From Candidatus Bathyarchaeota archaeon (GTDB taxonomy: Archaea > Thermoproteota > Bathyarchaeia > Bathyarchaeales > Bathycorpusculaceae): a stretch of 64,000 nucleotides of DNA. The notes under the pieces are model-generated. The model was not told the DNA's origin, did no database searches, and worked only from the letters and a program-made list of their open reading frames with translations. Positions 1-64,000 of the stretch are shown here, one piece after another. The DNA lies in the NCBI GenBank assembly GCA_963767735.1, contig CAVYES010000005.1:128001-192000 (forward strand), in the 5' to 3' direction. Position 1 is the first letter of the stretch; the number at the start of each line of letters is the position of its first letter. Both the position numbers and the translations under genes were made by a program.

Positions 1-275
1 TAAACGTAGTAGAGGTATGCGCCGCCTTTGCTCTTTTCGATTTGCCTGTCAAGTAGACCTTTCTCAAAGAGTCTGTCCATCGTGTTCATGACGGTGGTGT
101 ATGCGATGGTTTTTTTCTTTTTGAGTTCTTCAAGTACTTCTCTTACTGTTATGGGCCTCTTTTTAGAGCTCCATATCGTTTGAAGTATGTTTGCTTCCAG
201 TGGCCCTAAGAAGGCTTCGAGCTGTTTTCCTTCAACGTTATATTGCGAGACAGATGTTTTTTTGTCTGCTGACGT
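1..275 (-). CDS. BlaI/MecI/CopY-family transcriptional repressor, runs off window edge; apparent ACG start
   Basis: Minus strand reads (T)SADKKTSVSQYNVEGKQLEAFLGPLEANILQTIWSSKKRPITVREVLEEL..., a close paralogue of 41811..42278. ACG (273-275) aligns with the paralogue's ATG; in-frame TGA just upstream. Confidence 0.85.
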
Positions 276-289
276 TCCGCTTCCTCAAG

Positions 290-420
290 TACCATAAGCG
301 ATGGTAGGCTTTTAACTTTTTCTGCAATTAGGCTATGGATAGAGAATGATTCCTCTTAGCTCTGTTATTGCCTACTACCAGCAATAGTAAGCCTTATAAG
401 ACCTACTACAAATAATGGTA
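290..420. promoter_or_regulatory. Divergent promoter with three TACYA-N7-TRGTA inverted repeats (putative BlaI operators)
   Basis: Sites 290-306, 373-389 and 404-420 around TTATAA (~393); the same motif recurs at the paralogous locus (42295-42455, 43485-43532). Confidence 0.7.
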
Positions 421-442
421 GGTGTAATTGGGGGATCAAAAA

Positions 443-1765
443 ATGGGAATACTAACAAGAGCAGCCAAAAACCTCTCAAGAAGAAAAACCAGAGCCCTAA
501 TAGTAATTATCGCCTTAAGCCTCGCCCTAACACTCGTAATTATCCTGCCACCAAGCATTAACGCAGGCAAAGCAACCACGCAAACAATAATCAACGACCT
601 AAACAACAATGCCACCTTCATTAAATCAACGGTAAGTGCTGCAGCAACCGAAATAGACTGCAGCCTTCCGACCCAATTTAACTTGCCGCCTCCCAATGCT
701 ACCGGCACATATCACGTCACCGTAGTCCAACCGCTTATGAACGAATCATACTACTCTAATCTAACCTCAATCCCCGACGTCAACAACGTTGTGCCGATAC
801 TGAATCAAGACGAATACAAAGATAATTACCCAGTTTACCTTTATGGCATACCATTAGATAACGCTTCGCTGCTAAGCAGTTACCCGTCGCTTCTGCCAGC
901 CAACATCATTGAGGGGCGAAATCTGCAAGCAGGCGACAGCTATGATATCATTCTAGAAGAGCATCTCGCACAGCAGTTTGATGTCAGCGTAGGTGGAACA
1001 TTTAACATTTTAGGGAAAAACTTTACGGTGGTGGGTATTGAAGGTCAGGAAGCACTCAATGCAACTGCCCACGCCACCATGAGTCTGACTGATCTCCAAG
1101 CTCTCACTAACACGGCTGGTCAAGAAACGACATTCAAAATATTTGTCGACAACATCGATAATGTAGAAACAGTCTCAGCCCGAATCAGCAGCATATACCC
1201 GACTATGCAAGTTTCAGCTGGTCTATCTCAGGTAAACTCAGCCCAAGAACTACAAACTAGCATTGACGAACAGGTGCAAGCAGCCCAAAATAACCTGAAT
1301 CAAATCCAAAGCAGCGGTCTAGAGGAAATAAGTATTGCCGTTGTCGCAGACGCTGCAATAATACTATTCATAATGCTCTACAGCGTAAGAGAAAGAACCA
1401 AAGAGATCGGAACACTCAAAGCAATGGGTGCCAGTAATCTAACAATTCTTGGGCAGCTCATGCTTGAAGGGTTCTTACTGAGCATAATAGCCGCCATAGT
1501 CGCCATAGCCATCAGCGTATTCGTTGCACCAACAATAGCTAACCTATTATTGCCGCATTCAATAGAAAGCGCAACTTTTGGTTCAACAGGAGGATTTTCT
1601 ATCGGGAGAAACCCTGGGGGATATAATCCAATCTCAGTCACTATAACCCCTGAAATTATGCTGCTGGGATTAGGTGCTGCCGTTTTGTTAGGTGCGCTTG
1701 GAAGTTTGTATCCTGCTTTGAAGGCAGCCAGAACCAATCCAGCGGAGGCCATGAGATATGAGTGA
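443..1765 (+). CDS. ABC transporter permease, MacB/FtsX family
   Basis: RRKTR N-terminal TM, large extracellular domain, SVRERTKEIGTLKAMG, C-terminal YPALKAARTNPAEAMRYE. Start ATG 443 (or TTG 428). Confidence 0.92.
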   Translation: MGILTRAAKNLSRRKTRALIVIIALSLALTLVIILPPSINAGKATTQTIINDLNNNATFIKSTVSAAATEIDCSLPTQFNLPPPNATGTYHVTVVQPLMNESYYSNLTSIPDVNNVVPILNQDEYKDNYPVYLYGIPLDNASLLSSYPSLLPANIIEGRNLQAGDSYDIILEEHLAQQFDVSVGGTFNILGKNFTVVGIEGQEALNATAHATMSLTDLQALTNTAGQETTFKIFVDNIDNVETVSARISSIYPTMQVSAGLSQVNSAQELQTSIDEQVQAAQNNLNQIQSSGLEEISIAVVADAAIILFIMLYSVRERTKEIGTLKAMGASNLTILGQLMLEGFLLSIIAAIVAIAISVFVAPTIANLLLPHSIESATFGSTGGFSIGRNPGGYNPISVTITPEIMLLGLGAAVLLGALGSLYPALKAARTNPAEAMRYE

Positions 1766-2477
1766 TTTAGTACTAGAAATTGAAAACTTAACCAAAACCT
1801 ACAAACTCGGCAAACGAGAGGTCCAGCCACTAACCAACCTTAATCTTGAAGTGCAAAGAGGTGAGTTCACTGCCATCATGGGTCCTTCTGGCAGCGGTAA
1901 AACCACTCTGCTCAACGTCATCGGCTGCATCGACAAGGCGTCAAGCGGCAAAGTACTGATCGACAACGTAGACATTGCAAAGCTACCAGAATCAAAACTC
2001 TACAAAATACGCCGCGACAAAATAGGTTTCATCTTCCAGAACTTCAACCTTTTGCCCTACCTTAACGCTCGGGAAAATGTCGAGTTGGCTATGGAGCTTG
2101 CTGGCAAGTTCCAAGGCCAAAGAGGTGAAAGAGCCAAACAACTCCTCGCCACTGTAGGCTTATCTGGAAGAGAACAGCACCGACCCCAACGGTTAAGCCA
2201 AGGCGAACAGCAACGAGTCGCCGTTGCACGTGCTTTAGCCAACGACCCAGCAATAATTTTGGCCGATGAACCCACGGGAAACTTGGATGTCGCCAACAAG
2301 CAGGAAATTGTGAAGCTGCTGGCAGACCTTAACCAAAAACAAGGCACAACAATAATAATGGTAACCCATGATGAACAAGTTGCAGCGCAGACTCAACGAA
2401 TGCTGTATCTGAGCGACGGAAAAATAGTCAAAGATAAACAAGCCCAATCAAGACCAAAGGAGCACGATGAAGAATGA
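1758..2477 (+). CDS. ABC transporter ATP-binding protein (LolD/MacB type)
   Basis: Walker A GPSGSGKT, signature LSQGEQQRV, Walker B ILADEPTGNLD, VTHD. Confidence 0.95.
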   Translation: MSDLVLEIENLTKTYKLGKREVQPLTNLNLEVQRGEFTAIMGPSGSGKTTLLNVIGCIDKASSGKVLIDNVDIAKLPESKLYKIRRDKIGFIFQNFNLLPYLNARENVELAMELAGKFQGQRGERAKQLLATVGLSGREQHRPQRLSQGEQQRVAVARALANDPAIILADEPTGNLDVANKQEIVKLLADLNQKQGTTIIMVTHDEQVAAQTQRMLYLSDGKIVKDKQAQSRPKEHDEE

Positions 2478-3697
2478 AGCACCGGACAAAAGCTCTGAGT
2501 GCGGGCTGCATTTTTCTCGCTATCTTTCTCTGTGGTTTAACAGTGATGCCTCAGTTAGTCCAAGCCAGCACAGTAACAGCGACTGTAACTGTTGGGCACT
2601 CGCCTTATGCTGTGTCTTTTACGCCCGACGGAAAATATGCTTATGTTGCCTGTGTGGATCAGGTTTCGGTGATAAATACAGCTACTAACAAGGTGACGGC
2701 GACCATAAAAATAGGTGGCTGTGTTGACATAGCCCTAACTCCCGACGGCAAATATGCCTACGTTACAAACTCAGTTAGCATTGCAAACGGATATGATAAT
2801 TTTGTCTCAGTGATAAGCACTGAAACGAATAAGGTGACGGCAACGATATCTCTTGGAGGAACCCCTACCAGTGTGGCTATAACACCTAACGGTGCATACG
2901 CCTACGTTACAGAAAATGATCTCATAAATAACAAGGGCGTTGGTATGGTGTATGTGATAAGCACAGCCACCAACAAAGTTACAACAAAGATAACCGTTTA
3001 CGGCTCTCCTAGTGCTGTGGCTATAACACCTAGCGGAGAATACGCTTATGTGGCAAGCCAAGGCAGTATATCAAGCGTCGGCGGCATAGCGAACGGAACA
3101 GTTTCGGTCATAAGTACCTCTTCTAACACAGTGAATACAACGGTGACTGTTGGAAGCGGTCCTTCGGCTGTAGCTATAGCATCAAACGGAGAATACGTCT
3201 ATGTGACAGATGGAGACAACGAGGTTTCAGTGATAAATACGGCAAAGAATACGGTAACGGCGACTGTAACCGGTTTAAGCACCCCTAATGGAATTGCTTT
3301 AACACCTAACGGGGCATATGCCTACGTTACAAACGCTGTTGTTGCAAACGGCGGCAACGGTGCGGTTTCAGTGATAAACACAGCCACAAATACGGTTGAC
3401 GAGACATTAACCGTTGGAATGAATGCTTATGGTGTGGCCATAGCACCCAACGGCGAATACGCATATGTTACAAATTTTGATGATGGTACGGTTTCAGTGA
3501 TTAGCACAGGTGCCGACACGGGACCAACTTCTTCTTCATCTCCAGCAACTCCAGAATTTCCTGCCCAATCGTTAACTATCATACTGCTCGTTTCTGTAAT
3601 AATAGTCCTTTCCATAGTTATCATTGCAAAGAAAAAAGCTGGAAAATCCAACTCGACAAATATAAGCGCAGAACCCCAGGTGCCAATGGAAACCTAA
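2474..3697 (+). CDS. YVTN/YncE beta-propeller surface protein with PEF-CTERM-like anchor
   Basis: Signal peptide, ~7 TPDGxYAYVTN...VSVI repeats, TPEFP + TM + KKK tail. Confidence 0.88.
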   Translation: MKHRTKALSAGCIFLAIFLCGLTVMPQLVQASTVTATVTVGHSPYAVSFTPDGKYAYVACVDQVSVINTATNKVTATIKIGGCVDIALTPDGKYAYVTNSVSIANGYDNFVSVISTETNKVTATISLGGTPTSVAITPNGAYAYVTENDLINNKGVGMVYVISTATNKVTTKITVYGSPSAVAITPSGEYAYVASQGSISSVGGIANGTVSVISTSSNTVNTTVTVGSGPSAVAIASNGEYVYVTDGDNEVSVINTAKNTVTATVTGLSTPNGIALTPNGAYAYVTNAVVANGGNGAVSVINTATNTVDETLTVGMNAYGVAIAPNGEYAYVTNFDDGTVSVISTGADTGPTSSSSPATPEFPAQSLTIILLVSVIIVLSIVIIAKKKAGKSNSTNISAEPQVPMET

Positions 3698-3734
3698 TCA
3701 CTTTTTTATGGTTTAAAATCAGGAGGAAAAATAC

Positions 3735-5042
3735 ACGGGAATACTAACCCGAGCAACCAGAAATATATCCAGAAGAAAAACCAGGTCACTCCTTGTAATT
3801 GTGGTGTTGAGCTTTGCCCTAGCAATGTTAATTTCTATTCCCCCGAGTATCACTGCAAGCAAGGCTATTACCCAAAAAACTATCGAGAATTTAACAGCTA
3901 CTACAAAAACGGTTGATTCAACTGTAAATGTGGTGGCGACCCAAATAGACTGCCACCTGCCCGCAATCTCAGTTCCCAATGCAGGGCCTGATAATCAAAC
4001 CGTCATTGAGCAGCCGCTTATGAACGTGACAAACTACACCAACCTCACATCAATCCCAGACGTAACCAACGTTATACCTATTTTTGATCAAACGGAATTC
4101 GACCGCGACTTTGCCATTAACGTCTATGGGATACCGTTGGATAATGCTTCTTTGCTAAGCATGTACTCATTGGTTTTGCCCTCGAACATTACGGCTGGAC
4201 GTAACTTGCAGGCGGGCGACAGCGGCGTGGTTGTACTGCAGGAGCGAGTTGCAAATCATTTCAATGTCCAGGTTGGTGGGACTGTTATCATATTAAACCA
4301 AACCTTTCAAGTCGTCGGCATCGAAGGATACACGCCGCTCAACGAAACCGCCGCTTACATGGGTCTCAACGATGCCCAGGCAATAACCAACAACGTGGGA
4401 AACGTAACCGACTTTAGAGTTTTTGCTGACGACGTTACCAACGTTCAGAGTGTCGCTAATAAAATCGCTGTTATGTACCCTCAGTTGTCGGTTTCGATAG
4501 CCGCTTCTCTAGTAGACTCAGTGATTCAACTGCAAACTCAAACCAACGAGGAGCTTCAGATGGCGCAAGCTTCCATGAGTCAAATCCAAAGCACCGGCAC
4601 ACTGGAGATTGCTGTTGTCACTGTAGTAGTTGCCGCAATCGTGCTTTTCATAATGTTATACACGGTGAGGGAACGAACCCGCGAAATTGGAACCTTGAAA
4701 GCCTTAGGCGCTAGCAGCATGACAGTTTTGGGTCAGTTTATGCTTGAAGGTGTGCTGTTGAGCTTTATTGCGGGCGTTGTTGGTTTAGTGATTGGTACGG
4801 TGGGAGCAACGTCGCTGGCTAATCTGCTGCTTCCCCATCCGACCCAAGCTGGAAACAGCACAGTATCAACAGCAGGCGTATCCATCGGCTCGGCTTCGTC
4901 GGCGTCTATATCCGTGGCCATAACTCCTGAACTCGTGCTGCTCGGATTAGGGGTTGCTGTGCTGTTAGGTGCGCTGGGTAGCATGTACCCGGCATGGAGA
5001 GCAGCAAGAACTCGACCGGCAGAGGCAATGAGATACGAATGA
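3735..5042 (+). CDS. Second MacB/FtsX permease; apparent ACG start at 3735
   Basis: ACG GGA ATA CTA ACC CGA GCA = (M)GILTRATRNISRRKTR aligns with MGILTRAAKNLSRRKTR of 443..1765. AGGAGG at 3721-3726; in-frame TAA at 3714. Confidence 0.88.
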   Translation, partial: TGILTRATRNISRRKTRSLLVIVVLSFALAMLISIPPSITASKAITQKTIENLTATTKTVDSTVNVVATQIDCHLPAISVPNAGPDNQTVIEQPLMNVTNYTNLTSIPDVTNVIPIFDQTEFDRDFAINVYGIPLDNASLLSMYSLVLPSNITAGRNLQAGDSGVVVLQERVANHFNVQVGGTVIILNQTFQVVGIEGYTPLNETAAYMGLNDAQAITNNVGNVTDFRVFADDVTNVQSVANKIAVMYPQLSVSIAASLVDSVIQLQTQTNEELQMAQASMSQIQSTGTLEIAVVTVVVAAIVLFIMLYTVRERTREIGTLKALGASSMTVLGQFMLEGVLLSFIAGVVGLVIGTVGATSLANLLLPHPTQAGNSTVSTAGVSIGSASSASISVAITPELVLLGLGVAVLLGALGSMYPAWRAARTRPAEAMRYE

Positions 5043-5438
5043 GGCATGCTTAAAATTGAGATAACTAACGAGTTTACTCGCGGAAATTTAGGTTGAAAAA
5101 CGTGCACTACTAGTGAGGACCTTGTTGTGTCCTTATTTTTTTGGCATTTAATTTACTGTTTTTAGCGAGAGCTATCAAAATCTTTTTGATATATGTGCGT
5201 TAAATAAGCTTCTTGGGATGGGAGCCTATTACGTTAAGTTAACCAAATTGCCAAAACATTTTATCTTGAAAACTCAACATCTGTATGAGAAGCTTTACCG
5301 AACGATATTGAAATCGTACAGTTCCCCATTAAATCTTCCCACTAAAATGCTTTATGAGAATGAGCGGTACCTGAGCTTTCATGAGGGGAGAAACCCTAAA
5401 TCTTCATAGCATATGTTGAAGTGATTTTTTCAGTGGAT

Positions 5439-5747
5439 TTAGTTATTGCCTATAGAGTTACAGAGGTTTTTGTTCACTTCACCTTTAGCAAGATTACAGC
5501 CAAGTTTCAAGATTTCTCCAAAGACTACAGCACCCCAGTTCCATTGTTTGAGTGGTTTCTCTTCTTCAGTTCTTAGCCAATTTTCCAAAGACTTTTCACC
5601 GATATGGAGTATAGTGTAGGCTACGTAATCTGAAACTTCTGCTTTATGACATTTCTCATTTAAGTTAAGCGGTAGCTTACCAATCTTATCGGAACTTGCA
5701 TGGGTGCTATTGGAACTATTTTGTACTCCATTTTTTTCCACGTCCAC
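5439..5747 (-). CDS. Hypothetical protein
   Basis: 102-aa ORF directly downstream of 5754..6095 on the same strand; no recognised motif. Confidence 0.35.
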   Translation of the reverse strand: MDVEKNGVQNSSNSTHASSDKIGKLPLNLNEKCHKAEVSDYVAYTILHIGEKSLENWLRTEEEKPLKQWNWGAVVFGEILKLGCNLAKGEVNKNLCNSIGNN

Positions 5748-5753
5748 TTTTCT

Positions 5754-6095
5754 CTATAAATCGGTCCGTTGCCTTTGAAATTCTGCACCACATGTCAATA
5801 ATCCGCTCATGTGATTTTCAACGTGGAATTTGTATGCTTGAGCATTTCCAATTTTTCTAGTTGGAATTGCAAATCCCATTTTGATAAGTTTTTCTAAGGC
5901 TTCTTTAGTTGTTTTATAGGATAGGTTTGCTGACTCAGCTAACATGGATATTGTTTGCTCCATGTTTCCTACAATTAGAGCTTGATCGAATAATCTTGCT
6001 GCAGGTCCTCCAAATATGCTTGAGAATGGTCCTCTTGTGGCATACTCTTCTGCGTCATTTTTTTGCTCGTTTTGTTCTTTCTTTAATGTTTGCAA
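5754..6095 (-). CDS. Winged-helix DNA-binding protein
   Basis: TISMLAESANLSYKTTKEALEKLIKMGFAIPTRKIGNAQAYKF is an HTH plus wing pattern. Confidence 0.7.
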   Translation of the reverse strand: MQTLKKEQNEQKNDAEEYATRGPFSSIFGGPAARLFDQALIVGNMEQTISMLAESANLSYKTTKEALEKLIKMGFAIPTRKIGNAQAYKFHVENHMSGLLTCGAEFQRQRTDL

Positions 6096-6242
6096 TTTTT
6101 TTCCTCCTATAAGCCTTCTCTATTACTACTTACTACCTATTACAGCAACAGCGGATATAAATTTTACTATAATACAATGAGTTTGTAAAAAAATACAATG
6201 TATTCAAAGCTTTAAAATATACCGATTCATAAATAGCTATCC

Positions 6243-6593
6243 ATGCCCGCCAAAAGCCTTTCATCACTAAAACCAAGAGAGAGAAAATTCGCTGGCTTTA
6301 TTCTTAATAAATTGTGGACTGATAACTATTGGTGTGGCGAAGGTAGACGACAACATTTAGGGCATACTTCAAAAACAAATTTGCCCAAAGGGCTCCCTCG
6401 CAGTGATGCTGGTGAAGTGCAAGAGGTCGCTGATAAACTTATCAAACTGGGCTTTATTTGTAAAGTAAGTGCAACTGGAGATATTCATGTTTGTGCTAGC
6501 AGAGCGCCTCAAAAAATAGACGATGGTCTTGTTGTGGTGAATGAATATAGGGCTTCAGTTGGTCTAGCTCTTTTGGAAAGAGACCAAATATAA
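6243..6593 (+). CDS. Hypothetical archaeal wHTH-like protein (HTS..NLPKG motif)
   Basis: 116 aa, divergent from 5754..6095; GHTSKTNLPKGLP...VADKLIKLGFI. Confidence 0.55.
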   Translation: MPAKSLSSLKPRERKFAGFILNKLWTDNYWCGEGRRQHLGHTSKTNLPKGLPRSDAGEVQEVADKLIKLGFICKVSATGDIHVCASRAPQKIDDGLVVVNEYRASVGLALLERDQI

Positions 6594-6864
6594 ACTTTAG
6601 ACTACTGCCTAATGCAAATTATCGTAAAGACGACAGGAGAATTAATTCTTAGCGGAGCTTCGTTGCTTAGGACTTATTCACTCAAATTGAGACATATTAG
6701 TGCTTACTTGATTGAGTTAATGGCAATAAATGGCTTCAAATAAAAATTGAAGCGTGAATTTAGCAGTTTCACTTTCACTCACCCCTCCCCTATCACACAC
6801 ATCAGTTTCTCCCTGTCTTTTAAATAGTAAAAAACATCATTGCGTTGGTCACACGTGAAAAAAT

Positions 6865-8133
6865 ATGACTGAACCTGAAATCGTAGAAGAAAAGGAGCCA
6901 GATCCAAAAGAACCTGCCGATGAAGCCGTTGAACAAGTCCAAGCAGTTGAAGCAGTCAAACAAGATGAACCAGAAAAACCAGAATTAATAGACGAATTAA
7001 CAGAAGAAAAACATGAAGAAGAAACTGCACCAGACAAGAAAGAAAAGAAGTTAAAAGCAAAACCCGCCATAACCGAAGCAGCTGAACCCGAACCAGAAAC
7101 AGCAGAACCAGAATTGATCGAAGAGGAACCTGAAGAAGAAACTGAGTCGCCCAAGACAAAATACCAGTTTATTGAAGACCTTCCGGGTGTTGGTCCAGCG
7201 ACTGCACAGAAACTCCAGGAACTCGGCTATCACACGGTTGAATCGTTAGCGATGGCCACGATACGAGAACTTGAGCCGGTCGGGGTAAGCGAGAAGAAGG
7301 CTTTTCAAATAATTAGTGCAGCTCGCTCCACGATGGGTCTTTCCTTTGTGAGGGCTGATGAACTTTTCAAGACAAGAGCGGCTGTTCAGCGTTTGACCAG
7401 CGGAATCCAAGCTTTGGACAACCTTTTGGCAGGAGGATTAGAAACACAAACCATCACGGAGTTTTATGGCGAATGCGACAGCGGCAAAAGCCAGGTATGC
7501 CATCAACTATGTGTAAACGTGCAGTTGCCTCCTGAACGCGGCGGCTTAGGCGGCGGTGCACTCTACTTGGATACTGAGACAACCTTCAGGCTCGAACGTA
7601 TAGTGCAGATAGCTCAGCACTTAGGCTTGGATCCTCAGGAAGTAGCCAAAAACATCATCTACGCTGAAGCTTACACCTCTGATCATCAAATGTTTCTCTT
7701 AGAAAACGCCGATGAAATAATCAAGAAAAACAACATAAAACTAATCATTGTGGACTCTTTGACCGCGCACTTTCGAAACGAGTACCTGGGCAGAGAAATG
7801 TTAGCCCCAAGACAGCAGAAACTAAACAAGCACATGCACAAACTCATCTCTTTGGCAAGAGCGTTTAACTGCGTGGCAATAGTTACGAATCAGGTTATGG
7901 CTAAACCGGACCAGTTCTTCGGCGATGCTATACATCCGATTGGCGGAAACATTGTAGGTCACACAAGTCAAACGCGGATTTACCTTCGTAAACCAAAAAG
8001 TGGATCTACACGGATCGCGAGACTTGTTTCAAGTCCCTATCTGCCGGAGGGTGAAGAAATCTACAAGATAACTGAGAACGGCATAGAGGAAGTAACTGAG
8101 GAAGAAAAAGCTGCGAAAAAAGGCAGCCGCTAA
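6865..8133 (+). CDS. radA: RadA recombinase homologue with ~95-aa acidic N-terminal extension
   Basis: HhH EDLPGVGPATAQKL, GGLETQTITEFYGECDSGKSQ, IIVDSLTAHFR, VTNQV, RIARLVSSPYLPEGE. Confidence 0.9.
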   Translation: MTEPEIVEEKEPDPKEPADEAVEQVQAVEAVKQDEPEKPELIDELTEEKHEEETAPDKKEKKLKAKPAITEAAEPEPETAEPELIEEEPEEETESPKTKYQFIEDLPGVGPATAQKLQELGYHTVESLAMATIRELEPVGVSEKKAFQIISAARSTMGLSFVRADELFKTRAAVQRLTSGIQALDNLLAGGLETQTITEFYGECDSGKSQVCHQLCVNVQLPPERGGLGGGALYLDTETTFRLERIVQIAQHLGLDPQEVAKNIIYAEAYTSDHQMFLLENADEIIKKNNIKLIIVDSLTAHFRNEYLGREMLAPRQQKLNKHMHKLISLARAFNCVAIVTNQVMAKPDQFFGDAIHPIGGNIVGHTSQTRIYLRKPKSGSTRIARLVSSPYLPEGEEIYKITENGIEEVTEEEKAAKKGSR

Positions 8134-8243
8134 ATCAAGCTGTTGGTTCATTTATGCGGGGTACGAGCGTAAAAAAGCTGGCTGCTTAAGAGACATCCTG
8201 ACTTGTAACGCCTGCTCTTGAGATTTTTGGCTCAAAGTGGCTG

Positions 8244-8648
8244 TTAAACGTCGGGCAGTTTCCATCCTTCTTTTATTTTTTTCCTGATTATCTCTTGGAT
8301 TGCTGGGACTGTTAGAGCAAAGTCGATGTGCTCGCAGTCATTGCTTTTGTCTAAGTCGCAGAATATCCCTTCTGGTTTGAAGTAGATGTCTGCTATCATG
8401 TGGAGTTTGCGATCCGTTATTCTTGCGCCGTCTGCGTCGATGTTGTAGTGTTCGAAACGCGGCATTTCTGCCATTTTGTACTGACTTAAAAGTTCTCTTA
8501 GAGCGTCCTTTATTATTTCGGATCGGCTCTTGAATCCGTGTTTGCCGATTAACTTGTCCATTTCAACAACTATATCGTTTGGCAGCTTGATTGTTGTGTA
8601 GTTTCCTTCTATGGGGTCTTTCTCTATTCTCTTTGGCAACTCAATCAC
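8244..8648 (-). CDS. RHH (CopG/NikR-like) regulator with C-terminal C-x-x-D...C-x-H Zn site
   Basis: YTTIKLPNDIVVEMDKLIGKHGFKSRSEIIKDALRELL; FCDLDKSNDCEHI. Confidence 0.75.
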   Translation of the reverse strand: MIELPKRIEKDPIEGNYTTIKLPNDIVVEMDKLIGKHGFKSRSEIIKDALRELLSQYKMAEMPRFEHYNIDADGARITDRKLHMIADIYFKPEGIFCDLDKSNDCEHIDFALTVPAIQEIIRKKIKEGWKLPDV

Positions 8649-8655
8649 GATTTGA

Positions 8656-8740
8656 TTAGTAATGCATTACTAAGATTATTATTTAACAATTCCTGTTAAT
8701 AAATCACTCGCCTGGTGGCAATATATTACTAATAGATTGC
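8656..8740. promoter_or_regulatory. Putative operators between the divergent RHH genes
   Basis: Perfect 18-bp palindrome TTAGTAATGCATTACTAA (8656-8673); ATTACTAA again at 8725-8732 inside GCAAT...ATTGC (8718-8740). Confidence 0.6.
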
Positions 8741-8794
8741 AATAAACGCTTAAGTGGAACCCCTTTTATTATGCTATTATTAATAGGTGATTAA

Positions 8795-8965
8795 ATGGGC
8801 AAGAAAGAAGTGTATGTAACAGTAAAGCTGCCAAAAACCTTGGTCGATGAAATCTTAGATCCCTTAGTTGGGGCGCATGGCTACTCAAGCAGAACTGAAG
8901 CCATAAAAGATGGCTTAAGAAGACTATCCGAAAAATACCAAAAAACAATATGTCGCGAGGCATAG
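8795..8965 (+). CDS. Small RHH regulator (56 aa, missing from ORF track)
   Basis: MGKKEVYVTVKLPKTLVDEILDPLVGAHGYSSRTEAIKDGLRRLSEKYQKTICREA*, preceded by AGGTGA; paralogous to 8244..8648. Confidence 0.8.
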   Translation: MGKKEVYVTVKLPKTLVDEILDPLVGAHGYSSRTEAIKDGLRRLSEKYQKTICREA

Positions 8966-9189
8966 CGGCTTTGAAAAGCAAGAATTTTAGATGCACGCTT
9001 TGCTCAGGTAAAACCGAAAAGGTCTACGAGACAGAGCGCAACATATTTTTGCAATGTCCTCGCGACCATAAGGTTCCTAAAACTGAAAGACGCCCAGGTG
9101 ACCCGCACAAGTATCATGCACCAGTGTTTATGATTCGCAAGACGGAATTTGAAGACTTTAGCAAGGCGGCGATTGGTGGCGTAAGCTAA
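8950..9189 (+). CDS. Small Zn-ribbon protein
   Basis: CTLC...CPRDH; overlaps the upstream RHH gene. Confidence 0.6.
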   Translation: MSRGIAALKSKNFRCTLCSGKTEKVYETERNIFLQCPRDHKVPKTERRPGDPHKYHAPVFMIRKTEFEDFSKAAIGGVS

Positions 9190-9422
9190 TGGAACATGCT
9201 AAGGTTTGCCCTTTTGCCGCTGCCAATCCACAGCAGGAAAACAGCGATTGCCTAGGCGACGCATGCGCATGTTACGTAAAAATGCACAAACCCTGCTTAA
9301 TTCCTTCAGAACACTGCGAGATTGAATTTTTCTACCGCTATAAGGGCTGCGGACTAGTCGCTCATGTTCCTTGGGAACTAGTCAAACGCGAAGATCTCAA
9401 AAAGGGCAAACTAAACCCGTAA
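9189..9422 (+). CDS. Small Cys-rich protein
   Basis: VCPF...CLGDACAC...GCGL; TAATG coupling to the upstream ORF. Confidence 0.6.
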   Translation: MEHAKVCPFAAANPQQENSDCLGDACACYVKMHKPCLIPSEHCEIEFFYRYKGCGLVAHVPWELVKREDLKKGKLNP

Positions 9423-9465
9423 ATTAACTTCGGGAAAAAGATGAGTTATTGAAAGGTGGGAGGGA

Positions 9466-9936
9466 ATGGCTGAGCTTACGGATAATGCATCTACCCCAGA
9501 TTGCATATTTGGCACCAAAGCCGGTTCAAATAACGGTAAGTCGGATGCTACCATGTCCGACGGCGCCAGCCCCTTATGCCCACTCGTCTATGTTCGATAC
9601 AAAGATCATGTGTTTTTTAAAAATATGCAAAATCCCAAAGCTGAAGCAATAGAGCGTGAGGCTATTGGTTGGGTAAAAGAGCAAACCGACGAGTTGTTAC
9701 TTCTTGAGAATGATCGGGCTATTCCAAGCCGTGGCAAGAATGTTAATGGGCTTATTATTTTGAAAAACTGTATCGTGGAAGCACATCCTCTGCTATTACA
9801 AAATAATTTAAAATGGGTTTTAAATTCAGCAAAGCCTACAGTGAAGGATGAGTATGCGTTCCGACCATCGGAGCGAAAAACTCACGGAGTCACAAATACT
9901 CCGGGAAAAACAGCGAAGGAGAAAAAACAACTTTGA
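9466..9936 (+). CDS. Hypothetical mobile-element protein
   Basis: 156 aa, GGAGGG upstream, overlaps the integrase start. Confidence 0.55.
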   Translation: MAELTDNASTPDCIFGTKAGSNNGKSDATMSDGASPLCPLVYVRYKDHVFFKNMQNPKAEAIEREAIGWVKEQTDELLLLENDRAIPSRGKNVNGLIILKNCIVEAHPLLLQNNLKWVLNSAKPTVKDEYAFRPSERKTHGVTNTPGKTAKEKKQL

Positions 9937-11369
9937 CCATATCTATAGCGAAAGCTACCGTAACCTCTCCTATAACCCGAAACCATAAACTTTCTGTTGA
10001 AGAACTAAAAAGCCTCAACCTACCGCTGATAATCCAAGGCGACACCGTTGCCATCGAAAAAAGCTTAAACGGCTACCGTCTACGAAAACCAGTAACTATA
10101 AAACTCGAAAAAATCTTAGCCGCCCAAGAGAAAGGACTCGTCGACTACATCATACGCAGCTGCATCGAGCATCAACCAGGCATAATTCCCTACATTTTCG
10201 AATATCAAAGCATGCAAAAAATGGCAAGACATTTCCTGCGCCACTGCTCAGCCTCAAAAGCTAGCTGCCTTATGTACTCAACAAAATTAAAAAAATACGC
10301 TGAGTGGCTAGGACACAGCCCCGACACAATAATAGCTGACGTTAAACCCGCTGGTGCCATACCCGACCCGCAACGCGTTCAAATTCACTGCGGCTTTCTA
10401 CTCGATTATCTAGCAGAAGTTCAAGATGCAGGTCTAGAACCCAACGCTGTATGCAACCGCATTAAAGCAGTAAAAACCTTTTACCGAGCAAACGGCGTCA
10501 AAAAAGTTGAACTCGACGAACCATTAAAACGCAAAGTAACCTACAAAGACAGAGCGCCAAAACCCCAAGAAATAGCCACAATGCTTGATAATTCCGCCAC
10601 CCGAGAAGCCTTCATCATCGCAGCCATAGCTACAGGCGGATTCCGTATAGGAACCTTTGTAAAACTCAAATACCGTCACGTGCGCGAGGACTTAGAAGCA
10701 AATCGCATACCTATCCATGTTCATGTCGAAGCAGAAATAACCAAGGGCAAATACCACGACTACGACACGTTCCTTGGCGCTGAAGCTTGCAGCCTACTAA
10801 AAAGCTACATCGGAGAAAGAAAACGAGGCAACAGGTATTTCCCGCCCGAGCAGCTAACAGACGAATCCCCACTTATCCGTAACAGCCGCATAGCAGACAA
10901 GGTCTTAGGCGTTACCGAAAAAGCCGTACGAGACATAATACACGAACTTGTAGTCGGCGAAAAAATCGCACAGAAACTACCTAACAGCTGGATGTATAGC
11001 GTAAGAGTTCATAGCCTACGCAAATTCTTCCGAAGCCAAATGAGCATCGCAAAGATTGACCCCGAATTAGTTGAATACATGATGGGACACACTATCGACA
11101 CATACACCGACGTCCAAAGCTTAGGAATCGAGACTTTAAGAAATCTCTACTCAACCTCTGGGATAGCAATAAGATCAAAAACCGAAGTAAACCGCATTGA
11201 CCAGCTAAAGGAGATCATACGCTCATGGGGCGGAAACCCAGAAGAAATACTTACCAAAGACGCAATGTTTAGAGGAAACATCACTGAAGCATCAGACCAG
11301 ACCCAGAATCATCAGCTATCATTACTTGCTGAGCAACTTAAACAGCTTATCCGCAAGGAGGTTACCTAA
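9933..11369 (+). CDS. Tyrosine recombinase/integrase
   Basis: TGGFR, ITKGK, HSLRK, MMGH and TY give the R-K-H-R-H-Y catalytic set. Confidence 0.92.
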   Translation: MTISIAKATVTSPITRNHKLSVEELKSLNLPLIIQGDTVAIEKSLNGYRLRKPVTIKLEKILAAQEKGLVDYIIRSCIEHQPGIIPYIFEYQSMQKMARHFLRHCSASKASCLMYSTKLKKYAEWLGHSPDTIIADVKPAGAIPDPQRVQIHCGFLLDYLAEVQDAGLEPNAVCNRIKAVKTFYRANGVKKVELDEPLKRKVTYKDRAPKPQEIATMLDNSATREAFIIAAIATGGFRIGTFVKLKYRHVREDLEANRIPIHVHVEAEITKGKYHDYDTFLGAEACSLLKSYIGERKRGNRYFPPEQLTDESPLIRNSRIADKVLGVTEKAVRDIIHELVVGEKIAQKLPNSWMYSVRVHSLRKFFRSQMSIAKIDPELVEYMMGHTIDTYTDVQSLGIETLRNLYSTSGIAIRSKTEVNRIDQLKEIIRSWGGNPEEILTKDAMFRGNITEASDQTQNHQLSLLAEQLKQLIRKEVT

Positions 11370-11413
11370 AATAACGCTAAAGATGTGGTACCTTTTAACG
11401 TGTGCACGACTGG

Positions 11414-11431
11414 AACCCAGCGGCCTCACCA
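11414..11431 (+). mobile_element. Possible att remnant resembling a tRNA 3' end
   Basis: AACCCAGCGGCCTCACCA ~45 bp after the integrase stop; resembles archaeal tRNA-Pro-type ends (...CCCGGCGGCCCCACCA). Partner site not in window. Confidence 0.4.
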
Positions 11432-11462
11432 CTTACCTAAATCTTGGAGAGTTTTGAAGGGC

Positions 11463-12152
11463 TTACTTGTCAGATAGTTCTGGGATCTGCTCAGTCAACA
11501 TAACCCAGTTTGCGGAAACGCTCTTTCTTATTAGTGGCTTGACCATAGTGAAAACTGGCGGAGGCATTATCGACATAAATAATCTTGTAACTTTCACTTG
11601 GTCATCAGGGTCGAGTAGAGGTAATAGCCATTGAAACTGAGTAGGGATCCGTTCTGGAGGTGTTTTACTTGCCATGTTCCTAACAATTGAGACTTGCTCG
11701 TCGTCTGTTGTTCGTTCTCCGAGAATTGGATATAAATGTGCGTCTTCCTTGTCTAAATGAATTCGCAGATGCGAGTTTAAAACGGCTGTTGCTCTAACTG
11801 CCGTTAAAGGATCAGGTGCTTTGCGGATTGCTTCTAACCCCTGAACCATGTTGTCAAGTTCACGGTGATCTATGATGTAGGCTTTGGCTACAAGAGGCGC
11901 GATGTTGTCGACAGCTGGGAAAACCGCTGCCTCCTCACCTCTTGCGTGATAATCCAAGATTTCGGTCACGATTTGGAGTCGATCAAAAATGGGCGCCAAG
12001 TCTCCACCCTCACGTGCTATGTTAAGCATTGAGGTGTCGATTTGGGACATGTCTAGACGAAATGCATTATGAAAACAACGAACTATGTCTATAGGTCTTA
12101 ACAAAAAAATCTTCTCTAACATCATTTTGTGTTTGGGTTCGACAGAAATCAT
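11463..12152 (-). CDS. Hemerythrin-domain protein
   Basis: FHNAFR, YHARGEE, DHRELD, IHLDKED HHE motifs. Confidence 0.85.
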   Translation of the reverse strand: MISVEPKHKMMLEKIFLLRPIDIVRCFHNAFRLDMSQIDTSMLNIAREGGDLAPIFDRLQIVTEILDYHARGEEAAVFPAVDNIAPLVAKAYIIDHRELDNMVQGLEAIRKAPDPLTAVRATAVLNSHLRIHLDKEDAHLYPILGERTTDDEQVSIVRNMASKTPPERIPTQFQWLLPLLDPDDQVKVTRLFMSIMPPPVFTMVKPLIRKSVSANWVMLTEQIPELSDK

Positions 12153-12586
12153 TAGTTTGAAGCGGGTTTACTCCCTCTATAAACCAATGACGCTATAATG
12201 AGAGTTACGATTAGTACAGCAGTGAAGAGGTATTCGAGGGTGTTAATTGCAGGAGGGGTTGGTACCGAGAAGAAGGAACCGGTTCGATCTATCGAAATGA
12301 TCAGGAAGAAGAGGACCACGCTGATGATCGCCAGACTCGAAGCTAATCTAACTCTGGCTCTCTTGAAGAGAAGGAGGACGATTGACGTCAGATCCAATGC
12401 GAGACCAACAAAAATAGTAGTAATCGCGATGTAGCCGAGCATCTTCAAGGCGGATATCGGGCGAGTCTCAAAGCCAATTGGAGTTAAGAGGATGATTATC
12501 ACGACGTTCACAATCATCACTATGGCAAGTATAATGGCGTTTTTGGAGAGTTTTGTTCCTGTTCCTTTGGAAATGTTTGAGATCAT
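12152..12586 (-). CDS. 4-TM membrane protein
   Basis: Four hydrophobic segments; coupled to the hemerythrin gene. Confidence 0.65.
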   Translation of the reverse strand: MISNISKGTGTKLSKNAIILAIVMIVNVVIIILLTPIGFETRPISALKMLGYIAITTIFVGLALDLTSIVLLLFKRARVRLASSLAIISVVLFFLIISIDRTGSFFSVPTPPAINTLEYLFTAVLIVTLIIASLVYRGSKPASN

Positions 12587-12786
12587 GATTTAACCTTCAA
12601 TAGGATAAAATTTTGTTAGAAAAATTTTTCTCTACCCGATTTTCGGGTTTATCTGTTTTTCTTCTTAAACTGTGCCTTTATATAAAGATTGCTTATTCAC
12701 AGGGAATTCAGATAGCGCGATGGTATGAGTCCTCGCTGGCCAGAGTCTTATTTCAGCTTTTTCGCATAATTTGTACAAGATTTGAA

Positions 12787-12810
12787 GCTGCCCGTCCCCA
12801 TACCCAAAAG
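12787..12810 (+). repeat. 24-bp dispersed direct repeat, copy 1
   Basis: GCTGCCCGTCCCCATACCCAAAAG; 22/24 identical to 19832-19855. Confidence 0.7.
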
Positions 12811-12944
12811 GGTTCAAAACCTTTACAAATAATAATAATTTTCTCTTCTCAAATAAGAAGCGAACAGGAGAGAAGATTGATGAATCGGGCAATAGAGATT
12901 CTAAGAATTATTAGGAATATACAAAGTAAAATCAAAGTTTCTTG

Positions 12945-13748
12945 TTAAACGATGCGCGTCATTTCTCTAGTAATATCGGTAATATTGCCCCGACTATACC
13001 GCATTATCTGTATGTTCTTTCCGTTAAGCTCTGCATAAGTGTTAAACGTTTCTTCGTCTTTGACCCACGATCCCGTATTCACCAAGTTTTGAGTGGGGCT
13101 AACGAATGGTCTATGAGTGTGACCGAAAACTAGCAGTTGCCTATCTTGTACACTCTGAGCTGCTTTTTGTTCGACCTCGCCAAAAGTGGTGGATAACCTA
13201 ACTTTTGGTGGTGTAAGCAAATGTTGCACGTAATTTTCTTTTGTAGAATGCAGTATTTCAATGAGGTACTTTATGGGCTCCAAAGTTTGACCGGCTGAAA
13301 CAAGCCTGTCCCATATGTCAGACCTTACCTGTCCGACTTCATCAGTTGTGGTGTCGCATAGTAATTCCATAATGGGTGGCCATTGATCAGAATCGAATTC
13401 ATATCCATGTTTAAACACGTAGGTGACATCTTTTCCTTGCAATGTAAGGTCCCGTTTAAATTCGAGAGGGTATTTATGGTCAACTAATTTTAGCAGATGA
13501 TAATCATGGTTGCCTGCAACGTAGTAGAGTGTCTTTTTCTGTTGCAGTGTAAGAAGAGATTGCAAGATTTGATGGTTTTCAAGAAATAGACCGATTATGT
13601 CTCTTCGCCACATGTCGATGAAGTCGCCCAAGATCACCAATGTATCAACGTCAGCTCTATCAATCGCAGTTTGAAGGAACGCATCAAACTCATCAACGTT
13701 TGACTGCGAATAGCCTAAATGAACATCAGAAACTACCAAGATTACCAT
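12945..13748 (-). CDS. Calcineurin-like metallophosphoesterase (LpxH-like)
   Basis: SDVHLG, LGDFID, AGNHD, HG, GHTH, NTGSW. Confidence 0.9.
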   Translation of the reverse strand: MVILVVSDVHLGYSQSNVDEFDAFLQTAIDRADVDTLVILGDFIDMWRRDIIGLFLENHQILQSLLTLQQKKTLYYVAGNHDYHLLKLVDHKYPLEFKRDLTLQGKDVTYVFKHGYEFDSDQWPPIMELLCDTTTDEVGQVRSDIWDRLVSAGQTLEPIKYLIEILHSTKENYVQHLLTPPKVRLSTTFGEVEQKAAQSVQDRQLLVFGHTHRPFVSPTQNLVNTGSWVKDEETFNTYAELNGKNIQIMRYSRGNITDITREMTRIV

Positions 13749-13991
13749 GTTGATCGCTATACATATTATAGACAGCAGTTAAGGTACTGTTCGTTTGGTT
13801 TAATAAGCATTAAGAAAACATGTCACAAAGAGTTCTTCGTTAAATCAGGCGAAGTAAAGGTACATCTGAATTCCGAAGATGCAACCTGAAATTTCAGTTC
13901 CAAAAGACACCTATTAGCTCCCATTAAAGGCGCATATACTAAAAAGCTAAGTGCTTGCTCTCATTTACTAAAGTTTGAGTGAGGCACCAAA

Positions 13992-14501
13992 ATGATCTCA
14001 ACCTTTGAACTAATTATAGGTGTTGCCGTCGGCGTCACCGTAACGATTCTAATTGAAGAGGGCATTTACCGCGTTATCAAGCGTTCAGCAAAGGCTGCAA
14101 AAACAAACCCTACCGTAATTCGTGATATTAGAGTGGCATTCCGAGTAATCGCAGTTCTTGCAATCGTTACAGTGATTCTTTCACTGACGGGTCTTGCATC
14201 GGAGTTTACTGAAATTACGATATCCGGAATCGGTGCTCTTGCCGTTTCGCTCGCTTTACAGAATACCCTATCCAACATCATCTCAGGTATACTCCTATTC
14301 CAGGACGGTGTAATTCACCTAAATGACACGGTAGAGTTTGGCAGCATTAAAGGTAAGGTCGTACGCCTCGCCCTGAGAAACACTTGGATCAAAATGGATT
14401 CGGGCAAGATTGCCGTTATCAGCAATTCTCAGCTCTCAGGCGGTCCTCTCATCAACCACTCTGCTACCGAACGCTTATTAAAAAAATATGCAATCGAGTG
14501 A
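13992..14501 (+). CDS. Short MscS-family mechanosensitive channel protein
   Basis: LAVSLALQNTLSNIISGILL, GKVVRLALRNT, ISNSQL. Confidence 0.85.
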   Translation: MISTFELIIGVAVGVTVTILIEEGIYRVIKRSAKAAKTNPTVIRDIRVAFRVIAVLAIVTVILSLTGLASEFTEITISGIGALAVSLALQNTLSNIISGILLFQDGVIHLNDTVEFGSIKGKVVRLALRNTWIKMDSGKIAVISNSQLSGGPLINHSATERLLKKYAIE

Positions 14502-14567
14502 ACGCGACGCTGCGAAAAAATCTGCCCTATAGCTTTCTCCAAATCGTGCTATGTCGAAAAATTGGGC

Positions 14568-15320
14568 TTATGTTGGGCTGTAAGATTTTCCTTTGTCCCA
14601 ATAGTAAAGGAAAAGTTCCCTTGCCCAATTTACGAACGTTTGGTCTTTGCCGTAGAAAGCAGCGTAGTCCATCCTTCCTTCTGTTGAAGGAAAACATATT
14701 TCAGCTTCTTTTTCAGTGCAAACTATTGATATTGGGACGTCGGTGAGAGTTCTGATTTCAGCTTGTGGAGCTTCTCCAGGAACATGATTGAAGTTGGGAA
14801 GCAAGGGGTCGTAGCCCATGAACTTGAATTTGACTCCTTTGGAGATGGGTCTCGACATCGCGGGACCTAACGATTCTAGGCGTTTTTCGCCCATCGCCCA
14901 CGCATACTTCTCAGCTTCGCTAAATATCTGCTCTGCCCTGTTCACGTTCTCAATCGTGTCCATGCAAAGTGCGCTTCTCGAAAGCTCGCCTAATCTGTTG
15001 ACAAACTGGTACGGGAGTCGCCAAACGTCGTGATTTAGAAAGTACTCTTTATACTCGAAGGTAAATTCGAGTGATTGAAGAAGACACAGGGTTATTTTTC
15101 CGTAGTTTGTAATTGTGTATGTTCCATCAGGAAGTCTCTGAATTAAGAGTGCTTGAGTTAGGTTTTGTAGCTGTCTGAAAGCTTCAGTGGCTGTTAACCC
15201 CAATTTTCCGCCCAACTCGTTGTTCTTAAGATTCTGTTCTTTTAGCTCGCGTATTATGCCGATTCTGCTTTCACTTGCAAGCTCAAAAAACAATTTTTCT
15301 ATTCCGTCAGTTTTTTCCAA
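14568..15320 (-). CDS. wHTH transcriptional regulator (ArsR/DUF1724-type)
   Basis: ELASESRIGII...EAFRQLQNL; C-terminal WARELFLYYW. Confidence 0.8.
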   Translation of the reverse strand: MEKTDGIEKLFFELASESRIGIIRELKEQNLKNNELGGKLGLTATEAFRQLQNLTQALLIQRLPDGTYTITNYGKITLCLLQSLEFTFEYKEYFLNHDVWRLPYQFVNRLGELSRSALCMDTIENVNRAEQIFSEAEKYAWAMGEKRLESLGPAMSRPISKGVKFKFMGYDPLLPNFNHVPGEAPQAEIRTLTDVPISIVCTEKEAEICFPSTEGRMDYAAFYGKDQTFVNWARELFLYYWDKGKSYSPT

Positions 15321-15429
15321 ACTGCATCACCGTATGGTTACGCGTACACATTGTTGTATACGAGTACACATGCTCGTCAAATAAGACTAATGGGGATTGC
15401 AACCTATTTGCTTTTTGAAGGAAATAAAA

Positions 15430-15717
15430 ATGACAGATGAAAGCAAACCGGTGGAAAAAGATCGCTCTTTCTCGATTGAACTAAAATCAAAAGTCAACCT
15501 CAAGAACATAACCCTGAACGACGATTCCCGGGAAAACGCTGTCATCGAAGGAACGATAGGCAAACTGGAACACGCTGGATTCGTCGAGGACATGGTTTTG
15601 GAAGTTCGAGGCAAAAAAGGCGTTTTGAGAATTGACATTAACGAAGACGAAATAAAAAGAAAAGGAAAAGGAACGAACGCTCAAGATAATTCTGCACAAA
15701 AGGAGGAGGTGAATTAA
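15430..15717 (+). CDS. Hypothetical protein
   Basis: SFSIELKSK...IEGTIG...GVLRIDI; first gene of an apparent operon. Confidence 0.6.
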   Translation: MTDESKPVEKDRSFSIELKSKVNLKNITLNDDSRENAVIEGTIGKLEHAGFVEDMVLEVRGKKGVLRIDINEDEIKRKGKGTNAQDNSAQKEEVN

Positions 15718-15720
15718 ACA

Positions 15721-16512
15721 ATGGAGAGAATGTTGGTTGTAGTTTTTGAGAACGAACTAAAAGCATATGACGGATCTAGAACACTAAAGGCGCTTGATGC
15801 AGAAGGAAGCATTTCTGTTCACGCCGAAGCTGTGATAAAGAAAAATGATGATGGCACGGTTACCATAAAGCAGGCGGGAGACGAATTTCCGATTCGTACA
15901 CTCGGCGGAACAACAATCGGTGCTTTGATCGGACTTCTAGGAGGACCAATCGGATTAGCTGTTGGGGCCGTGGCTGGGACTTTTGCCGGAGGCGCCTGGG
16001 ATATAAATCGGGCTGGAGTCAACGCAGATTTCTTAGACGAGGTGTCGGCAAAACTTACGCCTGGCAAATGGGCGATAGTTTCAGAAATCAGCGAAGACTG
16101 GGTCACTCCAGTTGATACCCAAATGGAAGCGCTTGGCGGCACCGTATTTCGCACAGCGCGGAGAAGTGTTGAACACGAACAATACGCCAAAGATGTGGCA
16201 GCTATCAAAGCGGACATTGCCCAGTTGAAGGCAGAACAAGCTAAGTCGCGGGCAGACCAAAAGGCCAAGCTTCAGACCAAGATCGACAACTTGAATAAGA
16301 AATTGAATGCAAAGTTAGAGCAAGCTAAGCAGACGTCGGAGCAGCAAAAAAAAGAAGCCAAGGCTAAAGTGAATGCTTTAGAAAAGAAAGCGGCAAAAGC
16401 GAAAGGTGAAGCAAAGGCGAAAATTGAAGCAAGAATCGCCGACATCAAAGAGAGCGAAAAAAAATCCTCGGAAGACTTTAACAAATGGCTAAACGGGGAA
16501 GAACTCACATGA
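15721..16512 (+). CDS. DUF1269-family membrane protein with coiled-coil tail
   Basis: Gly-rich GALIGLLGGPIGLAVGA segment and AKA-rich coiled coil; GGAGG upstream. Confidence 0.8.
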   Translation: MERMLVVVFENELKAYDGSRTLKALDAEGSISVHAEAVIKKNDDGTVTIKQAGDEFPIRTLGGTTIGALIGLLGGPIGLAVGAVAGTFAGGAWDINRAGVNADFLDEVSAKLTPGKWAIVSEISEDWVTPVDTQMEALGGTVFRTARRSVEHEQYAKDVAAIKADIAQLKAEQAKSRADQKAKLQTKIDNLNKKLNAKLEQAKQTSEQQKKEAKAKVNALEKKAAKAKGEAKAKIEARIADIKESEKKSSEDFNKWLNGEELT

Positions 16513-17093
16513 ACATTTTGAAACAGCCGAGTTGGCTACGAGGACTAGAGATACTGGCTGGCTTGTTCGCTATGGTGGTTGGCGTTATGGTGTTCGCATT
16601 TCCAGGCTGGGGTGTCTCGACTCTCGTTTTTTTACTTTCAATTGGCCTAATTATCGTTGGAATCCGATCAATCTCTCTTGTGGGCTACAGTGGTCTTCCA
16701 CGGGGTCTGAGAGCTGTTAGCACAATATCAGGAATTATATCTCTTATACTTGCGGGGGCAGTGCTTATCTTTCCGAGCTATGGCGTTCTGACCTTGATGG
16801 TATTTGTATCGTTTGGGTTGCTTATATACGGAGTCAGCAGGATATTTTTGGCTTATTCGCTGAAATCGACAATCAGTGGACTCAGAGATTTGATTGTGGC
16901 TGTTGGTGCAATTGATGTCATTCTATCAGTTCTTGTGCTTGTTCTCCCTAGCCTCGCGTTGCTAACGTTTGCAGTTATCCTTGCACTGGCGTTGCTAGTA
17001 AGTGGTGCAGAAATGATTGTTTCAGGAGCAATTGGTCGCACGTGGCTTGGAGAGATGGTGAAAGCCATAAGAGAAGAGATGGGTGAAGGATAA
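16509..17093 (+). CDS. HdeD/DUF308 family membrane protein
   Basis: Six TM segments in repeated DUF308-like pattern. Confidence 0.75.
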   Translation: MNILKQPSWLRGLEILAGLFAMVVGVMVFAFPGWGVSTLVFLLSIGLIIVGIRSISLVGYSGLPRGLRAVSTISGIISLILAGAVLIFPSYGVLTLMVFVSFGLLIYGVSRIFLAYSLKSTISGLRDLIVAVGAIDVILSVLVLVLPSLALLTFAVILALALLVSGAEMIVSGAIGRTWLGEMVKAIREEMGEG

Positions 17094-17173
17094 ATGTTGA
17101 ACTTCAGTCGTGAGCAGGCAATAAGGTCGCCCATACAATTACCTATATCAAAAATAAGGGAGGTGAAATAAGT

Positions 17174-17665
17174 TTGACTGATATGGTCGTACTTGCTTTT
17201 GATAGTGAAGGTGGAGCAGACATGGGAAGGGAAAGGCTGGTAGAATTAAACAATGATTACCAGCTTAACCTCGTTAATGCGGTTGAAGTTGTCAGGCACA
17301 GAGATGGCAAAATCAAAATAAAGGATATTCGCAGTCTAACAGGCATCGGAGCATTAGGCGGAGCTTTCTGGGGAACACTTTTCGGTCTCCTATTCTTCGT
17401 TCCCGCCCTCGGACTCGCCGTCGGAGCAGTCTCAGGCGCCATCGCAGGCCACTTTGCCCACTTCGGGGTCAGCAAAGAATATTTGAAGCAGATAGAAACC
17501 TCAGTGGTACCAGGAACCTCAGCCCTTGCAATCCTAGCCTCAGACGTTACCGTTGACAAGGTCGTTGAGAAGCTTAGCCCACTGCATCCAAAAATTATTC
17601 GCAGTTCACTATCAACTGAACAAGAAGCAAAACTAAACGAAGCCTTCGGCTCAATCACAAAGTAA
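17174..17665 (+). CDS. DUF1269-family protein
   Basis: GALGGAFWGTLFGLLFFVP...PGTSAL...SSLSTEQEAKL. Confidence 0.85.
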   Translation: MTDMVVLAFDSEGGADMGRERLVELNNDYQLNLVNAVEVVRHRDGKIKIKDIRSLTGIGALGGAFWGTLFGLLFFVPALGLAVGAVSGAIAGHFAHFGVSKEYLKQIETSVVPGTSALAILASDVTVDKVVEKLSPLHPKIIRSSLSTEQEAKLNEAFGSITK

Positions 17666-17758
17666 CACCCTAAATAAATCTAAACACCCAAGAAATCGAA
17701 CTTCTTGGATCCCCCTTTTCTTTGAAGTTAAACGTAAGAAGAAATCGGCATTGGAGTA

Positions 17759-18445
17759 GTGCTTATGTATACACGAGTTTCAAGCCAAAATAAAATAATC
17801 AATAACTATATTCAGAAAGTGTATCTCTGGCTGTTTGGAGGCATGTTAATAACTGGTATTACAGCTTATTTGGTTTCGTTGGACCCAGACATTTACAATG
17901 CGATATTAGGTAATGACTTTTTCTTTTATGGAATAATAATTGCCCAGTTTGTAGCTATCATTACCATTTCTGCTTTTATAAAGAGAATACCTGATAGTCT
18001 GGCGGAAATAACATTTGGATTGTATTGCTTTCTCTCAGGGCTTACCCTTTCAATAATTTTCTTAGCTTTTTCAATAACCTCCATAGCCTACGTAGTTTTA
18101 ATTACCGCCGCTATGTTCGGCTTCATGAGTCTTTACGGGTATGTAACAAAAACAGATCTTACCTCATTAGGTAGCATTTTAACAATGTGTCTAGTTGGGA
18201 TTATTTTAGCATTAATCGTTAATTTGTTTATTATGAATTCGCTTCTTGACACTATACTCAGTGTTTTGGGAGTCCTCGTTTTTTCTGGGTTTGCGGCACA
18301 TGACACACAAAACATCAAGAATACTCTGATTTATGGTGATGGCGATCTTATAAAAAAAGAAATATTGGGAGCCCTAAATCTCTATTTGGATTTCGTGAAT
18401 CTCTTCTTGGACCTCCTCGATTTATTTGGAAAACGGAGAGATTAA
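17759..18445 (+). CDS. Bax inhibitor-1/YccA family protein
   Basis: KVYLW, AHDTQNIK, GALNLYLDFVNLFL. Confidence 0.9.
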   Translation: MLMYTRVSSQNKIINNYIQKVYLWLFGGMLITGITAYLVSLDPDIYNAILGNDFFFYGIIIAQFVAIITISAFIKRIPDSLAEITFGLYCFLSGLTLSIIFLAFSITSIAYVVLITAAMFGFMSLYGYVTKTDLTSLGSILTMCLVGIILALIVNLFIMNSLLDTILSVLGVLVFSGFAAHDTQNIKNTLIYGDGDLIKKEILGALNLYLDFVNLFLDLLDLFGKRRD

Positions 18446-18452
18446 TCTATTC

Positions 18453-18495
18453 TCGAGAAGAAGAAACTGCTTATTTAAGATGGTTTTCTTCTCGA
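18453..18495. terminator. Long hairpin after the BI-1 gene
   Basis: TCGAGAAGAA...TTCTTCTCGA 10-bp arms; function inferred from position only. Confidence 0.4.
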
Positions 18496-18700
18496 TTCAC
18501 CTAGTGGGACAATAGACATAGCAATTTAAAAACAACCGTTTCCCATACAAACTTCCATAATTAACGGCTTCGCTCTTGGATTCGTTTTGCAAAGGAAACT
18601 TTTTAAACATTTTGACCTAATTTTCGGAACAGCCACGCGCCACGATACTTTCTGAAAGTAGTAAATGGGATTAATTTGATAACCTCTGCTTTGTCGAGTA

Positions 18701-18871
18701 TCATACAAATATTCCTGCAATAATAATAGCTATCCCAAGAACAGTCCTTGCGTATCTTTCTTCGTCGAACCAAGCGTTATGATGCTGCCCACCTTTTACA
18801 AGTATGCTCCCGATTCCGTCAGCTACTATTGCTATTCCTGAAGCCATAAAGAAATAATTAAAGTAGTTCAT
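18701..18871 (-). CDS. Small 2-TM protein (56 aa, missing from ORF track)
   Basis: MNYFNYFFMASGIAIVADGIGSILVKGGQHHNAWFDEERYARTVLGIAIIIAGIFV*; AGGTGG upstream. Confidence 0.55.
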   Translation of the reverse strand: MNYFNYFFMASGIAIVADGIGSILVKGGQHHNAWFDEERYARTVLGIAIIIAGIFV

Positions 18872-19107
18872 ATAAGCCACCTACCTGCATGACTAAGTTT
18901 TCATATACTACTCTATCGCAAATACACTTCTTATGGTTAGTTGCTATTTTTCTCTTTTTTTTGCGAACCGATAAGCTTACATTTAATCCTTGTTCGCTTA
19001 AGGTCCTCCAAAAATTTACCCCATAGAGAAGAAGCCAGAATATGAAAGAGTGTGTATTTGCTCTGATCTAAACACCAAAGACAAATGAATAATCAACCAA
19101 ATTCAGG

Positions 19108-19644
19108 TTACTTTTTCTTGTTTGTTTTCTCTTCTTTTCTCTTTTCTAATTCTCTTTTTATATTTTCTTCATTGACGAATTCATCTAAAAATTGTTTGAG
19201 GTTTTCATGCAGCTTTTTTGCTGGTTCTCTAAACTTTTCTGTTGTTTCTGAACTCGGCTGGAAAAAGCCATATTCCGTTAGATAAAAGTTAACGCTTGAA
19301 TAATCGCCTGCCAAAGCTGAGTCAATGGTTTTTTTGCCCATTTCACGGCAAGCCCAATATCTGTGGTGGCCATCCAAAACAGCATAAAGATCTATTCGGG
19401 GATGTTTAACAACAACTATGGGATTTATTTTTTCGTTGTTTGCTATCTTTTTCTTATAGAATTCTACCCCTTCCCTTGAAACCTTTGTATCAGCAACAAT
19501 TTTCTCAATAGGTAATGGCCGTGCATATTTGCTTGGGTTAATAAAAACGTCTGGATTAATTTCAGGCTTTATTTTTGTAAGACCAAGAATATCTTTTTTG
19601 ATTGAAGTCCAAAGATTCTTTGAAATCTGGCGGAAACTCATCAT
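19108..19644 (-). CDS. ParB/Srx N-terminal domain protein
   Basis: NPIVVVKHP...YAVLDGHHRYWA. Confidence 0.8.
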   Translation of the reverse strand: MMSFRQISKNLWTSIKKDILGLTKIKPEINPDVFINPSKYARPLPIEKIVADTKVSREGVEFYKKKIANNEKINPIVVVKHPRIDLYAVLDGHHRYWACREMGKKTIDSALAGDYSSVNFYLTEYGFFQPSSETTEKFREPAKKLHENLKQFLDEFVNEENIKRELEKRKEEKTNKKK

Positions 19645-19831
19645 GCTTATTTGTCATGCTGGATAATTAATTTTTTCTATAGTCTGTAGCGCGGTGCATA
19701 AGGATCGCATTTATTTGCTTCGAGCGGAGCAATCCTTCCTCTTGGGTTCAATTTTCCCTGGCGGACCTGAACATTGCCTTGTCAAATATCTTTGGTACTT
19801 GAACCCGAAGCGATTTGGAACCTTGAATGGG

Positions 19832-19855
19832 GCTGCCCGTCCCCAAACCCGAAAG
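19832..19855 (+). repeat. 24-bp dispersed direct repeat, copy 2
   Basis: GCTGCCCGTCCCCAAACCCGAAAG. Confidence 0.7.
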
Positions 19856-20062
19856 AGACTGTGTGAAAAGTCAAATTTGTTTTAAAAAATTGCGTCTTAT
19901 ATGTTGAAAAAGTTCCTAAAGCCATTCCATTTGCGTGTAAATATAGCAGCTTTCTGAAATTGAAATTAGTTTTCACTCACCTATGTGAAGTCTCTTATTT
20001 AGCTTACCTTTTCCATGTTTCGCTTCCACTTAATTCCCCACTTTTCACTTCAGTCGATTGAG

Positions 20063-20168
20063 GCATACACCTATTCGCCCACACTAAAGAGGCAATATGG
20101 CTACGCATCCAGGCTTCCTCAATCAGTCTGACGTCCACCAAAGGGGACAGTGTGAAAAACGAGGAAAG
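20063..20168 (-). ncRNA. Predicted bridge RNA/seekRNA
   Basis: Two stem/internal-loop/stem domains whose loop strands match the reconstructed target and the circle junction (see findings). RNA ends are approximate. Confidence 0.72.
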
Positions 20169-20169
20169 T

Positions 20170-21159
20170 TTAGGCCTGATCGTAATACGGGCGCTTATTC
20201 TTCAACACCGAATAACAACACAACAACAACTTACGAGCAGCCGCCACCGTAGCAGCTCTCGTACCCCTTCTTTCTGCTATTCCCTGATACGCCCTCGTAA
20301 TGGAAGTATCATACTTATGCACGTGTGTCTGAGCGGCTTCCACCATCACCCAACGCAGCCAACGGCTGCCCTCCTTAGTGATCCCGCCATGCCTAACCAC
20401 CCCGCCGGAAGCATAAGTAGACGGCACAAGACCAGCATAACCACAAAGCCTCTCCCCAAACGGAAAACGGTTAACATCGCCAATCTCACTTTTCACTAGC
20501 AACGCAGAATAATAACCAATTCCCGGAACAGTCATCAAAAGCTTTACATCCTCATCTTCCCTAGCCAAACCCTCAAGCTGCCTAGAAAGCACTTTTATTT
20601 CCTCATCAAAAATCTCCATGATCCTAAGATAAGAATCAACAGACTCAAACTTCAAAGAACCCAACCACTCAACCCCCTTCCTAGAGAATAAACCATGTTC
20701 CGAAGGCCACTTAATTCCCTCATACGTCAGAAAACTCTTAATCTTCACACGAAGTTTGACACGTTCTCGGACCAAGAAAGCCCTTCGCCTCACTTTCTCT
20801 CGCAAATCCGACGTTTCTTTGCTTGGCATGTAAGCAAGCGGCAACGCATCCAACCTCGCTAATTCCGCAATAACTTTTGAATCAACCCGGTCGCTTTTAA
20901 TCCTAGCCTCCGCAATGTAACGCGTCTTCTTAGGATGAGAAACCACAACATCAAATCCTTCGATTACCAGCTGTCTATAAAGCGACGCTACCGAGGTGGA
21001 AGCCTCCATCGCCACCTTATCAACCTTAAAATGCGAAAGGTATGATAGCACTTTCTCATTGATCATTCTCGTTTGATTGATTATTTTTCCTTCAGTATTC
21101 AAAATAGTCGCATAAGTACTATCCTTATGCACGTCCAACCCGCAAACAACGGCGCTCAT
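20170..21159 (-). CDS. IS110-family DEDD recombinase/transposase
   Basis: GLDVHK, AMEAS, KSDRVD (DEDD); GLVPSTYASGG catalytic Ser; AAARKL. Probable start MSAVVCG at 21159. Confidence 0.95.
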   Translation of the reverse strand: MSAVVCGLDVHKDSTYATILNTEGKIINQTRMINEKVLSYLSHFKVDKVAMEASTSVASLYRQLVIEGFDVVVSHPKKTRYIAEARIKSDRVDSKVIAELARLDALPLAYMPSKETSDLREKVRRRAFLVRERVKLRVKIKSFLTYEGIKWPSEHGLFSRKGVEWLGSLKFESVDSYLRIMEIFDEEIKVLSRQLEGLAREDEDVKLLMTVPGIGYYSALLVKSEIGDVNRFPFGERLCGYAGLVPSTYASGGVVRHGGITKEGSRWLRWVMVEAAQTHVHKYDTSITRAYQGIAERRGTRAATVAAARKLLLCCYSVLKNKRPYYDQA

Positions 21160-21219
21160 AGTATGGCGTGAGCGCCGCCCGCCCTTAACACTTCCCATAC
21201 CATCAGTCTGTGTTGGGAG

Positions 21220-21294
21220 TGGGCCGAGCCGGACTTGAACCGGCGACCTTTGGCTCGTAAAGCCAACGTCCTAACCAAGCTAGACGACCGGCCC
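21220..21294 (-). tRNA. tRNA-Val(TAC), CCA not encoded
   Basis: GGGCCGG...TTGGC-TTTACGA-GCCAA...GGTTCAAGTCC...TCGGCCCA cloverleaf. Confidence 0.95.
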
Positions 21295-21510
21295 GCACAT
21301 TTTGGTACTCTGAAGCTTGGTTTAAGCTGTTTTGATTAAGCAATTGCGATTGGTTAATATTAGAATTTTGCTTTGAGATTTTTCTGTTCTCAGTGAACCG
21401 AAGGATTTATGGTGGTTTGTTTAAGGGTGGAGGGGGTTGGTTGGTTCGTTTGTATTTACTACTGATCTGAAGCGTTGTAATTGATTTGATTCAGCGGCTT
21501 TATCGAGGAT

Positions 21511-21638
21511 ACTCGACTTTTTTTGACTATTTTTGACTTATGCTGACTTTTTTTGACTAATTTTGACTCAACCTGCAAACGTTTTAAGCCCTGAAACAAA
21601 AAACCAACCCAAAATAAACTGATCAAAAATGGCAGCAA
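21511..21638 (+). repeat. 6x10-bp tandem array plus 70-bp core repeated (inverted) at 27495-27564
   Basis: GACT every 10 bp six times (21511-21570), then CAACCTGCAAAC...AAGCCC...AAAAAACCAACCCAAAATAAACTGATCAAAAATGGCAGCAA. Confidence 0.8.
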
Positions 21639-21799
21639 AACTGCTTGTAACAACAAAACAACAAAATTAAAACAACACCGTCGATAGAGCACAAAAACTT
21701 AAACCGCAACTAACATTAACTAAAAACCGCCTGCTAAATACAACCTTAGAACTTAATTTATATACTAAGTTGAACTAATTTTTTGTAGGTGAATACGTT

Positions 21800-22261
21800 T
21801 TGGTTTCTGAAAAGCTTTTAGAGTTTCTAAACAAAGGTATAGCCCGCGAACTTCAAGTCAGCATACAATACATGTGGCAGCACGTCCAAGTTACGGGTAT
21901 TGACGGCGCCGTCGTGGAAGACGTTTTCCGCAAGACAGCTATTGCCGAAATGAAACATGCCGAACGCCTCGCAGAACGCCTAGACTACCTAAACGGCGTA
22001 CCCACAACTAAACCTAACCCGATTTTCGTCAGAGGAAGCCTCATCGAAATGCTCACCCAAGACGAGCGAGACGAAGAAGACGCCATCAACCTCTACAAAC
22101 AAGCCATTCAGGCAGCCGCCGAAGAAGGCGATTATACCACGCGGCGAATGCTTGAAGAAATTCTTGCGGAAGAAGAAAACCACATCAACACTTTCGGCAA
22201 ACTCCTCGCGCGCATGACTGAGCCATTCACACAGCCGGAACCCGAATCTCAAATGGAATAA
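21800..22261 (+). CDS. Bacterioferritin/ferritin-like protein
   Basis: RELQVSIQY, EMKHAERLAER, EEDAINLY, EEENH ferroxidase ligands. Confidence 0.88.
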   Translation: MVSEKLLEFLNKGIARELQVSIQYMWQHVQVTGIDGAVVEDVFRKTAIAEMKHAERLAERLDYLNGVPTTKPNPIFVRGSLIEMLTQDERDEEDAINLYKQAIQAAAEEGDYTTRRMLEEILAEEENHINTFGKLLARMTEPFTQPEPESQME

Positions 22262-22480
22262 CCAAAAGAAAGCGGTTGCTGCTTACAATAGCTTCGTAAG
22301 AATCATTTGTAATTAACACGGCTTACACAACAATTATTTTTGCTTTTTTTTTATAAGTTAAGTTGCTACTATTCAGGGTTTCAACGTTTCGCGGCTTCTG
22401 ATATAAAAAAAGACGCTTTGTGAGCTTATACGCTTTATAGCAGTATGCATATATGAATGTAAGAAGATGAGTTTTATTCT

Positions 22481-24295
22481 ATGGCGCCAGGTTCAGATAA
22501 TCCTATATCTTTAAGATGCCCTGTTTGCGGAATCGAGATAGATACAGAGAATCTGCCGACAAAAATCGAGGGAGCATGCGAAAGTTTCGGCGGGAAAAAA
22601 CACTGTTTCTGCAGTGAAAACTGCCGACGACACTTCCTGGAAGATCCCCGAATTGCCTACTTCTCGATGGAAATAGGCGTATCCAGTAAAATGCCAACCT
22701 ACAGCGGCGGCTTAGGCGTCTTAGCAGGCGACATCGTGAAATCCAGTGCAGACTTGCGGCTCCAGATGGTTGCCATCACGCTTGCAAGCAGAAAAGGTTA
22801 TTTCAGGCAAAAATTAACCGAGCAAGGGGACCAACTTGAGTTAACTGACGAATGGGACCCAGCCAAAACCTTAACCCGCATGCCCAACACTGTCACGGTA
22901 ACCATCGAAGGACGCTCAGTCAAAGTGCAAGCTTGGCTCTATGAGTACCAGAGCATCACTGGCGGCATGGTGCCAATTATGTTTCTAGACACCGACATGG
23001 AAGAAAACATCGCTGAAGACCGAAGGATCACAGATTTCTTGTACGGCGGCGACAAAATCTACAGGCTCAAACAAGAGATCGTTCTGGGCATAGGCGGCAC
23101 CAAACTCCTAAAAACACTGCCCTTCAAAATCAGAAAGTACCACATGAACGAAGGCCACTCAAGCCTGCTAACTCTTGAACTGCTGAAAGAAAACGGCATG
23201 GACGCAGAAAAAGTCCAAAACCTCTGCGTTTTCACAACGCATAGCCCAGTGGAAGCCGCATTCGACCAATTCTCATATGACCTTGTCCAACAAGTGCTAG
23301 GCAAAGAATACTTGCTGGCTGACATGAAGCAATATGCAGGAGAAGAAAACCTGAACATGGCTTTTCTAGCACTAAACTTAAGCAAATACATCAATGGTGT
23401 CTCCCTAGCACACGTCGATTATTCCAGAAAACTTTTTCCGGGACGCTACATCCGAGCCGTCACCAACGGAGTTCACTCCCACACGTGGACAAACCTGTAT
23501 TTTAGACAGCTCTTCGACAAATACATTCCTGGCTGGGCAAACGAGCCCATATTGCTTGCAAAAGCCAGCGAAATCCCCAACGCAGAAGTTTGGGATGCCC
23601 ACATCAAAGCCAAAACGGACCTACTGTCTTTCGTTGAAAAAACTAATGGGGTAAAGTTGGATTCACAAGCCTTGACAATCGGCTTCGCTAGAAGAGCTAC
23701 GGGATATAAACGTGCAACCCTGATTTTCTCCGACCTACACAGGCTAACAGACATCAATCGAAAAGAAAAAATCCAAATGATATTTGCGGGAAAAGCACAC
23801 CCAAACGACACGGACGGCAAGAGACTGATAAGACAAATCCACGACTACGCAAATGCATTGAAAGATCAAATTAGCGTAGTTTACCTGGAAAACTATAACA
23901 TGGACATCGGAGCCAAACTTACCTCAGGCGTTGACGTTTGGCTCAACACACCCTTACCGCCCTTTGAGGCTTCTGGAACCAGCGGCATGAAAGCCGCCCA
24001 CAACGGCGTCATCAACTTCAGTGTCCTAGACGGCTGGTGGATGGAAGGCTGTATCGAAGGTGTAACGGGATGGGCAATAGGTCCTCACCCCAGAGAACTG
24101 TTGATTGAAAGAGAAAGAAGAGAACTGGAACTTCAAGACCTCTACAGCAAACTCGAATACCTAATCCTTCCAACATTCTACAGGCAAAAAGACGCTTGGA
24201 TAACCCTGATGAAAAACTCTATTGCAAAAATAGCATATTACTTCCAGACGCAATGGGTCGTGCGAAGATACATCACGGAAGCCTACCTTATTTAA
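22481..24295 (+). CDS. glgP: Alpha-glucan phosphorylase with N-terminal TRASH/YHS domain
   Basis: YFSMEIG, YSGGLGVLAGD, HMNEGH, FARRATGYKR, EASGTSGMK; N-terminus CPVCG...HCFCSENC. Confidence 0.92.
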   Translation: MAPGSDNPISLRCPVCGIEIDTENLPTKIEGACESFGGKKHCFCSENCRRHFLEDPRIAYFSMEIGVSSKMPTYSGGLGVLAGDIVKSSADLRLQMVAITLASRKGYFRQKLTEQGDQLELTDEWDPAKTLTRMPNTVTVTIEGRSVKVQAWLYEYQSITGGMVPIMFLDTDMEENIAEDRRITDFLYGGDKIYRLKQEIVLGIGGTKLLKTLPFKIRKYHMNEGHSSLLTLELLKENGMDAEKVQNLCVFTTHSPVEAAFDQFSYDLVQQVLGKEYLLADMKQYAGEENLNMAFLALNLSKYINGVSLAHVDYSRKLFPGRYIRAVTNGVHSHTWTNLYFRQLFDKYIPGWANEPILLAKASEIPNAEVWDAHIKAKTDLLSFVEKTNGVKLDSQALTIGFARRATGYKRATLIFSDLHRLTDINRKEKIQMIFAGKAHPNDTDGKRLIRQIHDYANALKDQISVVYLENYNMDIGAKLTSGVDVWLNTPLPPFEASGTSGMKAAHNGVINFSVLDGWWMEGCIEGVTGWAIGPHPRELLIERERRELELQDLYSKLEYLILPTFYRQKDAWITLMKNSIAKIAYYFQTQWVVRRYITEAYLI

Positions 24296-24595
24296 AGCCA
24301 AATACCAGTCAGGTTGCTTGCCTACATTAAAGATTGAGCAAAAAACAAAAATAAATATGAAGGTTTTTCCAAATTCACCCGAACTATAATTTAAAGCCTT
24401 AAACTAGCGCGAATTAATTGATTGAGGCACATCTCGCTTTGTCATAACAAAATCCAGCAAAAAACATATACAGTTTTCTGATTCATATTTTTGTTTCATA
24501 AGCCTTATTTTCGTTGAATGCGCAAAATATTACGAGCAGCTTGAAAAGCTGTCAAAGCTGTGTCAAGGCTACAAAAAAATTGGATGTAGTTTAAA

Positions 24596-24712
24596 ATGGT
24601 CGATAACAAAATTGTTGAAAAATGCAGAATTTGCTCGAAACGCAACACATGTAATTTAGAAGATTGCGATTTGGAGGAATACCCCTCTGCATTCTATCGG
24701 GACTCTGATTAA
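24596..24712 (+). CDS. Putative Cys-rich microprotein (38 aa)
   Basis: MVDNKIVEKCRICSKRNTCNLEDCDLEEYPSAFYRDSD*. Confidence 0.4.
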   Translation: MVDNKIVEKCRICSKRNTCNLEDCDLEEYPSAFYRDSD

Positions 24713-24714
24713 AA

Positions 24715-24855
24715 ATGGATAGAAACATTAAGCGCGGTTGCGGAACATGCGTAGAGTATAACGCAAGCTACAGTATTTGCAGTGATGTTGATGTTGGCGG
24801 CGAAAAAAACCCATTTTTAAGCTATGAGAATTGCCCTAAATGGCATAGCAATTAA
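24715..24855 (+). CDS. Putative Cys-rich microprotein (46 aa)
   Basis: MDRNIKRGCGTCVEYNASYSICSDVDVGGEKNPFLSYENCPKWHSN*, 2 nt after the previous stop. Confidence 0.4.
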   Translation: MDRNIKRGCGTCVEYNASYSICSDVDVGGEKNPFLSYENCPKWHSN

Positions 24856-25196
24856 GCTATAAAGCTGAAACTGTCAGATGGATATGGAAAAAACAAAGTG
24901 AAGCCTTCAGAAAAGGCTTGTTTGTGTCTTTAACTATTTGTATCGACGAGATGGGCTGTGCCGTCTGGACAAAAAACTTTCTCGCCTAAAGAAACCTGGC
25001 TGAAACGACGTTTACACTCAAAAAGTTGTCTTTCACATCCGTCACAATCACGAGATAGCATTTATACACCTCACTATGACACGTGTCATAAGTTGCTTAT
25101 ACGACTTTCCACACCCACAAACCAAACCGCATGCTCTGCGACGCTACAGATTGAATACGACAATTCTATAAGGGACTGTTCCCAAAAAGTATTGGT

Positions 25197-25520
25197 ATGT
25201 CCGTTTGCCCGAAATGTGGCGAGAAATGCGAAGAAGTTACAGTAGATTACGAATATCACGGTATTATCCTCCGTAACGTTAAATCTCTCCGATGCCCCGA
25301 CTGCAAAGAAGAATTGTTCACCCTAGAACAATATGATGCGATACATGACCGACTGCGAAATGTTATTCAACCCCTAAAACTCAAACGGAAAATAAGCACG
25401 GCAGGAAAAAAACCCATCATCTATCTGCCTGAAGACGTAGTTAAAGCGATAAACGCCAAGATAGGTGATGAAATAGACATCTACGTTGACGGCAAAAAAA
25501 TAATTATTGAAAAACATTAA
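25197..25520 (+). CDS. YgiT/MqsA-type Zn finger fused to AbrB-like domain (antitoxin-like)
   Basis: CPKCG...CPDCKEELF; RKISTAGKKPIIYLPEDVVKAINAKIGDEIDI. Confidence 0.8.
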   Translation: MSVCPKCGEKCEEVTVDYEYHGIILRNVKSLRCPDCKEELFTLEQYDAIHDRLRNVIQPLKLKRKISTAGKKPIIYLPEDVVKAINAKIGDEIDIYVDGKKIIIEKH

Positions 25521-25554
25521 TTTTTCAAAATAAGAAGAAAAGAAAGTTGTCGAT

Positions 25555-26901
25555 TTACCGAAGTTTCATTAGAACCATTTCTGCAGCTAGGACCATGGGT
25601 TCCCAGGTTTCGCATAGTGGCGGCGCATATGCGGTGTCTGCTTTGGCTAGTTCGCGTACGGTCATGTTTTTTTGGATGGCGAAGCTGAGGCAGTTTATGC
25701 GTTGGGTAACTTCTTCTCCGCCTATGACTTGGCCGCCTATGATGCGTTGGGATTCTTTCTCGACGACGAGTTTGATTTTGATGGGTTTGGCGCCTGGGAA
25801 GTAATCTGCCTTGGTCTTGCTGCTTATGGCTCCCGTCACGACTTCTATGCGGTTGCGTGCGGCAGCTGCTTCGGTTAATCCTGTGTTGCCTGCTTCAATC
25901 TCAAACAGCCGCGTTACAGCCGAAGCCAAAATGCCCGAGAACAGCGAGTAATCGCCACCAGCGTTTGCTCCAGCAACTTTGCCCTGCCGAACCGCAATAG
26001 TGCCAAGTTGAGCGCACATAGGTCGATGCGTGATGATGTTTGGCGCTTCAGCGCAGTCACCAACAGCATAGACGTCTCTTACGTCCGTTTCCATGCGTGC
26101 GTTAGTCTTAATCGCACGTGTCTCACCCAACGGGATTCCGGCTTCAGCTGCGAGTTTGGTGTTGGCTCGCACGCCAAAAGCGCTGATGAACATGTCGGCC
26201 TCGATTTTTTCTCCGCCAGCCATGACCGCGGTTACTTTGTCTTCTCCTATGAATTCTTCGACGCCTTTGCTGGTCAGGATATGCATCCCCTTTTCCTCCA
26301 AATGGTCCTGAACCAGCTTTGCCATGTCCGCGTCAAGCAACTGAGGCAGAATCTGCGGCAACATCTCTACAATAGTGACTTTCAAGCCTTTCTCCATCAA
26401 GCCAACGCCCACTTCTAAACCGATCAAGCCTGCGCCCATAATAACGGCTGATTTCGCGCCCGCTTTAACTGCCGCCTCGATCTTTTCGCCGTCTTCGATG
26501 CCGCGGAGGCTTAGGATTCCCGGTTTTTCTCTTCCTTTAATAGGCGGCATAAACGAGTCAGCGCCCGTTGCAATTACCAAGCTGTCGTATGGCAGAGCCT
26601 CGGTGGCTCCTGGCTTGTCAACAACGGTAACGGTTTTCTCTTTAGTGTTAATCGAGGTGGCTTTTGTTTCGTTACGCAAATTCAACTTTAGCATTTGGAA
26701 GTATGCTGGTGGATAAACGATTAAATCGTGAAAACTTTGGATTTGCCCGCCGATAACAAAGGGTAAACCGCAGCGGGAGTAACCGGCATTTTTCTCTTGG
26801 GTAATTAAGGTGATTTCAGCTGTTCGGTCTTTTTTGCGTGCGGCTGAGGCTGCTTCAACGCCTGCTGCGTTGGCGCCGATAACAATTATTCGTCTGGGCA
26901 T
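25555..26901 (-). CDS. CoA-disulfide reductase/NADH oxidase family flavoprotein
   Basis: GANAAG, YSRCGLP redox Cys, GAGLIGLE, YAVGDC, YAPP. Confidence 0.9.
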   Translation of the reverse strand: MPRRIIVIGANAAGVEAASAARKKDRTAEITLITQEKNAGYSRCGLPFVIGGQIQSFHDLIVYPPAYFQMLKLNLRNETKATSINTKEKTVTVVDKPGATEALPYDSLVIATGADSFMPPIKGREKPGILSLRGIEDGEKIEAAVKAGAKSAVIMGAGLIGLEVGVGLMEKGLKVTIVEMLPQILPQLLDADMAKLVQDHLEEKGMHILTSKGVEEFIGEDKVTAVMAGGEKIEADMFISAFGVRANTKLAAEAGIPLGETRAIKTNARMETDVRDVYAVGDCAEAPNIITHRPMCAQLGTIAVRQGKVAGANAGGDYSLFSGILASAVTRLFEIEAGNTGLTEAAAARNRIEVVTGAISSKTKADYFPGAKPIKIKLVVEKESQRIIGGQVIGGEEVTQRINCLSFAIQKNMTVRELAKADTAYAPPLCETWEPMVLAAEMVLMKLR

Positions 26902-26916
26902 CTAGCTTCCTTCTGA

Positions 26917-27327
26917 TTATTTGTTTTGAGCCTTATGCCACTCAACAGCTTTGTCGAAGTCCATGATGTTAGCGAGTTCAGCTTGCAAGTTTGAAGGTTT
27001 AACAACGAGTAACCAGCCTTTCACGTATGGATCCTCGTTTAATGTTTCTGGTTTCGATTGGACTTCATCGTTGACTTCCTCGATTGACCCACTTACGGCT
27101 GCAACCAAGTCTGAAACTGCCTTAACAGACTCCAATGTTCCATATGGCTCATCTTGCTTCACTACCGTTCCGATACTGGGCAATTCAGCGTAAACGATTT
27201 CTCTAAGAGACTTCTGCGCATAGTCCGTGATGCCCATGCGAACTTTGTCTCCTTCAATTTTTATCCACTCAAAATCTTTAGAATAATAAAGACCCTCAGG
27301 CACTTCATACGCTCCAACTTTAACCAT
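26917..27327 (-). CDS. gcvH: Glycine cleavage system H protein
   Basis: GITDYAQ, ESVKAVSD lipoyl-Lys, NEDPY..GWL. Start ATG 27327. Confidence 0.92.
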   Translation of the reverse strand: MVKVGAYEVPEGLYYSKDFEWIKIEGDKVRMGITDYAQKSLREIVYAELPSIGTVVKQDEPYGTLESVKAVSDLVAAVSGSIEEVNDEVQSKPETLNEDPYVKGWLLVVKPSNLQAELANIMDFDKAVEWHKAQNK

Positions 27328-27494
27328 GACTTTAACCTTCCAAATACTGATAATATCAAGTTTAGATTTCAAGCTTAAAAAAGCTTTCATAAAGAGAAAA
27401 GGGGGTTTAGTTTGGCTGCTGTTTTTTGTTGGTTTGACGGGTTTTTTGGATTAAAAATTTAAGTTGCGACTTTTGTTTTGGTGTAAGTTGCGAC

Positions 27495-27960
27495 TTGCTG
27501 CCATTTTTGTTCTGTTTGTTTTGGGTTGGTTTTTTAATTTGGGCTTGGTTTTGTTTGCAGGTTGTGTGCTTTTTTGTGCTGATTTGTGTTGAATTGTGCG
27601 GATTTGTGTGGAATTGTGTTGATTATCGAAGAGGTGTTCTGAGTGGTTTAGCGGCTAATTTTGAACAAGCCGTTCTAAGTTGCTTTTTTGGTTAAGAACT
27701 CGATTCGTTTGCTGGTTGAGTAAAGAAAAGTAACAGAAAGTAACTAAAAGTAAGGAAAAGTAAAGGAAAGTAACGAAAGTTTGCTAGTCAGATTTTCTTA
27801 AGGAGTGCGGATTTTCAAGTGTTTAGTTCTTTTCTAATTTTTGATCTTTGTGTTTTGGGTTGTTTTTTTGGAACAAGCTTTAAATCAACGCTAGGCTACG
27901 GTTAAAAACGGTTAGTAATGGTTAAGTATGGTTGAAAACGGTTGATTTTGGTTGGAAAAG
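27495..27960. repeat. 70-bp core (inverted copy) plus three 6x10-bp tandem arrays
   Basis: Core 27495-27564; TGTG array 27561-27620; AAAGTAA array 27721-27780; GGTT array 27901-27960. Confidence 0.8.
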
Positions 27961-28020
27961 GTTTATGCCACTAACACGTTCAGTAAGGTGTCGGTTTTTC
28001 GCGGCGGCTGCGGCGCGATT

Positions 28021-28058
28021 TTATCTTTCCCGTTTGCCCGCTATCCAATCCTCTGTCC
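28021..28058 (-). repeat. Displaced duplicate of the ino1 3' end (att-like direct repeat)
   Basis: 33/38 identical to 30537-30574; both encode TEDWIAGKRER*. Confidence 0.85.
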
Positions 28059-28127
28059 CTTCCAAGCCTGCAGCTCGAAGGTTGAAGACACATGGTTCCA
28101 GCAGCTCCTGCTTGGAAGTTTCTTGAG

Positions 28128-30323
28128 CTAAGAGGGCAAAAAAGGGGAAGTTTTTCGATGTTTCAGTATCGCGGCAGCAACGGCTAGCAAAGAGACAAGC
28201 AGCAGCACAATTGCTGGCATGGCGAATTCTGGGACGGCAGGAGCCGGAGTCGAAGTTGGAGTAGCTGTTGCTGTTGGGGAGGTTGAAGAAGTCGGTGAGG
28301 ATGTAGGCGTCGGTGTCGGTGAAGTGCTGGGGCTTGTTGATGCGGGTGAGGAAGGTGTTGGAGACGGGGCGGGAGACGGCGAAGATGAGGGTGATGTAGA
28401 AGGTGACGGTGATTGAGAGGGCGACGGAGAGGACGTCGGACTTGGGTTCGGCGAGGGTAAGCTAAGGTTTGGGACAGCTTGGGAGTTTGCTGAGTTAAGG
28501 ATTGGGATGAAGGTTACGTTGCCCAAGTTAAAGTTGTTCTTGTAGTCATAGATTGTCTGGCTTATTGCGTTAGTGTCAGTTGTTCCCCACCAGTTGTAGG
28601 TGGCGTTGATGTTGACTGCTGTGCCCAACTCTAAGACTACACTTTGACCGTTAGATTGGATGTCATTGTAGTTGATGGTGGTTGCGGTTGAGGTGACGTT
28701 CAGGTCCACTCCTACATAGTTGTAGATTATGGTGTTGTTGAGAACAATGCCTGTGCAGTTTGAAACTGCGATTCCATAGCTGCAGTTGGCAACGATGTTT
28801 CTCTCGATTGTTCCACCGCTAAGAATGTTGATACCTATCCCGCCGCCGCTAACTGTCTCGTTGACGCCATTTCCTGTCCCGTCATAGGTGCCTGTCACAT
28901 AATTGTCTAGTATGTAGCCGTTGCCTTGGGTCGCGGTTATTCCTTGGGCAGCGTTCCCCCGTACAATCCATGAGGGCGCATTTACCGAGATGCTTTCAGT
29001 TACAGCGTTACCTGAGATAGTGAGGCTGCCTCCATTGTAGCTGGTAATTGAACCATAGATAGTGTTGTTTGATACTGTGGTGACTGATCCATTGATGTCC
29101 CCTGCTATGGTGTTGTTTGAGATTAAGGCGTAGCCGCCGTTGATCGCTAGTCCCGAATTGCCGAGAATAGTGTTGTTGGTTATGGTGGCTGCGCCGCTGC
29201 CGGAGGTTAAGTCGATTGCTGGAACGATGCTGGTAGATTCGCTGAAAATGAAGGCACTCGTGTATGTTCCTCCTCCTGTAATTGTGTTGCCGGAGATGGT
29301 TGGTGACCCTGTAGTTGTGATTGCTGGGGTGTTTTCTGTGTAGTCTGCCCAGCCGCCGAACACTCTGAAGGAACCTATGTAGGTGCCGCTTACTATGACG
29401 TTGTTGGCTACTGTCTGTGTAGCTTCGACGGTGCCGTTGGTTATGTTGTTGTTTGAGACCACGTTTCCAGTGATATCGACGTTGGGGAAATCAGGTTGGG
29501 TGTAACCATTCAAATCTGTAAAGGTGCTGGCTACGCTGGATATTGTGTTGCCCGTTATTGAGCCGCCAGTAACCTGCCCCCCTTGGATGTTGTTGTTTGA
29601 GATTACAGATGTGCTGCCAGAACAAACGATTCCGCCTACAACCGTGTTGCTTAGGATGCTGCATCCATCGCCCGCGGTAATTCCAGCTTCGATGTTGTTG
29701 TTTGTTATGGTGCAGCTGTCGCCCACGGTGACGCTGCTGTTGACTTGGTTGTTTATGAGCGTGCAGAAGTTTCCAGCGGTGACGGCTGGGGATATGTTGC
29801 TGTTTGAAATTACGGAGCTGTCGCCAAACTGCACGCTGCCTGACAACACGTCATTGTCCAGCTTTATGGCTACGCTTGCAGATATGGAGGTCAAGTTGAG
29901 GTTCGCGTATTGAACGATGCAGCCGGTGCCTGTCTGGTCGTTCCATCCAACACTTACTGGAGTGAAAATGAGTTGTCCACCATTGAATTGAATCATGTTG
30001 TTGCTGGAGCCTACAGCGGTCAAGGTGCCGTTGACTTGCAAGTAAGTGCTGGTCGAGGTGCTGTTGCCCTGAGAGTTAGCGTTGTCCATGTTGATTACGG
30101 TTCCGGGCTCAATTGTTAGTGTTACACCCTGATTTACCGCTACAGGACCAGTGAAGTAGTAAGGACTACCCACCTGCGTCCACACCGTATCTACAAACAG
30201 AATGCCGTTCTCGGGCGTGCCCTCTTGAGCCCTCGCTGATGGCGCAATACCAATCAAAATCAGGCTTGAAAAAGTGATTACTAAAATAAAAAACAACGCC
30301 AAAAATCTACTAATGTTAGCCAT
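28128..30323 (-). CDS. Cell-surface parallel beta-helix (NosD/CASH-like) protein with S/T/P linker and PEF-CTERM-like anchor
   Basis: Signal peptide, WTQVGSPY, repeated ISNNxI, INATYNWWG, VPEFA + TM + basic tail. Confidence 0.85.
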   Translation of the reverse strand: MANISRFLALFFILVITFSSLILIGIAPSARAQEGTPENGILFVDTVWTQVGSPYYFTGPVAVNQGVTLTIEPGTVINMDNANSQGNSTSTSTYLQVNGTLTAVGSSNNMIQFNGGQLIFTPVSVGWNDQTGTGCIVQYANLNLTSISASVAIKLDNDVLSGSVQFGDSSVISNSNISPAVTAGNFCTLINNQVNSSVTVGDSCTITNNNIEAGITAGDGCSILSNTVVGGIVCSGSTSVISNNNIQGGQVTGGSITGNTISSVASTFTDLNGYTQPDFPNVDITGNVVSNNNITNGTVEATQTVANNVIVSGTYIGSFRVFGGWADYTENTPAITTTGSPTISGNTITGGGTYTSAFIFSESTSIVPAIDLTSGSGAATITNNTILGNSGLAINGGYALISNNTIAGDINGSVTTVSNNTIYGSITSYNGGSLTISGNAVTESISVNAPSWIVRGNAAQGITATQGNGYILDNYVTGTYDGTGNGVNETVSGGGIGINILSGGTIERNIVANCSYGIAVSNCTGIVLNNTIIYNYVGVDLNVTSTATTINYNDIQSNGQSVVLELGTAVNINATYNWWGTTDTNAISQTIYDYKNNFNLGNVTFIPILNSANSQAVPNLSLPSPNPSPTSSPSPSQSPSPSTSPSSSPSPAPSPTPSSPASTSPSTSPTPTPTSSPTSSTSPTATATPTSTPAPAVPEFAMPAIVLLLVSLLAVAAAILKHRKTSPFLPS

Positions 30324-30536
30324 ACTCTCAGAGTAATATGCTTAGCGATAAAAGGCTATTTGTAAATTTTTCTTGGCATCCTCAAGTCAAAGTTTCTTTA
30401 CTAACAAAAGATGGGAGAAAGATTTTATTCAGCCGAAAGATTACAGCTGGTGCTAATTGAGCCTCCATTTAACATAGCTCGTTAGTTTTTTCTGTATTGG
30501 GATTGAGCGTTGGTGGCTATTTTGTTTTTGCTGGGT

Positions 30537-31622
30537 TTAGCGTTCACGTTTCCCCGCTATCCAGTCCTCTGTCCACTGCCTTGCCTCAGGATCAGGCACC
30601 TGCACGGGCGGATGCTTAAACGCGTAAGAGGGCATGCTAATGAGGGTGCCCGAGATTTTGCGGTCAAGTGCGATTTTGGCTGCGCGTATGAGGTCGATGA
30701 CGACGCCTGCACTGTTCGGAGAATCTTCAACTTCGAGTTTTGCACTAATGTTTATTGGGCGGTCGCCGAACGCGCGGGTTTTGATTGATAGATAACATAT
30801 TTTCTTGTTTTTTAGGAAAGGCACATAGTCTGATGGCCCGATTCTGGTAGGCAACGGGTAGGGCACTAGGCTGGTGACGGCTTCGGTTTTACTGATGCGT
30901 TTGCTGGTGAGGCGGTTCTCCACGGTCATGTTTTGGAAGTCTGTGTCTCCGCCAAGGTTTAATTGATAAGTTTCATCCACAATGGCGCCGCGGTCCAGGC
31001 AGAGGCGCACTAGGGTTCGGTGCAGAATGGTGGCGCCGACCTGGCTTTTAATGTCGTCGCCAAGCACGGGCAAGCCAGCCGCCTCGAATTTCTTGGGCCA
31101 CTCGCCAGATTTGTCTGAGCCAATGAATTCAGGCATACAGTTCACCAGGGCGCATCCCGCATCGATAGCGCACTGCGCATAGAATCGGACGGCGTCGTGG
31201 CTGCCCACTGGCAAGTAATTCACGAGAACCTGTACCTTGGCGTCTTTGAGGATTTTAACGATGCTTTCCTTCGTGGTTTTGCTATCGTCGTAAACGTTAA
31301 AAGTCTCCCTCATATGCGGCGCCGCTCCGTCAAGGATGATTCCAGGCGAAACCTTCACGCCCAGGTTTGGGACGTCGCTGAATTTTTCGCAGACGTTTGG
31401 TTTAACCCAGATGGCTTCGGAGAGGTCTTTGCCGATTTTGTCTTTGTTAACTTCAAAAGCCGCCACAAAATGGATATCCCGTATGTGGTAGCCGCCATAA
31501 TTCACGTGCATCAAACCCGGCACGGTGGTATCTTCCTTCGCATCTTTATAGTATTGAGTTCCCTGAACCAGGGCACAAGCGCTGTTGCCAACGCCGACTA
31601 ACGCTACACGAATCTCGGCCAT
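30537..31622 (-). CDS. ino1: myo-inositol-1-phosphate synthase
   Basis: GVGNSA, NYLPVGS, GDDIKSQVGAT, YQLNLGG, EDSPNSAG. Confidence 0.95.
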   Translation of the reverse strand: MAEIRVALVGVGNSACALVQGTQYYKDAKEDTTVPGLMHVNYGGYHIRDIHFVAAFEVNKDKIGKDLSEAIWVKPNVCEKFSDVPNLGVKVSPGIILDGAAPHMRETFNVYDDSKTTKESIVKILKDAKVQVLVNYLPVGSHDAVRFYAQCAIDAGCALVNCMPEFIGSDKSGEWPKKFEAAGLPVLGDDIKSQVGATILHRTLVRLCLDRGAIVDETYQLNLGGDTDFQNMTVENRLTSKRISKTEAVTSLVPYPLPTRIGPSDYVPFLKNKKICYLSIKTRAFGDRPINISAKLEVEDSPNSAGVVIDLIRAAKIALDRKISGTLISMPSYAFKHPPVQVPDPEARQWTEDWIAGKRER

Positions 31623-31822
31623 CGAACATTAACCATCCAAGATTAAGTTAAGTTAGTTTAGGCTTAATGTCCACCTACGCTATAACTTTTTCCCAAGCCC
31701 GATACTGTTAAGTTATTTGACCCAACATCCTAAAGCCTTGAAGCCGTTAACTATTTTTTAAGAATTTAACTCTACAGAAGGTTCTCAGTGCAAACAATTA
31801 TATTTTAACCGAGTAACATAAG

Positions 31823-32638
31823 ATGGGCGCAATAATGACAGAAAAAGAGGTTCTGCAACACATCCCATTGGATAACATAGTCATTAGCAAAAGAAATGCA
31901 AGAAGAACTCTTGATGTATTTAGCGGATTAGACGAGTTAGCACAGAGTATTAAAGAAATCGGAGTTCAGCAACCCGTTGTTGTTTTTCCGATAGTAGGTC
32001 AAAAAGGGAAATTTGAACTGATTATTGGTCAACGCAGATTTCTCGCTAGCAAAAAAACAGGTAAGACGTCAATTCCTGCAATTGTCAAGAAACCGATGGA
32101 TACTGTGGATGCTTTAGCTTACTCATTCGCTGAAAATATACATAGAGTCGAATTAGATTGGAAGGACAAGGTAGAAGCAGCTTTGAGCCTTCTTAATGAA
32201 CTGGGCAGTATACAAGCTGTTGCAAAGAAACTTGCGGTTTCAGAAAGCTCAGTAAGAAATTATTTGGGATGGGCAGCAGTTCCAGAACCATTAAAGGAAA
32301 TGGTTGAGACAGGACAGCTTTCTAGACCTGTAGCAACTAGGATAGCAAAAGCTAATCCTGACGTACAAAAAGCGTTGAAAATAGCAAAACTGGTCAAAGA
32401 AGCACCTAGAAGGAAAATACGCAAAGCGATACTCCAAACTAACATTGAAAACCCAACTTACACTCCTGACCAAGTTGCAGAAGAGGCACCAAAAATTAAA
32501 TTTAAACATGTCACTATAGATTTAACAAACAAAGCTGCAACCGCATTACAAAAAGCATCTGACAAATATGAAATGGAACCTACAGAAATTGCGACACAAG
32601 CACTCATTGACTATCTAAGGAACGAAGGTTTCTATTAA
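31823..32638 (+). CDS. ParB/Spo0J-family protein (CTPase box, HTH, C-terminal RHH-like)
   Basis: LDELAQSIKEIGVQQPVVV, LIIGQRR, AENIHRVEL, VAKKLAVSESSVRNYL. Confidence 0.9.
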   Translation: MGAIMTEKEVLQHIPLDNIVISKRNARRTLDVFSGLDELAQSIKEIGVQQPVVVFPIVGQKGKFELIIGQRRFLASKKTGKTSIPAIVKKPMDTVDALAYSFAENIHRVELDWKDKVEAALSLLNELGSIQAVAKKLAVSESSVRNYLGWAAVPEPLKEMVETGQLSRPVATRIAKANPDVQKALKIAKLVKEAPRRKIRKAILQTNIENPTYTPDQVAEEAPKIKFKHVTIDLTNKAATALQKASDKYEMEPTEIATQALIDYLRNEGFY

Positions 32639-32648
32639 GCGAGCTGGG

Positions 32649-33221
32649 ATGCTGAAAATGGATGAAGAAACTGCGCTAGCGACAATATTTGCAAACACCA
32701 GAAGACACAAGCGTCTCGTAGACCTTCTCACTTTAGCAGAATGTTTTGACTTCTTAAGAACTATCTATCCTACTCAAGAAGCTATTGCGAAAAAAGTTGA
32801 CCTATCGAGAGAGATGGTTCGAGAGTTCCTACAAGTTATTAACTTACCTGAATATGTAAAAGAATTAATTCAATGTAGAAAAATCGACAGCATAGATATT
32901 GCCTACAGACTTTCAAAAATTAGGGACGAAAACACATTAAGAAACATGGTTGATAAAATATTGGATGTTCAAGCACACGATGTTCGAGATATTGTCAGCA
33001 CCATGAAAGAAAACGCAGGATTATCGAGTGATACAGCAAGAGAAATCATTCTGAAAACTAAACTACATAACATTCACTTCTTTATCATCGATTTTGATGA
33101 GAAAGACTATCACAAACTACTCTTTCTCACTAAGGACAGCGATAACTCACCAGCAGAATTGATCAAAAAAGTAGTTGAAGAGTGGCTTAGCAAAAATGAT
33201 GGAGATAGCGCCAAAAAATGA
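32649..33221 (+). CDS. ParB-like HTH protein lacking the N-terminal CTPase domain
   Basis: IFANTRR, TQEAIAKKVDLSREMVREFL..LPEYVKELI, C-terminal PAELIKKVVEEWL. Confidence 0.7.
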   Translation: MLKMDEETALATIFANTRRHKRLVDLLTLAECFDFLRTIYPTQEAIAKKVDLSREMVREFLQVINLPEYVKELIQCRKIDSIDIAYRLSKIRDENTLRNMVDKILDVQAHDVRDIVSTMKENAGLSSDTAREIILKTKLHNIHFFIIDFDEKDYHKLLFLTKDSDNSPAELIKKVVEEWLSKNDGDSAKK

Positions 33222-34165
33222 GTACGTGCCGAACAATAAGGGAAAGCATTAAAGACGTAACATCGTACATCGCAAAGTATCCTGTTCCTCAACAGAGTGC
33301 AGCGCTAGAACTGCTTTTCTCCAAAGCAATGAGCCTAATATTCCATCTAACTTTCTTTACTTCTGCCACTGACAATGCAGCGGTAACTCATAAGGTAGTT
33401 TGGTTAGGCAAGAATGAAACAAATCCATCGAATGCGCCAGCATCAAGTTCGGACACCATCATATATGCGAGGCATTTCGATGTCTTAATGGAAGTTACGC
33501 AAAACACAGGTACAAAACAATGGGATAGAGAGTTTTGTCGAGCTGTAAGACACAGGGATGCATACATAAAGAATTTCAAAAATGAACCCGACGATGTTTT
33601 TCTTGTGTTAATTGTTCGAGAAATTAATGTTGACACTTACGAATCGATAAGACAAAAAATCCATGAAGGCTCTCACATTGTACTTTTGCGTTTTAGTGAT
33701 ATAGAACGAATACTGCAAGTATGCGACATTTCCATAGGTTTGAGGCATTTTGACCTAAAACAACTGTTTAGTACTTTGGCAAGAGACGTGAAAGATACTG
33801 CGAGTCTATCAGGGTATAATCGAAAAGCAACACATACAATTTCTGATTGGCGAAAAGCATTTTTGAAACATGACCAACTTGCCTATGTCGGAATTAAAAG
33901 CTATAACTTAGTTAAGACCATGAATATGAACCACTTGACCGCTTCATACATTGCTACGGAACTTTATACTCAGAAAGAAGTCAAAGCTTATTTCAAGATT
34001 TTGGACGAACCATTAAGAAAAGAATACGTTTCTAGTGGCATGTTAACTTTCGGTTTTGCCTGTGAGACAGGTATCCCTCAACTCGACCCGATTCTTACAA
34101 TAGTGAGCAAAATGGAAATTGAAGAAAGAATTAAAGAAATCTTAGCAAACATTGAAAAAGACTAA
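33218..34165 (+). CDS. PD-(D/E)XK nuclease resembling the AlwI/BstNBI catalytic domain
   Basis: PSNAPASSSD...LMEVT..TG.KQ...E...VRH; ATGA overlap with the upstream gene. Assigned by motif recall. Confidence 0.6.
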   Translation: MSTCRTIRESIKDVTSYIAKYPVPQQSAALELLFSKAMSLIFHLTFFTSATDNAAVTHKVVWLGKNETNPSNAPASSSDTIIYARHFDVLMEVTQNTGTKQWDREFCRAVRHRDAYIKNFKNEPDDVFLVLIVREINVDTYESIRQKIHEGSHIVLLRFSDIERILQVCDISIGLRHFDLKQLFSTLARDVKDTASLSGYNRKATHTISDWRKAFLKHDQLAYVGIKSYNLVKTMNMNHLTASYIATELYTQKEVKAYFKILDEPLRKEYVSSGMLTFGFACETGIPQLDPILTIVSKMEIEERIKEILANIEKD

Positions 34166-34969
34166 TCAAATTAGGCACTCGCTACTACAAAGCCTCTTGA
34201 CTTGAATCTCTGGGATGCATTCGTTATTTTCCAGTTTTTCTTGGAGACCTCTGAGTGTTAACTTCATTAATCTTTGTTTCGGGAAATGTTTCGAGTTTTC
34301 TTCCAGTGCCATTGCTCTCATGTAAAAGTCTCTATGTTTTTCATATAGTTCTTTCCACCTCGAAAGCGAGTTGAATGGACAGAAGAAACAACCGCTTCTA
34401 ACGGGCATTGAGAAATCGTAATCATTTGCCAAAATAATATCAACACAATCTTGTCGTGAAAATCTTTCATCTATTAGAGGAAAAGTGTTAGTGACATATT
34501 CAACACCACTTTCACGCTTTCTGTCTCTTTCTTCATAAGCGATGCCTAGATACTGGTTGACATGCGCTTTTAAAGAACGATAATATGAATATATTGGAGT
34601 AATCTTGAAGTCTCTAGTAGACCATCGCCAAAGTTGGGAAGGTATGACCCTTCGACTCATACACTTATCATACAATGTTTTTCCACTTTTCGATCTAACG
34701 ACTATTAGGGGTACGTCATGTTTCGACAAATACTTATCAACATTTTTCAGATGCGAGTAGGTTTCAGGCACTTCCCCGCCTGTGTCTGCGAAAACTACTT
34801 CATCTAATGGGTAGTCGTTATCAACTAAATAAACGAGTAAAGCAGTTGAATTTAGACCAGCGCCGAAACTGAGTACATACTTTTCTTCTGGTGCGTTATT
34901 AAAGTTACTATGTTTTGGCTCCAAGATTAGCTTCTCCTGCATGCAGGAGAACTTATTGTTCGTTTCCAA
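34166..34969 (-). CDS. PAPS-reductase-family (PP-loop) protein, mobile-element type
   Basis: SFGAGLNST, FADTGGE.PETY, SGCFFCPF, C-terminal CSSEC. Confidence 0.85.
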   Translation of the reverse strand: METNNKFSCMQEKLILEPKHSNFNNAPEEKYVLSFGAGLNSTALLVYLVDNDYPLDEVVFADTGGEVPETYSHLKNVDKYLSKHDVPLIVVRSKSGKTLYDKCMSRRVIPSQLWRWSTRDFKITPIYSYYRSLKAHVNQYLGIAYEERDRKRESGVEYVTNTFPLIDERFSRQDCVDIILANDYDFSMPVRSGCFFCPFNSLSRWKELYEKHRDFYMRAMALEENSKHFPKQRLMKLTLRGLQEKLENNECIPEIQVKRLCSSECLI

Positions 34970-34996
34970 TAAAAAGTTTGCGATTGCATTTTTACA

Positions 34997-35449
34997 CTAC
35001 AGAGTGAAAGCGATGCCGTTAGGGTAATAGAAGAAAATTACTTGAAATATTATGAAAAGGGATAGAAGCACTATAAAGGCTATTGGAAGACAATATACAA
35101 GCTTACGCATTTCAATCCCTTTTATTGTTTTAGGGTACAATTCTGGTATCTTAGTATCTTTTGAAAGGATATTGGCTTGATTTTTGTAATATTCGATATA
35201 TTGACTGCTTCTATATTGGATTAGGAGCCACACAATGCCTAGAAAGACTCCTGCTCCTGAAATCATGATTTTATAGAATGTTAGTTGTGTTAAGTTACTA
35301 ACAGGATTTTGAGTGTATGCCAAAGTTAAAAGACTGAGCACCACCAAAAAGTAACTGTTGCGACTCCAATTTAGAGTTGCTTCAGATTCTTGTCTACATT
35401 TAATGAGCTCTAGTGTTTTTTGTTTATCTGCTTGTAGCTGGTTAGACAT
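34997..35449 (-). CDS. 3-TM membrane protein
   Basis: NWSRNSYFLVVLSLL followed by TM segments; co-oriented 27 bp upstream of the PAPS-like gene. Confidence 0.6.
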   Translation of the reverse strand: MSNQLQADKQKTLELIKCRQESEATLNWSRNSYFLVVLSLLTLAYTQNPVSNLTQLTFYKIMISGAGVFLGIVWLLIQYRSSQYIEYYKNQANILSKDTKIPELYPKTIKGIEMRKLVYCLPIAFIVLLSLFIIFQVIFFYYPNGIAFTL

Positions 35450-35567
35450 AACCGTTTATATAATGGGGTTTTGTTTATTTGACTTTCTGTAGATAGTTAG
35501 CTCTAAACTGACCTATTCAAGAATTTATTTTTGAGTCTTTTATGCTCATACTATACGATTTTCATTT

Positions 35568-35969
35568 TCATTTTCGTATTCGCAGCTTCTTGCGTTTACA
35601 CCGTCAAATTCTTTGTCGCTGCCGACGACTAGTTTGGTTTTGTAGGCTTTGACTGTTGCAACTGCGAAGGCGTCTGCAAGTGACATCGGGTGCTGGGCTT
35701 TGATTTTTGCTGCATTACGCCATAAGTCATCGTTTTCAACTGGGAGGACGGTTAAGCCGAGGCTGGTTAGTGCGCGGCAGCTTTCATGCCAACACGGGAT
35801 TCAAGCGGTATAGGATGTAGTAGACTTCGGCTAGGTTGATTACGTTGAAGAAGCCTTGTGCTTCTTTGTTTTGGATTTTAGACAGGTAGTCCCTGACGGT
35901 TTCTGCGCCGGGCTCGCCAAGGAAGAAGGCTAAGATAGGTTCAGAATCAAATGTTAGAAGTTCTGGCAT
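35568..35969 (-). pseudogene. Frameshifted VapC/PIN toxin
   Basis: TFDSEPILAF...NLAEVYYIL, then after a shift at ~35786 ENDDLWRNAAKIKAQHPMSLADAF; paralogue of 36344..36748. Confidence 0.85.
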
Positions 35970-36330
35970 GTTTCATCAGTTTTTTTCTTTGGCGAATTCT
36001 TCTTTTCGGGCTTCTTCTAACAGTTGGCGGGCTGTCTTGCCTTTAGCGAACGGTTTGAATGAACCAAATAAGTCGTCTGGAGACGGCATTGACGGGTTCG
36101 CCCAAAAGCCGACTCTCCGGCGGGTGTCTTTGATTAACTCCACGCTGGAAACACTGTCAGGTCAAACGTCCTTAGCTAAGCCTTTGAGTTCGCATACTGT
36201 CTCTTTCGTTCTTGGCTCGACAGATAGCCTTTCTGTTTTGGGCAGAAGTTTAGCCTTTGATTTTTCAGAGAGGCCATGCTTTTTTCTCAGGTTTTTACGC
36301 ATTGCGTCTCGCCTTCTTTCGTACATCAAC
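35952..36330 (-). pseudogene. Two fused, degenerate AbrB/VapB antitoxin remnants
   Basis: KNLRKKHGL...ELKGLAKDV*PDSVSSVELIK with internal TGA, then MPSPDDLFGSFKPFAKGKTARQLLEEARKEE (3' half of a 36726..36995 paralogue). Confidence 0.6.
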
Positions 36331-36343
36331 TGGATTTTCAGTT

Positions 36344-36748
36344 TCATTTTCGTATTCGCAGAAGACTTGCGTTTACACCGACAAATTCACTGTCGCTGCC
36401 GACGACTAGCTTTGCTTTGTAGGCCTTGGCGGTGGCTGCTGCGAAGGCGTCCGCTAAAGACATCGAATGTTTAGATTTAAGAAGAGCAGCTTCTCGCCAC
36501 AACTCGTCATCTTCTACTGGAACGATCTTCAGACCCATTTGTCGTAGCTTCTTCTCTTTTTCTTCCGCTAATTTCGGGTCTTTCCGACTGAGGATATAAT
36601 AGATCTCGGCTAGGTTGATTATGCTTATGTTGCCATCGGCTGAGCCGTCACCAATCTGTTCAAGAATATTTTGAACAACTTCTGCTCCTTCTTCATTCAA
36701 ATAGAAGGCAAGTAAAGCTTCTGCATCAAACGTGTAGTTTTCGGGCAC
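36344..36748 (-). CDS. vapC: VapC/PIN toxin
   Basis: TFDAEAL, NLAEIYY, SLADAF, GSDSEF; probable GTG start 36748. Confidence 0.9.
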   Translation of the reverse strand: MPENYTFDAEALLAFYLNEEGAEVVQNILEQIGDGSADGNISIINLAEIYYILSRKDPKLAEEKEKKLRQMGLKIVPVEDDELWREAALLKSKHSMSLADAFAAATAKAYKAKLVVGSDSEFVGVNASLLRIRK

Positions 36749-36995
36749 GACGTTCAAGCTTCCCCTCTTCCGCATATTCTTCTTTTCGCGCTTCTTCAAG
36801 AAGCTGCCTCGCGGTTTTTCCTGTGAAAATCTCTTTTAACGAGCCCCGTTCCTGGCTGGGTAAAGGTGCTGGTCTGAGAATGATTCCGCATTCGTTCTCT
36901 TCAAAGACGACCTTGTTCGTTATGCCATATTTCTGTCTTAGTTTTTTGGGGATGGTCGCTTGCCCCTTTTTTGTTACGGAAACGACTTCAACCAT
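36726..36995 (-). CDS. AbrB/MazE/SpoVT antitoxin
   Basis: MVEVVSVTKKGQATIPKKLRQKYGI. Confidence 0.88.
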   Translation of the reverse strand: MVEVVSVTKKGQATIPKKLRQKYGITNKVVFEENECGIILRPAPLPSQERGSLKEIFTGKTARQLLEEARKEEYAEEGKLERRARKLHV

Positions 36996-37006
36996 TGCTG
37001 ATCCCA

Positions 37007-37035
37007 GAAGTAATACTTGTACCGAAGTAATACTT
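37007..37035. promoter_or_regulatory. Tandem palindromic operators of the AbrB-VapC operon
   Basis: GAAGTAATACTT at 37007-37018 and 37024-37035, directly upstream of the antitoxin ATG. Confidence 0.65.
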
Positions 37036-37151
37036 AAGGATGATGGAAATACTCTTAAAGATTTAAGGGACAAAACTTGCGTCCGTTGCAGTATGGCAAT
37101 ATTAAAAGGGAACCGCTGACACACTAGCTAATCAGTCGAAGTTGAGATGTT

Positions 37152-37523
37152 ATGAGCAAACCCGAAGTCGCCGTCACATATAGTCCCTTTAAACAAATTA
37201 TTATTATGGAGAAGACTTTTTTTGGCTCGCCTGAAGACATGGCGAGGTTTACCTCTGTGATTGCAGGCGGCAAACTAGCTGGGCTGTATTGGGTTGAGGG
37301 TGTTGTCTTCTTGTATTTTCCGCTTCCTGCTTCAACAGCCGTGGTGGCTAAAGAACTGTTGGAGGAGGGCAAAGTTTACTGGACTTTTGTCGGTTATGCG
37401 TTGATGCCGAAGTATGCGCCGGTTATTGAAACTAAAGAAAAAATGATTGTGCCAGTCGTTGACATATCATCTGATCCTATTCTTAGAAAAGTTGCCCAAT
37501 GGCTAAAAGAACAAAAACCATAA
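37152..37523 (+). CDS. Hypothetical archaeal protein
   Basis: 123-aa ORF in apparent operon with the riboflavin kinase. Confidence 0.65.
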   Translation: MSKPEVAVTYSPFKQIIIMEKTFFGSPEDMARFTSVIAGGKLAGLYWVEGVVFLYFPLPASTAVVAKELLEEGKVYWTFVGYALMPKYAPVIETKEKMIVPVVDISSDPILRKVAQWLKEQKP

Positions 37524-37544
37524 GCCTGCCTTGAAGGCTGCCTT

Positions 37545-37931
37545 TTGGGTGAAATAGTATTCAAGGGGTCAGTTTTTTCGGGCAACGGTGAAGGACGAAA
37601 GTTTATTGAGTTACCCTGGGTTAAACGGCAAATACAGGAAAAGCTTGGTTTTACACCTTACTCAGGAACATTAAACATCCGTTTAACAAGAGAAAGCGTT
37701 TTGCAGAAAAATAAGCTTGAAAAAGCCGAAAAATTCGAGATAAAACCGCAGGAAGGCTACTGCACTGGAACCATAATCAAAGCCAGAATAGATGGGTTGA
37801 TTTGCGGGGTTGTTTCTCCCAATGTGCCCAACTACCCAAAAGATGAGTTGGAGGTTGTCGCCCCGTGGAATTTGCGGGAACGTCTCAAACTGGCGGACGG
37901 CAGCGAAGTCGGCGTCTCGGTTACTGTGTGA
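37545..37931 (+). CDS. ribK: CTP-dependent riboflavin kinase
   Basis: GSVFSGNGEGRKF, LGFTPYSGTLN, LEVVAPWNLRERLKLADG. Confidence 0.9.
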   Translation: MGEIVFKGSVFSGNGEGRKFIELPWVKRQIQEKLGFTPYSGTLNIRLTRESVLQKNKLEKAEKFEIKPQEGYCTGTIIKARIDGLICGVVSPNVPNYPKDELEVVAPWNLRERLKLADGSEVGVSVTV

Positions 37932-39423
37932 CTACGTTGCAGTTCTTTTTTACGAATGCGATGCGTTCGTCTGCAGCGCCATACTTCGTGAGGTATTCGC
38001 CGTAGGTCACCAGCGCCTTCATCGCTCGGGCAGCAGCCTCAGGCGAAGAGTATGCTGGAACGCTGAGCCTGTCGAACCTTGAGCGGGTGTAGAGCGCCAT
38101 TTCTGTTTCTCCGATGTCGCACATTACAATGGGTTTGCAATATCTCGATGCGATTAGGACGATGCCGTCAATGTACTTCTCACGCAGTCCAGGCATGTGG
38201 TGGAGCCCAAGCAAGATTATGCCGTTAATTTCTGGGTCCCGAAACATAACGTCCGCTGAGATTACGAATTGGTCGTCGGTCACTGAGCCAGTGAGGTCAA
38301 CGGGGTTTGTTGTCGCTGAGATTTTGAGGATTTGGTTTGTGTCTTTGAGCTGCTGGAACTCCTCAAGTATGTCGGGAGTAAATTTGTTGACAGTTAAGCC
38401 GAGGAATTCACATTCGTCAACGGTCATGACGCCTGGTCCACCTGCGTCAGTGAGTATGCCTATGTTTCTGCCGACTGCGGGGGGCTGCATGGCAAGGGCT
38501 TTTCCTATGCCGAAGAACTCATCCATGTCTGTTGCCCTTATGACTCCGGTCTGCTCGAAGGCAGCATCATAAATCTTGTCTGACCCAGCGATGGCGCCTG
38601 TGTGAGACGCCGCTGCTCGTGCGCCCGCGGAACTCCTGCCAGTTTTGATGACGACAACGGGTTTTTTAAGAGTCACTTTTTTAGCTATTTCAAGAAACTC
38701 CCGCCCATTCTTAACGTCCTCCAAGTACATGAGCGTCACATGGGTTTCTTCATCGTAAAGAAGGTAGTGAAGAATATCTGATTCGTCTACGTCGCATTTG
38801 TTGCCAAAGCTTACGAATTTGCTTACCCCCATCTGACGCCCTGTCAAGAAGTCAAGGGCAGCTGACCCGAAGGCTCCGCTCTGGGTAATCATAGCGATGT
38901 TGCCGGGCATCGGTCTAGGCGTTGCAACAACTTCGTCTCCTGTGGTGAGAGTTTTGGTTTCGGGAAGGAAAAGGCTGTCAACACCTGTTTTTGAGTAGAA
39001 AACTCCGAGGCAGTTGGGTCCTAAGACGCGTATTCCGCCTTTTTTGGCGATGGCGACCACTTGCTCTTCAAGCTCTACGTTTCCAACTTCTTTGAAGCCG
39101 GCGGTGATTATGATGCAGGCTTTGACCTTTTTTGCGGCGGCTTCCTCCAACACGCCCGGAACGGCTACTGCTGGAATAATGATAACTATTAAATCTACTT
39201 CGCCGGGAACCTCAGTTAAAGTTTTGTAGCACTTAAAACCCAAAATTGAATCTTCATTTGGGTTAACAGGGTAGATTTCTCCTTTGAAAACTCCATGCAA
39301 CTTGTTTTGGGAAAAATTTTTGAAAATTACGTGCCCTGCTTTATCAACTTTTTTGGTGGCTCCGATTATTGCAACTGAGCTAGGATTAAAGAATGCGTCC
39401 AATTTCTTTAATGCTTCTTCCAT
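37921..39423 (-). CDS. acdA: Acetate-CoA ligase (ADP-forming) alpha subunit
   Basis: FFNPSSVAIIGA, LGPNCLG, TQSGA, AAASHTGAIAG, NPVDLTG. Confidence 0.9.
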   Translation of the reverse strand: MEEALKKLDAFFNPSSVAIIGATKKVDKAGHVIFKNFSQNKLHGVFKGEIYPVNPNEDSILGFKCYKTLTEVPGEVDLIVIIIPAVAVPGVLEEAAAKKVKACIIITAGFKEVGNVELEEQVVAIAKKGGIRVLGPNCLGVFYSKTGVDSLFLPETKTLTTGDEVVATPRPMPGNIAMITQSGAFGSAALDFLTGRQMGVSKFVSFGNKCDVDESDILHYLLYDEETHVTLMYLEDVKNGREFLEIAKKVTLKKPVVVIKTGRSSAGARAAASHTGAIAGSDKIYDAAFEQTGVIRATDMDEFFGIGKALAMQPPAVGRNIGILTDAGGPGVMTVDECEFLGLTVNKFTPDILEEFQQLKDTNQILKISATTNPVDLTGSVTDDQFVISADVMFRDPEINGIILLGLHHMPGLREKYIDGIVLIASRYCKPIVMCDIGETEMALYTRSRFDRLSVPAYSSPEAAARAMKALVTYGEYLTKYGAADERIAFVKKNCNVVTQ

Positions 39424-39530
39424 ACCTAATTCACCTGTTCAGGTATCTGGCTTTAGAGTCTTGTTTTTATGTGTTATCCTTCAAAAGTTCTTTTTTGATT
39501 AAATGATTATTTGCTTCTTCCGTATTAACT

Positions 39531-40376
39531 TTAACGTGCATTTTTTCTAACGATGACTAATGGTCTATGCTTGATTTTAGACAGCATTTCCCAGCTTACG
39601 CCGTTAACTTCCACTTGAAACCTCGCCGCCATATCCCAAACCGTAGCACCTGAACCGGGTCCTCTAGCTTTGTCGGCTATGTTAGTAATTGTTAATGCTT
39701 CGCCAGCGTGAAGATTGCAGCCTGCAGCCGCCAGAGGCGTTGAACTTTTTTTGAGTTTCAGCATTCTGCCTATGATGTAGGTGGGGTGTCCTCCGAAGGA
39801 ATGTATGCCCCTCATCGGGTTTGGTCTTGGCGTAAAGTAGAAGTTTCTGAACTTGTAGGTTTTATCCGTGTCGGCAATTATTACGCAAACGTTTCTTTTC
39901 AATTTAACGAATATCTTCTCACGAATTTCCTGCGCCACTTCATGTGCATTATTCAATGGCAAGCTTACATACGAGTAAGGTAGGTTGGAGCCGTCGATTC
40001 CTCCTTCAGAACCAAACATCAGCGCCTGCAAAAAACCCGCATATTGCAACGCTACTTGCTTGTGGCGACTGCCAGACTCCAACGGGTACTGCCTTAACCT
40101 GCGTAGCAATCGTGGTCCAAAATGGCATAAAATTCCCAGAGGGTATCCCCAGAAAATTCGCATCCAGAAACTTGCAATAACTTTTGCATTAAAGCTTGGC
40201 GCCACGGTGCTCTCGTCAATCATGTTGCCTTTCGCCGTTGAAATTGCCTTTTCCGAAACGACAACGAAATCTCCATTTTCAATTTTGCCACCTAAAGCGG
40301 TGATTACCTTGTCGGTATAGTTGTCGCCGGGTTTCCAGTAACTGGTAGTTAACGCCAACGCATAATACTTAGCCAT
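39531..40376 (-). CDS. CofE-like gamma-glutamyl ligase family protein
   Basis: GDFVVVSEKAIS, GGIDGSN, VIIADTD. Confidence 0.8.
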   Translation of the reverse strand: MAKYYALALTTSYWKPGDNYTDKVITALGGKIENGDFVVVSEKAISTAKGNMIDESTVAPSFNAKVIASFWMRIFWGYPLGILCHFGPRLLRRLRQYPLESGSRHKQVALQYAGFLQALMFGSEGGIDGSNLPYSYVSLPLNNAHEVAQEIREKIFVKLKRNVCVIIADTDKTYKFRNFYFTPRPNPMRGIHSFGGHPTYIIGRMLKLKKSSTPLAAAGCNLHAGEALTITNIADKARGPGSGATVWDMAARFQVEVNGVSWEMLSKIKHRPLVIVRKNAR

Positions 40377-40488
40377 TGAAGCTGCACTTTCACACGAATG
40401 CAGTTTACACTCTATCCTAATAAGACTTATAATTTCTTCAAGGAAACCTGAAAATCTAAATCTAAAAAGGCGAATTCAACGACTGCTA

Positions 40489-41814
40489 TTAAGGTCGGTA
40501 TCCGGGTTCTGAATAATTTTGAATAACCGCTCCTCCGCCCTGAATAAGTACCGCGTTGCCTTGCGAGAGCGAAGGTAATCCCCCAGAATTTGGTATAAGC
40601 AAAGCTCCCGATGGTGGAGAAAGATTGGTTGCTGACCCAACTCCTGATCCTACCGCGTATCCTGTTTGTCCCGTGATTTGGCCAGCTCCGTTTACCCTAA
40701 CCGCTATGACACCGCTTTTTTGTAAATAGGAAGTCTCAAGGCTAATCATGCCATATCCGACTGTTGACGCCGCCAGAATCAGTATCAAAGTCAACGCTAT
40801 AACTGTGCCTTTTTTAGTTGGTTTTGGCGCATTTTTTGATGCAACCACATTAATGTTACGTACTCTATGCGCTATCTGGGGATGGGCGGCAAGAATTTCA
40901 GACCTGCGAGCTATCGGCGATACAAGAAACAAGCTTGCTGAAAGCCTATCTGCGAAACGCTCTTTAGGAAACATCTGAAGAACCCCTTCAAGCTTAGCTA
41001 GCACGTCTGACATGACCCTGGGCTGGCTTAGCAACGATGCACCCTTCTCGTCGGCAAGCAACTCCCTTTCTTTTTGAGCTGAAGCTGCGGCGAAATAGGA
41101 TAGAGGATTAAAAAAGGAAAGAATGTTCATGGTGTACGATAGGCTTCTAAACAGGTAATCTCTTGATTTGACATGAGCGAGTTCATGAGAAACGACCGCG
41201 GTTAATTCATCAATATTAAGCATCTTCAAAATCCCCAGTGAGAAAACTATCACCGCGTTCTTCCCATAGCCCATAGTAAAAGCGTTGGGTCTTAAATCGT
41301 CAATTAAGCCGACCCTGGGCGCTGGAGTTCCAATTTTCTGAGAAATTTCCTTCACTTTTTCTTGAAGAGACACGTATTCTTCAGGATACATCATAGTCAC
41401 GTGAAATGCCCTCATTGCTATCCTCTGCCCGAAAACAATCGTTAAAATTAGATAGCTCGCAGCCGCGATTGCTCCCCCCAGACACAATAGACCCGTGACT
41501 GAAAAAACACTGTCTGGAGTGAATCTTCCGATAACAATACCTGAAGTTGTCACACCTGTAGCGTAAACAGAGATTTCTGGAGGTAGTTTAGGTATCCCCA
41601 TTGATATCAGGGTCTGAGGATGAAAGAAAATCATCACAGAAATCGGAATAAAAAGGGGAATCAGCCATATTGTGCTCTGGATTCTTCGGCTTATGAACGG
41701 ATTGAGTTTCAAGAAAACTTTGATGCAGATAAAGGATAATGAGAGAAAAACTACTGAGTAGAAGAAATAAGGTTGAAGGATCTGCGTTAGAAAATCGTTC
41801 AAGCTCAGCATCAT
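40489..41814 (-). CDS. M48/M56 membrane Zn metallopeptidase (BlaR1-like)
   Basis: PNAF, HELAH, ERELLAD, HPQIAHR; TM segments; coupled to BlaI gene. Confidence 0.88.
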   Translation of the reverse strand: MMLSLNDFLTQILQPYFFYSVVFLSLSFICIKVFLKLNPFISRRIQSTIWLIPLFIPISVMIFFHPQTLISMGIPKLPPEISVYATGVTTSGIVIGRFTPDSVFSVTGLLCLGGAIAAASYLILTIVFGQRIAMRAFHVTMMYPEEYVSLQEKVKEISQKIGTPAPRVGLIDDLRPNAFTMGYGKNAVIVFSLGILKMLNIDELTAVVSHELAHVKSRDYLFRSLSYTMNILSFFNPLSYFAAASAQKERELLADEKGASLLSQPRVMSDVLAKLEGVLQMFPKERFADRLSASLFLVSPIARRSEILAAHPQIAHRVRNINVVASKNAPKPTKKGTVIALTLILILAASTVGYGMISLETSYLQKSGVIAVRVNGAGQITGQTGYAVGSGVGSATNLSPPSGALLIPNSGGLPSLSQGNAVLIQGGGAVIQNYSEPGYRP

Positions 41815-42278
41815 AATTGGTCACTTCTCTTTTCCTTTTCTTTGAGGGTTTTTTCTAATTGCACCTTCAAATTTTTCAGTTGTTCGTCGTTGTCTGCGGC
41901 TTTTTCGACAAGACACGCAGTAACGAGGTCGCCAAAGTTTTCAATAAGACTGCTTAGTACTTCCCGGACAGCGGCTTCTTTGAAGTTTTGTTCTTCAAGT
42001 TTTGGCCAGTAAACGTAGTAGACGCCGCCTTTGCCTTTTTCTATGCGCCGATCAAGAATGCCCTTTTCATGCAATCTGTCCATTGTGTTCATTACTGTGG
42101 TATAGGCGATTTTCTTATTCTTCTGGAGCGTTTCTAGCACTTCTCTTACTGTTATGGGTCTTTTTTTGGAGGACCATATGGTTTCGATGATGTTTGCTTC
42201 CAGCGGACCCAGAAATGCTTCTAGTTGCTTTCCATCGATGTTGTACTGTGGGGAAGCGGTTTTTTTGTTTGATGACAT
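41811..42278 (-). CDS. BlaI/MecI/CopY repressor
   Basis: LGPLEANIIETIW, TVREV, IAYTTVMNTMDRLHEKG. Confidence 0.92.
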   Translation of the reverse strand: MSSNKKTASPQYNIDGKQLEAFLGPLEANIIETIWSSKKRPITVREVLETLQKNKKIAYTTVMNTMDRLHEKGILDRRIEKGKGGVYYVYWPKLEEQNFKEAAVREVLSSLIENFGDLVTACLVEKAADNDEQLKNLKVQLEKTLKEKEKRSDQL

Positions 42279-42379
42279 GTAATATTTCCTGCCGTACCAT
42301 TGGCGATAGTAGCTTTTTAACGTTTTGTTCTGACACTATTAAGGGCATGGTTGCGGGGCGTTTTAGGTTCTTGCTTTTG

Positions 42380-42481
42380 TTTGTTCGTTATGTCATATTT
42401 CGGAGCTACCATTATTAATCGTAAACATTTATAAATGCTACTACATACGTTAGTAGCTGAAATTAAGGTGAAAAAATGAGT
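42380..42481 (+). promoter_or_regulatory. ~100-bp promoter/operator/RBS/ATG block, copy 1
   Basis: Near-identical to 43459-43559; operators 42407-42423 and 42439-42455, TTTATAAA, AAGGTGA. Confidence 0.85.
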
Positions 42482-42793
42482 GAAGATGATGTACAAAAGA
42501 AAGCACTCAGGGAAAAATACCTACAGGATATAGCTGAAGAATTAGATGCTGAATTGAAAAAGAATACATCTAAATCTCAATCGCTTAGATCTATAAAATT
42601 TGATGAAAAAGGCGACATATGGTACACTCCTCTTGAGTCAAATCCAGCGCCTTTTGCTGGATGTTTTGAAGACTCGGTACAACTTATCAACTATTTAGCT
42701 GGCGAATTGGCAAATACAAAAATAGAATTATATCTTCTAAAACAAAAAACAGAATTATTGTTTCAAACTTTGTCAACTAAAGAATCACACTAA
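42476..42793 (+). CDS. Hypothetical protein behind the duplicated promoter
   Basis: 105-aa AT-rich ORF starting at the duplicated ATG. Confidence 0.5.
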   Translation: MSEDDVQKKALREKYLQDIAEELDAELKKNTSKSQSLRSIKFDEKGDIWYTPLESNPAPFAGCFEDSVQLINYLAGELANTKIELYLLKQKTELLFQTLSTKESH

Positions 42794-42979
42794 AGTAAGT
42801 TTCTTTCTATTCTGCAAAACACATTAAACGGTTAGGGCTATTAACGAGTACATTCTAGGATTAGATGTGTGGAGTCTTTTATCACAATTTATTAAATTCT
42901 TAATTTTTGTGTCTAATTTTTAAATAATTTCAGAGTATAAGCTTTAATTCTCACAATGCTTTTAATGCATTGGGTTAAA

Positions 42980-43266
42980 ATACCAATTAGTAATGAGGAA
43001 TGGAGTAGTGGAAGAACAGCGGGTACACTTGAAGGTCGAATTCTTGCATTTCTAAAGCGAAATCAGAATGCTTTCACACCGAGCGAGATTTTCAGTGTTT
43101 AGGATAAAGTAATGACGTAAATCTGAATAGCATCTTTGCAGTTTTTGCTATTCAAAGCGCATTGGACAAATTAGTTAAGGAAGGAACCGTAGAAGCAAAA
43201 ACAATTAAACAGCTAATTGGAGTGCAAGTTTACTATAAGGCTATTGTTGGTAAAGTCCTCTTTTAA
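42980..43266 (+). pseudogene. Degenerate wHTH protein
   Basis: (I)PISNEEWSSGRTAGTLEGRILAFLKR...* ...IQSALDKLVKEGTVEAK...VYYKA; interrupted frame. Confidence 0.5.
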
Positions 43267-43458
43267 GATACTCCAGAAACTTAGAATTATGGCCTTATTT
43301 TTCATGAAGATAAGTCTTAAATCTGCATAGCGTAGAATAGCCTAAATGTGGCAAAAATAAGAATTTGTAGTTAAGCTACTTCTTTGGCAACTTTATCTTT
43401 AGCAAACAAGTATTCGACATATTCTCTTATTGTGCGGTTGGCTTCTTCAGCTCTTATT

Positions 43459-43559
43459 TTGATCGTTAGGTCATATTTCGGAGCTACCATTATTGATGGT
43501 AACATTTATAAATGCTACTACATACGTTAGTAGCTGAAATTAAGGTGAAACAAATGAGT
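43459..43559 (+). promoter_or_regulatory. ~100-bp promoter/operator block, copy 2 (drives the ABC operon)
   Basis: Operators 43485-43501 and 43516-43532; ATG 43554. Confidence 0.85.
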
Positions 43560-45023
43560 CTAACAACAAGAGCATTAAGAAATCTTTCAAGACGAAAAAT
43601 ACGCGCGCTAATAGTAGTCATCGCACTTGCTTTCTCTATGGCTATACTGATCGTCATTCCAGCAGGCATAGCTGCCAACCAAAAAGCCACACAAAACGAA
43701 ACCAACGGACTATCAGGCATCATTAATCAAACTTCAGCAGCAACCAACCTGACAGCAACAGAAATACAATGTGGACTCTCGTCATCCGCTTCAGGATTCG
43801 GTTTAAGCCAAACACCTGTTACTATTGCAGGAGGCGCTCCAGTCAGTGGCAGTGGTGGTCAGGTGACTAGCGGTTCAGTGGGCGGAGGCGCACTGGGCGG
43901 TGGATTCACTGAACCTATGAATGAAAGCCTGTACAATGATGTCGCCAACATTGCTGACGTAGCAACCGTTGAGCCAATTTTACAGGTAACAGAAGGACAT
44001 AACGAAACAATCACTCCGCCTGCCGGCAGCGCTGAGCACATCAGCCCTAACGGAGTTGTAAGTACAACTACAGCGCCAAGCTTCACCGTCACAGTGCCTT
44101 ATTACATCATCGAAGGCGTGCCTTTGGATTCCTCGTTACTCAATAATTATCCAATATTACCCACAAACATTACCGCTGGAAGAAATCTGCAGGCTGGAGA
44201 CACCGACGATGTACTGTTGAGCGAGAACAACTCTGCTTACTTTGGAGTAGGAGTAGGCGGCACAGTTGACATTTTAGGCACAAACTTCACGGTTGTAGGC
44301 ATCTACAGCCCGTCAGGAGCGGATATTCAGGATCTTTACATGAGTCTTCCAGAAGCTCAATCTATAACAAACCAGCCAGATACCATAACTCAGCTTAACG
44401 TTTTCGCTGACAACACAGCAGACGTAACCTCAGTATCCAACGCCATTAGCGCAGCCCACCCAGAACTCGACGTTTCAACTGCACAGGACCAATTAAGCCA
44501 GCTTCAGAGCGTCGAGTCATTGTACAATACTCAGTTAGCAGATGCTAAGGCAACCATGAACCAGACGCAAAACCAGGCTTATGCAGAAATCATTCTTGCA
44601 GTCGCGGCTACAAGTCTCATAGTTCTGTTCGTTATGCAGTACACTGTGCGTGAGCGAACTAAAGAAATCGGCACCCTCAAAGCCATAGGTTTTAGCAGTG
44701 GAAACGTGATGGGCCAATTCCTATTCGAAGGCATCATGCTCAGTTTGATCGCTGCCTTAGTTGGAGTCGGCATAGGCGCCGTTGGTGCACCATTTCTATC
44801 AAAAGTGCTACTTCCTGCAGTTGGGAACTCGCTTGGAGTCCCCAAAGGAGCAGTATTGATCGGGTCTGGAGGAGCAGCATCGGCATCTTTAGCTGTCACG
44901 GTGAGTCCTGAGTTGATGCTGATTGCGTTCGGTGCAGCTGTGGTCCTTGGTGCACTTGGCAGTCTATATCCGGCTTGGCGCGCTTCCAAAACGAACCCTG
45001 CGGAGGCTATGCGATATGAGTGA
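43554..45023 (+). CDS. MacB/FtsX ABC permease
   Basis: MSLTTRALRNLSRRKIR; TVRERTKEIGTLKAIG; PAEAMRYE. Confidence 0.92.
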   Translation: MSLTTRALRNLSRRKIRALIVVIALAFSMAILIVIPAGIAANQKATQNETNGLSGIINQTSAATNLTATEIQCGLSSSASGFGLSQTPVTIAGGAPVSGSGGQVTSGSVGGGALGGGFTEPMNESLYNDVANIADVATVEPILQVTEGHNETITPPAGSAEHISPNGVVSTTTAPSFTVTVPYYIIEGVPLDSSLLNNYPILPTNITAGRNLQAGDTDDVLLSENNSAYFGVGVGGTVDILGTNFTVVGIYSPSGADIQDLYMSLPEAQSITNQPDTITQLNVFADNTADVTSVSNAISAAHPELDVSTAQDQLSQLQSVESLYNTQLADAKATMNQTQNQAYAEIILAVAATSLIVLFVMQYTVRERTKEIGTLKAIGFSSGNVMGQFLFEGIMLSLIAALVGVGIGAVGAPFLSKVLLPAVGNSLGVPKGAVLIGSGGAASASLAVTVSPELMLIAFGAAVVLGALGSLYPAWRASKTNPAEAMRYE

Positions 45024-45825
45024 GTCAGTATTGAACTTAGAGAAAGTGTCCAGAACCTATATGCTGGGCAAACGCAGCGTTCAAGCTCTCAACAACCTGA
45101 ATTTACAGGTTAAGAAAGGAGAGTTTGCGGCGATCATGGGTCCGTCTGGCTCGGGCAAAACGACATTGCTAAACGTGATAGGCTGCATCGACAAACCAAC
45201 TAAAGGCAAAGTACTCTTAGACAACGTTGACGTAGCAAACCTGCCTGAGTCTGAGCTCTACAAGATTCGCAGGGACAAAATAGGCTTTGTCTTCCAAAGC
45301 TTCAACCTGCTGCCATACTTGAATGCTAGGGAAAACGTGGAGTTGCCGATGGCTGCGGCTGGAAAATCTAAAGCGGAAAGAAGTGTCAGGGCAAAAGAGC
45401 TCCTCGACACGGTTGGGTTGTCAGGTAGGGAAGACCATAGACCACAACGCCTCAGCTCTGGAGAGCAGCAACGTGTAGCTATTGCGCGTGCTTTAGCAAA
45501 TAATCCTGCTATTATTCTTGCTGATGAGCCAACAGGAAACCTCGATAGCGAGAATAAGCAGGGAATCATTAAGCTGCTTGCAAACCTCAACCTGACGCAA
45601 GGCACGACAATAATTATGGTCACGCATGACAGTCAAGCCGCACGCAACACAGAGCGAATGCTTCTGCTCAAAGACGGAAAAATAGTTAAAGAAATGCAAG
45701 GCCTGCACGCAAATAAAAAGAACCAGAAATGCCCACACTGCGGAGCCAGTATTCAAATCAATGAAGATGAATGCCCTGTCTGCAAAAAACCTCTCTATGC
45801 AAGCGACGACCTCTTCTCATCCTAA
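45016..45825 (+). CDS. ABC ATPase with C-terminal Zn ribbon
   Basis: GPSGSGKT, LSSGEQQ, ADEPTGN; CPHCG...CPVC. Confidence 0.93.
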   Translation: MSESVLNLEKVSRTYMLGKRSVQALNNLNLQVKKGEFAAIMGPSGSGKTTLLNVIGCIDKPTKGKVLLDNVDVANLPESELYKIRRDKIGFVFQSFNLLPYLNARENVELPMAAAGKSKAERSVRAKELLDTVGLSGREDHRPQRLSSGEQQRVAIARALANNPAIILADEPTGNLDSENKQGIIKLLANLNLTQGTTIIMVTHDSQAARNTERMLLLKDGKIVKEMQGLHANKKNQKCPHCGASIQINEDECPVCKKPLYASDDLFSS

Positions 45826-45878
45826 AATGAAAAACAACAGGCCCTCCCAAAACTTTTTTTAAATTTTGAGGCTTTTTT

Positions 45879-47138
45879 ATGGAAACTCCTACCAACTCAA
45901 CTCCCGAAACTCCTGCCGGCACACCTACTTCTCCATTTCCGAGGACTCAAAAAACTCCAAAAACCATGCGTTTTTCAGTTTTTATTATTGCGTTTCTTTT
46001 GGTTGTAGGTTTGGTTGCAGGAGGTTTAATCGGGTACGCAGTTACTTATTCAGATTTCAATGGGAAACTCAATAGTGTGCAAGCTCAACTGAATGGTTAT
46101 TCAGAAAATGCGACGTATTATCCAAACGCAACATTCGATTTAGGCTCTAATGTTTCGCTTTCGAATTTGTATCAGCAAGTTCAAAACTCAGTGGTTGTAA
46201 TTCAAGATGTCGTGCCCGAATATGGCGGTTTCTTTAATACATTGATAGGTTACGAGGAACAGCAGGGTTCAGGATTCATAGCTTCGGTGGATAATCAATT
46301 GGTCATTGTAACCAATGACCACGTGGTAGCAGATGCAAATAATATAACTGTAAGTTTTGCAGATGGAGACAGTTACCCCGCAACTGTATTAGGTTCAGAT
46401 GCTCTATCTGATCTTGCAGTGATTTCGATAACGCCTATGCCGAGCGGTTTGGTTCCTTTGACGCTTGTTAGCTCCAGTACCTTGCAGGTTGGACAACCTG
46501 TTGTTGCGGTAGGATCACCTTACGGATTATCAGGCACACTGACCACAGGCGTTATCAGCGCCTTGGGAAGAACAATCACTGAATCAAGTGAAACAGGAAG
46601 TACGGGCCCAACAATTTCGGATATAATTCAAACAAGCACCGCCATTAACCCAGGCAATTCTGGCGGTCCACTTCTAAATTATGCAGGCGAAGTCGTTGGT
46701 ATAACTACTGCAGCCGTGACCAGTTCTACGGGTTTAGGTTTTGCAATTCCATCAGATACTATAATACGGGAACTTAGCTCGCTGGTTACAACTGGCTCAT
46801 ATAATCAGCAACCCTCCATTGACGCCACGCTGACAGACATGAACTATCAGATTGCTCAAGCCATGGGAACCAACGTTACTTACGGATCGCTCGTTGAAAG
46901 CGTTTCGACACAGAACGGGCTCAAAGGCGGCTCAACTCAAATCTCAATATTAGGCTCAACCGTAACAATCGGCGGCGACATAATCATAGGTATCAACGGC
47001 ACAACAATAACAAACACGAACTCATTGCTTAGCTATCTTGAAGAGAACACTTTGCCGGGACAAACTGTTAACTTCACTATAATACGTAACGGGCAAACAC
47101 AGATTGTTCCAGTTACGATAGGAAAACTATCCGAGTAA
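45879..47138 (+). CDS. HtrA/DegP-like serine protease with PDZ domain, membrane-anchored
   Basis: GSGF, TNDHVV, SDLAV, AINPGNSGGPL, GGDII. Confidence 0.92.
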   Translation: METPTNSTPETPAGTPTSPFPRTQKTPKTMRFSVFIIAFLLVVGLVAGGLIGYAVTYSDFNGKLNSVQAQLNGYSENATYYPNATFDLGSNVSLSNLYQQVQNSVVVIQDVVPEYGGFFNTLIGYEEQQGSGFIASVDNQLVIVTNDHVVADANNITVSFADGDSYPATVLGSDALSDLAVISITPMPSGLVPLTLVSSSTLQVGQPVVAVGSPYGLSGTLTTGVISALGRTITESSETGSTGPTISDIIQTSTAINPGNSGGPLLNYAGEVVGITTAAVTSSTGLGFAIPSDTIIRELSSLVTTGSYNQQPSIDATLTDMNYQIAQAMGTNVTYGSLVESVSTQNGLKGGSTQISILGSTVTIGGDIIIGINGTTITNTNSLLSYLEENTLPGQTVNFTIIRNGQTQIVPVTIGKLSE

Positions 47139-47631
47139 CTGCTCTATCAACTCCTTTTTTTGAATATTTGAAAAAAGGTTCAAAGAGTGAACAATAACAA
47201 GAAAGAATGCATTTACGGTTGCAAAATAGAAACAGACGAACGTCAGCTATTCCATACAACTATATTTTTTCAGCGAAAATTTGACACAAGCAATTTGGTT
47301 TTTGTTAAGCCAAGCGGAAAAGGGGCAGGGGCAAGCAGCAGCACAAGAAGCAAAAACTGCAACAGGAACTTAGAACGTTCCATTTTCCTCTTCTTTTTTT
47401 TAAATAAGTAGAATCACAGGTTTTAAAAAACAGAGCTGATAGAATGCTCGCCTAGAAGTTTTTTTTTCATATGTCCATAAGTAACATACAAATTCGTTTT
47501 ACTGTTTTAGTTGATCCTATTTGCTTAATGGCTGATAGCACTTCTTCATAGCCAGGATGCTTCTGAGCCATTTTTACATTTGGTACACAAATAGGTACCG
47601 TTTGTGTGCTGATTATGGATATATGATTTTT

Positions 47632-48687
47632 TTAAAACAGTGAGTATGGAAAGCGCAGGTTGTTTTGGTATACTTTGCCTTTTATCGGGATTTGTTGTCC
47701 GCACACTGGGCACCGCATGTCAGGGGTTAGTTTCCACTGGGTTATTTCAAAACTGTTCCTTTTGATTATTGCTTCGTTGCAGTTTGGGCAGTACGTGTTT
47801 TCAGATGGGTGGCCAGGAACGTTGCCCATGTAAACGTAGTTTAATCCTTCGTGTTTAGCGGTCATGTATGCTCTCTCCATGTCCACGACTGGAGTTGCTG
47901 GGATTGTCGTCATTTTGTAGTCAGGGTGAAAACGCAGCAGGTGAAACGGCGTATCCTTCCCCAAATAATCTCTAATCCACGCAGCCATCTGCTTTATTTT
48001 ATCCATTGAATCACCCACTTTGGGCACAACCAGATTGGTTATCTCTATGTGGACACCGCCAAGCTTGAGTTCTTTTAGGGTTTCGTAGATGTGCTCAACG
48101 TTTGGAACCGCCATAACGGATTTGTAGAAGTCTGGGTCGCCGCCGCCCTTAAAATCAACGGTTGCCGCATCCAAAAAAGGCGCAATGGTTCTGACGGCTT
48201 CTGGAGTCATGTACCCGTTCGTGACAAAAGTGTTAAACAATCCTGCTTCACGGGCAAGCTTGGCGGTGTCATAAGCGTACTCCATGAAAATGGTGGGTTC
48301 AGTATAGGTGTAGCTTATTCCCTGGCAATTGGCGTTTAACGCTGACTTCACTATTTCCTCAGGCGGAAATGGTCTGCCGGCAATTTCTTTGTCTTGACTT
48401 ATCATCCAGTTGTCGCAGAATTGACAGCGGAAGTTGCAGCCAGCAGCCGCGATGGACATCACCAAAGCTCCAGGGTTAAAATGCGACAGCGGCTTTTTGC
48501 TAATCGGATCAACGCCAGCCGACACGGCTTTACCATAATTTAAAGCGTAGAGGGTGCCGCCTTGATTCTTCCTCACCAAACAGAAGCCTGATCCTTCATC
48601 ACTTATCAGGCAACGGCGGGAACATAAGCAACAACTTACTTTGTTCTCATCTTTCTTTTCGTAAAGCATGGCTTCGTGAAGGGACAT
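47632..48687 (-). CDS. AmmeMemoRadiSam system radical SAM enzyme
   Basis: GCNFRCQFC, DPISKKPLSHF, YTYTEP, RFHPDY, CPNC. Confidence 0.9.
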   Translation of the reverse strand: MSLHEAMLYEKKDENKVSCCLCSRRCLISDEGSGFCLVRKNQGGTLYALNYGKAVSAGVDPISKKPLSHFNPGALVMSIAAAGCNFRCQFCDNWMISQDKEIAGRPFPPEEIVKSALNANCQGISYTYTEPTIFMEYAYDTAKLAREAGLFNTFVTNGYMTPEAVRTIAPFLDAATVDFKGGGDPDFYKSVMAVPNVEHIYETLKELKLGGVHIEITNLVVPKVGDSMDKIKQMAAWIRDYLGKDTPFHLLRFHPDYKMTTIPATPVVDMERAYMTAKHEGLNYVYMGNVPGHPSENTYCPNCNEAIIKRNSFEITQWKLTPDMRCPVCGQQIPIKGKVYQNNLRFPYSLF

Positions 48688-48741
48688 TTTTTCTCACTAT
48701 TCCTAAATAATAGAAAGAACGTTTTTCTTTAAAAGGATTAA

Positions 48742-49101
48742 CTACAAATGCTTGCTTGAAGTATTGTTAAGGTCTTCTAGTATTTTCTGTACCTGTTTCC
48801 TGAACAGAGGTAAGTCTTTTTTAATCGTTTCCCAAACTAAAGGCAGATTCACACCAAAATAAGTATGAATTAATTTATCCCGCATTCCGGCAATATTTTT
48901 CCAATCCATCTCAGGACTTTTTGCCTTCAGCTCACCGCTCAAATTCTTGGTTGCCTCACCAATTATCTCAAGAGCACGCAAAACAGCGTACTGTTTCTCC
49001 TTGTTCCTGAAAAATCCCTCTTCAGATACAGTATGCATGAACTTTTCTATATCTGAAATTGCATCCAAAATATGCTTTAGGTATACTTTATCGTCTTTCA
49101 T
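48742..49101 (-). CDS. HepT/DUF86 HEPN toxin
   Basis: LEIIGEA, GMRDKLIHTY (RX4H). Confidence 0.9.
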   Translation of the reverse strand: MKDDKVYLKHILDAISDIEKFMHTVSEEGFFRNKEKQYAVLRALEIIGEATKNLSGELKAKSPEMDWKNIAGMRDKLIHTYFGVNLPLVWETIKKDLPLFRKQVQKILEDLNNTSSKHL

Positions 49102-49417
49102 AAATTACGCGCATCTCTCCCTTTACATCTTCCACTACGTAAGGGTGTAAACTGCTAAAAATTCCAAGATCCACTTTTCTCTTAAACACCTTACTTAATT
49201 CATCTTCAAGACGAACCAAATCCAAGAGAGTTTTATGTTTGCTTTTATCAAATTCAATTGCAATATCAACGTCGCTTTTCTTGTTTTGTTCGCCTCTAAC
49301 AAAAGACCCAAACACCGCCAAGAAAATAACATCGTTTCTTTTGCAAATCTCTTCTAACTTAACCTCTATGCCCTTCTTTCGCAGAGCTTTTGGCAACTTT
49401 TGAACTTGAATCTCCAT
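49088..49417 (-). CDS. MntA minimal nucleotidyltransferase antitoxin
   Basis: FGSFVRGE..KSDVDI, RKVDL. Confidence 0.9.
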   Translation of the reverse strand: MEIQVQKLPKALRKKGIEVKLEEICKRNDVIFLAVFGSFVRGEQNKKSDVDIAIEFDKSKHKTLLDLVRLEDELSKVFKRKVDLGIFSSLHPYVVEDVKGEMRVIYERR

Positions 49418-49531
49418 AATTCAATATTAGAGAACTATGCAAACTTAAGCCTTTTCTGATTCTGAATGAATTATTTGGATAAAACATTTAGGGTTATTTG
49501 AACAAATATGCTTGAGGTCGGGCGTTTAAAT

Positions 49532-49757
49532 TTGGGTAAGTTTACTTCAATTTCGGTTCCCACTGAAGTTAAAAAACAATTAGAAATTGCTAAGGGCAAT
49601 AAGACTTGGGGTGAATTTCTCCTCGAAACATGCACCGAGTGGCAGCAGCTTAAAGGTGAAAGAGCTTTCAAGGAACTCAAGGCTTCTTTCTGAAGAAGAC
49701 CTGAAAGCAATACACGAATCAAGTGAAGAATTTAGAAAAAATTTTGTTCTCCGATAA
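49532..49757 (+). pseudogene. Frameshifted orphan VapB-like antitoxin
   Basis: FTSISVPTEVKKQLEIAKGNKTWGEFL...ELK, then in another frame RLLSEEDLKAIHESSEEFRKNFVLR*. Confidence 0.6.
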
Positions 49758-49761
49758 TCAC

Positions 49762-50112
49762 TTATTTCTTCTGTTTACTCTGCAAAAGTACATTGAAGAA
49801 GCAGCTGTATTGGCCTGTATGGCATGCGGGACCTGTTTGCTCTACCATGTATAGAAGTGTGTCGTAGTCGCAGTCGGTTGAGACAGAGATGATTTTTTGA
49901 GTGTGCCCTGAAGTTTCGCCTTTGACCCAGAGTTCGTTTCTGCTGCGACTCCAATATGTGCCTTTGCCAGTGCTTAGTGTGTGTTCAATGGCTTGCCTGT
50001 TCGCGTAGGCGAGCATCAGCACTTCTTTGGTTTTTGCGTCTTGTACAACTACGGGGATGAGTCCGTTGCCTTTTTTGAAATCTAAGTTTTCGAGCAGTTC
50101 TGCTGTTGTCAT
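49762..50112 (-). CDS. hisI: Phosphoribosyl-AMP cyclohydrolase
   Basis: [26 protein letters not shown]. Confidence 0.95.
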
Positions 50113-50912
50113 TGTCTGATAGTCACCCCCATCTTGCGCAGGTAATCTTTCACAACTGGAATTGGGTACTGGTTGTAGTGGAAAATTGAAGCCGCCAACG
50201 CCGCATCTGCCTTACCCTCGGTAAACACTTCAAAGAGGTGCTTTGGCGTTCCAGCGCCGCCGCTTGCGATTATCGGAACGTTAACGCGCTCGGAAATCGT
50301 GCGGGTTAACTCGATGTCGTAGCCGTCTTTTGTGCCATCTCGGTCCATTGAGGTTACAAGGAACTCGCCTGCCCCAAGCTTCTCAGCCTGCAGCGCCCAC
50401 GCTATCGCGTCGATTCCTGTGGGTTTTCTGCCTCCGTAAGTGACCACTTCAAACCAGACTTTGCCTTCTCCAGTCTCAATCATGATTTTGCCTTCGCCAG
50501 GCGTTCGGTTTCTTTTTGCGTCTATGGCGCACACGACGCATTGCCTGCCAAAAACGTCAGCTAATTCCGTGATTACCTTTGGGTTTTCAACCGCCGCCGT
50601 GTTAACTGAAACCTTGTCTGCTCCGCTGCATAGAACCAGCCTTGCATCTGCAACGTTGCGTATTCCGCCGCCGACTGTGAATGGAATGCTGATAGCTTTA
50701 GCTACACCCTCAACAACGCCCCGTAGTATATCCCGCTTCTCGGAGGACGCGGTGATGTCGAGAAAAACCAGTTCATCTGCGCCGTCGTCTGAGTAGCGTT
50801 TCGCCATTTCAACTGGGTCGCCCGCACGTTTGGGATTGAGGAAATTTATGCACTTTACTACTTTCCCATGGTCCACATCGAGGCATGGAATAACACGTTT
50901 TGCGAGTGGCAT
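50109..50912 (-). CDS. hisF: Imidazole glycerol phosphate synthase cyclase subunit
   Basis: [32 protein letters not shown]. Confidence 0.96.
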
Positions 50913-50915
50913 CTT

Positions 50916-51641
50916 CTATGCTCCTATCTTTTGTATGGCTTCCTTTAGGGTGAATTTGCCTTCATAAAGTGCTTTGCCGATGACTGCGCCTTCCACACCG
51001 ATTTCTTTGAGAGCCGCTAAATCGGCTATGCTTCCGATTCCGCCTGCCGCAATAATTTTGGCGTTTGGACATAGGGTAGCTTGGCTGAGCGTGTGCAAGT
51101 CTGGACCATTAAGCATGCCATCTTGGGCGATAGAGGTTATAAGAAATTGACGAACGCCAATAGCGGTGTATTTTTCAAGTGCTTCATCTACAGTCATGGC
51201 GGTTGCGGTTTTCCAGCCCTCAACCATGATTTGCCCATCCTTATTGTCTAAGGCAACGATTACTGAGTCGAAGCCAAATTTTCTTTGGATTTTGCCGATG
51301 GCTGAGGGGTCGCTGAATGCTAAGGCGCCGAGGATTACCTGGGTTATGCCTGTTTGGAAGAGTTTTTCTGCTGTTTCATAGCTGCGTATTCCGCCGCCGA
51401 CTTGAATGGGTAATTTGATGTTTTCTGCAACGTCTGCGATGACTGAGTGGTTATTGCCTGTGCCAAAGGCTGCATCCAAATCGATAATGTGCAATTTGCC
51501 AGCGCCCTCGTCCCGCCACCGTTTCGCAGCTTCAACGGGCGTGCCAAATTGGGTTTCATAGAATTTGGCGGTTTTTGCTTCTCCGCGGGATAACCTTACG
51601 ATTTTGCCGTTCATGAGGTCTATGGCTGGGATTAACTGCAT
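50916..51641 (-). CDS. hisA: ProFAR isomerase
   Basis: LIPAIDL..GKIVRL, HIIDLD, QVGGGIR. Confidence 0.95.
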   Translation of the reverse strand: MQLIPAIDLMNGKIVRLSRGEAKTAKFYETQFGTPVEAAKRWRDEGAGKLHIIDLDAAFGTGNNHSVIADVAENIKLPIQVGGGIRSYETAEKLFQTGITQVILGALAFSDPSAIGKIQRKFGFDSVIVALDNKDGQIMVEGWKTATAMTVDEALEKYTAIGVRQFLITSIAQDGMLNGPDLHTLSQATLCPNAKIIAAGGIGSIADLAALKEIGVEGAVIGKALYEGKFTLKEAIQKIGA

Positions 51642-51648
51642 CTTAAAG

Positions 51649-52254
51649 TCACCTAGTCACGATTTTGGCGAAGTTTTTCAGGATTTTTAAGCCTATATCG
51701 CCTGATTTTTCTGGGTGAAACTGTGTGCCGTAGATGTTTTTGCATGCTATTGCCGAGGTGAAGGTTGTGCCGTATTCGGTTTCTGTGCAAACTATCGTTT
51801 TGTCAACGGGCACAGGGTAGAGCGAGTGGACAAAGTAAACGTATGAGTCCTCCGCCACGTCGTCGAAGAGCTCGTTTTGTTTAACGATGCTTAGTGTGTT
51901 CCAACCCATGTGCGGCACCTTAACAGTGCATGGAAGGCGGACCGTTTTGCCCTTGAAGAGTGCTAAGCCGTTTCCTGGTCCTTCTTCACTTTTATCAAAG
52001 AAAAGCTGCAGCCCCAAGCATACACCGAGTAGAGGCGTACCTTCTTGGACCTTTTGTGTGAGAGTTTCTTTGACCGAATTGAGTTTCTCGGCGGCTGGGC
52101 TAAAGGCTCCGACGCCTGGCAAAGCAATCGCGTCTGCCTCTGTTAAGTCTTGGGCTGAAGTGCCTATTGATGCTTCTAAGCCTACTTTTTCCAGCGCGGT
52201 TTTTAGGCTGAGCAGGTTGCCGACGCCGTAGTCGAAGATGACTGCTTTTGGCAT
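51649..52254 (-). CDS. hisH: IGP synthase glutaminase subunit
   Basis: LPGVGAF, GVCLG, PHMGWN, QFHPEKS. Confidence 0.96.
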   Translation of the reverse strand: MPKAVIFDYGVGNLLSLKTALEKVGLEASIGTSAQDLTEADAIALPGVGAFSPAAEKLNSVKETLTQKVQEGTPLLGVCLGLQLFFDKSEEGPGNGLALFKGKTVRLPCTVKVPHMGWNTLSIVKQNELFDDVAEDSYVYFVHSLYPVPVDKTIVCTETEYGTTFTSAIACKNIYGTQFHPEKSGDIGLKILKNFAKIVTR

Positions 52255-52829
52255 TACATGGCTCCTTTTGAGCTTGGCACGCCTTTGCGTCTTGGGTCCA
52301 GGGTGACTGCTTGCCTTAGTGATAAGGCGAGGGCTTTCACTGCCGCTTCTGCCTTGTGGTGGTCGTTGCTGCCGTACTCAACGAAAACGTGGACGTTTGA
52401 CCCAAGCGAGGTGGCGAAGGACTCGAAGAAGTGCACTATGTCTTCGGTGGGCATGTTCTCTACTTTTTTGCCTCTCAGTTTAAGGTCAATTTTGAAATAT
52501 GGGCGTTTCACCAGATCTACGGCTGCAAAGGCTAACGAGCAATCCATCGGGGCAGCTGCGTTGCCGAAGCGTGCAATGCCTTCTCGGGTGCCCAACGCTT
52601 TGTTTAGTGCTTCACCTAAGCCTATGGCTAAATCTTCTACAGAGTGGTGCACCAAATCGCCCTTCACAGAAGCGGTTATGTCGATTAGGCTGTGGGTTGC
52701 TAAGGAAGTTATCATGTGGTCAAGAAAAGGCACGCCTGTGGCTACGCTGACTTTTCCTTCTCCGTCAAGGTTCACTTTTACTTGAACTTCGGTTTCTTTG
52801 GTTTTACGGTAAACTTCTTCGGTTCTCAT
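52254..52829 (-). CDS. hisB: Imidazoleglycerol-phosphate dehydratase
   Basis: RKTKET, FLDHM, HHSVED, NDHHKAEA. Confidence 0.95.
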   Translation of the reverse strand: MRTEEVYRKTKETEVQVKVNLDGEGKVSVATGVPFLDHMITSLATHSLIDITASVKGDLVHHSVEDLAIGLGEALNKALGTREGIARFGNAAAPMDCSLAFAAVDLVKRPYFKIDLKLRGKKVENMPTEDIVHFFESFATSLGSNVHVFVEYGSNDHHKAEAAVKALALSLRQAVTLDPRRKGVPSSKGAM

Positions 52830-52830
52830 C

Positions 52831-53949
52831 TTATTCACCCTGAATCTGCTTTAATGCTTCAACTAGTTTAGCATTCATTTCTGGCAAGCCAACGGTCACG
52901 CGGAAGCAATTTTCGTACTGGAGGATTTTGCCCCATTTCTTGAGCATTATGCCACGTTTCAACAGTTTCTCGTTAACTTCGTCAGCTGGCTTCCTCGTAT
53001 TGACGAGAAGGAAGTTTGCTTGTGAATCAAATGCTTGCACGCCATCTATTTCGTTGAGTTCCTTTATCAATTTTCCTCGTTCACTCTTCACCTGCAATAC
53101 AGAATTCTTCATCAACTCGGTGTTGTCGAGCATCTTAGAACCCATTCTTAAAGTGAAAGAGCTTACTGGATAGGGTAACGGAGCTTTTTCTCTTAAAATT
53201 TTTGCCAACTCGGGATTTGCAACTGCGTAGCCAAGCCTAAGTGCGGCTAAACCGAATGCTTTGGAGAATGTTCTGAGAATAATCATGTTCTGGAACTCGC
53301 TTATTCGCGGCACCAGCGTGTAGTCAGCGAATTCACCATAAGCTTCGTCTAAGATTACAATTCCTGGAAAAGCTTTGGCTATAGTTTCAACGTCTTCCAC
53401 TTTAAACTGAGTGGACGTCGGATTATTAGGTGAACAGATGTAGAGTAATCTGGTTTTGTCTGAAAACTTGGACAGCATCCCTTTAACGTCTAGCTGCAAG
53501 TTGCTTTGAAGCGGCACCAATATGTATTCGCCTTCTTGCCGTTTAACGCAAAGTTTTGGAATACTAAATGTCGGTGCAAACGAAACAGCGGCTTCGCCTT
53601 TCTCAACAAAAAGCCTGATAATTCGGTCGATTAATTCGTCGCTTGCGTTTCCAATTACGATATGATCTTTTGGTGCCCCAATGTAACCTGTTAGCTTTTC
53701 GCGCAATTTGGATTCTTCATCTTCAGGGTACAGTCGCAGGTCAATATCGTCAGCTACCTCTTTAACAAGTTTAACTTGCTTAACTCTTGGCATGAAGAGG
53801 TTCTCGTTGAAATTTAGCTTGATCACTTGTTTTGTAGGGATGCCTATTTGCTTCGCTACCATTTCGGGTGAGGCTCCGGCAGTGTAGCAATCTATCGCCT
53901 GAAGTTTCACAAGTTTTCCGTTTAACCATTTTCTGTATGATGCGCTCAT
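52831..53949 (-). CDS. hisC: Histidinol-phosphate aminotransferase
   Basis: KLNFNEN, CSPNNPT, DEAY, RTFSKAFGLAALRLGY. Confidence 0.95.
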   Translation of the reverse strand: MSASYRKWLNGKLVKLQAIDCYTAGASPEMVAKQIGIPTKQVIKLNFNENLFMPRVKQVKLVKEVADDIDLRLYPEDEESKLREKLTGYIGAPKDHIVIGNASDELIDRIIRLFVEKGEAAVSFAPTFSIPKLCVKRQEGEYILVPLQSNLQLDVKGMLSKFSDKTRLLYICSPNNPTSTQFKVEDVETIAKAFPGIVILDEAYGEFADYTLVPRISEFQNMIILRTFSKAFGLAALRLGYAVANPELAKILREKAPLPYPVSSFTLRMGSKMLDNTELMKNSVLQVKSERGKLIKELNEIDGVQAFDSQANFLLVNTRKPADEVNEKLLKRGIMLKKWGKILQYENCFRVTVGLPEMNAKLVEALKQIQGE

Positions 53950-55244
53950 TTTTCAAACCTTGCCTCTATTGCTTTGTAGTGGTTGGGAAGATTTTCTGCT
54001 TTCGCCATAACTTTGATGGTGTCTTTTGCTCTTTCTAGACCTGTTCTGGAGCTTTCAACTATGTTTACTCGCCTCATAAAATCCAACGCAGATAAGCCTG
54101 AAAATGAATGCGCGAACCCGCCTGTTGGAAGTACATGGTTGGTTCCGCTGCCGTAATCGCTAAGCGCAACTGGACTATATGGACCTAAAAGTATGAGGCC
54201 AGCGGTTAGTTTCTCTGCAATCTCCTGGGGCTTAGCGGTCATGACTTCTAAGTGTTCAGGCGCAAATTGATTAACCAAATTGACCGCCTCATCCATGCTT
54301 TTGCAGACTATTATGAAGCCGTATTTGGATAGTGCCTCTGACACTTTTTCGCACCTTTCCGCCGATGCAGCAACAGTCTCGAGATTTTCTCGCACTTTCT
54401 GGGCAACATTTTCAGAGGTTGTTATAAGTCCAGCAACGCTGTCTCCACCATGCTCAGCTTGCGAAACCATGTCAAAAGCTATGAAGCGTTCATCAGCCGA
54501 CTCATCAGCCAAAACGAGAACTTCGCTTGGGCCAGCCGGCATATCTATTGCCACATCCTTTGAAACCAAAATTTTAGCGGCAGTCACGTATTTGCTTCCT
54601 GGACCCACAATTTTTCGTACAGGCTTTATGGTTTTTGTACCATAAGCTAATGCAGCGATTGCTTGGGCTCCGCCAACCTTGTAAACTTCATCGACCCCGC
54701 AGATGTCTGCAGCGACAAGTACAAGCGGGTTAACTTTGCCCTTTGTGTCTGACGGTGAACAAACAACGATTCTTGGGACGCCCGCAACTTTAGCAGGAAC
54801 CGCAGTCATGATGAGGGTGCTTGGGTAGGCGGCTTGTCCTCCTGGAACGTAGCAGCCGACACTTTCGATGGGACGCAGAACTGTCTGAACCCAAACGCCG
54901 TCGCTCAAAGTTTTGATTTCAGGGGTGAGCATTTGCTTTTGGAAGGCGTTGACTTTTTCTTTCATGAATTTTAAGGCACAGACTTGTTCGAGGCTGCATT
55001 TATTGTAAGCTTCCTTGATTTCTTCTTTCCTGACTTTGAGGTTTCGCAGGGTTAATTCGGTTTTGTCAAATTTTAGGGCAAGCTCAACCAACGCATCATT
55101 GCCTTTATCTTTAACTCGGTCAATGATAGTTTTTACGCTGTTTTCTACTTCTTGAGTTGACTTTTCGTCTGCCTTCTGCCGCATGAACCAGTTTGCAGGG
55201 AGCTCTTCTGATTTGTAGACTTTCACTTTGACTTGCTTTTGCAC
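53946..55244 (-). CDS. hisD: Histidinol dehydrogenase
   Basis: YVPGG, GGAQAIAALAYGT, AGPSE, SQAEH, NHVLPT. Confidence 0.96.
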   Translation of the reverse strand: MQKQVKVKVYKSEELPANWFMRQKADEKSTQEVENSVKTIIDRVKDKGNDALVELALKFDKTELTLRNLKVRKEEIKEAYNKCSLEQVCALKFMKEKVNAFQKQMLTPEIKTLSDGVWVQTVLRPIESVGCYVPGGQAAYPSTLIMTAVPAKVAGVPRIVVCSPSDTKGKVNPLVLVAADICGVDEVYKVGGAQAIAALAYGTKTIKPVRKIVGPGSKYVTAAKILVSKDVAIDMPAGPSEVLVLADESADERFIAFDMVSQAEHGGDSVAGLITTSENVAQKVRENLETVAASAERCEKVSEALSKYGFIIVCKSMDEAVNLVNQFAPEHLEVMTAKPQEIAEKLTAGLILLGPYSPVALSDYGSGTNHVLPTGGFAHSFSGLSALDFMRRVNIVESSRTGLERAKDTIKVMAKAENLPNHYKAIEARFEK

Positions 55245-56221
55245 GGGTTCTCCTCTCTTTTACCAATCTCGTCAAGTGCCAGAACCTGACGAGGTTCATA
55301 AACAACTAAACCCTGAGCTAACTTACGGATTTTTGGCAACAGCTCGATTAAAATGTCTTTCTCGATGACCGTGTTGACGCTGACCCATGCGTCATCTGCC
55401 AACGGCGATATAGTCGGGTTCTTCAACGCTGGTAACTCCGTTAAGAGCTTTTGCAGATTTGACCTTTTAACGTTGACAAATATGTGGATTCTTTTTGAAC
55501 CGTCAACAACTCCTTTGAGCAACGCTAATATGTCGTGGATTTTCTCTCGTTTCTCTGGATCTTCCATTGCCTTTTTGTTGGCGATAAGGATTGCCGAAGA
55601 CTTCAAGACGGTGTCTATGATTTTTAGGTTGTTTGCTTCAATTGTTGTTCCCGTTTCCGTTACATCCATTATGGCGTCGGAGTTTTCCGGCGGTTTCGCC
55701 TCGGTTGCACCGAATGATAAAAAGATTTTGGCTCTTGGGTTATCGCCTTTTTTCCACCAAGGGGTAACAAGCATAGGGTCGGCGTCGCCGAAACGCTTCT
55801 TGTATTGAGGTGTGCTTTTCAGATACTCGGAAGCTATGTTAAGGTATTCGGTGCTGATTCGGAAGTTTTTGCCTTGGCTCCAGATTGATTCCATGAACTC
55901 GCCCATCGTGTAGTTTTCGCAGGTTTTTGGGACGGCTATTACAAGCCTGATTTTTCCGTATTCCAAGTTCTGTAGGATTTCAACATCTGCACGGTTTTCT
56001 TTTACCCAATCTTCGCCTGTGATTCCCAGGTCCTGTAAGCCTTCGCTGACAAAGACGGGGATTTCTTGGGGTCTGAGAACCTTAAGTTCGATTTGGGGGT
56101 CGTTTATGCTTGGGCGATATGTTCGTTCTGTTCCGCCGATTTTAAAGCCTGATTTAGAGAAGAATTCCGCTGTAGCTTTTTCTAGGGAGCCTTTTGGGAT
56201 GGCAAATTTTATTTTATCCAT
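55223..56221 (-). CDS. hisG: ATP phosphoribosyltransferase (long form)
   Basis: AIPKGSL, DLGITGED, GATE, DVTETGTT, C-terminal PTISPL domain. Confidence 0.95.
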   Translation of the reverse strand: MDKIKFAIPKGSLEKATAEFFSKSGFKIGGTERTYRPSINDPQIELKVLRPQEIPVFVSEGLQDLGITGEDWVKENRADVEILQNLEYGKIRLVIAVPKTCENYTMGEFMESIWSQGKNFRISTEYLNIASEYLKSTPQYKKRFGDADPMLVTPWWKKGDNPRAKIFLSFGATEAKPPENSDAIMDVTETGTTIEANNLKIIDTVLKSSAILIANKKAMEDPEKREKIHDILALLKGVVDGSKRIHIFVNVKRSNLQKLLTELPALKNPTISPLADDAWVSVNTVIEKDILIELLPKIRKLAQGLVVYEPRQVLALDEIGKREENPCKSKSK

Positions 56222-56478
56222 AATTTTTCACCTAAATTTTTAGAGAAACCACTGAGGGTTTTTTGTTTTGCTAAAACGGTAATTCGAAGGAACGCGCCTA
56301 ATAACAAGTAGCTTTTCGTTTTGACACTTAGACAGTTTGGATTGCTTTTAATGAACGCAATCGCCTTGTATGAACGCAATCCCTCATCATATACCACTGA
56401 AAGACACCTGAACGCCTGACTTCTTAATAAACTGTTTTCCTAATATTTAACTGTCGGAAAGCTAAAAAGGCGTTAAAC

Positions 56479-57060
56479 TTAAGGTGGCATGCGTTTTTTA
56501 ATTTCAAAAACCAGCGGCGGCGCCGAATTTCGGGTTTCTAACTCTACGCTTAACAGTCCTTCCATGATGCCCTTCCAAATTTCACAATCATTAATAAACG
56601 GGGTTTTCAGGAGCAAAAACTTGTCTTTTAAATAGAAATCTCCGAATCCTTGCACTTTTAGCCGTTCAAAAATCTTTTCCCAGTTTTTCTGTTCGCTTGC
56701 TTCAATTCCTAGCGTTGATTGGATAGAAACTTTTAGTGCATTACCCATCCTTTCACCTGTCTCACGCCAGCTTTCTTTAGGTATCTGCTGAGTCAGTATG
56801 TTGAATAATTCAACATTCACAAGTGCTATGCGGCTTATTCCACAATAGTATTCTCCGGGAAAACGCCAATCATCAATCATCATGCTTTTGTAAATTTCAA
56901 GCATTTTGGAGAAGAGAGGTTTAATTCCAGGCTCTTTCCCATCTTTAATTAATGCTTCAATGAATTCTCTTTCGCCCTTTTCAAGGATAATTGTTGTCCT
57001 TTTTGTTTCTTCACTTTTCTCTTTTGGTAGATCAAGTCTTTTTGGGCGGGTTTCTTGCAT
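56479..57060 (-). CDS. Hypothetical protein (possible N-terminal RHH-like segment)
   Basis: 193-aa ORF; KRTTIILEKGEREFIEALI. Confidence 0.6.
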   Translation of the reverse strand: MQETRPKRLDLPKEKSEETKRTTIILEKGEREFIEALIKDGKEPGIKPLFSKMLEIYKSMMIDDWRFPGEYYCGISRIALVNVELFNILTQQIPKESWRETGERMGNALKVSIQSTLGIEASEQKNWEKIFERLKVQGFGDFYLKDKFLLLKTPFINDCEIWKGIMEGLLSVELETRNSAPPLVFEIKKRMPP

Positions 57061-57239
57061 ACAAACTATTTCTACGTTAATATCTAATATGACTTATGTA
57101 TTCAGAAAGCATATTCGTGGTCAGGTTCTTTTTGGAACTTCAAAGAACAGTTAAATAAAACAGGCTATGTCTCTAGAAGTCGCCGATGAAGAATCTAAAC
57201 TGCTGATTGATGATGCACCCTGGGGTATCTGAGGCAAAC

Positions 57240-57476
57240 TTAGATGGTTATTAGCTTCTTTCTGATAAGGAACACCATGAGCGCCATACCAACTACAAAA
57301 GAGATAATGCCTATGCCTATTGAGACGAAATAGTGTACTTTAGCGACCCGCACCAGGGCGTATGTGCCGTAAGTTGGACCCACGAAGATTAGAAGCATCG
57401 ATACAACTACAAGTGTGATTCTCCAAAATTTCGAGTATATTCCCGTGACGTTAACGTTTTCTTCATTTTCAGTCAT
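57240..57476 (-). CDS. Small 2-TM protein
   Basis: 78 aa, downstream of the PAC2 gene. Confidence 0.6.
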   Translation of the reverse strand: MTENEENVNVTGIYSKFWRITLVVVSMLLIFVGPTYGTYALVRVAKVHYFVSIGIGIISFVVGMALMVFLIRKKLITI

Positions 57477-57488
57477 GTGACACCCAAC

Positions 57489-58160
57489 TTACTGTTCTTC
57501 TGGTGCATTGTTTTCTACTAAACCTTCTTTTATCTCTTTTCCTAAAGCTTTCATCAAAAACTTGAAAACGAGAAATCCAGCTTCGCGGTCTGCTTTAAAA
57601 CCCGTTGTTGTTCCAAGCAAACTTACTCCTTCAAGTTTCCTTTCTTTCGCCATCGCCAATAAAAGACCTGTTCCACCAACGATTCTGCCTTTACTGTAAA
57701 TAACCGCGCCTTTTTCCATAAACTCGGCTGCCAACCTATTTGAGGTAGCGGCGATGTAAACCTGCGCTTTATCTTCACCAATCGGTATCCCGCCCATGGT
57801 TACGATGAAATGGCAACCTAACGTTTCAACAAAATCAAGAACTTCTTCACAAACCTCATAATGAGCAACCACATCATCAAACGACGGCTGAATTTCACCC
57901 GTCATAATAACCAAATTGTTTTTCACCATAGGAGCATAATAAAACTCGTACCTCGGCAAATGAGCTATGCCCTTCGCATTTATAGAAACGTAATCTGGAA
58001 AAGTAGGAGAATACAACTCGGCAAAAGGCTTAGCGTCACAGAACTTGATGAGAAGATGCGCCGCAATTCTACCAACATTCCCAAATCCAGGCAACCCCTG
58101 AATAAAAAACGGGTTCTCAAGAGTCGGGTTTGAAAGCTTGCGCAAATAAGCCTTATCCAT
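57489..58160 (-). CDS. PAC2/proteasome assembly chaperone family protein
   Basis: GLPGFGNVGRIA, TGEIQP, TMGG, IVGGTGLLL. Confidence 0.88.
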   Translation of the reverse strand: MDKAYLRKLSNPTLENPFFIQGLPGFGNVGRIAAHLLIKFCDAKPFAELYSPTFPDYVSINAKGIAHLPRYEFYYAPMVKNNLVIMTGEIQPSFDDVVAHYEVCEEVLDFVETLGCHFIVTMGGIPIGEDKAQVYIAATSNRLAAEFMEKGAVIYSKGRIVGGTGLLLAMAKERKLEGVSLLGTTTGFKADREAGFLVFKFLMKALGKEIKEGLVENNAPEEQ

Positions 58161-58287
58161 CTGTAAACATCCTTCCCCATAGAATATTAGTCGCCACTAA
58201 AATGCTTTGCCACCATAGGAAAAAGAAACTATTAATATTCGACTAAGAACCTAATAGGATGCTAAAACTAAATTATTAGCAGCATTT

Positions 58288-58389
58288 AGCGGGGTGGGGT
58301 AGCCAGGATTAACCCGCTGGGCTCATAACGGCACAATTGTGCTGTGAGACACCCAGAGATCACTAGTTCAAATCTAGTCCCCGCTACCA
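58288..58389 (+). tRNA. Initiator tRNA-Met(CAT) with 23-nt BHB intron (58328-58350); CCA encoded
   Basis: A1-T72, GGG/CCC anticodon stem, CTCA/TGAG helix with TAA and ACA bulges at position 37/38. Confidence 0.93.
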
Positions 58390-58530
58390 ACAATTTTCTT
58401 TTACATTATTCCGTTCAAGTCTGATCTTTCAAGAGAGTCTTTTGCAAGTTTTTCTGATTATGTCTTGCAATTAACGGGAAAAGTTAAGAGAAGCATAAAT
58501 CCATTAACAGCAAAAGAGAGAGGCTTAAAA

Positions 58531-58839
58531 TTGCAAACCAAAACTGAACATCCCTATATCCAAGTTGACTCAAAGATTTGCAATGGTTCCCCCGTGATCG
58601 CAGGTACACGCATAAGGGTTGTTGACATAGCCATCGAGTACGAATACATGAACTGCTCGCCTGATGACATAATTACCGCTCACCCTCATCTAAGACTCGA
58701 GCAAGTGCATGATGTCCTGTCTTATTACTATGAGCATCAACCTGAAATTGATAAGAAAATAAAGGAAGATCAAGATTTCATCGGTAAACTGCGGCAAGCG
58801 CAAAAGGCAGATGACAATTCATCGCTTCAAAAAACCTAA
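58531..58839 (+). CDS. DUF433 antitoxin-like protein
   Basis: ICNGSPVIAGTRIRVVDI...HPHLRLEQVHDVLSYY. Confidence 0.88.
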   Translation: MQTKTEHPYIQVDSKICNGSPVIAGTRIRVVDIAIEYEYMNCSPDDIITAHPHLRLEQVHDVLSYYYEHQPEIDKKIKEDQDFIGKLRQAQKADDNSSLQKT

Positions 58840-58886
58840 ACATTTACGTTGACGAAAGCATCGATGTGCCTATTTGGTTCACCTAG
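58835..58886 (+). pseudogene. 5' remnant of a DUF5615/VapC45-type PIN toxin
   Basis: LNIYVDESIDVPI then stop, at the usual position after DUF433. Confidence 0.5.
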
Positions 58887-58929
58887 AATACCGGGCAGGT
58901 AGGCTGTGAGAGCAAAAGAAGTTCTCTGT

Positions 58930-59343
58930 TTATGGGTTCGTTTGTCTGGTGGCTATAACGAACAGTCCGCCGACGATGCCTAGTAACGCTCCTATGAAGA
59001 AGCCCCCCATGCCTACAAAGCTGACGGCTGAGAACATGATGATAACTGCTGCCCAAATAATGCGTTGTTGCGGGTTAAGTCTCAGATTGATAGAGCTCAT
59101 CACCACGATTACGCCGCAGATCACTGCTAGCAACGAGATTCCTGCTAGAAAACCATCAGAACTGGCGCTGCCCATGAAATTGTGGTATCCACCCATTATT
59201 CCACTTATGAAACTGCCGTATCCGCCAAAGTTTGGAGTGCCTGAACTGTACCAGACCACGTTTATTATGCTGGTCATCAGTACGATTAAGCCTCCAACCA
59301 ACGAGACGATATACGCGAATGTTATTCCCTGATTTGTCGCCAT
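58930..59343 (-). CDS. Membrane protein
   Basis: Four TM segments, MGGFFIGALLGIVGG. Confidence 0.7.
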   Translation of the reverse strand: MATNQGITFAYIVSLVGGLIVLMTSIINVVWYSSGTPNFGGYGSFISGIMGGYHNFMGSASSDGFLAGISLLAVICGVIVVMSSINLRLNPQQRIIWAAVIIMFSAVSFVGMGGFFIGALLGIVGGLFVIATRQTNP

Positions 59344-59353
59344 GATTTTCACC

Positions 59354-61111
59354 TCACAAAAATCTCCTGGGGTCAGTATCAATATCCACTATCGAAGGTT
59401 TAGAAGAAGAAAGCGCCTTGTCAACGGCCTCTTCAAGGTCGTTTGGTTCAGTAACCTTAATTCCCATGCCTCCTGAATGCTCAGCAAAATCAGCAAAATT
59501 ATAGTTGTATAGGTCGGTTTGCCAGTTCTCTAAGCCTTCAACTTTTTGCTCCTGCATAATCATTGCCAAATGCTTATTGTTCATCACAAAAACCTTAATC
59601 TGCAAATTGTACTTCAAAGCCGTTAAAAAGTCTCCCAAAACCATCGTTAACCCGCCATCGCCAGTCAAACAAACAATCTGCCTATCCGGGTAAGCCAACG
59701 CCGCGGCCAAAGCGCCTGGCAAACCAAACCCCATCGTAGCCAGAGTGCCGGTCATCACCATCTTCTGGGATTTACGCATCATAAAGTTCCTTCCAAACCA
59801 CCAGCAGTTTTCACCGACATCTAAAGAAATCACTGCGTTATCGGCTATTTTCTGGTTTAAAACTTTGATAATGAATTGGGGTCTAATCGGTTTCCTGCTG
59901 GAATCGGCTTCTTTTTCCAGCTGGTTTAGCCATTCCTGCTTTAACCTTGCAATCTCAGCCAGATAGTCAGCGTTTTGTTTCTGCTGAACTTTCTCTGTTA
60001 ACTTGGGAATGAGCACTGCGCTGTTTCCAAGCAACCCCGCCTCCACAGGATACCTGCGCGCAATCATAAGCGGATTAATATCAATCTGCACAGTTTTTTT
60101 CTGTGGAATCTGCGACAGGTCAGCGAATGAAGATCCGATCGCTATTAGCAAGTCAGCTTTCTGCATAAGTTCGGCTGAGGCAGTTGAACCGATACCGCCG
60201 TGGCATCCAACATAGAGAGATTCATTTTCATCAACAACGCCTTTCGACCTGAAAGTTGCCATAATCGGCGCAGAAATTTTAGAAGCCAACTTTAACAGCT
60301 TGTTGCCTTGGCCCCTCGCCCCAAAACCCGCGAGAATTACTGGTCTAACCGCTTGGTCAACAAGCTTTGCTGCCTTTTCAATCAGCCATTCTTCCTGTCC
60401 ATAAGCAAGATTAGGCATTCTTCCTTCAAACGGCAAAATCTGTGCTTCATAAGGCAACTTTTGCACGTCATTGGGAATTCCAATGTGAGAGACGCCTTGG
60501 TCTAAAAGCGCATGCTTAATCGCCAAAGTAGCCAAAGTAGTTGTTTGGTCTTCGGACATCAAAATCTTGTTAAAAACGCAAATTGGCTCAAAAAAGGCGG
60601 CTTGATCAATCTCTTGGGTTGAACCTGGTCCCATCAGTTGTCTAGCTACCAAACCAGTCAACGCTAAAACCGGTGCATGATCGAGTTTAGCGTCGTATAA
60701 GCCCGTGGCCAAATTTGTTGCGCCTGGACCAGAAATTGCGAGGCAAGCAGCTACGTGCCCTGTGAGTTTTCCGTAGGCTGAAGCCATGAACGCTGCTGTC
60801 TGCTCATGCCGTACCTGAATGTATTTTACTTTTCCGTTGGTTTTGCGTATAGCATCTACGACGCCTAACGTTGAAGTGCCTGGAATGCCGAAAACGTATT
60901 GAACTCCCCACTCGGCAATTTGGTTTATCAGAACTTGCGAAACTGTGTGTTCAACCTTTTTCTCTTCAACTTGCTCTGTCAACAACACGAAAACGGATTT
61001 GGGCGCTCCACAAACCGGGCACACCCATTCTTTAGGCAAATCGCTAAACTTCTTTCCTTCCTTTACTTCATCATAAACATAGTTGCAGACTGTGCACCTG
61101 TACCTTGCCAT
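59354..61111 (-). CDS. Rubredoxin-fused TPP enzyme (pyruvate oxidase/POX-like)
   Basis: CTVCNYVYD...WVCPVCG; RHEQ, SGPGATN, GDGG...NN. Confidence 0.9.
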
Positions 61112-61243
61112 AATTAACCCTCAAAAATATGTCTATTAGAATTAAATTGATTCGCCCTTATCTGTGTATTGGAGTTTGCCAAAAGGCAATCCGAACAATT
61201 CATAAATCGCCCAAACTATTATTCCTTAAAGAGATGCATACCT

Positions 61244-62176
61244 ATGGAAAACTGGGACGTAATAATAATCGGCGCGGGTTCGGCAGGTTTATCCGCGGGA
61301 ATTTACGCTGTGCGAAGCGGGTTGAAAACGTTGATTTTAGAGGAAAAACTAGCTGGAGGAACAATAGCTGACGCCTCAATTGTGGTGAATTACCCAGGAT
61401 TCGCCGAGATCAGCGGAGGAGAACTTGCTGAAAAAATGACTGCTCACTGCAAAAAGGTCGGTGCAAACATCCATGATTTGGAGCCAGTGACGGAACTAGA
61501 GCTTATGGGTGAAAAGAAAATTGTTAAGACTTCCAAAACGTCTTATGAAGCCTCAGCAATAATTTTTTCAACGGGTTCACACTACAAAGAAGTCAATGTC
61601 AAAGGCGAAAAAGAATTCCGCGGCAGAGGCGTAAGTTACTGTGGGGTCTGTGATGGACCATTCTTTAAAGGCAAACATGTGCTGGTTATCGGCGGCGGGA
61701 ATTCAGCTTGCATCACCACACTCTACCTTTCAGGCCTAGCTTCCCAAGTTACTGTGGTGCATAGAAAAAAAGCTTTCAGAGCAGAAGAATCTTTGGTAAC
61801 TGATATATCAGCAAAGAATAACGTGGTTGTGGTGTGGAACACTGAAGTTCAAGAAATCAAAGGAGACAAACAAGTCAAAGCAGTCGCTTTAATTGATAAC
61901 ACAACAGGCGAAACACGCGAACTTGGAGTTGACGCGGTTTTCGTTCAAGTCGGCGAAGCACCAAACAGTCAACATGCCAAAGCAGCCGGAATAGAAACAG
62001 ATGAGCATGGATACATCAAAGTCGACATGAGCCAACGCACAAACCTCGCGGGCGTTTTCGCGGCAGGCGACGTTACGAATCAGCCGATTAAGCAGGTTGG
62101 GACAGCCGTCGGACAAGGCATCACAGCTGCGCTTGAAGCTTACAGTTACATTAGACGACCTTATTACAAAAAATAG
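61244..62176 (+). CDS. trxB: Thioredoxin reductase
   Basis: GAGSAG, GVSYCGVCDG, GGGNSA, FAAGD. Confidence 0.92.
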   Translation: MENWDVIIIGAGSAGLSAGIYAVRSGLKTLILEEKLAGGTIADASIVVNYPGFAEISGGELAEKMTAHCKKVGANIHDLEPVTELELMGEKKIVKTSKTSYEASAIIFSTGSHYKEVNVKGEKEFRGRGVSYCGVCDGPFFKGKHVLVIGGGNSACITTLYLSGLASQVTVVHRKKAFRAEESLVTDISAKNNVVVVWNTEVQEIKGDKQVKAVALIDNTTGETRELGVDAVFVQVGEAPNSQHAKAAGIETDEHGYIKVDMSQRTNLAGVFAAGDVTNQPIKQVGTAVGQGITAALEAYSYIRRPYYKK

Positions 62177-62278
62177 AGAAAGCTCACGTCTACTTAAGGG
62201 AAGCCACGTCCGCAGCCGACTGTTTATTTTTGACTTGTTTGTCTTTATTTTACCCTGATTTGCGGAAGGCGTCACTGA

Positions 62279-62503
62279 TTAAATTTTGAGGTGGTCATGA
62301 AGGGTCTTCGCAGTTACGTCAGTCCACTCATGGCCACAGCTCTTGCACTTATAGGTGACCTTGAAGTTTTCGATGCGCATGTTAACGGTGCCTCCTCCCC
62401 TGCCCCCCGCTGGCACTTGGACCTCATATGGGTTTCCAAGCTGCTCACGCTTAATCTCCTTTGCCTGAAACAGCCGACCACACGATGAGCATCTCCTGAA
62501 CAT
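62279..62503 (-). CDS. Small Zn-ribbon protein
   Basis: CSSCG...CKSCGHEW; GGGAG upstream. Confidence 0.65.
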   Translation of the reverse strand: MFRRCSSCGRLFQAKEIKREQLGNPYEVQVPAGGRGGGTVNMRIENFKVTYKCKSCGHEWTDVTAKTLHDHLKI

Positions 62504-62704
62504 CTTTCAAACTCCCATTAGGTATTGGCGCTAGCTTGCCTTAAGTTTTTTTGCTCTAGCAATATGTGCGGTGCATTAAACGACTTTATTCTCAAAAATA
62601 GAGAGAAAAGATTATATGATTCTAAAACCCTTTTCATGCTTTCAACTAGCTTAAGCATGCTAGCTTGAGCTAAAGTAGCAGCGGTATAAAAAAGAGGTTT
62701 CAGA

Positions 62705-63931
62705 ATGAGTGAAAAATGTCTCGCTGTAGTAGAAATCGATCAAGACTTATGTAGCAGATGTTGTGTTTGCCACTCAATATGCCCCTATGACGCAATAAAA
62801 CGCGACTCATCTGGTAAAGTTGAAATTAACAATCAAGAATGCCAAGTTTGCGGTATATGCTACAGTGCTTGCCCGTCTTCAGCCATTAAAATGCAATATT
62901 ACACTTACGATAATTTATTAAATTATGTTAAACAGGCACGTGAAAAAGTCAAAAGTGACGTGGACACGCTTGTCTTAATGTGTCGGGGAAACTCGCCTTC
63001 AACAGGTGAAGTCCAAGATATCCTTAAAGAACAAGGATTAAAAGTTGACAATTATATTGCATTGCGTTTGCCCTGTTCAGGTAGAATTCCGACTGACTTT
63101 ATTTTTGAAACATTGAATTCGGGCGTGAAAAACATTGTTTCCGTTCAATGCGAAGACCCATTCTGCCGCTACAAAGAAGGCACAAAAATAAACACTCGCA
63201 GACTTGTCTTGGCCAAAGACATCCTCAAACAATTAGGCTACGACGAAAACACCGTCAGAATAGTAAAGTTCTCCCGCAAAGCAGTTTATGACGTCCAAGC
63301 ATGCGTAGGCTGCGACAAATGCATCTTCATCTGCCCGTATAAAGCGATTGAGTTTGAATCGTTTGCTACTCCAAAAATAATCGAGGAAAAATGCGTTGGC
63401 TGCGGTGCATGCCAGCTGGTTTGTCCACATCAAGCTATCGAAGTGAAGGGCTTTGAGTTTGAAAATGTAGTTGACCGTTACGGCGAATCAGCTGCAAAAT
63501 TGAAAGCTAAAAACCAAGGTCCAGCAGTTCTTGCATTCGTTTGTCAATGGTCAGAATTTACAGATCTAGACAACCCTAACAGCGCGTTTGCAGGTAAAAA
63601 CGTGTTAGCTCTTGAAGTTCCATGCTTCAAATCCTTAGATCCTGTCCATGTAATCAACGCGTTAAACTGCGGTTTCGATGGCGTAATGGCCGTAGTCTGC
63701 TCAGCACAAGACTGTAAGCTTCAAGAAGGCAGAGCCACCGCAGAACGCAACTTGGCGGTATTGTTTGACGTGTTGAGAAAGAACAATCTGCTTGACCGAT
63801 TCGAAATTTACGAGGAGTCACCCAGATGCGCTGATGAATTCAATCAGAAACTGGATGCTTTCTACAAAAAGATTTCCGCATTACCAAAACGTGAAATAAT
63901 CGTGGAGGCGAAAGCAAAACGTACAAAATAG
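62705..63931 (+). CDS. Tandem (2x[4Fe-4S] ferredoxin + MvhD/FlpD) x2 iron-sulfur protein
   Basis: Four CxxCxxCxxxCP motifs; two MvhD-like domains (RLPCSGR; FVCQW...GFDGVMAVVC..QDC). Confidence 0.85.
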   Translation: MSEKCLAVVEIDQDLCSRCCVCHSICPYDAIKRDSSGKVEINNQECQVCGICYSACPSSAIKMQYYTYDNLLNYVKQAREKVKSDVDTLVLMCRGNSPSTGEVQDILKEQGLKVDNYIALRLPCSGRIPTDFIFETLNSGVKNIVSVQCEDPFCRYKEGTKINTRRLVLAKDILKQLGYDENTVRIVKFSRKAVYDVQACVGCDKCIFICPYKAIEFESFATPKIIEEKCVGCGACQLVCPHQAIEVKGFEFENVVDRYGESAAKLKAKNQGPAVLAFVCQWSEFTDLDNPNSAFAGKNVLALEVPCFKSLDPVHVINALNCGFDGVMAVVCSAQDCKLQEGRATAERNLAVLFDVLRKNNLLDRFEIYEESPRCADEFNQKLDAFYKKISALPKREIIVEAKAKRTK

Positions 63932-64000
63932 TAACTAAAAAAGAGCTTGCACCGAAAATAAAAATGTTCGAAGTTGAAGCTCCAGACATTGCAGCTAAAT
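63919..64000 (+). CDS. NfnA/SudB-like FAD/NAD-binding subunit, 5' part only; apparent ACG start
   Basis: (T)YKIVTKKELAPKIKMFEVEAPDIAAK resembles the NfnA/SudB N-terminus; GGAGG at 63904-63908; in-frame TGA at 63892. Confidence 0.75.

Follow-up and report, generated by a model that had tools for sequence, protein, structure and literature searches.

The window analysed here, the whole stretch of 64,000 nucleotides from a Candidatus Bathyarchaeota contig, carries on its minus strand an element of 1224 bp (21203-19980) plus a shared TG core. The element's short left end is followed by a DEDD transposase gene and then by a long right end that encodes a predicted RNA. The host is archaeal, as the initial annotation had it: on the element's own contig, a 1478-bit match has an archaeal SSU rRNA model as its best clan member. 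Of the 22 related genome loci, 19 carry Bathyarchaeota or Bathyarchaeia in their titles, the other three being Promethearchaeati, Archaeoglobales (49% identity) and Ferruginibacter (31%). The following features are distinguished, in the order in which the minus strand is read.

21219-21294, minus strand: tRNA-Val (TAC), directly upstream of the insertion and outside the element (ARAGORN; Rfam tRNA, 62.9 bits)
21206-21210, minus strand: left target half (LT) CAGAC, equal to bases 20130-20126 of the loop-1 3' strand
21204-21205, minus strand: left core TG, common to both junctions (CG in classes B and C, see below)
21150-21203, minus strand: left end, starting with ATGGTATGG, the right donor half (sequence, conservation profile)
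21199-21190, minus strand: sub-terminal repeat, left copy TATGGGAAGT, within the left end
21177-21150, minus strand: conserved hairpin CGGCGCTCA/TGAGCGCCG of the left end (inverted-pair listing, conservation profile)
20170-21198, minus strand: transposase ORF, 342 aa (Pfam, NCBIfam, structure alignment)
20115-20166, minus strand: predicted bridge RNA domain 1, target-binding loop (comparative parsing, stem test, string check)
20063-20106, minus strand: predicted bridge RNA domain 2, donor-binding loop (comparative parsing, stem test, string check)
19980-20062, minus strand: right end beyond the RNA, with a purine-rich spacer, an A/T box, the sub-terminal repeat and the tip (conservation profile)
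20002-19994, minus strand: conserved A/T-rich box CTAAATAAG of the right end
19991-19982, minus strand: sub-terminal repeat, right copy ACTTCACATA, in the right end
19985-19980, minus strand: tip CATAGG of the right end, the left donor half
19978-19979, minus strand: right core TG (junction reading, core comparison)
19970-19977, minus strand: right target half (RT) AGTGAAAA, differing from the 5' guide strand at one base (A for T)
19856-19869, plus strand: perfect empty target AGAC-TG-TGTGAAAA in the host MITE's other inverted repeat, ~110 bp from the element

The transposase gene is open over its full length and 96-97% identical to copies at other sites. The ORF counts 342 aa; the ~329 aa first reported correspond to a start at the second in-frame ATG (21159). 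The product matches the Pfam profiles PF01548 (DEDD_Tnp_IS110) and PF02371 (Transposase_20) with E-values of 2.2e-19 and 7.2e-22, over the curated cutoffs, and the NCBIfam equivalog NF033542 ('IS110 family RNA-guided transposase') with 229.1 bits against a cutoff of 140. By these three matches, the protein is an IS110-family RNA-guided transposase. Among solved structures it aligns with IS621 (8wt6; E 5e-14) and ISCro4 (E 1e-13). IS621 has counterparts aligned to the E of VAMEAS, both D of KSDRVDS and the SG of GLVPSTYASG, while the first D (GLDVH) falls ahead of the aligned stretch. The aligned acidic residues would be the catalytic ones, and the SG would be the Ser-Gly pair conserved in the family. 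IS1111 transposases are described as 330-350 aa long with a C-terminal GL-P----S(t)G (PMC11187229); here, the motif GL-P----SG is present as GLVPSTYASG at a size of 329 or 342 aa, in agreement with that group.

Read from the sequence of the minus strand, the junctions are CAGAC-TG-ATGGTATGG on the left and CATAGG-TG-AGTGAAAA on the right. TGA indeed follows both halves (CAGAC-TGA-TGGTATGG on the left, CATAGG-TGA-GTGAAAA on the right), but it is not the shared core for which it was first taken. The core is TG and the A belongs to the left end, of which it is the first base in every copy, and most class A right junctions read TG-T rather than TG-A. The sub-terminal inverted repeats TATGGGAAGT and ACTTCACATA are complementary at 9 of 10 positions, lie 4 and 2 nt from the ends, are conserved in the family and, with 10 bp, fall within the IS1111 range (7-17 bp). 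The initial placement, 7 and 3 nt inside the ends and 10 nt apart, fits a shorter 8-bp reading, whereas the 10-bp reading is the best one. Taken alone, this repeat is within chance expectation: the 1271 bases of the region hold 31 inverted pairs of at least 9 nt, and the sub-terminal pair is not among the 25 longest. The right end extends 190 nt past the stop codon, and the left end covers 5 nt before the ORF (44 nt from the second ATG). IS1111 elements have this layout, in which the left end is short, the right end is long, and the RNA and a long noncoding region lie 3' of the transposase.

Within this right end, a two-loop RNA of ~104 nt is predicted from the sequence 3' of the transposase stop codon; all ten strings quoted in the initial annotation lie at the minus-strand coordinates given there. 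Domain 1 has an outer stem TTCCTC (20166-20161) with GAGGAA (20120-20115) and an inner stem TGTCC/GGACG, quoted as ACTGTCC (20151-20145) and GGACGT (20136-20131). Its 3' strand TCAGAC-TG-AT (20131-20122), with CAGACTGA at 20130-20123, equals LT, the core and the first two bases of the left end, and its 5' strand complements the core G and the right target on the top strand. The string TTTTCAC, earlier read as the complement of the right target, was correctly located in this 5' strand (20158-20152), but the guide is GTTTTTCACAC. It expects TG-TGTGAAAA, the right target of the class, and the right flank found here, AGTGAAAA, departs from it by one mismatch (A for T) at the first position. Domain 2 combines an outer stem GCG/TGC and an inner stem TGCCT/GGGCG with a 5' strand TA-GCCATA (20103-20096) and a 3' strand ATAGG-TG-TA (20074-20066). 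The latter comprises the right-end tip, the core and two bases that track RT1-2 (ATAGGTG at 20074-20068), while the former is complementary over 5 nt to the beginning of the left end. The outer stem had been quoted as GCGTA (20106-20102) with TATGC (20067-20063); its GCG/TGC part of 3 bp holds across the family, but the last two pairs, whose bases track RT1-2, do not. Likewise, the donor strand (G)CCAT (GCCAT at 20101-20097) is present as the complement of ATGG, but its exact register (CCAT/ATGG versus CCATA/TATGG) is not separable because relatives show hardly any variation in the 5' donor strand GCCATA or in the left end.

When folded as 111 nt, the RNA adopts both predicted stem-loops, as the initial annotation had anticipated, but not with a stability beyond that of shuffled sequences (z = -1.06; 33 of 200 shuffles equally stable). 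A 201-nt piece gives z = -2.12, with an alternative long-range pairing favoured over the two-loop fold. As the fold is no stabler than shuffles and the repeat is within chance, the window copy alone is therefore insufficient as proof. In the 201-nt fold, an internal GTGAAAAG at ~20035 pairs with the 5' guide; relatives read CGAGGAA there, and we take the pairing as a coincidence of the window copy because it is not conserved. Two alternative outer pairings are also conceivable: in classes B and C, TTCCTCG could pair with a distal CGAGGAA, and in class A GATTGAGG could pair with CCTCAATC. Both are inseparable from the local outer stem because their columns carry no covariation. Rfam 15 contains no family matching the RNA region at E ≤ 1.

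The stems were examined on an alignment of 61 sequences (A2), in which 92% of the cells of the four stems are paired, compared to 36-56% with the partner slid. The outer stem of loop 1 is paired in 98.6% with zero two-sided changes, its inner stem in 100% with one compensatory pair, and the inner stem of loop 2 in 97.7% with two compensatory pairs in 17 cells. In the outer stem of loop 2, GCG/TGC alone is conserved; the further two pairs fail in 41 and 48 of the 61 sequences. The outer stems and the 5' donor strand are beyond covariation testing because they are invariant.

Relatives were collected from genomes (22 loci) and metagenomes (80 loci). Loop 1 was parsed by pattern in 80 rows from 103 sources, and 77 of these rows are distinct copies, from Bathyarchaeia genomes and metagenomes. 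On the left side, the eight bases ahead of the constant A in the loop-1 3' strand were compared with the last eight of the left flank. The covariation between guide and target in other copies, which the initial annotation had proposed as a check, is clearly observed: LT and core match the loop-1 3' strand at 6/8 or better in 58 of 61 copies (17 at 8/8, 38 at 7/8 and 3 at 6/8, the remaining 3 at 3/8 or less). On the right side, the reverse complement of the loop-1 5' strand was compared with the core G and eight bases of the right flank, and 38 of 63 rows score at least 6/9. Class B rows usually share GCGCT, at times a longer stretch. Guide-to-flank agreement among the relatives exceeds chance. 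When flanks are shuffled among rows, none of 2000 shuffles attains the observed mean on either side, although this test overstates independence and serves as a descriptive control only, since the rows are related and class B makes up 52 of 77. More weight is carried by the class switches. At least six target classes are present, and in each of them both loop-1 strands are rewritten to fit the flanks.

Class A (the window's class): AGAC-TG-TGTGAAAA
Class B: TTAGCG-CG-CGCT (52 of 77 rows)
Class C: TCACC-CG-CAAATCC
Class C': TCTCC-CG (locus L073)
Class D: (A/C)GCA-TG-CG(C/T)GC (loci L037, L049 and L083)
Class E: CTAAAA-TG-GT(A/T)TTTA (loci L036 and L103)

Three exceptions (L022, L032 and L033) combine a class A left flank with a loop 1 of class B or C. 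The core dinucleotide, TG or CG, is one and the same in both loops and both junctions. The loop-2 core equals the left and right junction cores in 54 of 61 rows (39 CG, 15 TG), and a TG loop at a CG junction does not occur in these 61 rows. The bases that follow the core in the RNA also show a pattern. In 55 of 56 parsed rows loop 1 has AT there, as the left end does in its first two positions. In loop 2, AT occurs in none of 60 distinct rows; the first base after the core equals RT1 in 57 of the 60 and both following bases match in 39. At L037 the core is TG, yet the next loop-2 bases are CG, as in the L037 target. Because of this case, the post-core bases can be separated from the core and seen to follow the target. 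The RNA loop strands covary with the target and with the donor and core, as expected of the IS110 family. Also, the RNA carries its top-strand target match on the 5' side of its bottom-strand match, the order reported for IS1111 seekRNAs (Siddiquee et al. 2024, PMC11187229). The predicted guide map is supported by this covariation. Together with the Pfam and NCBIfam matches, it bears out the initial claim of an RNA 3' of an IS110-family transposase. The locus very probably represents an intact IS1111-type insertion sequence of the IS110 family, with a two-loop bridge (seek) RNA, in a Bathyarchaeia chromosome.

The class A motif occurs 11 times in the genome at no more than one mismatch, compared to 3 times for a reversed control, and two of the occurrences are perfect. 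These sites are the ends of a 1.6-kb IS1182-like element with a DUF772 + DDE_Tnp_1_6 transposase and of ~116-bp MITEs with the same inverted repeats, which are also present in other genomes of the genus. Judged from these matches, the natural target of class A is the terminal inverted repeat of the IS1182-like element and its MITEs. The window element sits inside one inverted repeat of such a MITE. A stretch at ~19830-19875 (minus strand) was considered as the relic of a second bridge RNA and rejected: its plus strand is the perfect empty target in this MITE. Occupied junctions differ from uninterrupted MITE or IS ends by the element and one core copy, so the target is not duplicated further than the core dinucleotide. 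In some class A right junctions, one TG is missing relative to the consensus repeat. An orthologous empty site beside the tRNA-Val was sought in 40 relatives, where no tRNA-MITE junction was found, just MITE copies and the neighbouring gene.

One alternative accepts the RNA-guided family but regards the window copy as an immobile relic, a single copy on an imperfect target. The genome, 95% complete, indeed holds one full copy, the first right-target base mismatches the 5' guide, and the two perfect targets, one of them ~110 bp off, are unoccupied. Decayed relatives are present in the same genome as well. The RNA covariance model detects one full and one partial copy there, the latter being a mini-element (C5:~18190-18390) with the left end, loop 2, the right end and CG cores that lacks the target loop; a 5' fragment lies at C6:122495-122722. 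No complete solo RNA was found in this genome with the model; of 101 genomes of the genus, 31 contain matches to it (1-6 each). Nonetheless, the ORF is open at full length and 96-97% identical to copies elsewhere, and every loop and stem feature is intact. Elements at least 99% identical to that of the window also occur at other flanks in two public DNA runs. In the first (X1), a contig has 1 difference over 19970-21211 (1242 bases) and its right side enters a flank of the type of site C8:2649; in the second (X2), the left end of a contig's element runs into the left flank of a C8:2649-type site. This site is empty in the window's genome. We therefore consider a relic unlikely, and the element intact at the level of its sequence, as first proposed. 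In both copies of the window lineage, the right target begins with A, in the empty site with T; this may reflect either target preference or transfer. Neither a circle junction nor a precise excision was seen in the contigs of four out of 22 runs. Metatranscriptome contigs of relatives from two studies (90-99% alike) cover 19970-20260 and 19968-20141. Contigs are unable to show RNA ends or levels, and as evidence of expression this cover is weak because DNA carry-over is possible; stretches that the RNA runs leave uncovered carry no weight either way.

The assignment to the IS1111 group can be questioned separately. The element could belong to the IS110 family but to an archaeal lineage of its own that carries its RNA 3' of the transposase. 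With 10 bp (9/10), the sub-terminal repeat is short and by itself lacks significance, IS110-type elements with 3' noncoding regions are noted as exceptions by Siddiquee et al. (PMC11187229), and archaeal IS110 recombinases are described as scattered over several clades, mixed with bacterial ones (10.1101/2024.06.21.599552). This reading is likewise improbable, as all testable IS1111 features among those given in two papers are found together: a 3' RNA, the end lengths, the repeat size, a transposase of 329-342 aa, the motif and the strand order. That the matches are not guides at all, the protein picking the target and the 3' region being an untranslated tail that resembles the site, would agree with the unremarkable stability of the fold and with an RNA predicted for the window copy from sequence alone, but is hardly conceivable given that both loop-1 strands and both loop cores switch with the flanks over six classes (L037, L073, L036, L049) in an arrangement that reproduces published seekRNA and bridge RNA geometry.

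For an IS1111-type element guided by its bridge RNA, IS621 and the IS1111 seekRNA elements suggest a mechanism by analogy. Excision would produce a circle that joins right end, core and left end. The RNA would bridge the circle junction and the target, and the recombinase would swap strands at the core, with the duplication limited to the core. On each 3' strand, the two post-core bases correspond to the partner DNA; their role is probably to stabilise the state reached after exchange, as with the handshake guides of IS621. In loop 1 these would be the AT that equals the start of the left end, in loop 2 the bases that equal RT1-2 and vary by class (TA, CG, GT, CT). Such mirrored handshake bases would bias the reaction toward insertion. 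In addition, the conserved purine-rich stretch and A/T box, ending ~15 nt from the right tip, may form a putative archaeal BRE/TATA promoter. This promoter would lie upstream of an ATG (left-end positions 6-8) solely after circularisation and could then yield a leaderless transposase mRNA, as an archaeal version of the bacterial junction promoter. A mirrored IS621-type handshake in IS1111-type bridge RNAs, combined with an archaeal circle-junction promoter, is put forward tentatively as a joint reading that is possible but short of probable.

Recombinases with bridge or seek RNAs are a current genome-editing platform, and the characterised members are nearly all bacterial. The present family adds a compact archaeal example (329-342 aa and an RNA of ~104 nt), a set of at least six target classes with two cores, naturally reprogrammed on a single scaffold, and a clean data set on whether handshake-type bases exist in the IS1111 branch. 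It also documents, in an uncultured archaeal lineage, a transposon family that uses the inverted repeats of another as a landing pad. Other known elements reportedly target the terminal inverted repeat of another transposon as well; the target family here consists of IS1182-like elements (DUF772 + DDE_Tnp_1_6) and ~116-bp MITEs. The bridge-RNA concept itself is unchanged; bridge RNAs were predicted in 93% of the ISfinder IS1111 elements (Durrant et al. 2024, PMC11208160) and 662 archaeal IS110 recombinases have been counted (preprint 10.1101/2024.06.21.599552). The family may already be listed in Supplementary Table 5 of the former or Table 3 of the latter. Among the listed literature matches on insertion sequences and IS110, none mentions Bathyarchaeota.

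In its features, the element resembles ISEc11, ISPa11, ISKpn4 and ISPst6 (PMC11187229): a downstream RNA, sub-terminal inverted repeats, a transposase size of ~330-350 aa and the motif. It differs from these four in its archaeal (Bathyarchaeia) host and its other targets. Relative to the IS1111 seekRNA elements, the donor loop and the post-core bases are mapped here by covariation only. With ISPpu9/Ssr9 (PMC12288879) it shares the IS110 family, a downstream RNA gene, sites in repeated sequences and nonautonomous derivatives in the genome. ISPpu9 is accompanied by solo RNA copies, whereas the derivative found here lacks the target loop and retains both ends and the donor loop.

The likeness to IS621 (PMC11208160, PMC13626964) extends from the protein (E 5e-14) to a target loop and a donor loop, each with a bottom-strand binder (left half and core) and a top-strand binder (core and right half), to a shared core dinucleotide, and to a dinucleotide beside the core pairing that matches the partner. 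In IS621, the 3' side of the loop base-pairs to the core and right half on their top strand (PMC11208160), and the handshake dinucleotides that adjoin the core pairing fit the incoming strand once exchange has occurred; they favour insertion (Hiraizumi et al. 2026, PMC13626964). Available excerpts of the papers naming both handshake guides and IS1111 describe such guides for IS621 only. In contrast to IS621, where the RNA lies in the left end, it is located in the right end here, the strand order within each loop is reversed, and the core is TG or CG instead of CT. The handshake-like bases are found here on the strand for the left half and core, not on the top-strand binder, and the top-strand guide spans only the G of the core. 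With the DNA turned round, we infer that the maps of the element and of IS621 coincide, in which case the post-core bases would occupy the positions of the IS621 handshake guides.

Both ends of the IS1111-type element carry conserved features. A purine-rich stretch and an A/T box about 15 nt from the tip are kept in 64 distinct right ends. At left-end positions 6–8, an ATG is in frame and is followed by open codons (13) up to a second ATG in 53 of the 59 distinct left ends. Judged from sequence, the conserved right-end box combined with the in-frame left-end ATG suggests a promoter that would serve the gene only once the element is circularised. A 178-aa ORF (19108–19644, minus strand) lies downstream on the same strand as the element; if the right end held a promoter facing outward, transcription from it would run towards this ORF. 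The features considered here are located as follows.

Features in and around the element (window coordinates unless a contig or locus is named)
19994–20002, minus strand: A/T box region
21196–21198, minus strand: ATG at left-end positions 6–8
about 20040–20030, minus strand: position corresponding to the CGAGGAA of classes B and C (columns ~135–145 of A1, the alignment of related copies)
21150–21206, minus strand: left-end hairpin region (inverted pairs I13 and I15)
19852–19976, plus strand, together with 21204–21218: window part of the IS1182-like/MITE family
C3:94522–96157 and C4:260444–262079: other sites of this family in the window's own genome (G000)
L003 ~1441–1640, i.e., G000:C5:~18190–18390, outside the window: mini-element

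Additional pairings may exist in the bridge RNA and at the left end. In the alignment, target classes B (TTAGCG-CG-CGCT) and C (TCACC-CG-CAAATCC) have a conserved CGAGGAA 3′ of the donor loop. It is the complement of TTCCTCG, with which the target loop begins, and pairing of the two could close the entire RNA. The motif is degenerate in class A (AGAC-TG type), including the window copy. At the left end, a possible hairpin CGGCGCTCA/TGAGCGCCG holds GCCATAC within its loop. The 5′ donor strand has this word too, and the outermost bases of the left end are complementary to it.

IS1182-like elements (transposase of 482 aa with DUF772 and DDE_Tnp_1_6) and MITEs of ~116 bp have common inverted repeats containing AGAC-TG-TGTGAAAA, and the window's element is inserted in one such MITE, adjoining tRNA-Val. 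Both copies of its lineage, at 19977 in the window and in a contig of the public DNA run X1, read TG-A at the right junction. The same site as in the X1 contig is empty in G000 (C8:2649) and reads TG-T where the occupied copy has TG-A. This base could reflect a target-variant preference or a donor base carried over.

Three related loci (L022, L032 and L033) combine a class A left flank (AGAC-TG) with a target loop and right flank of class B or C; L032 and L033 share the same right flank but differ in their left flanks. They could be natural inter-class recombinants or assembly chimeras. No full class B copy is found in G000. Its mini-element on contig C5 has CG cores and class-B-like flanks, and consists of a left end fused directly to the donor loop and right end, without transposase or target loop.
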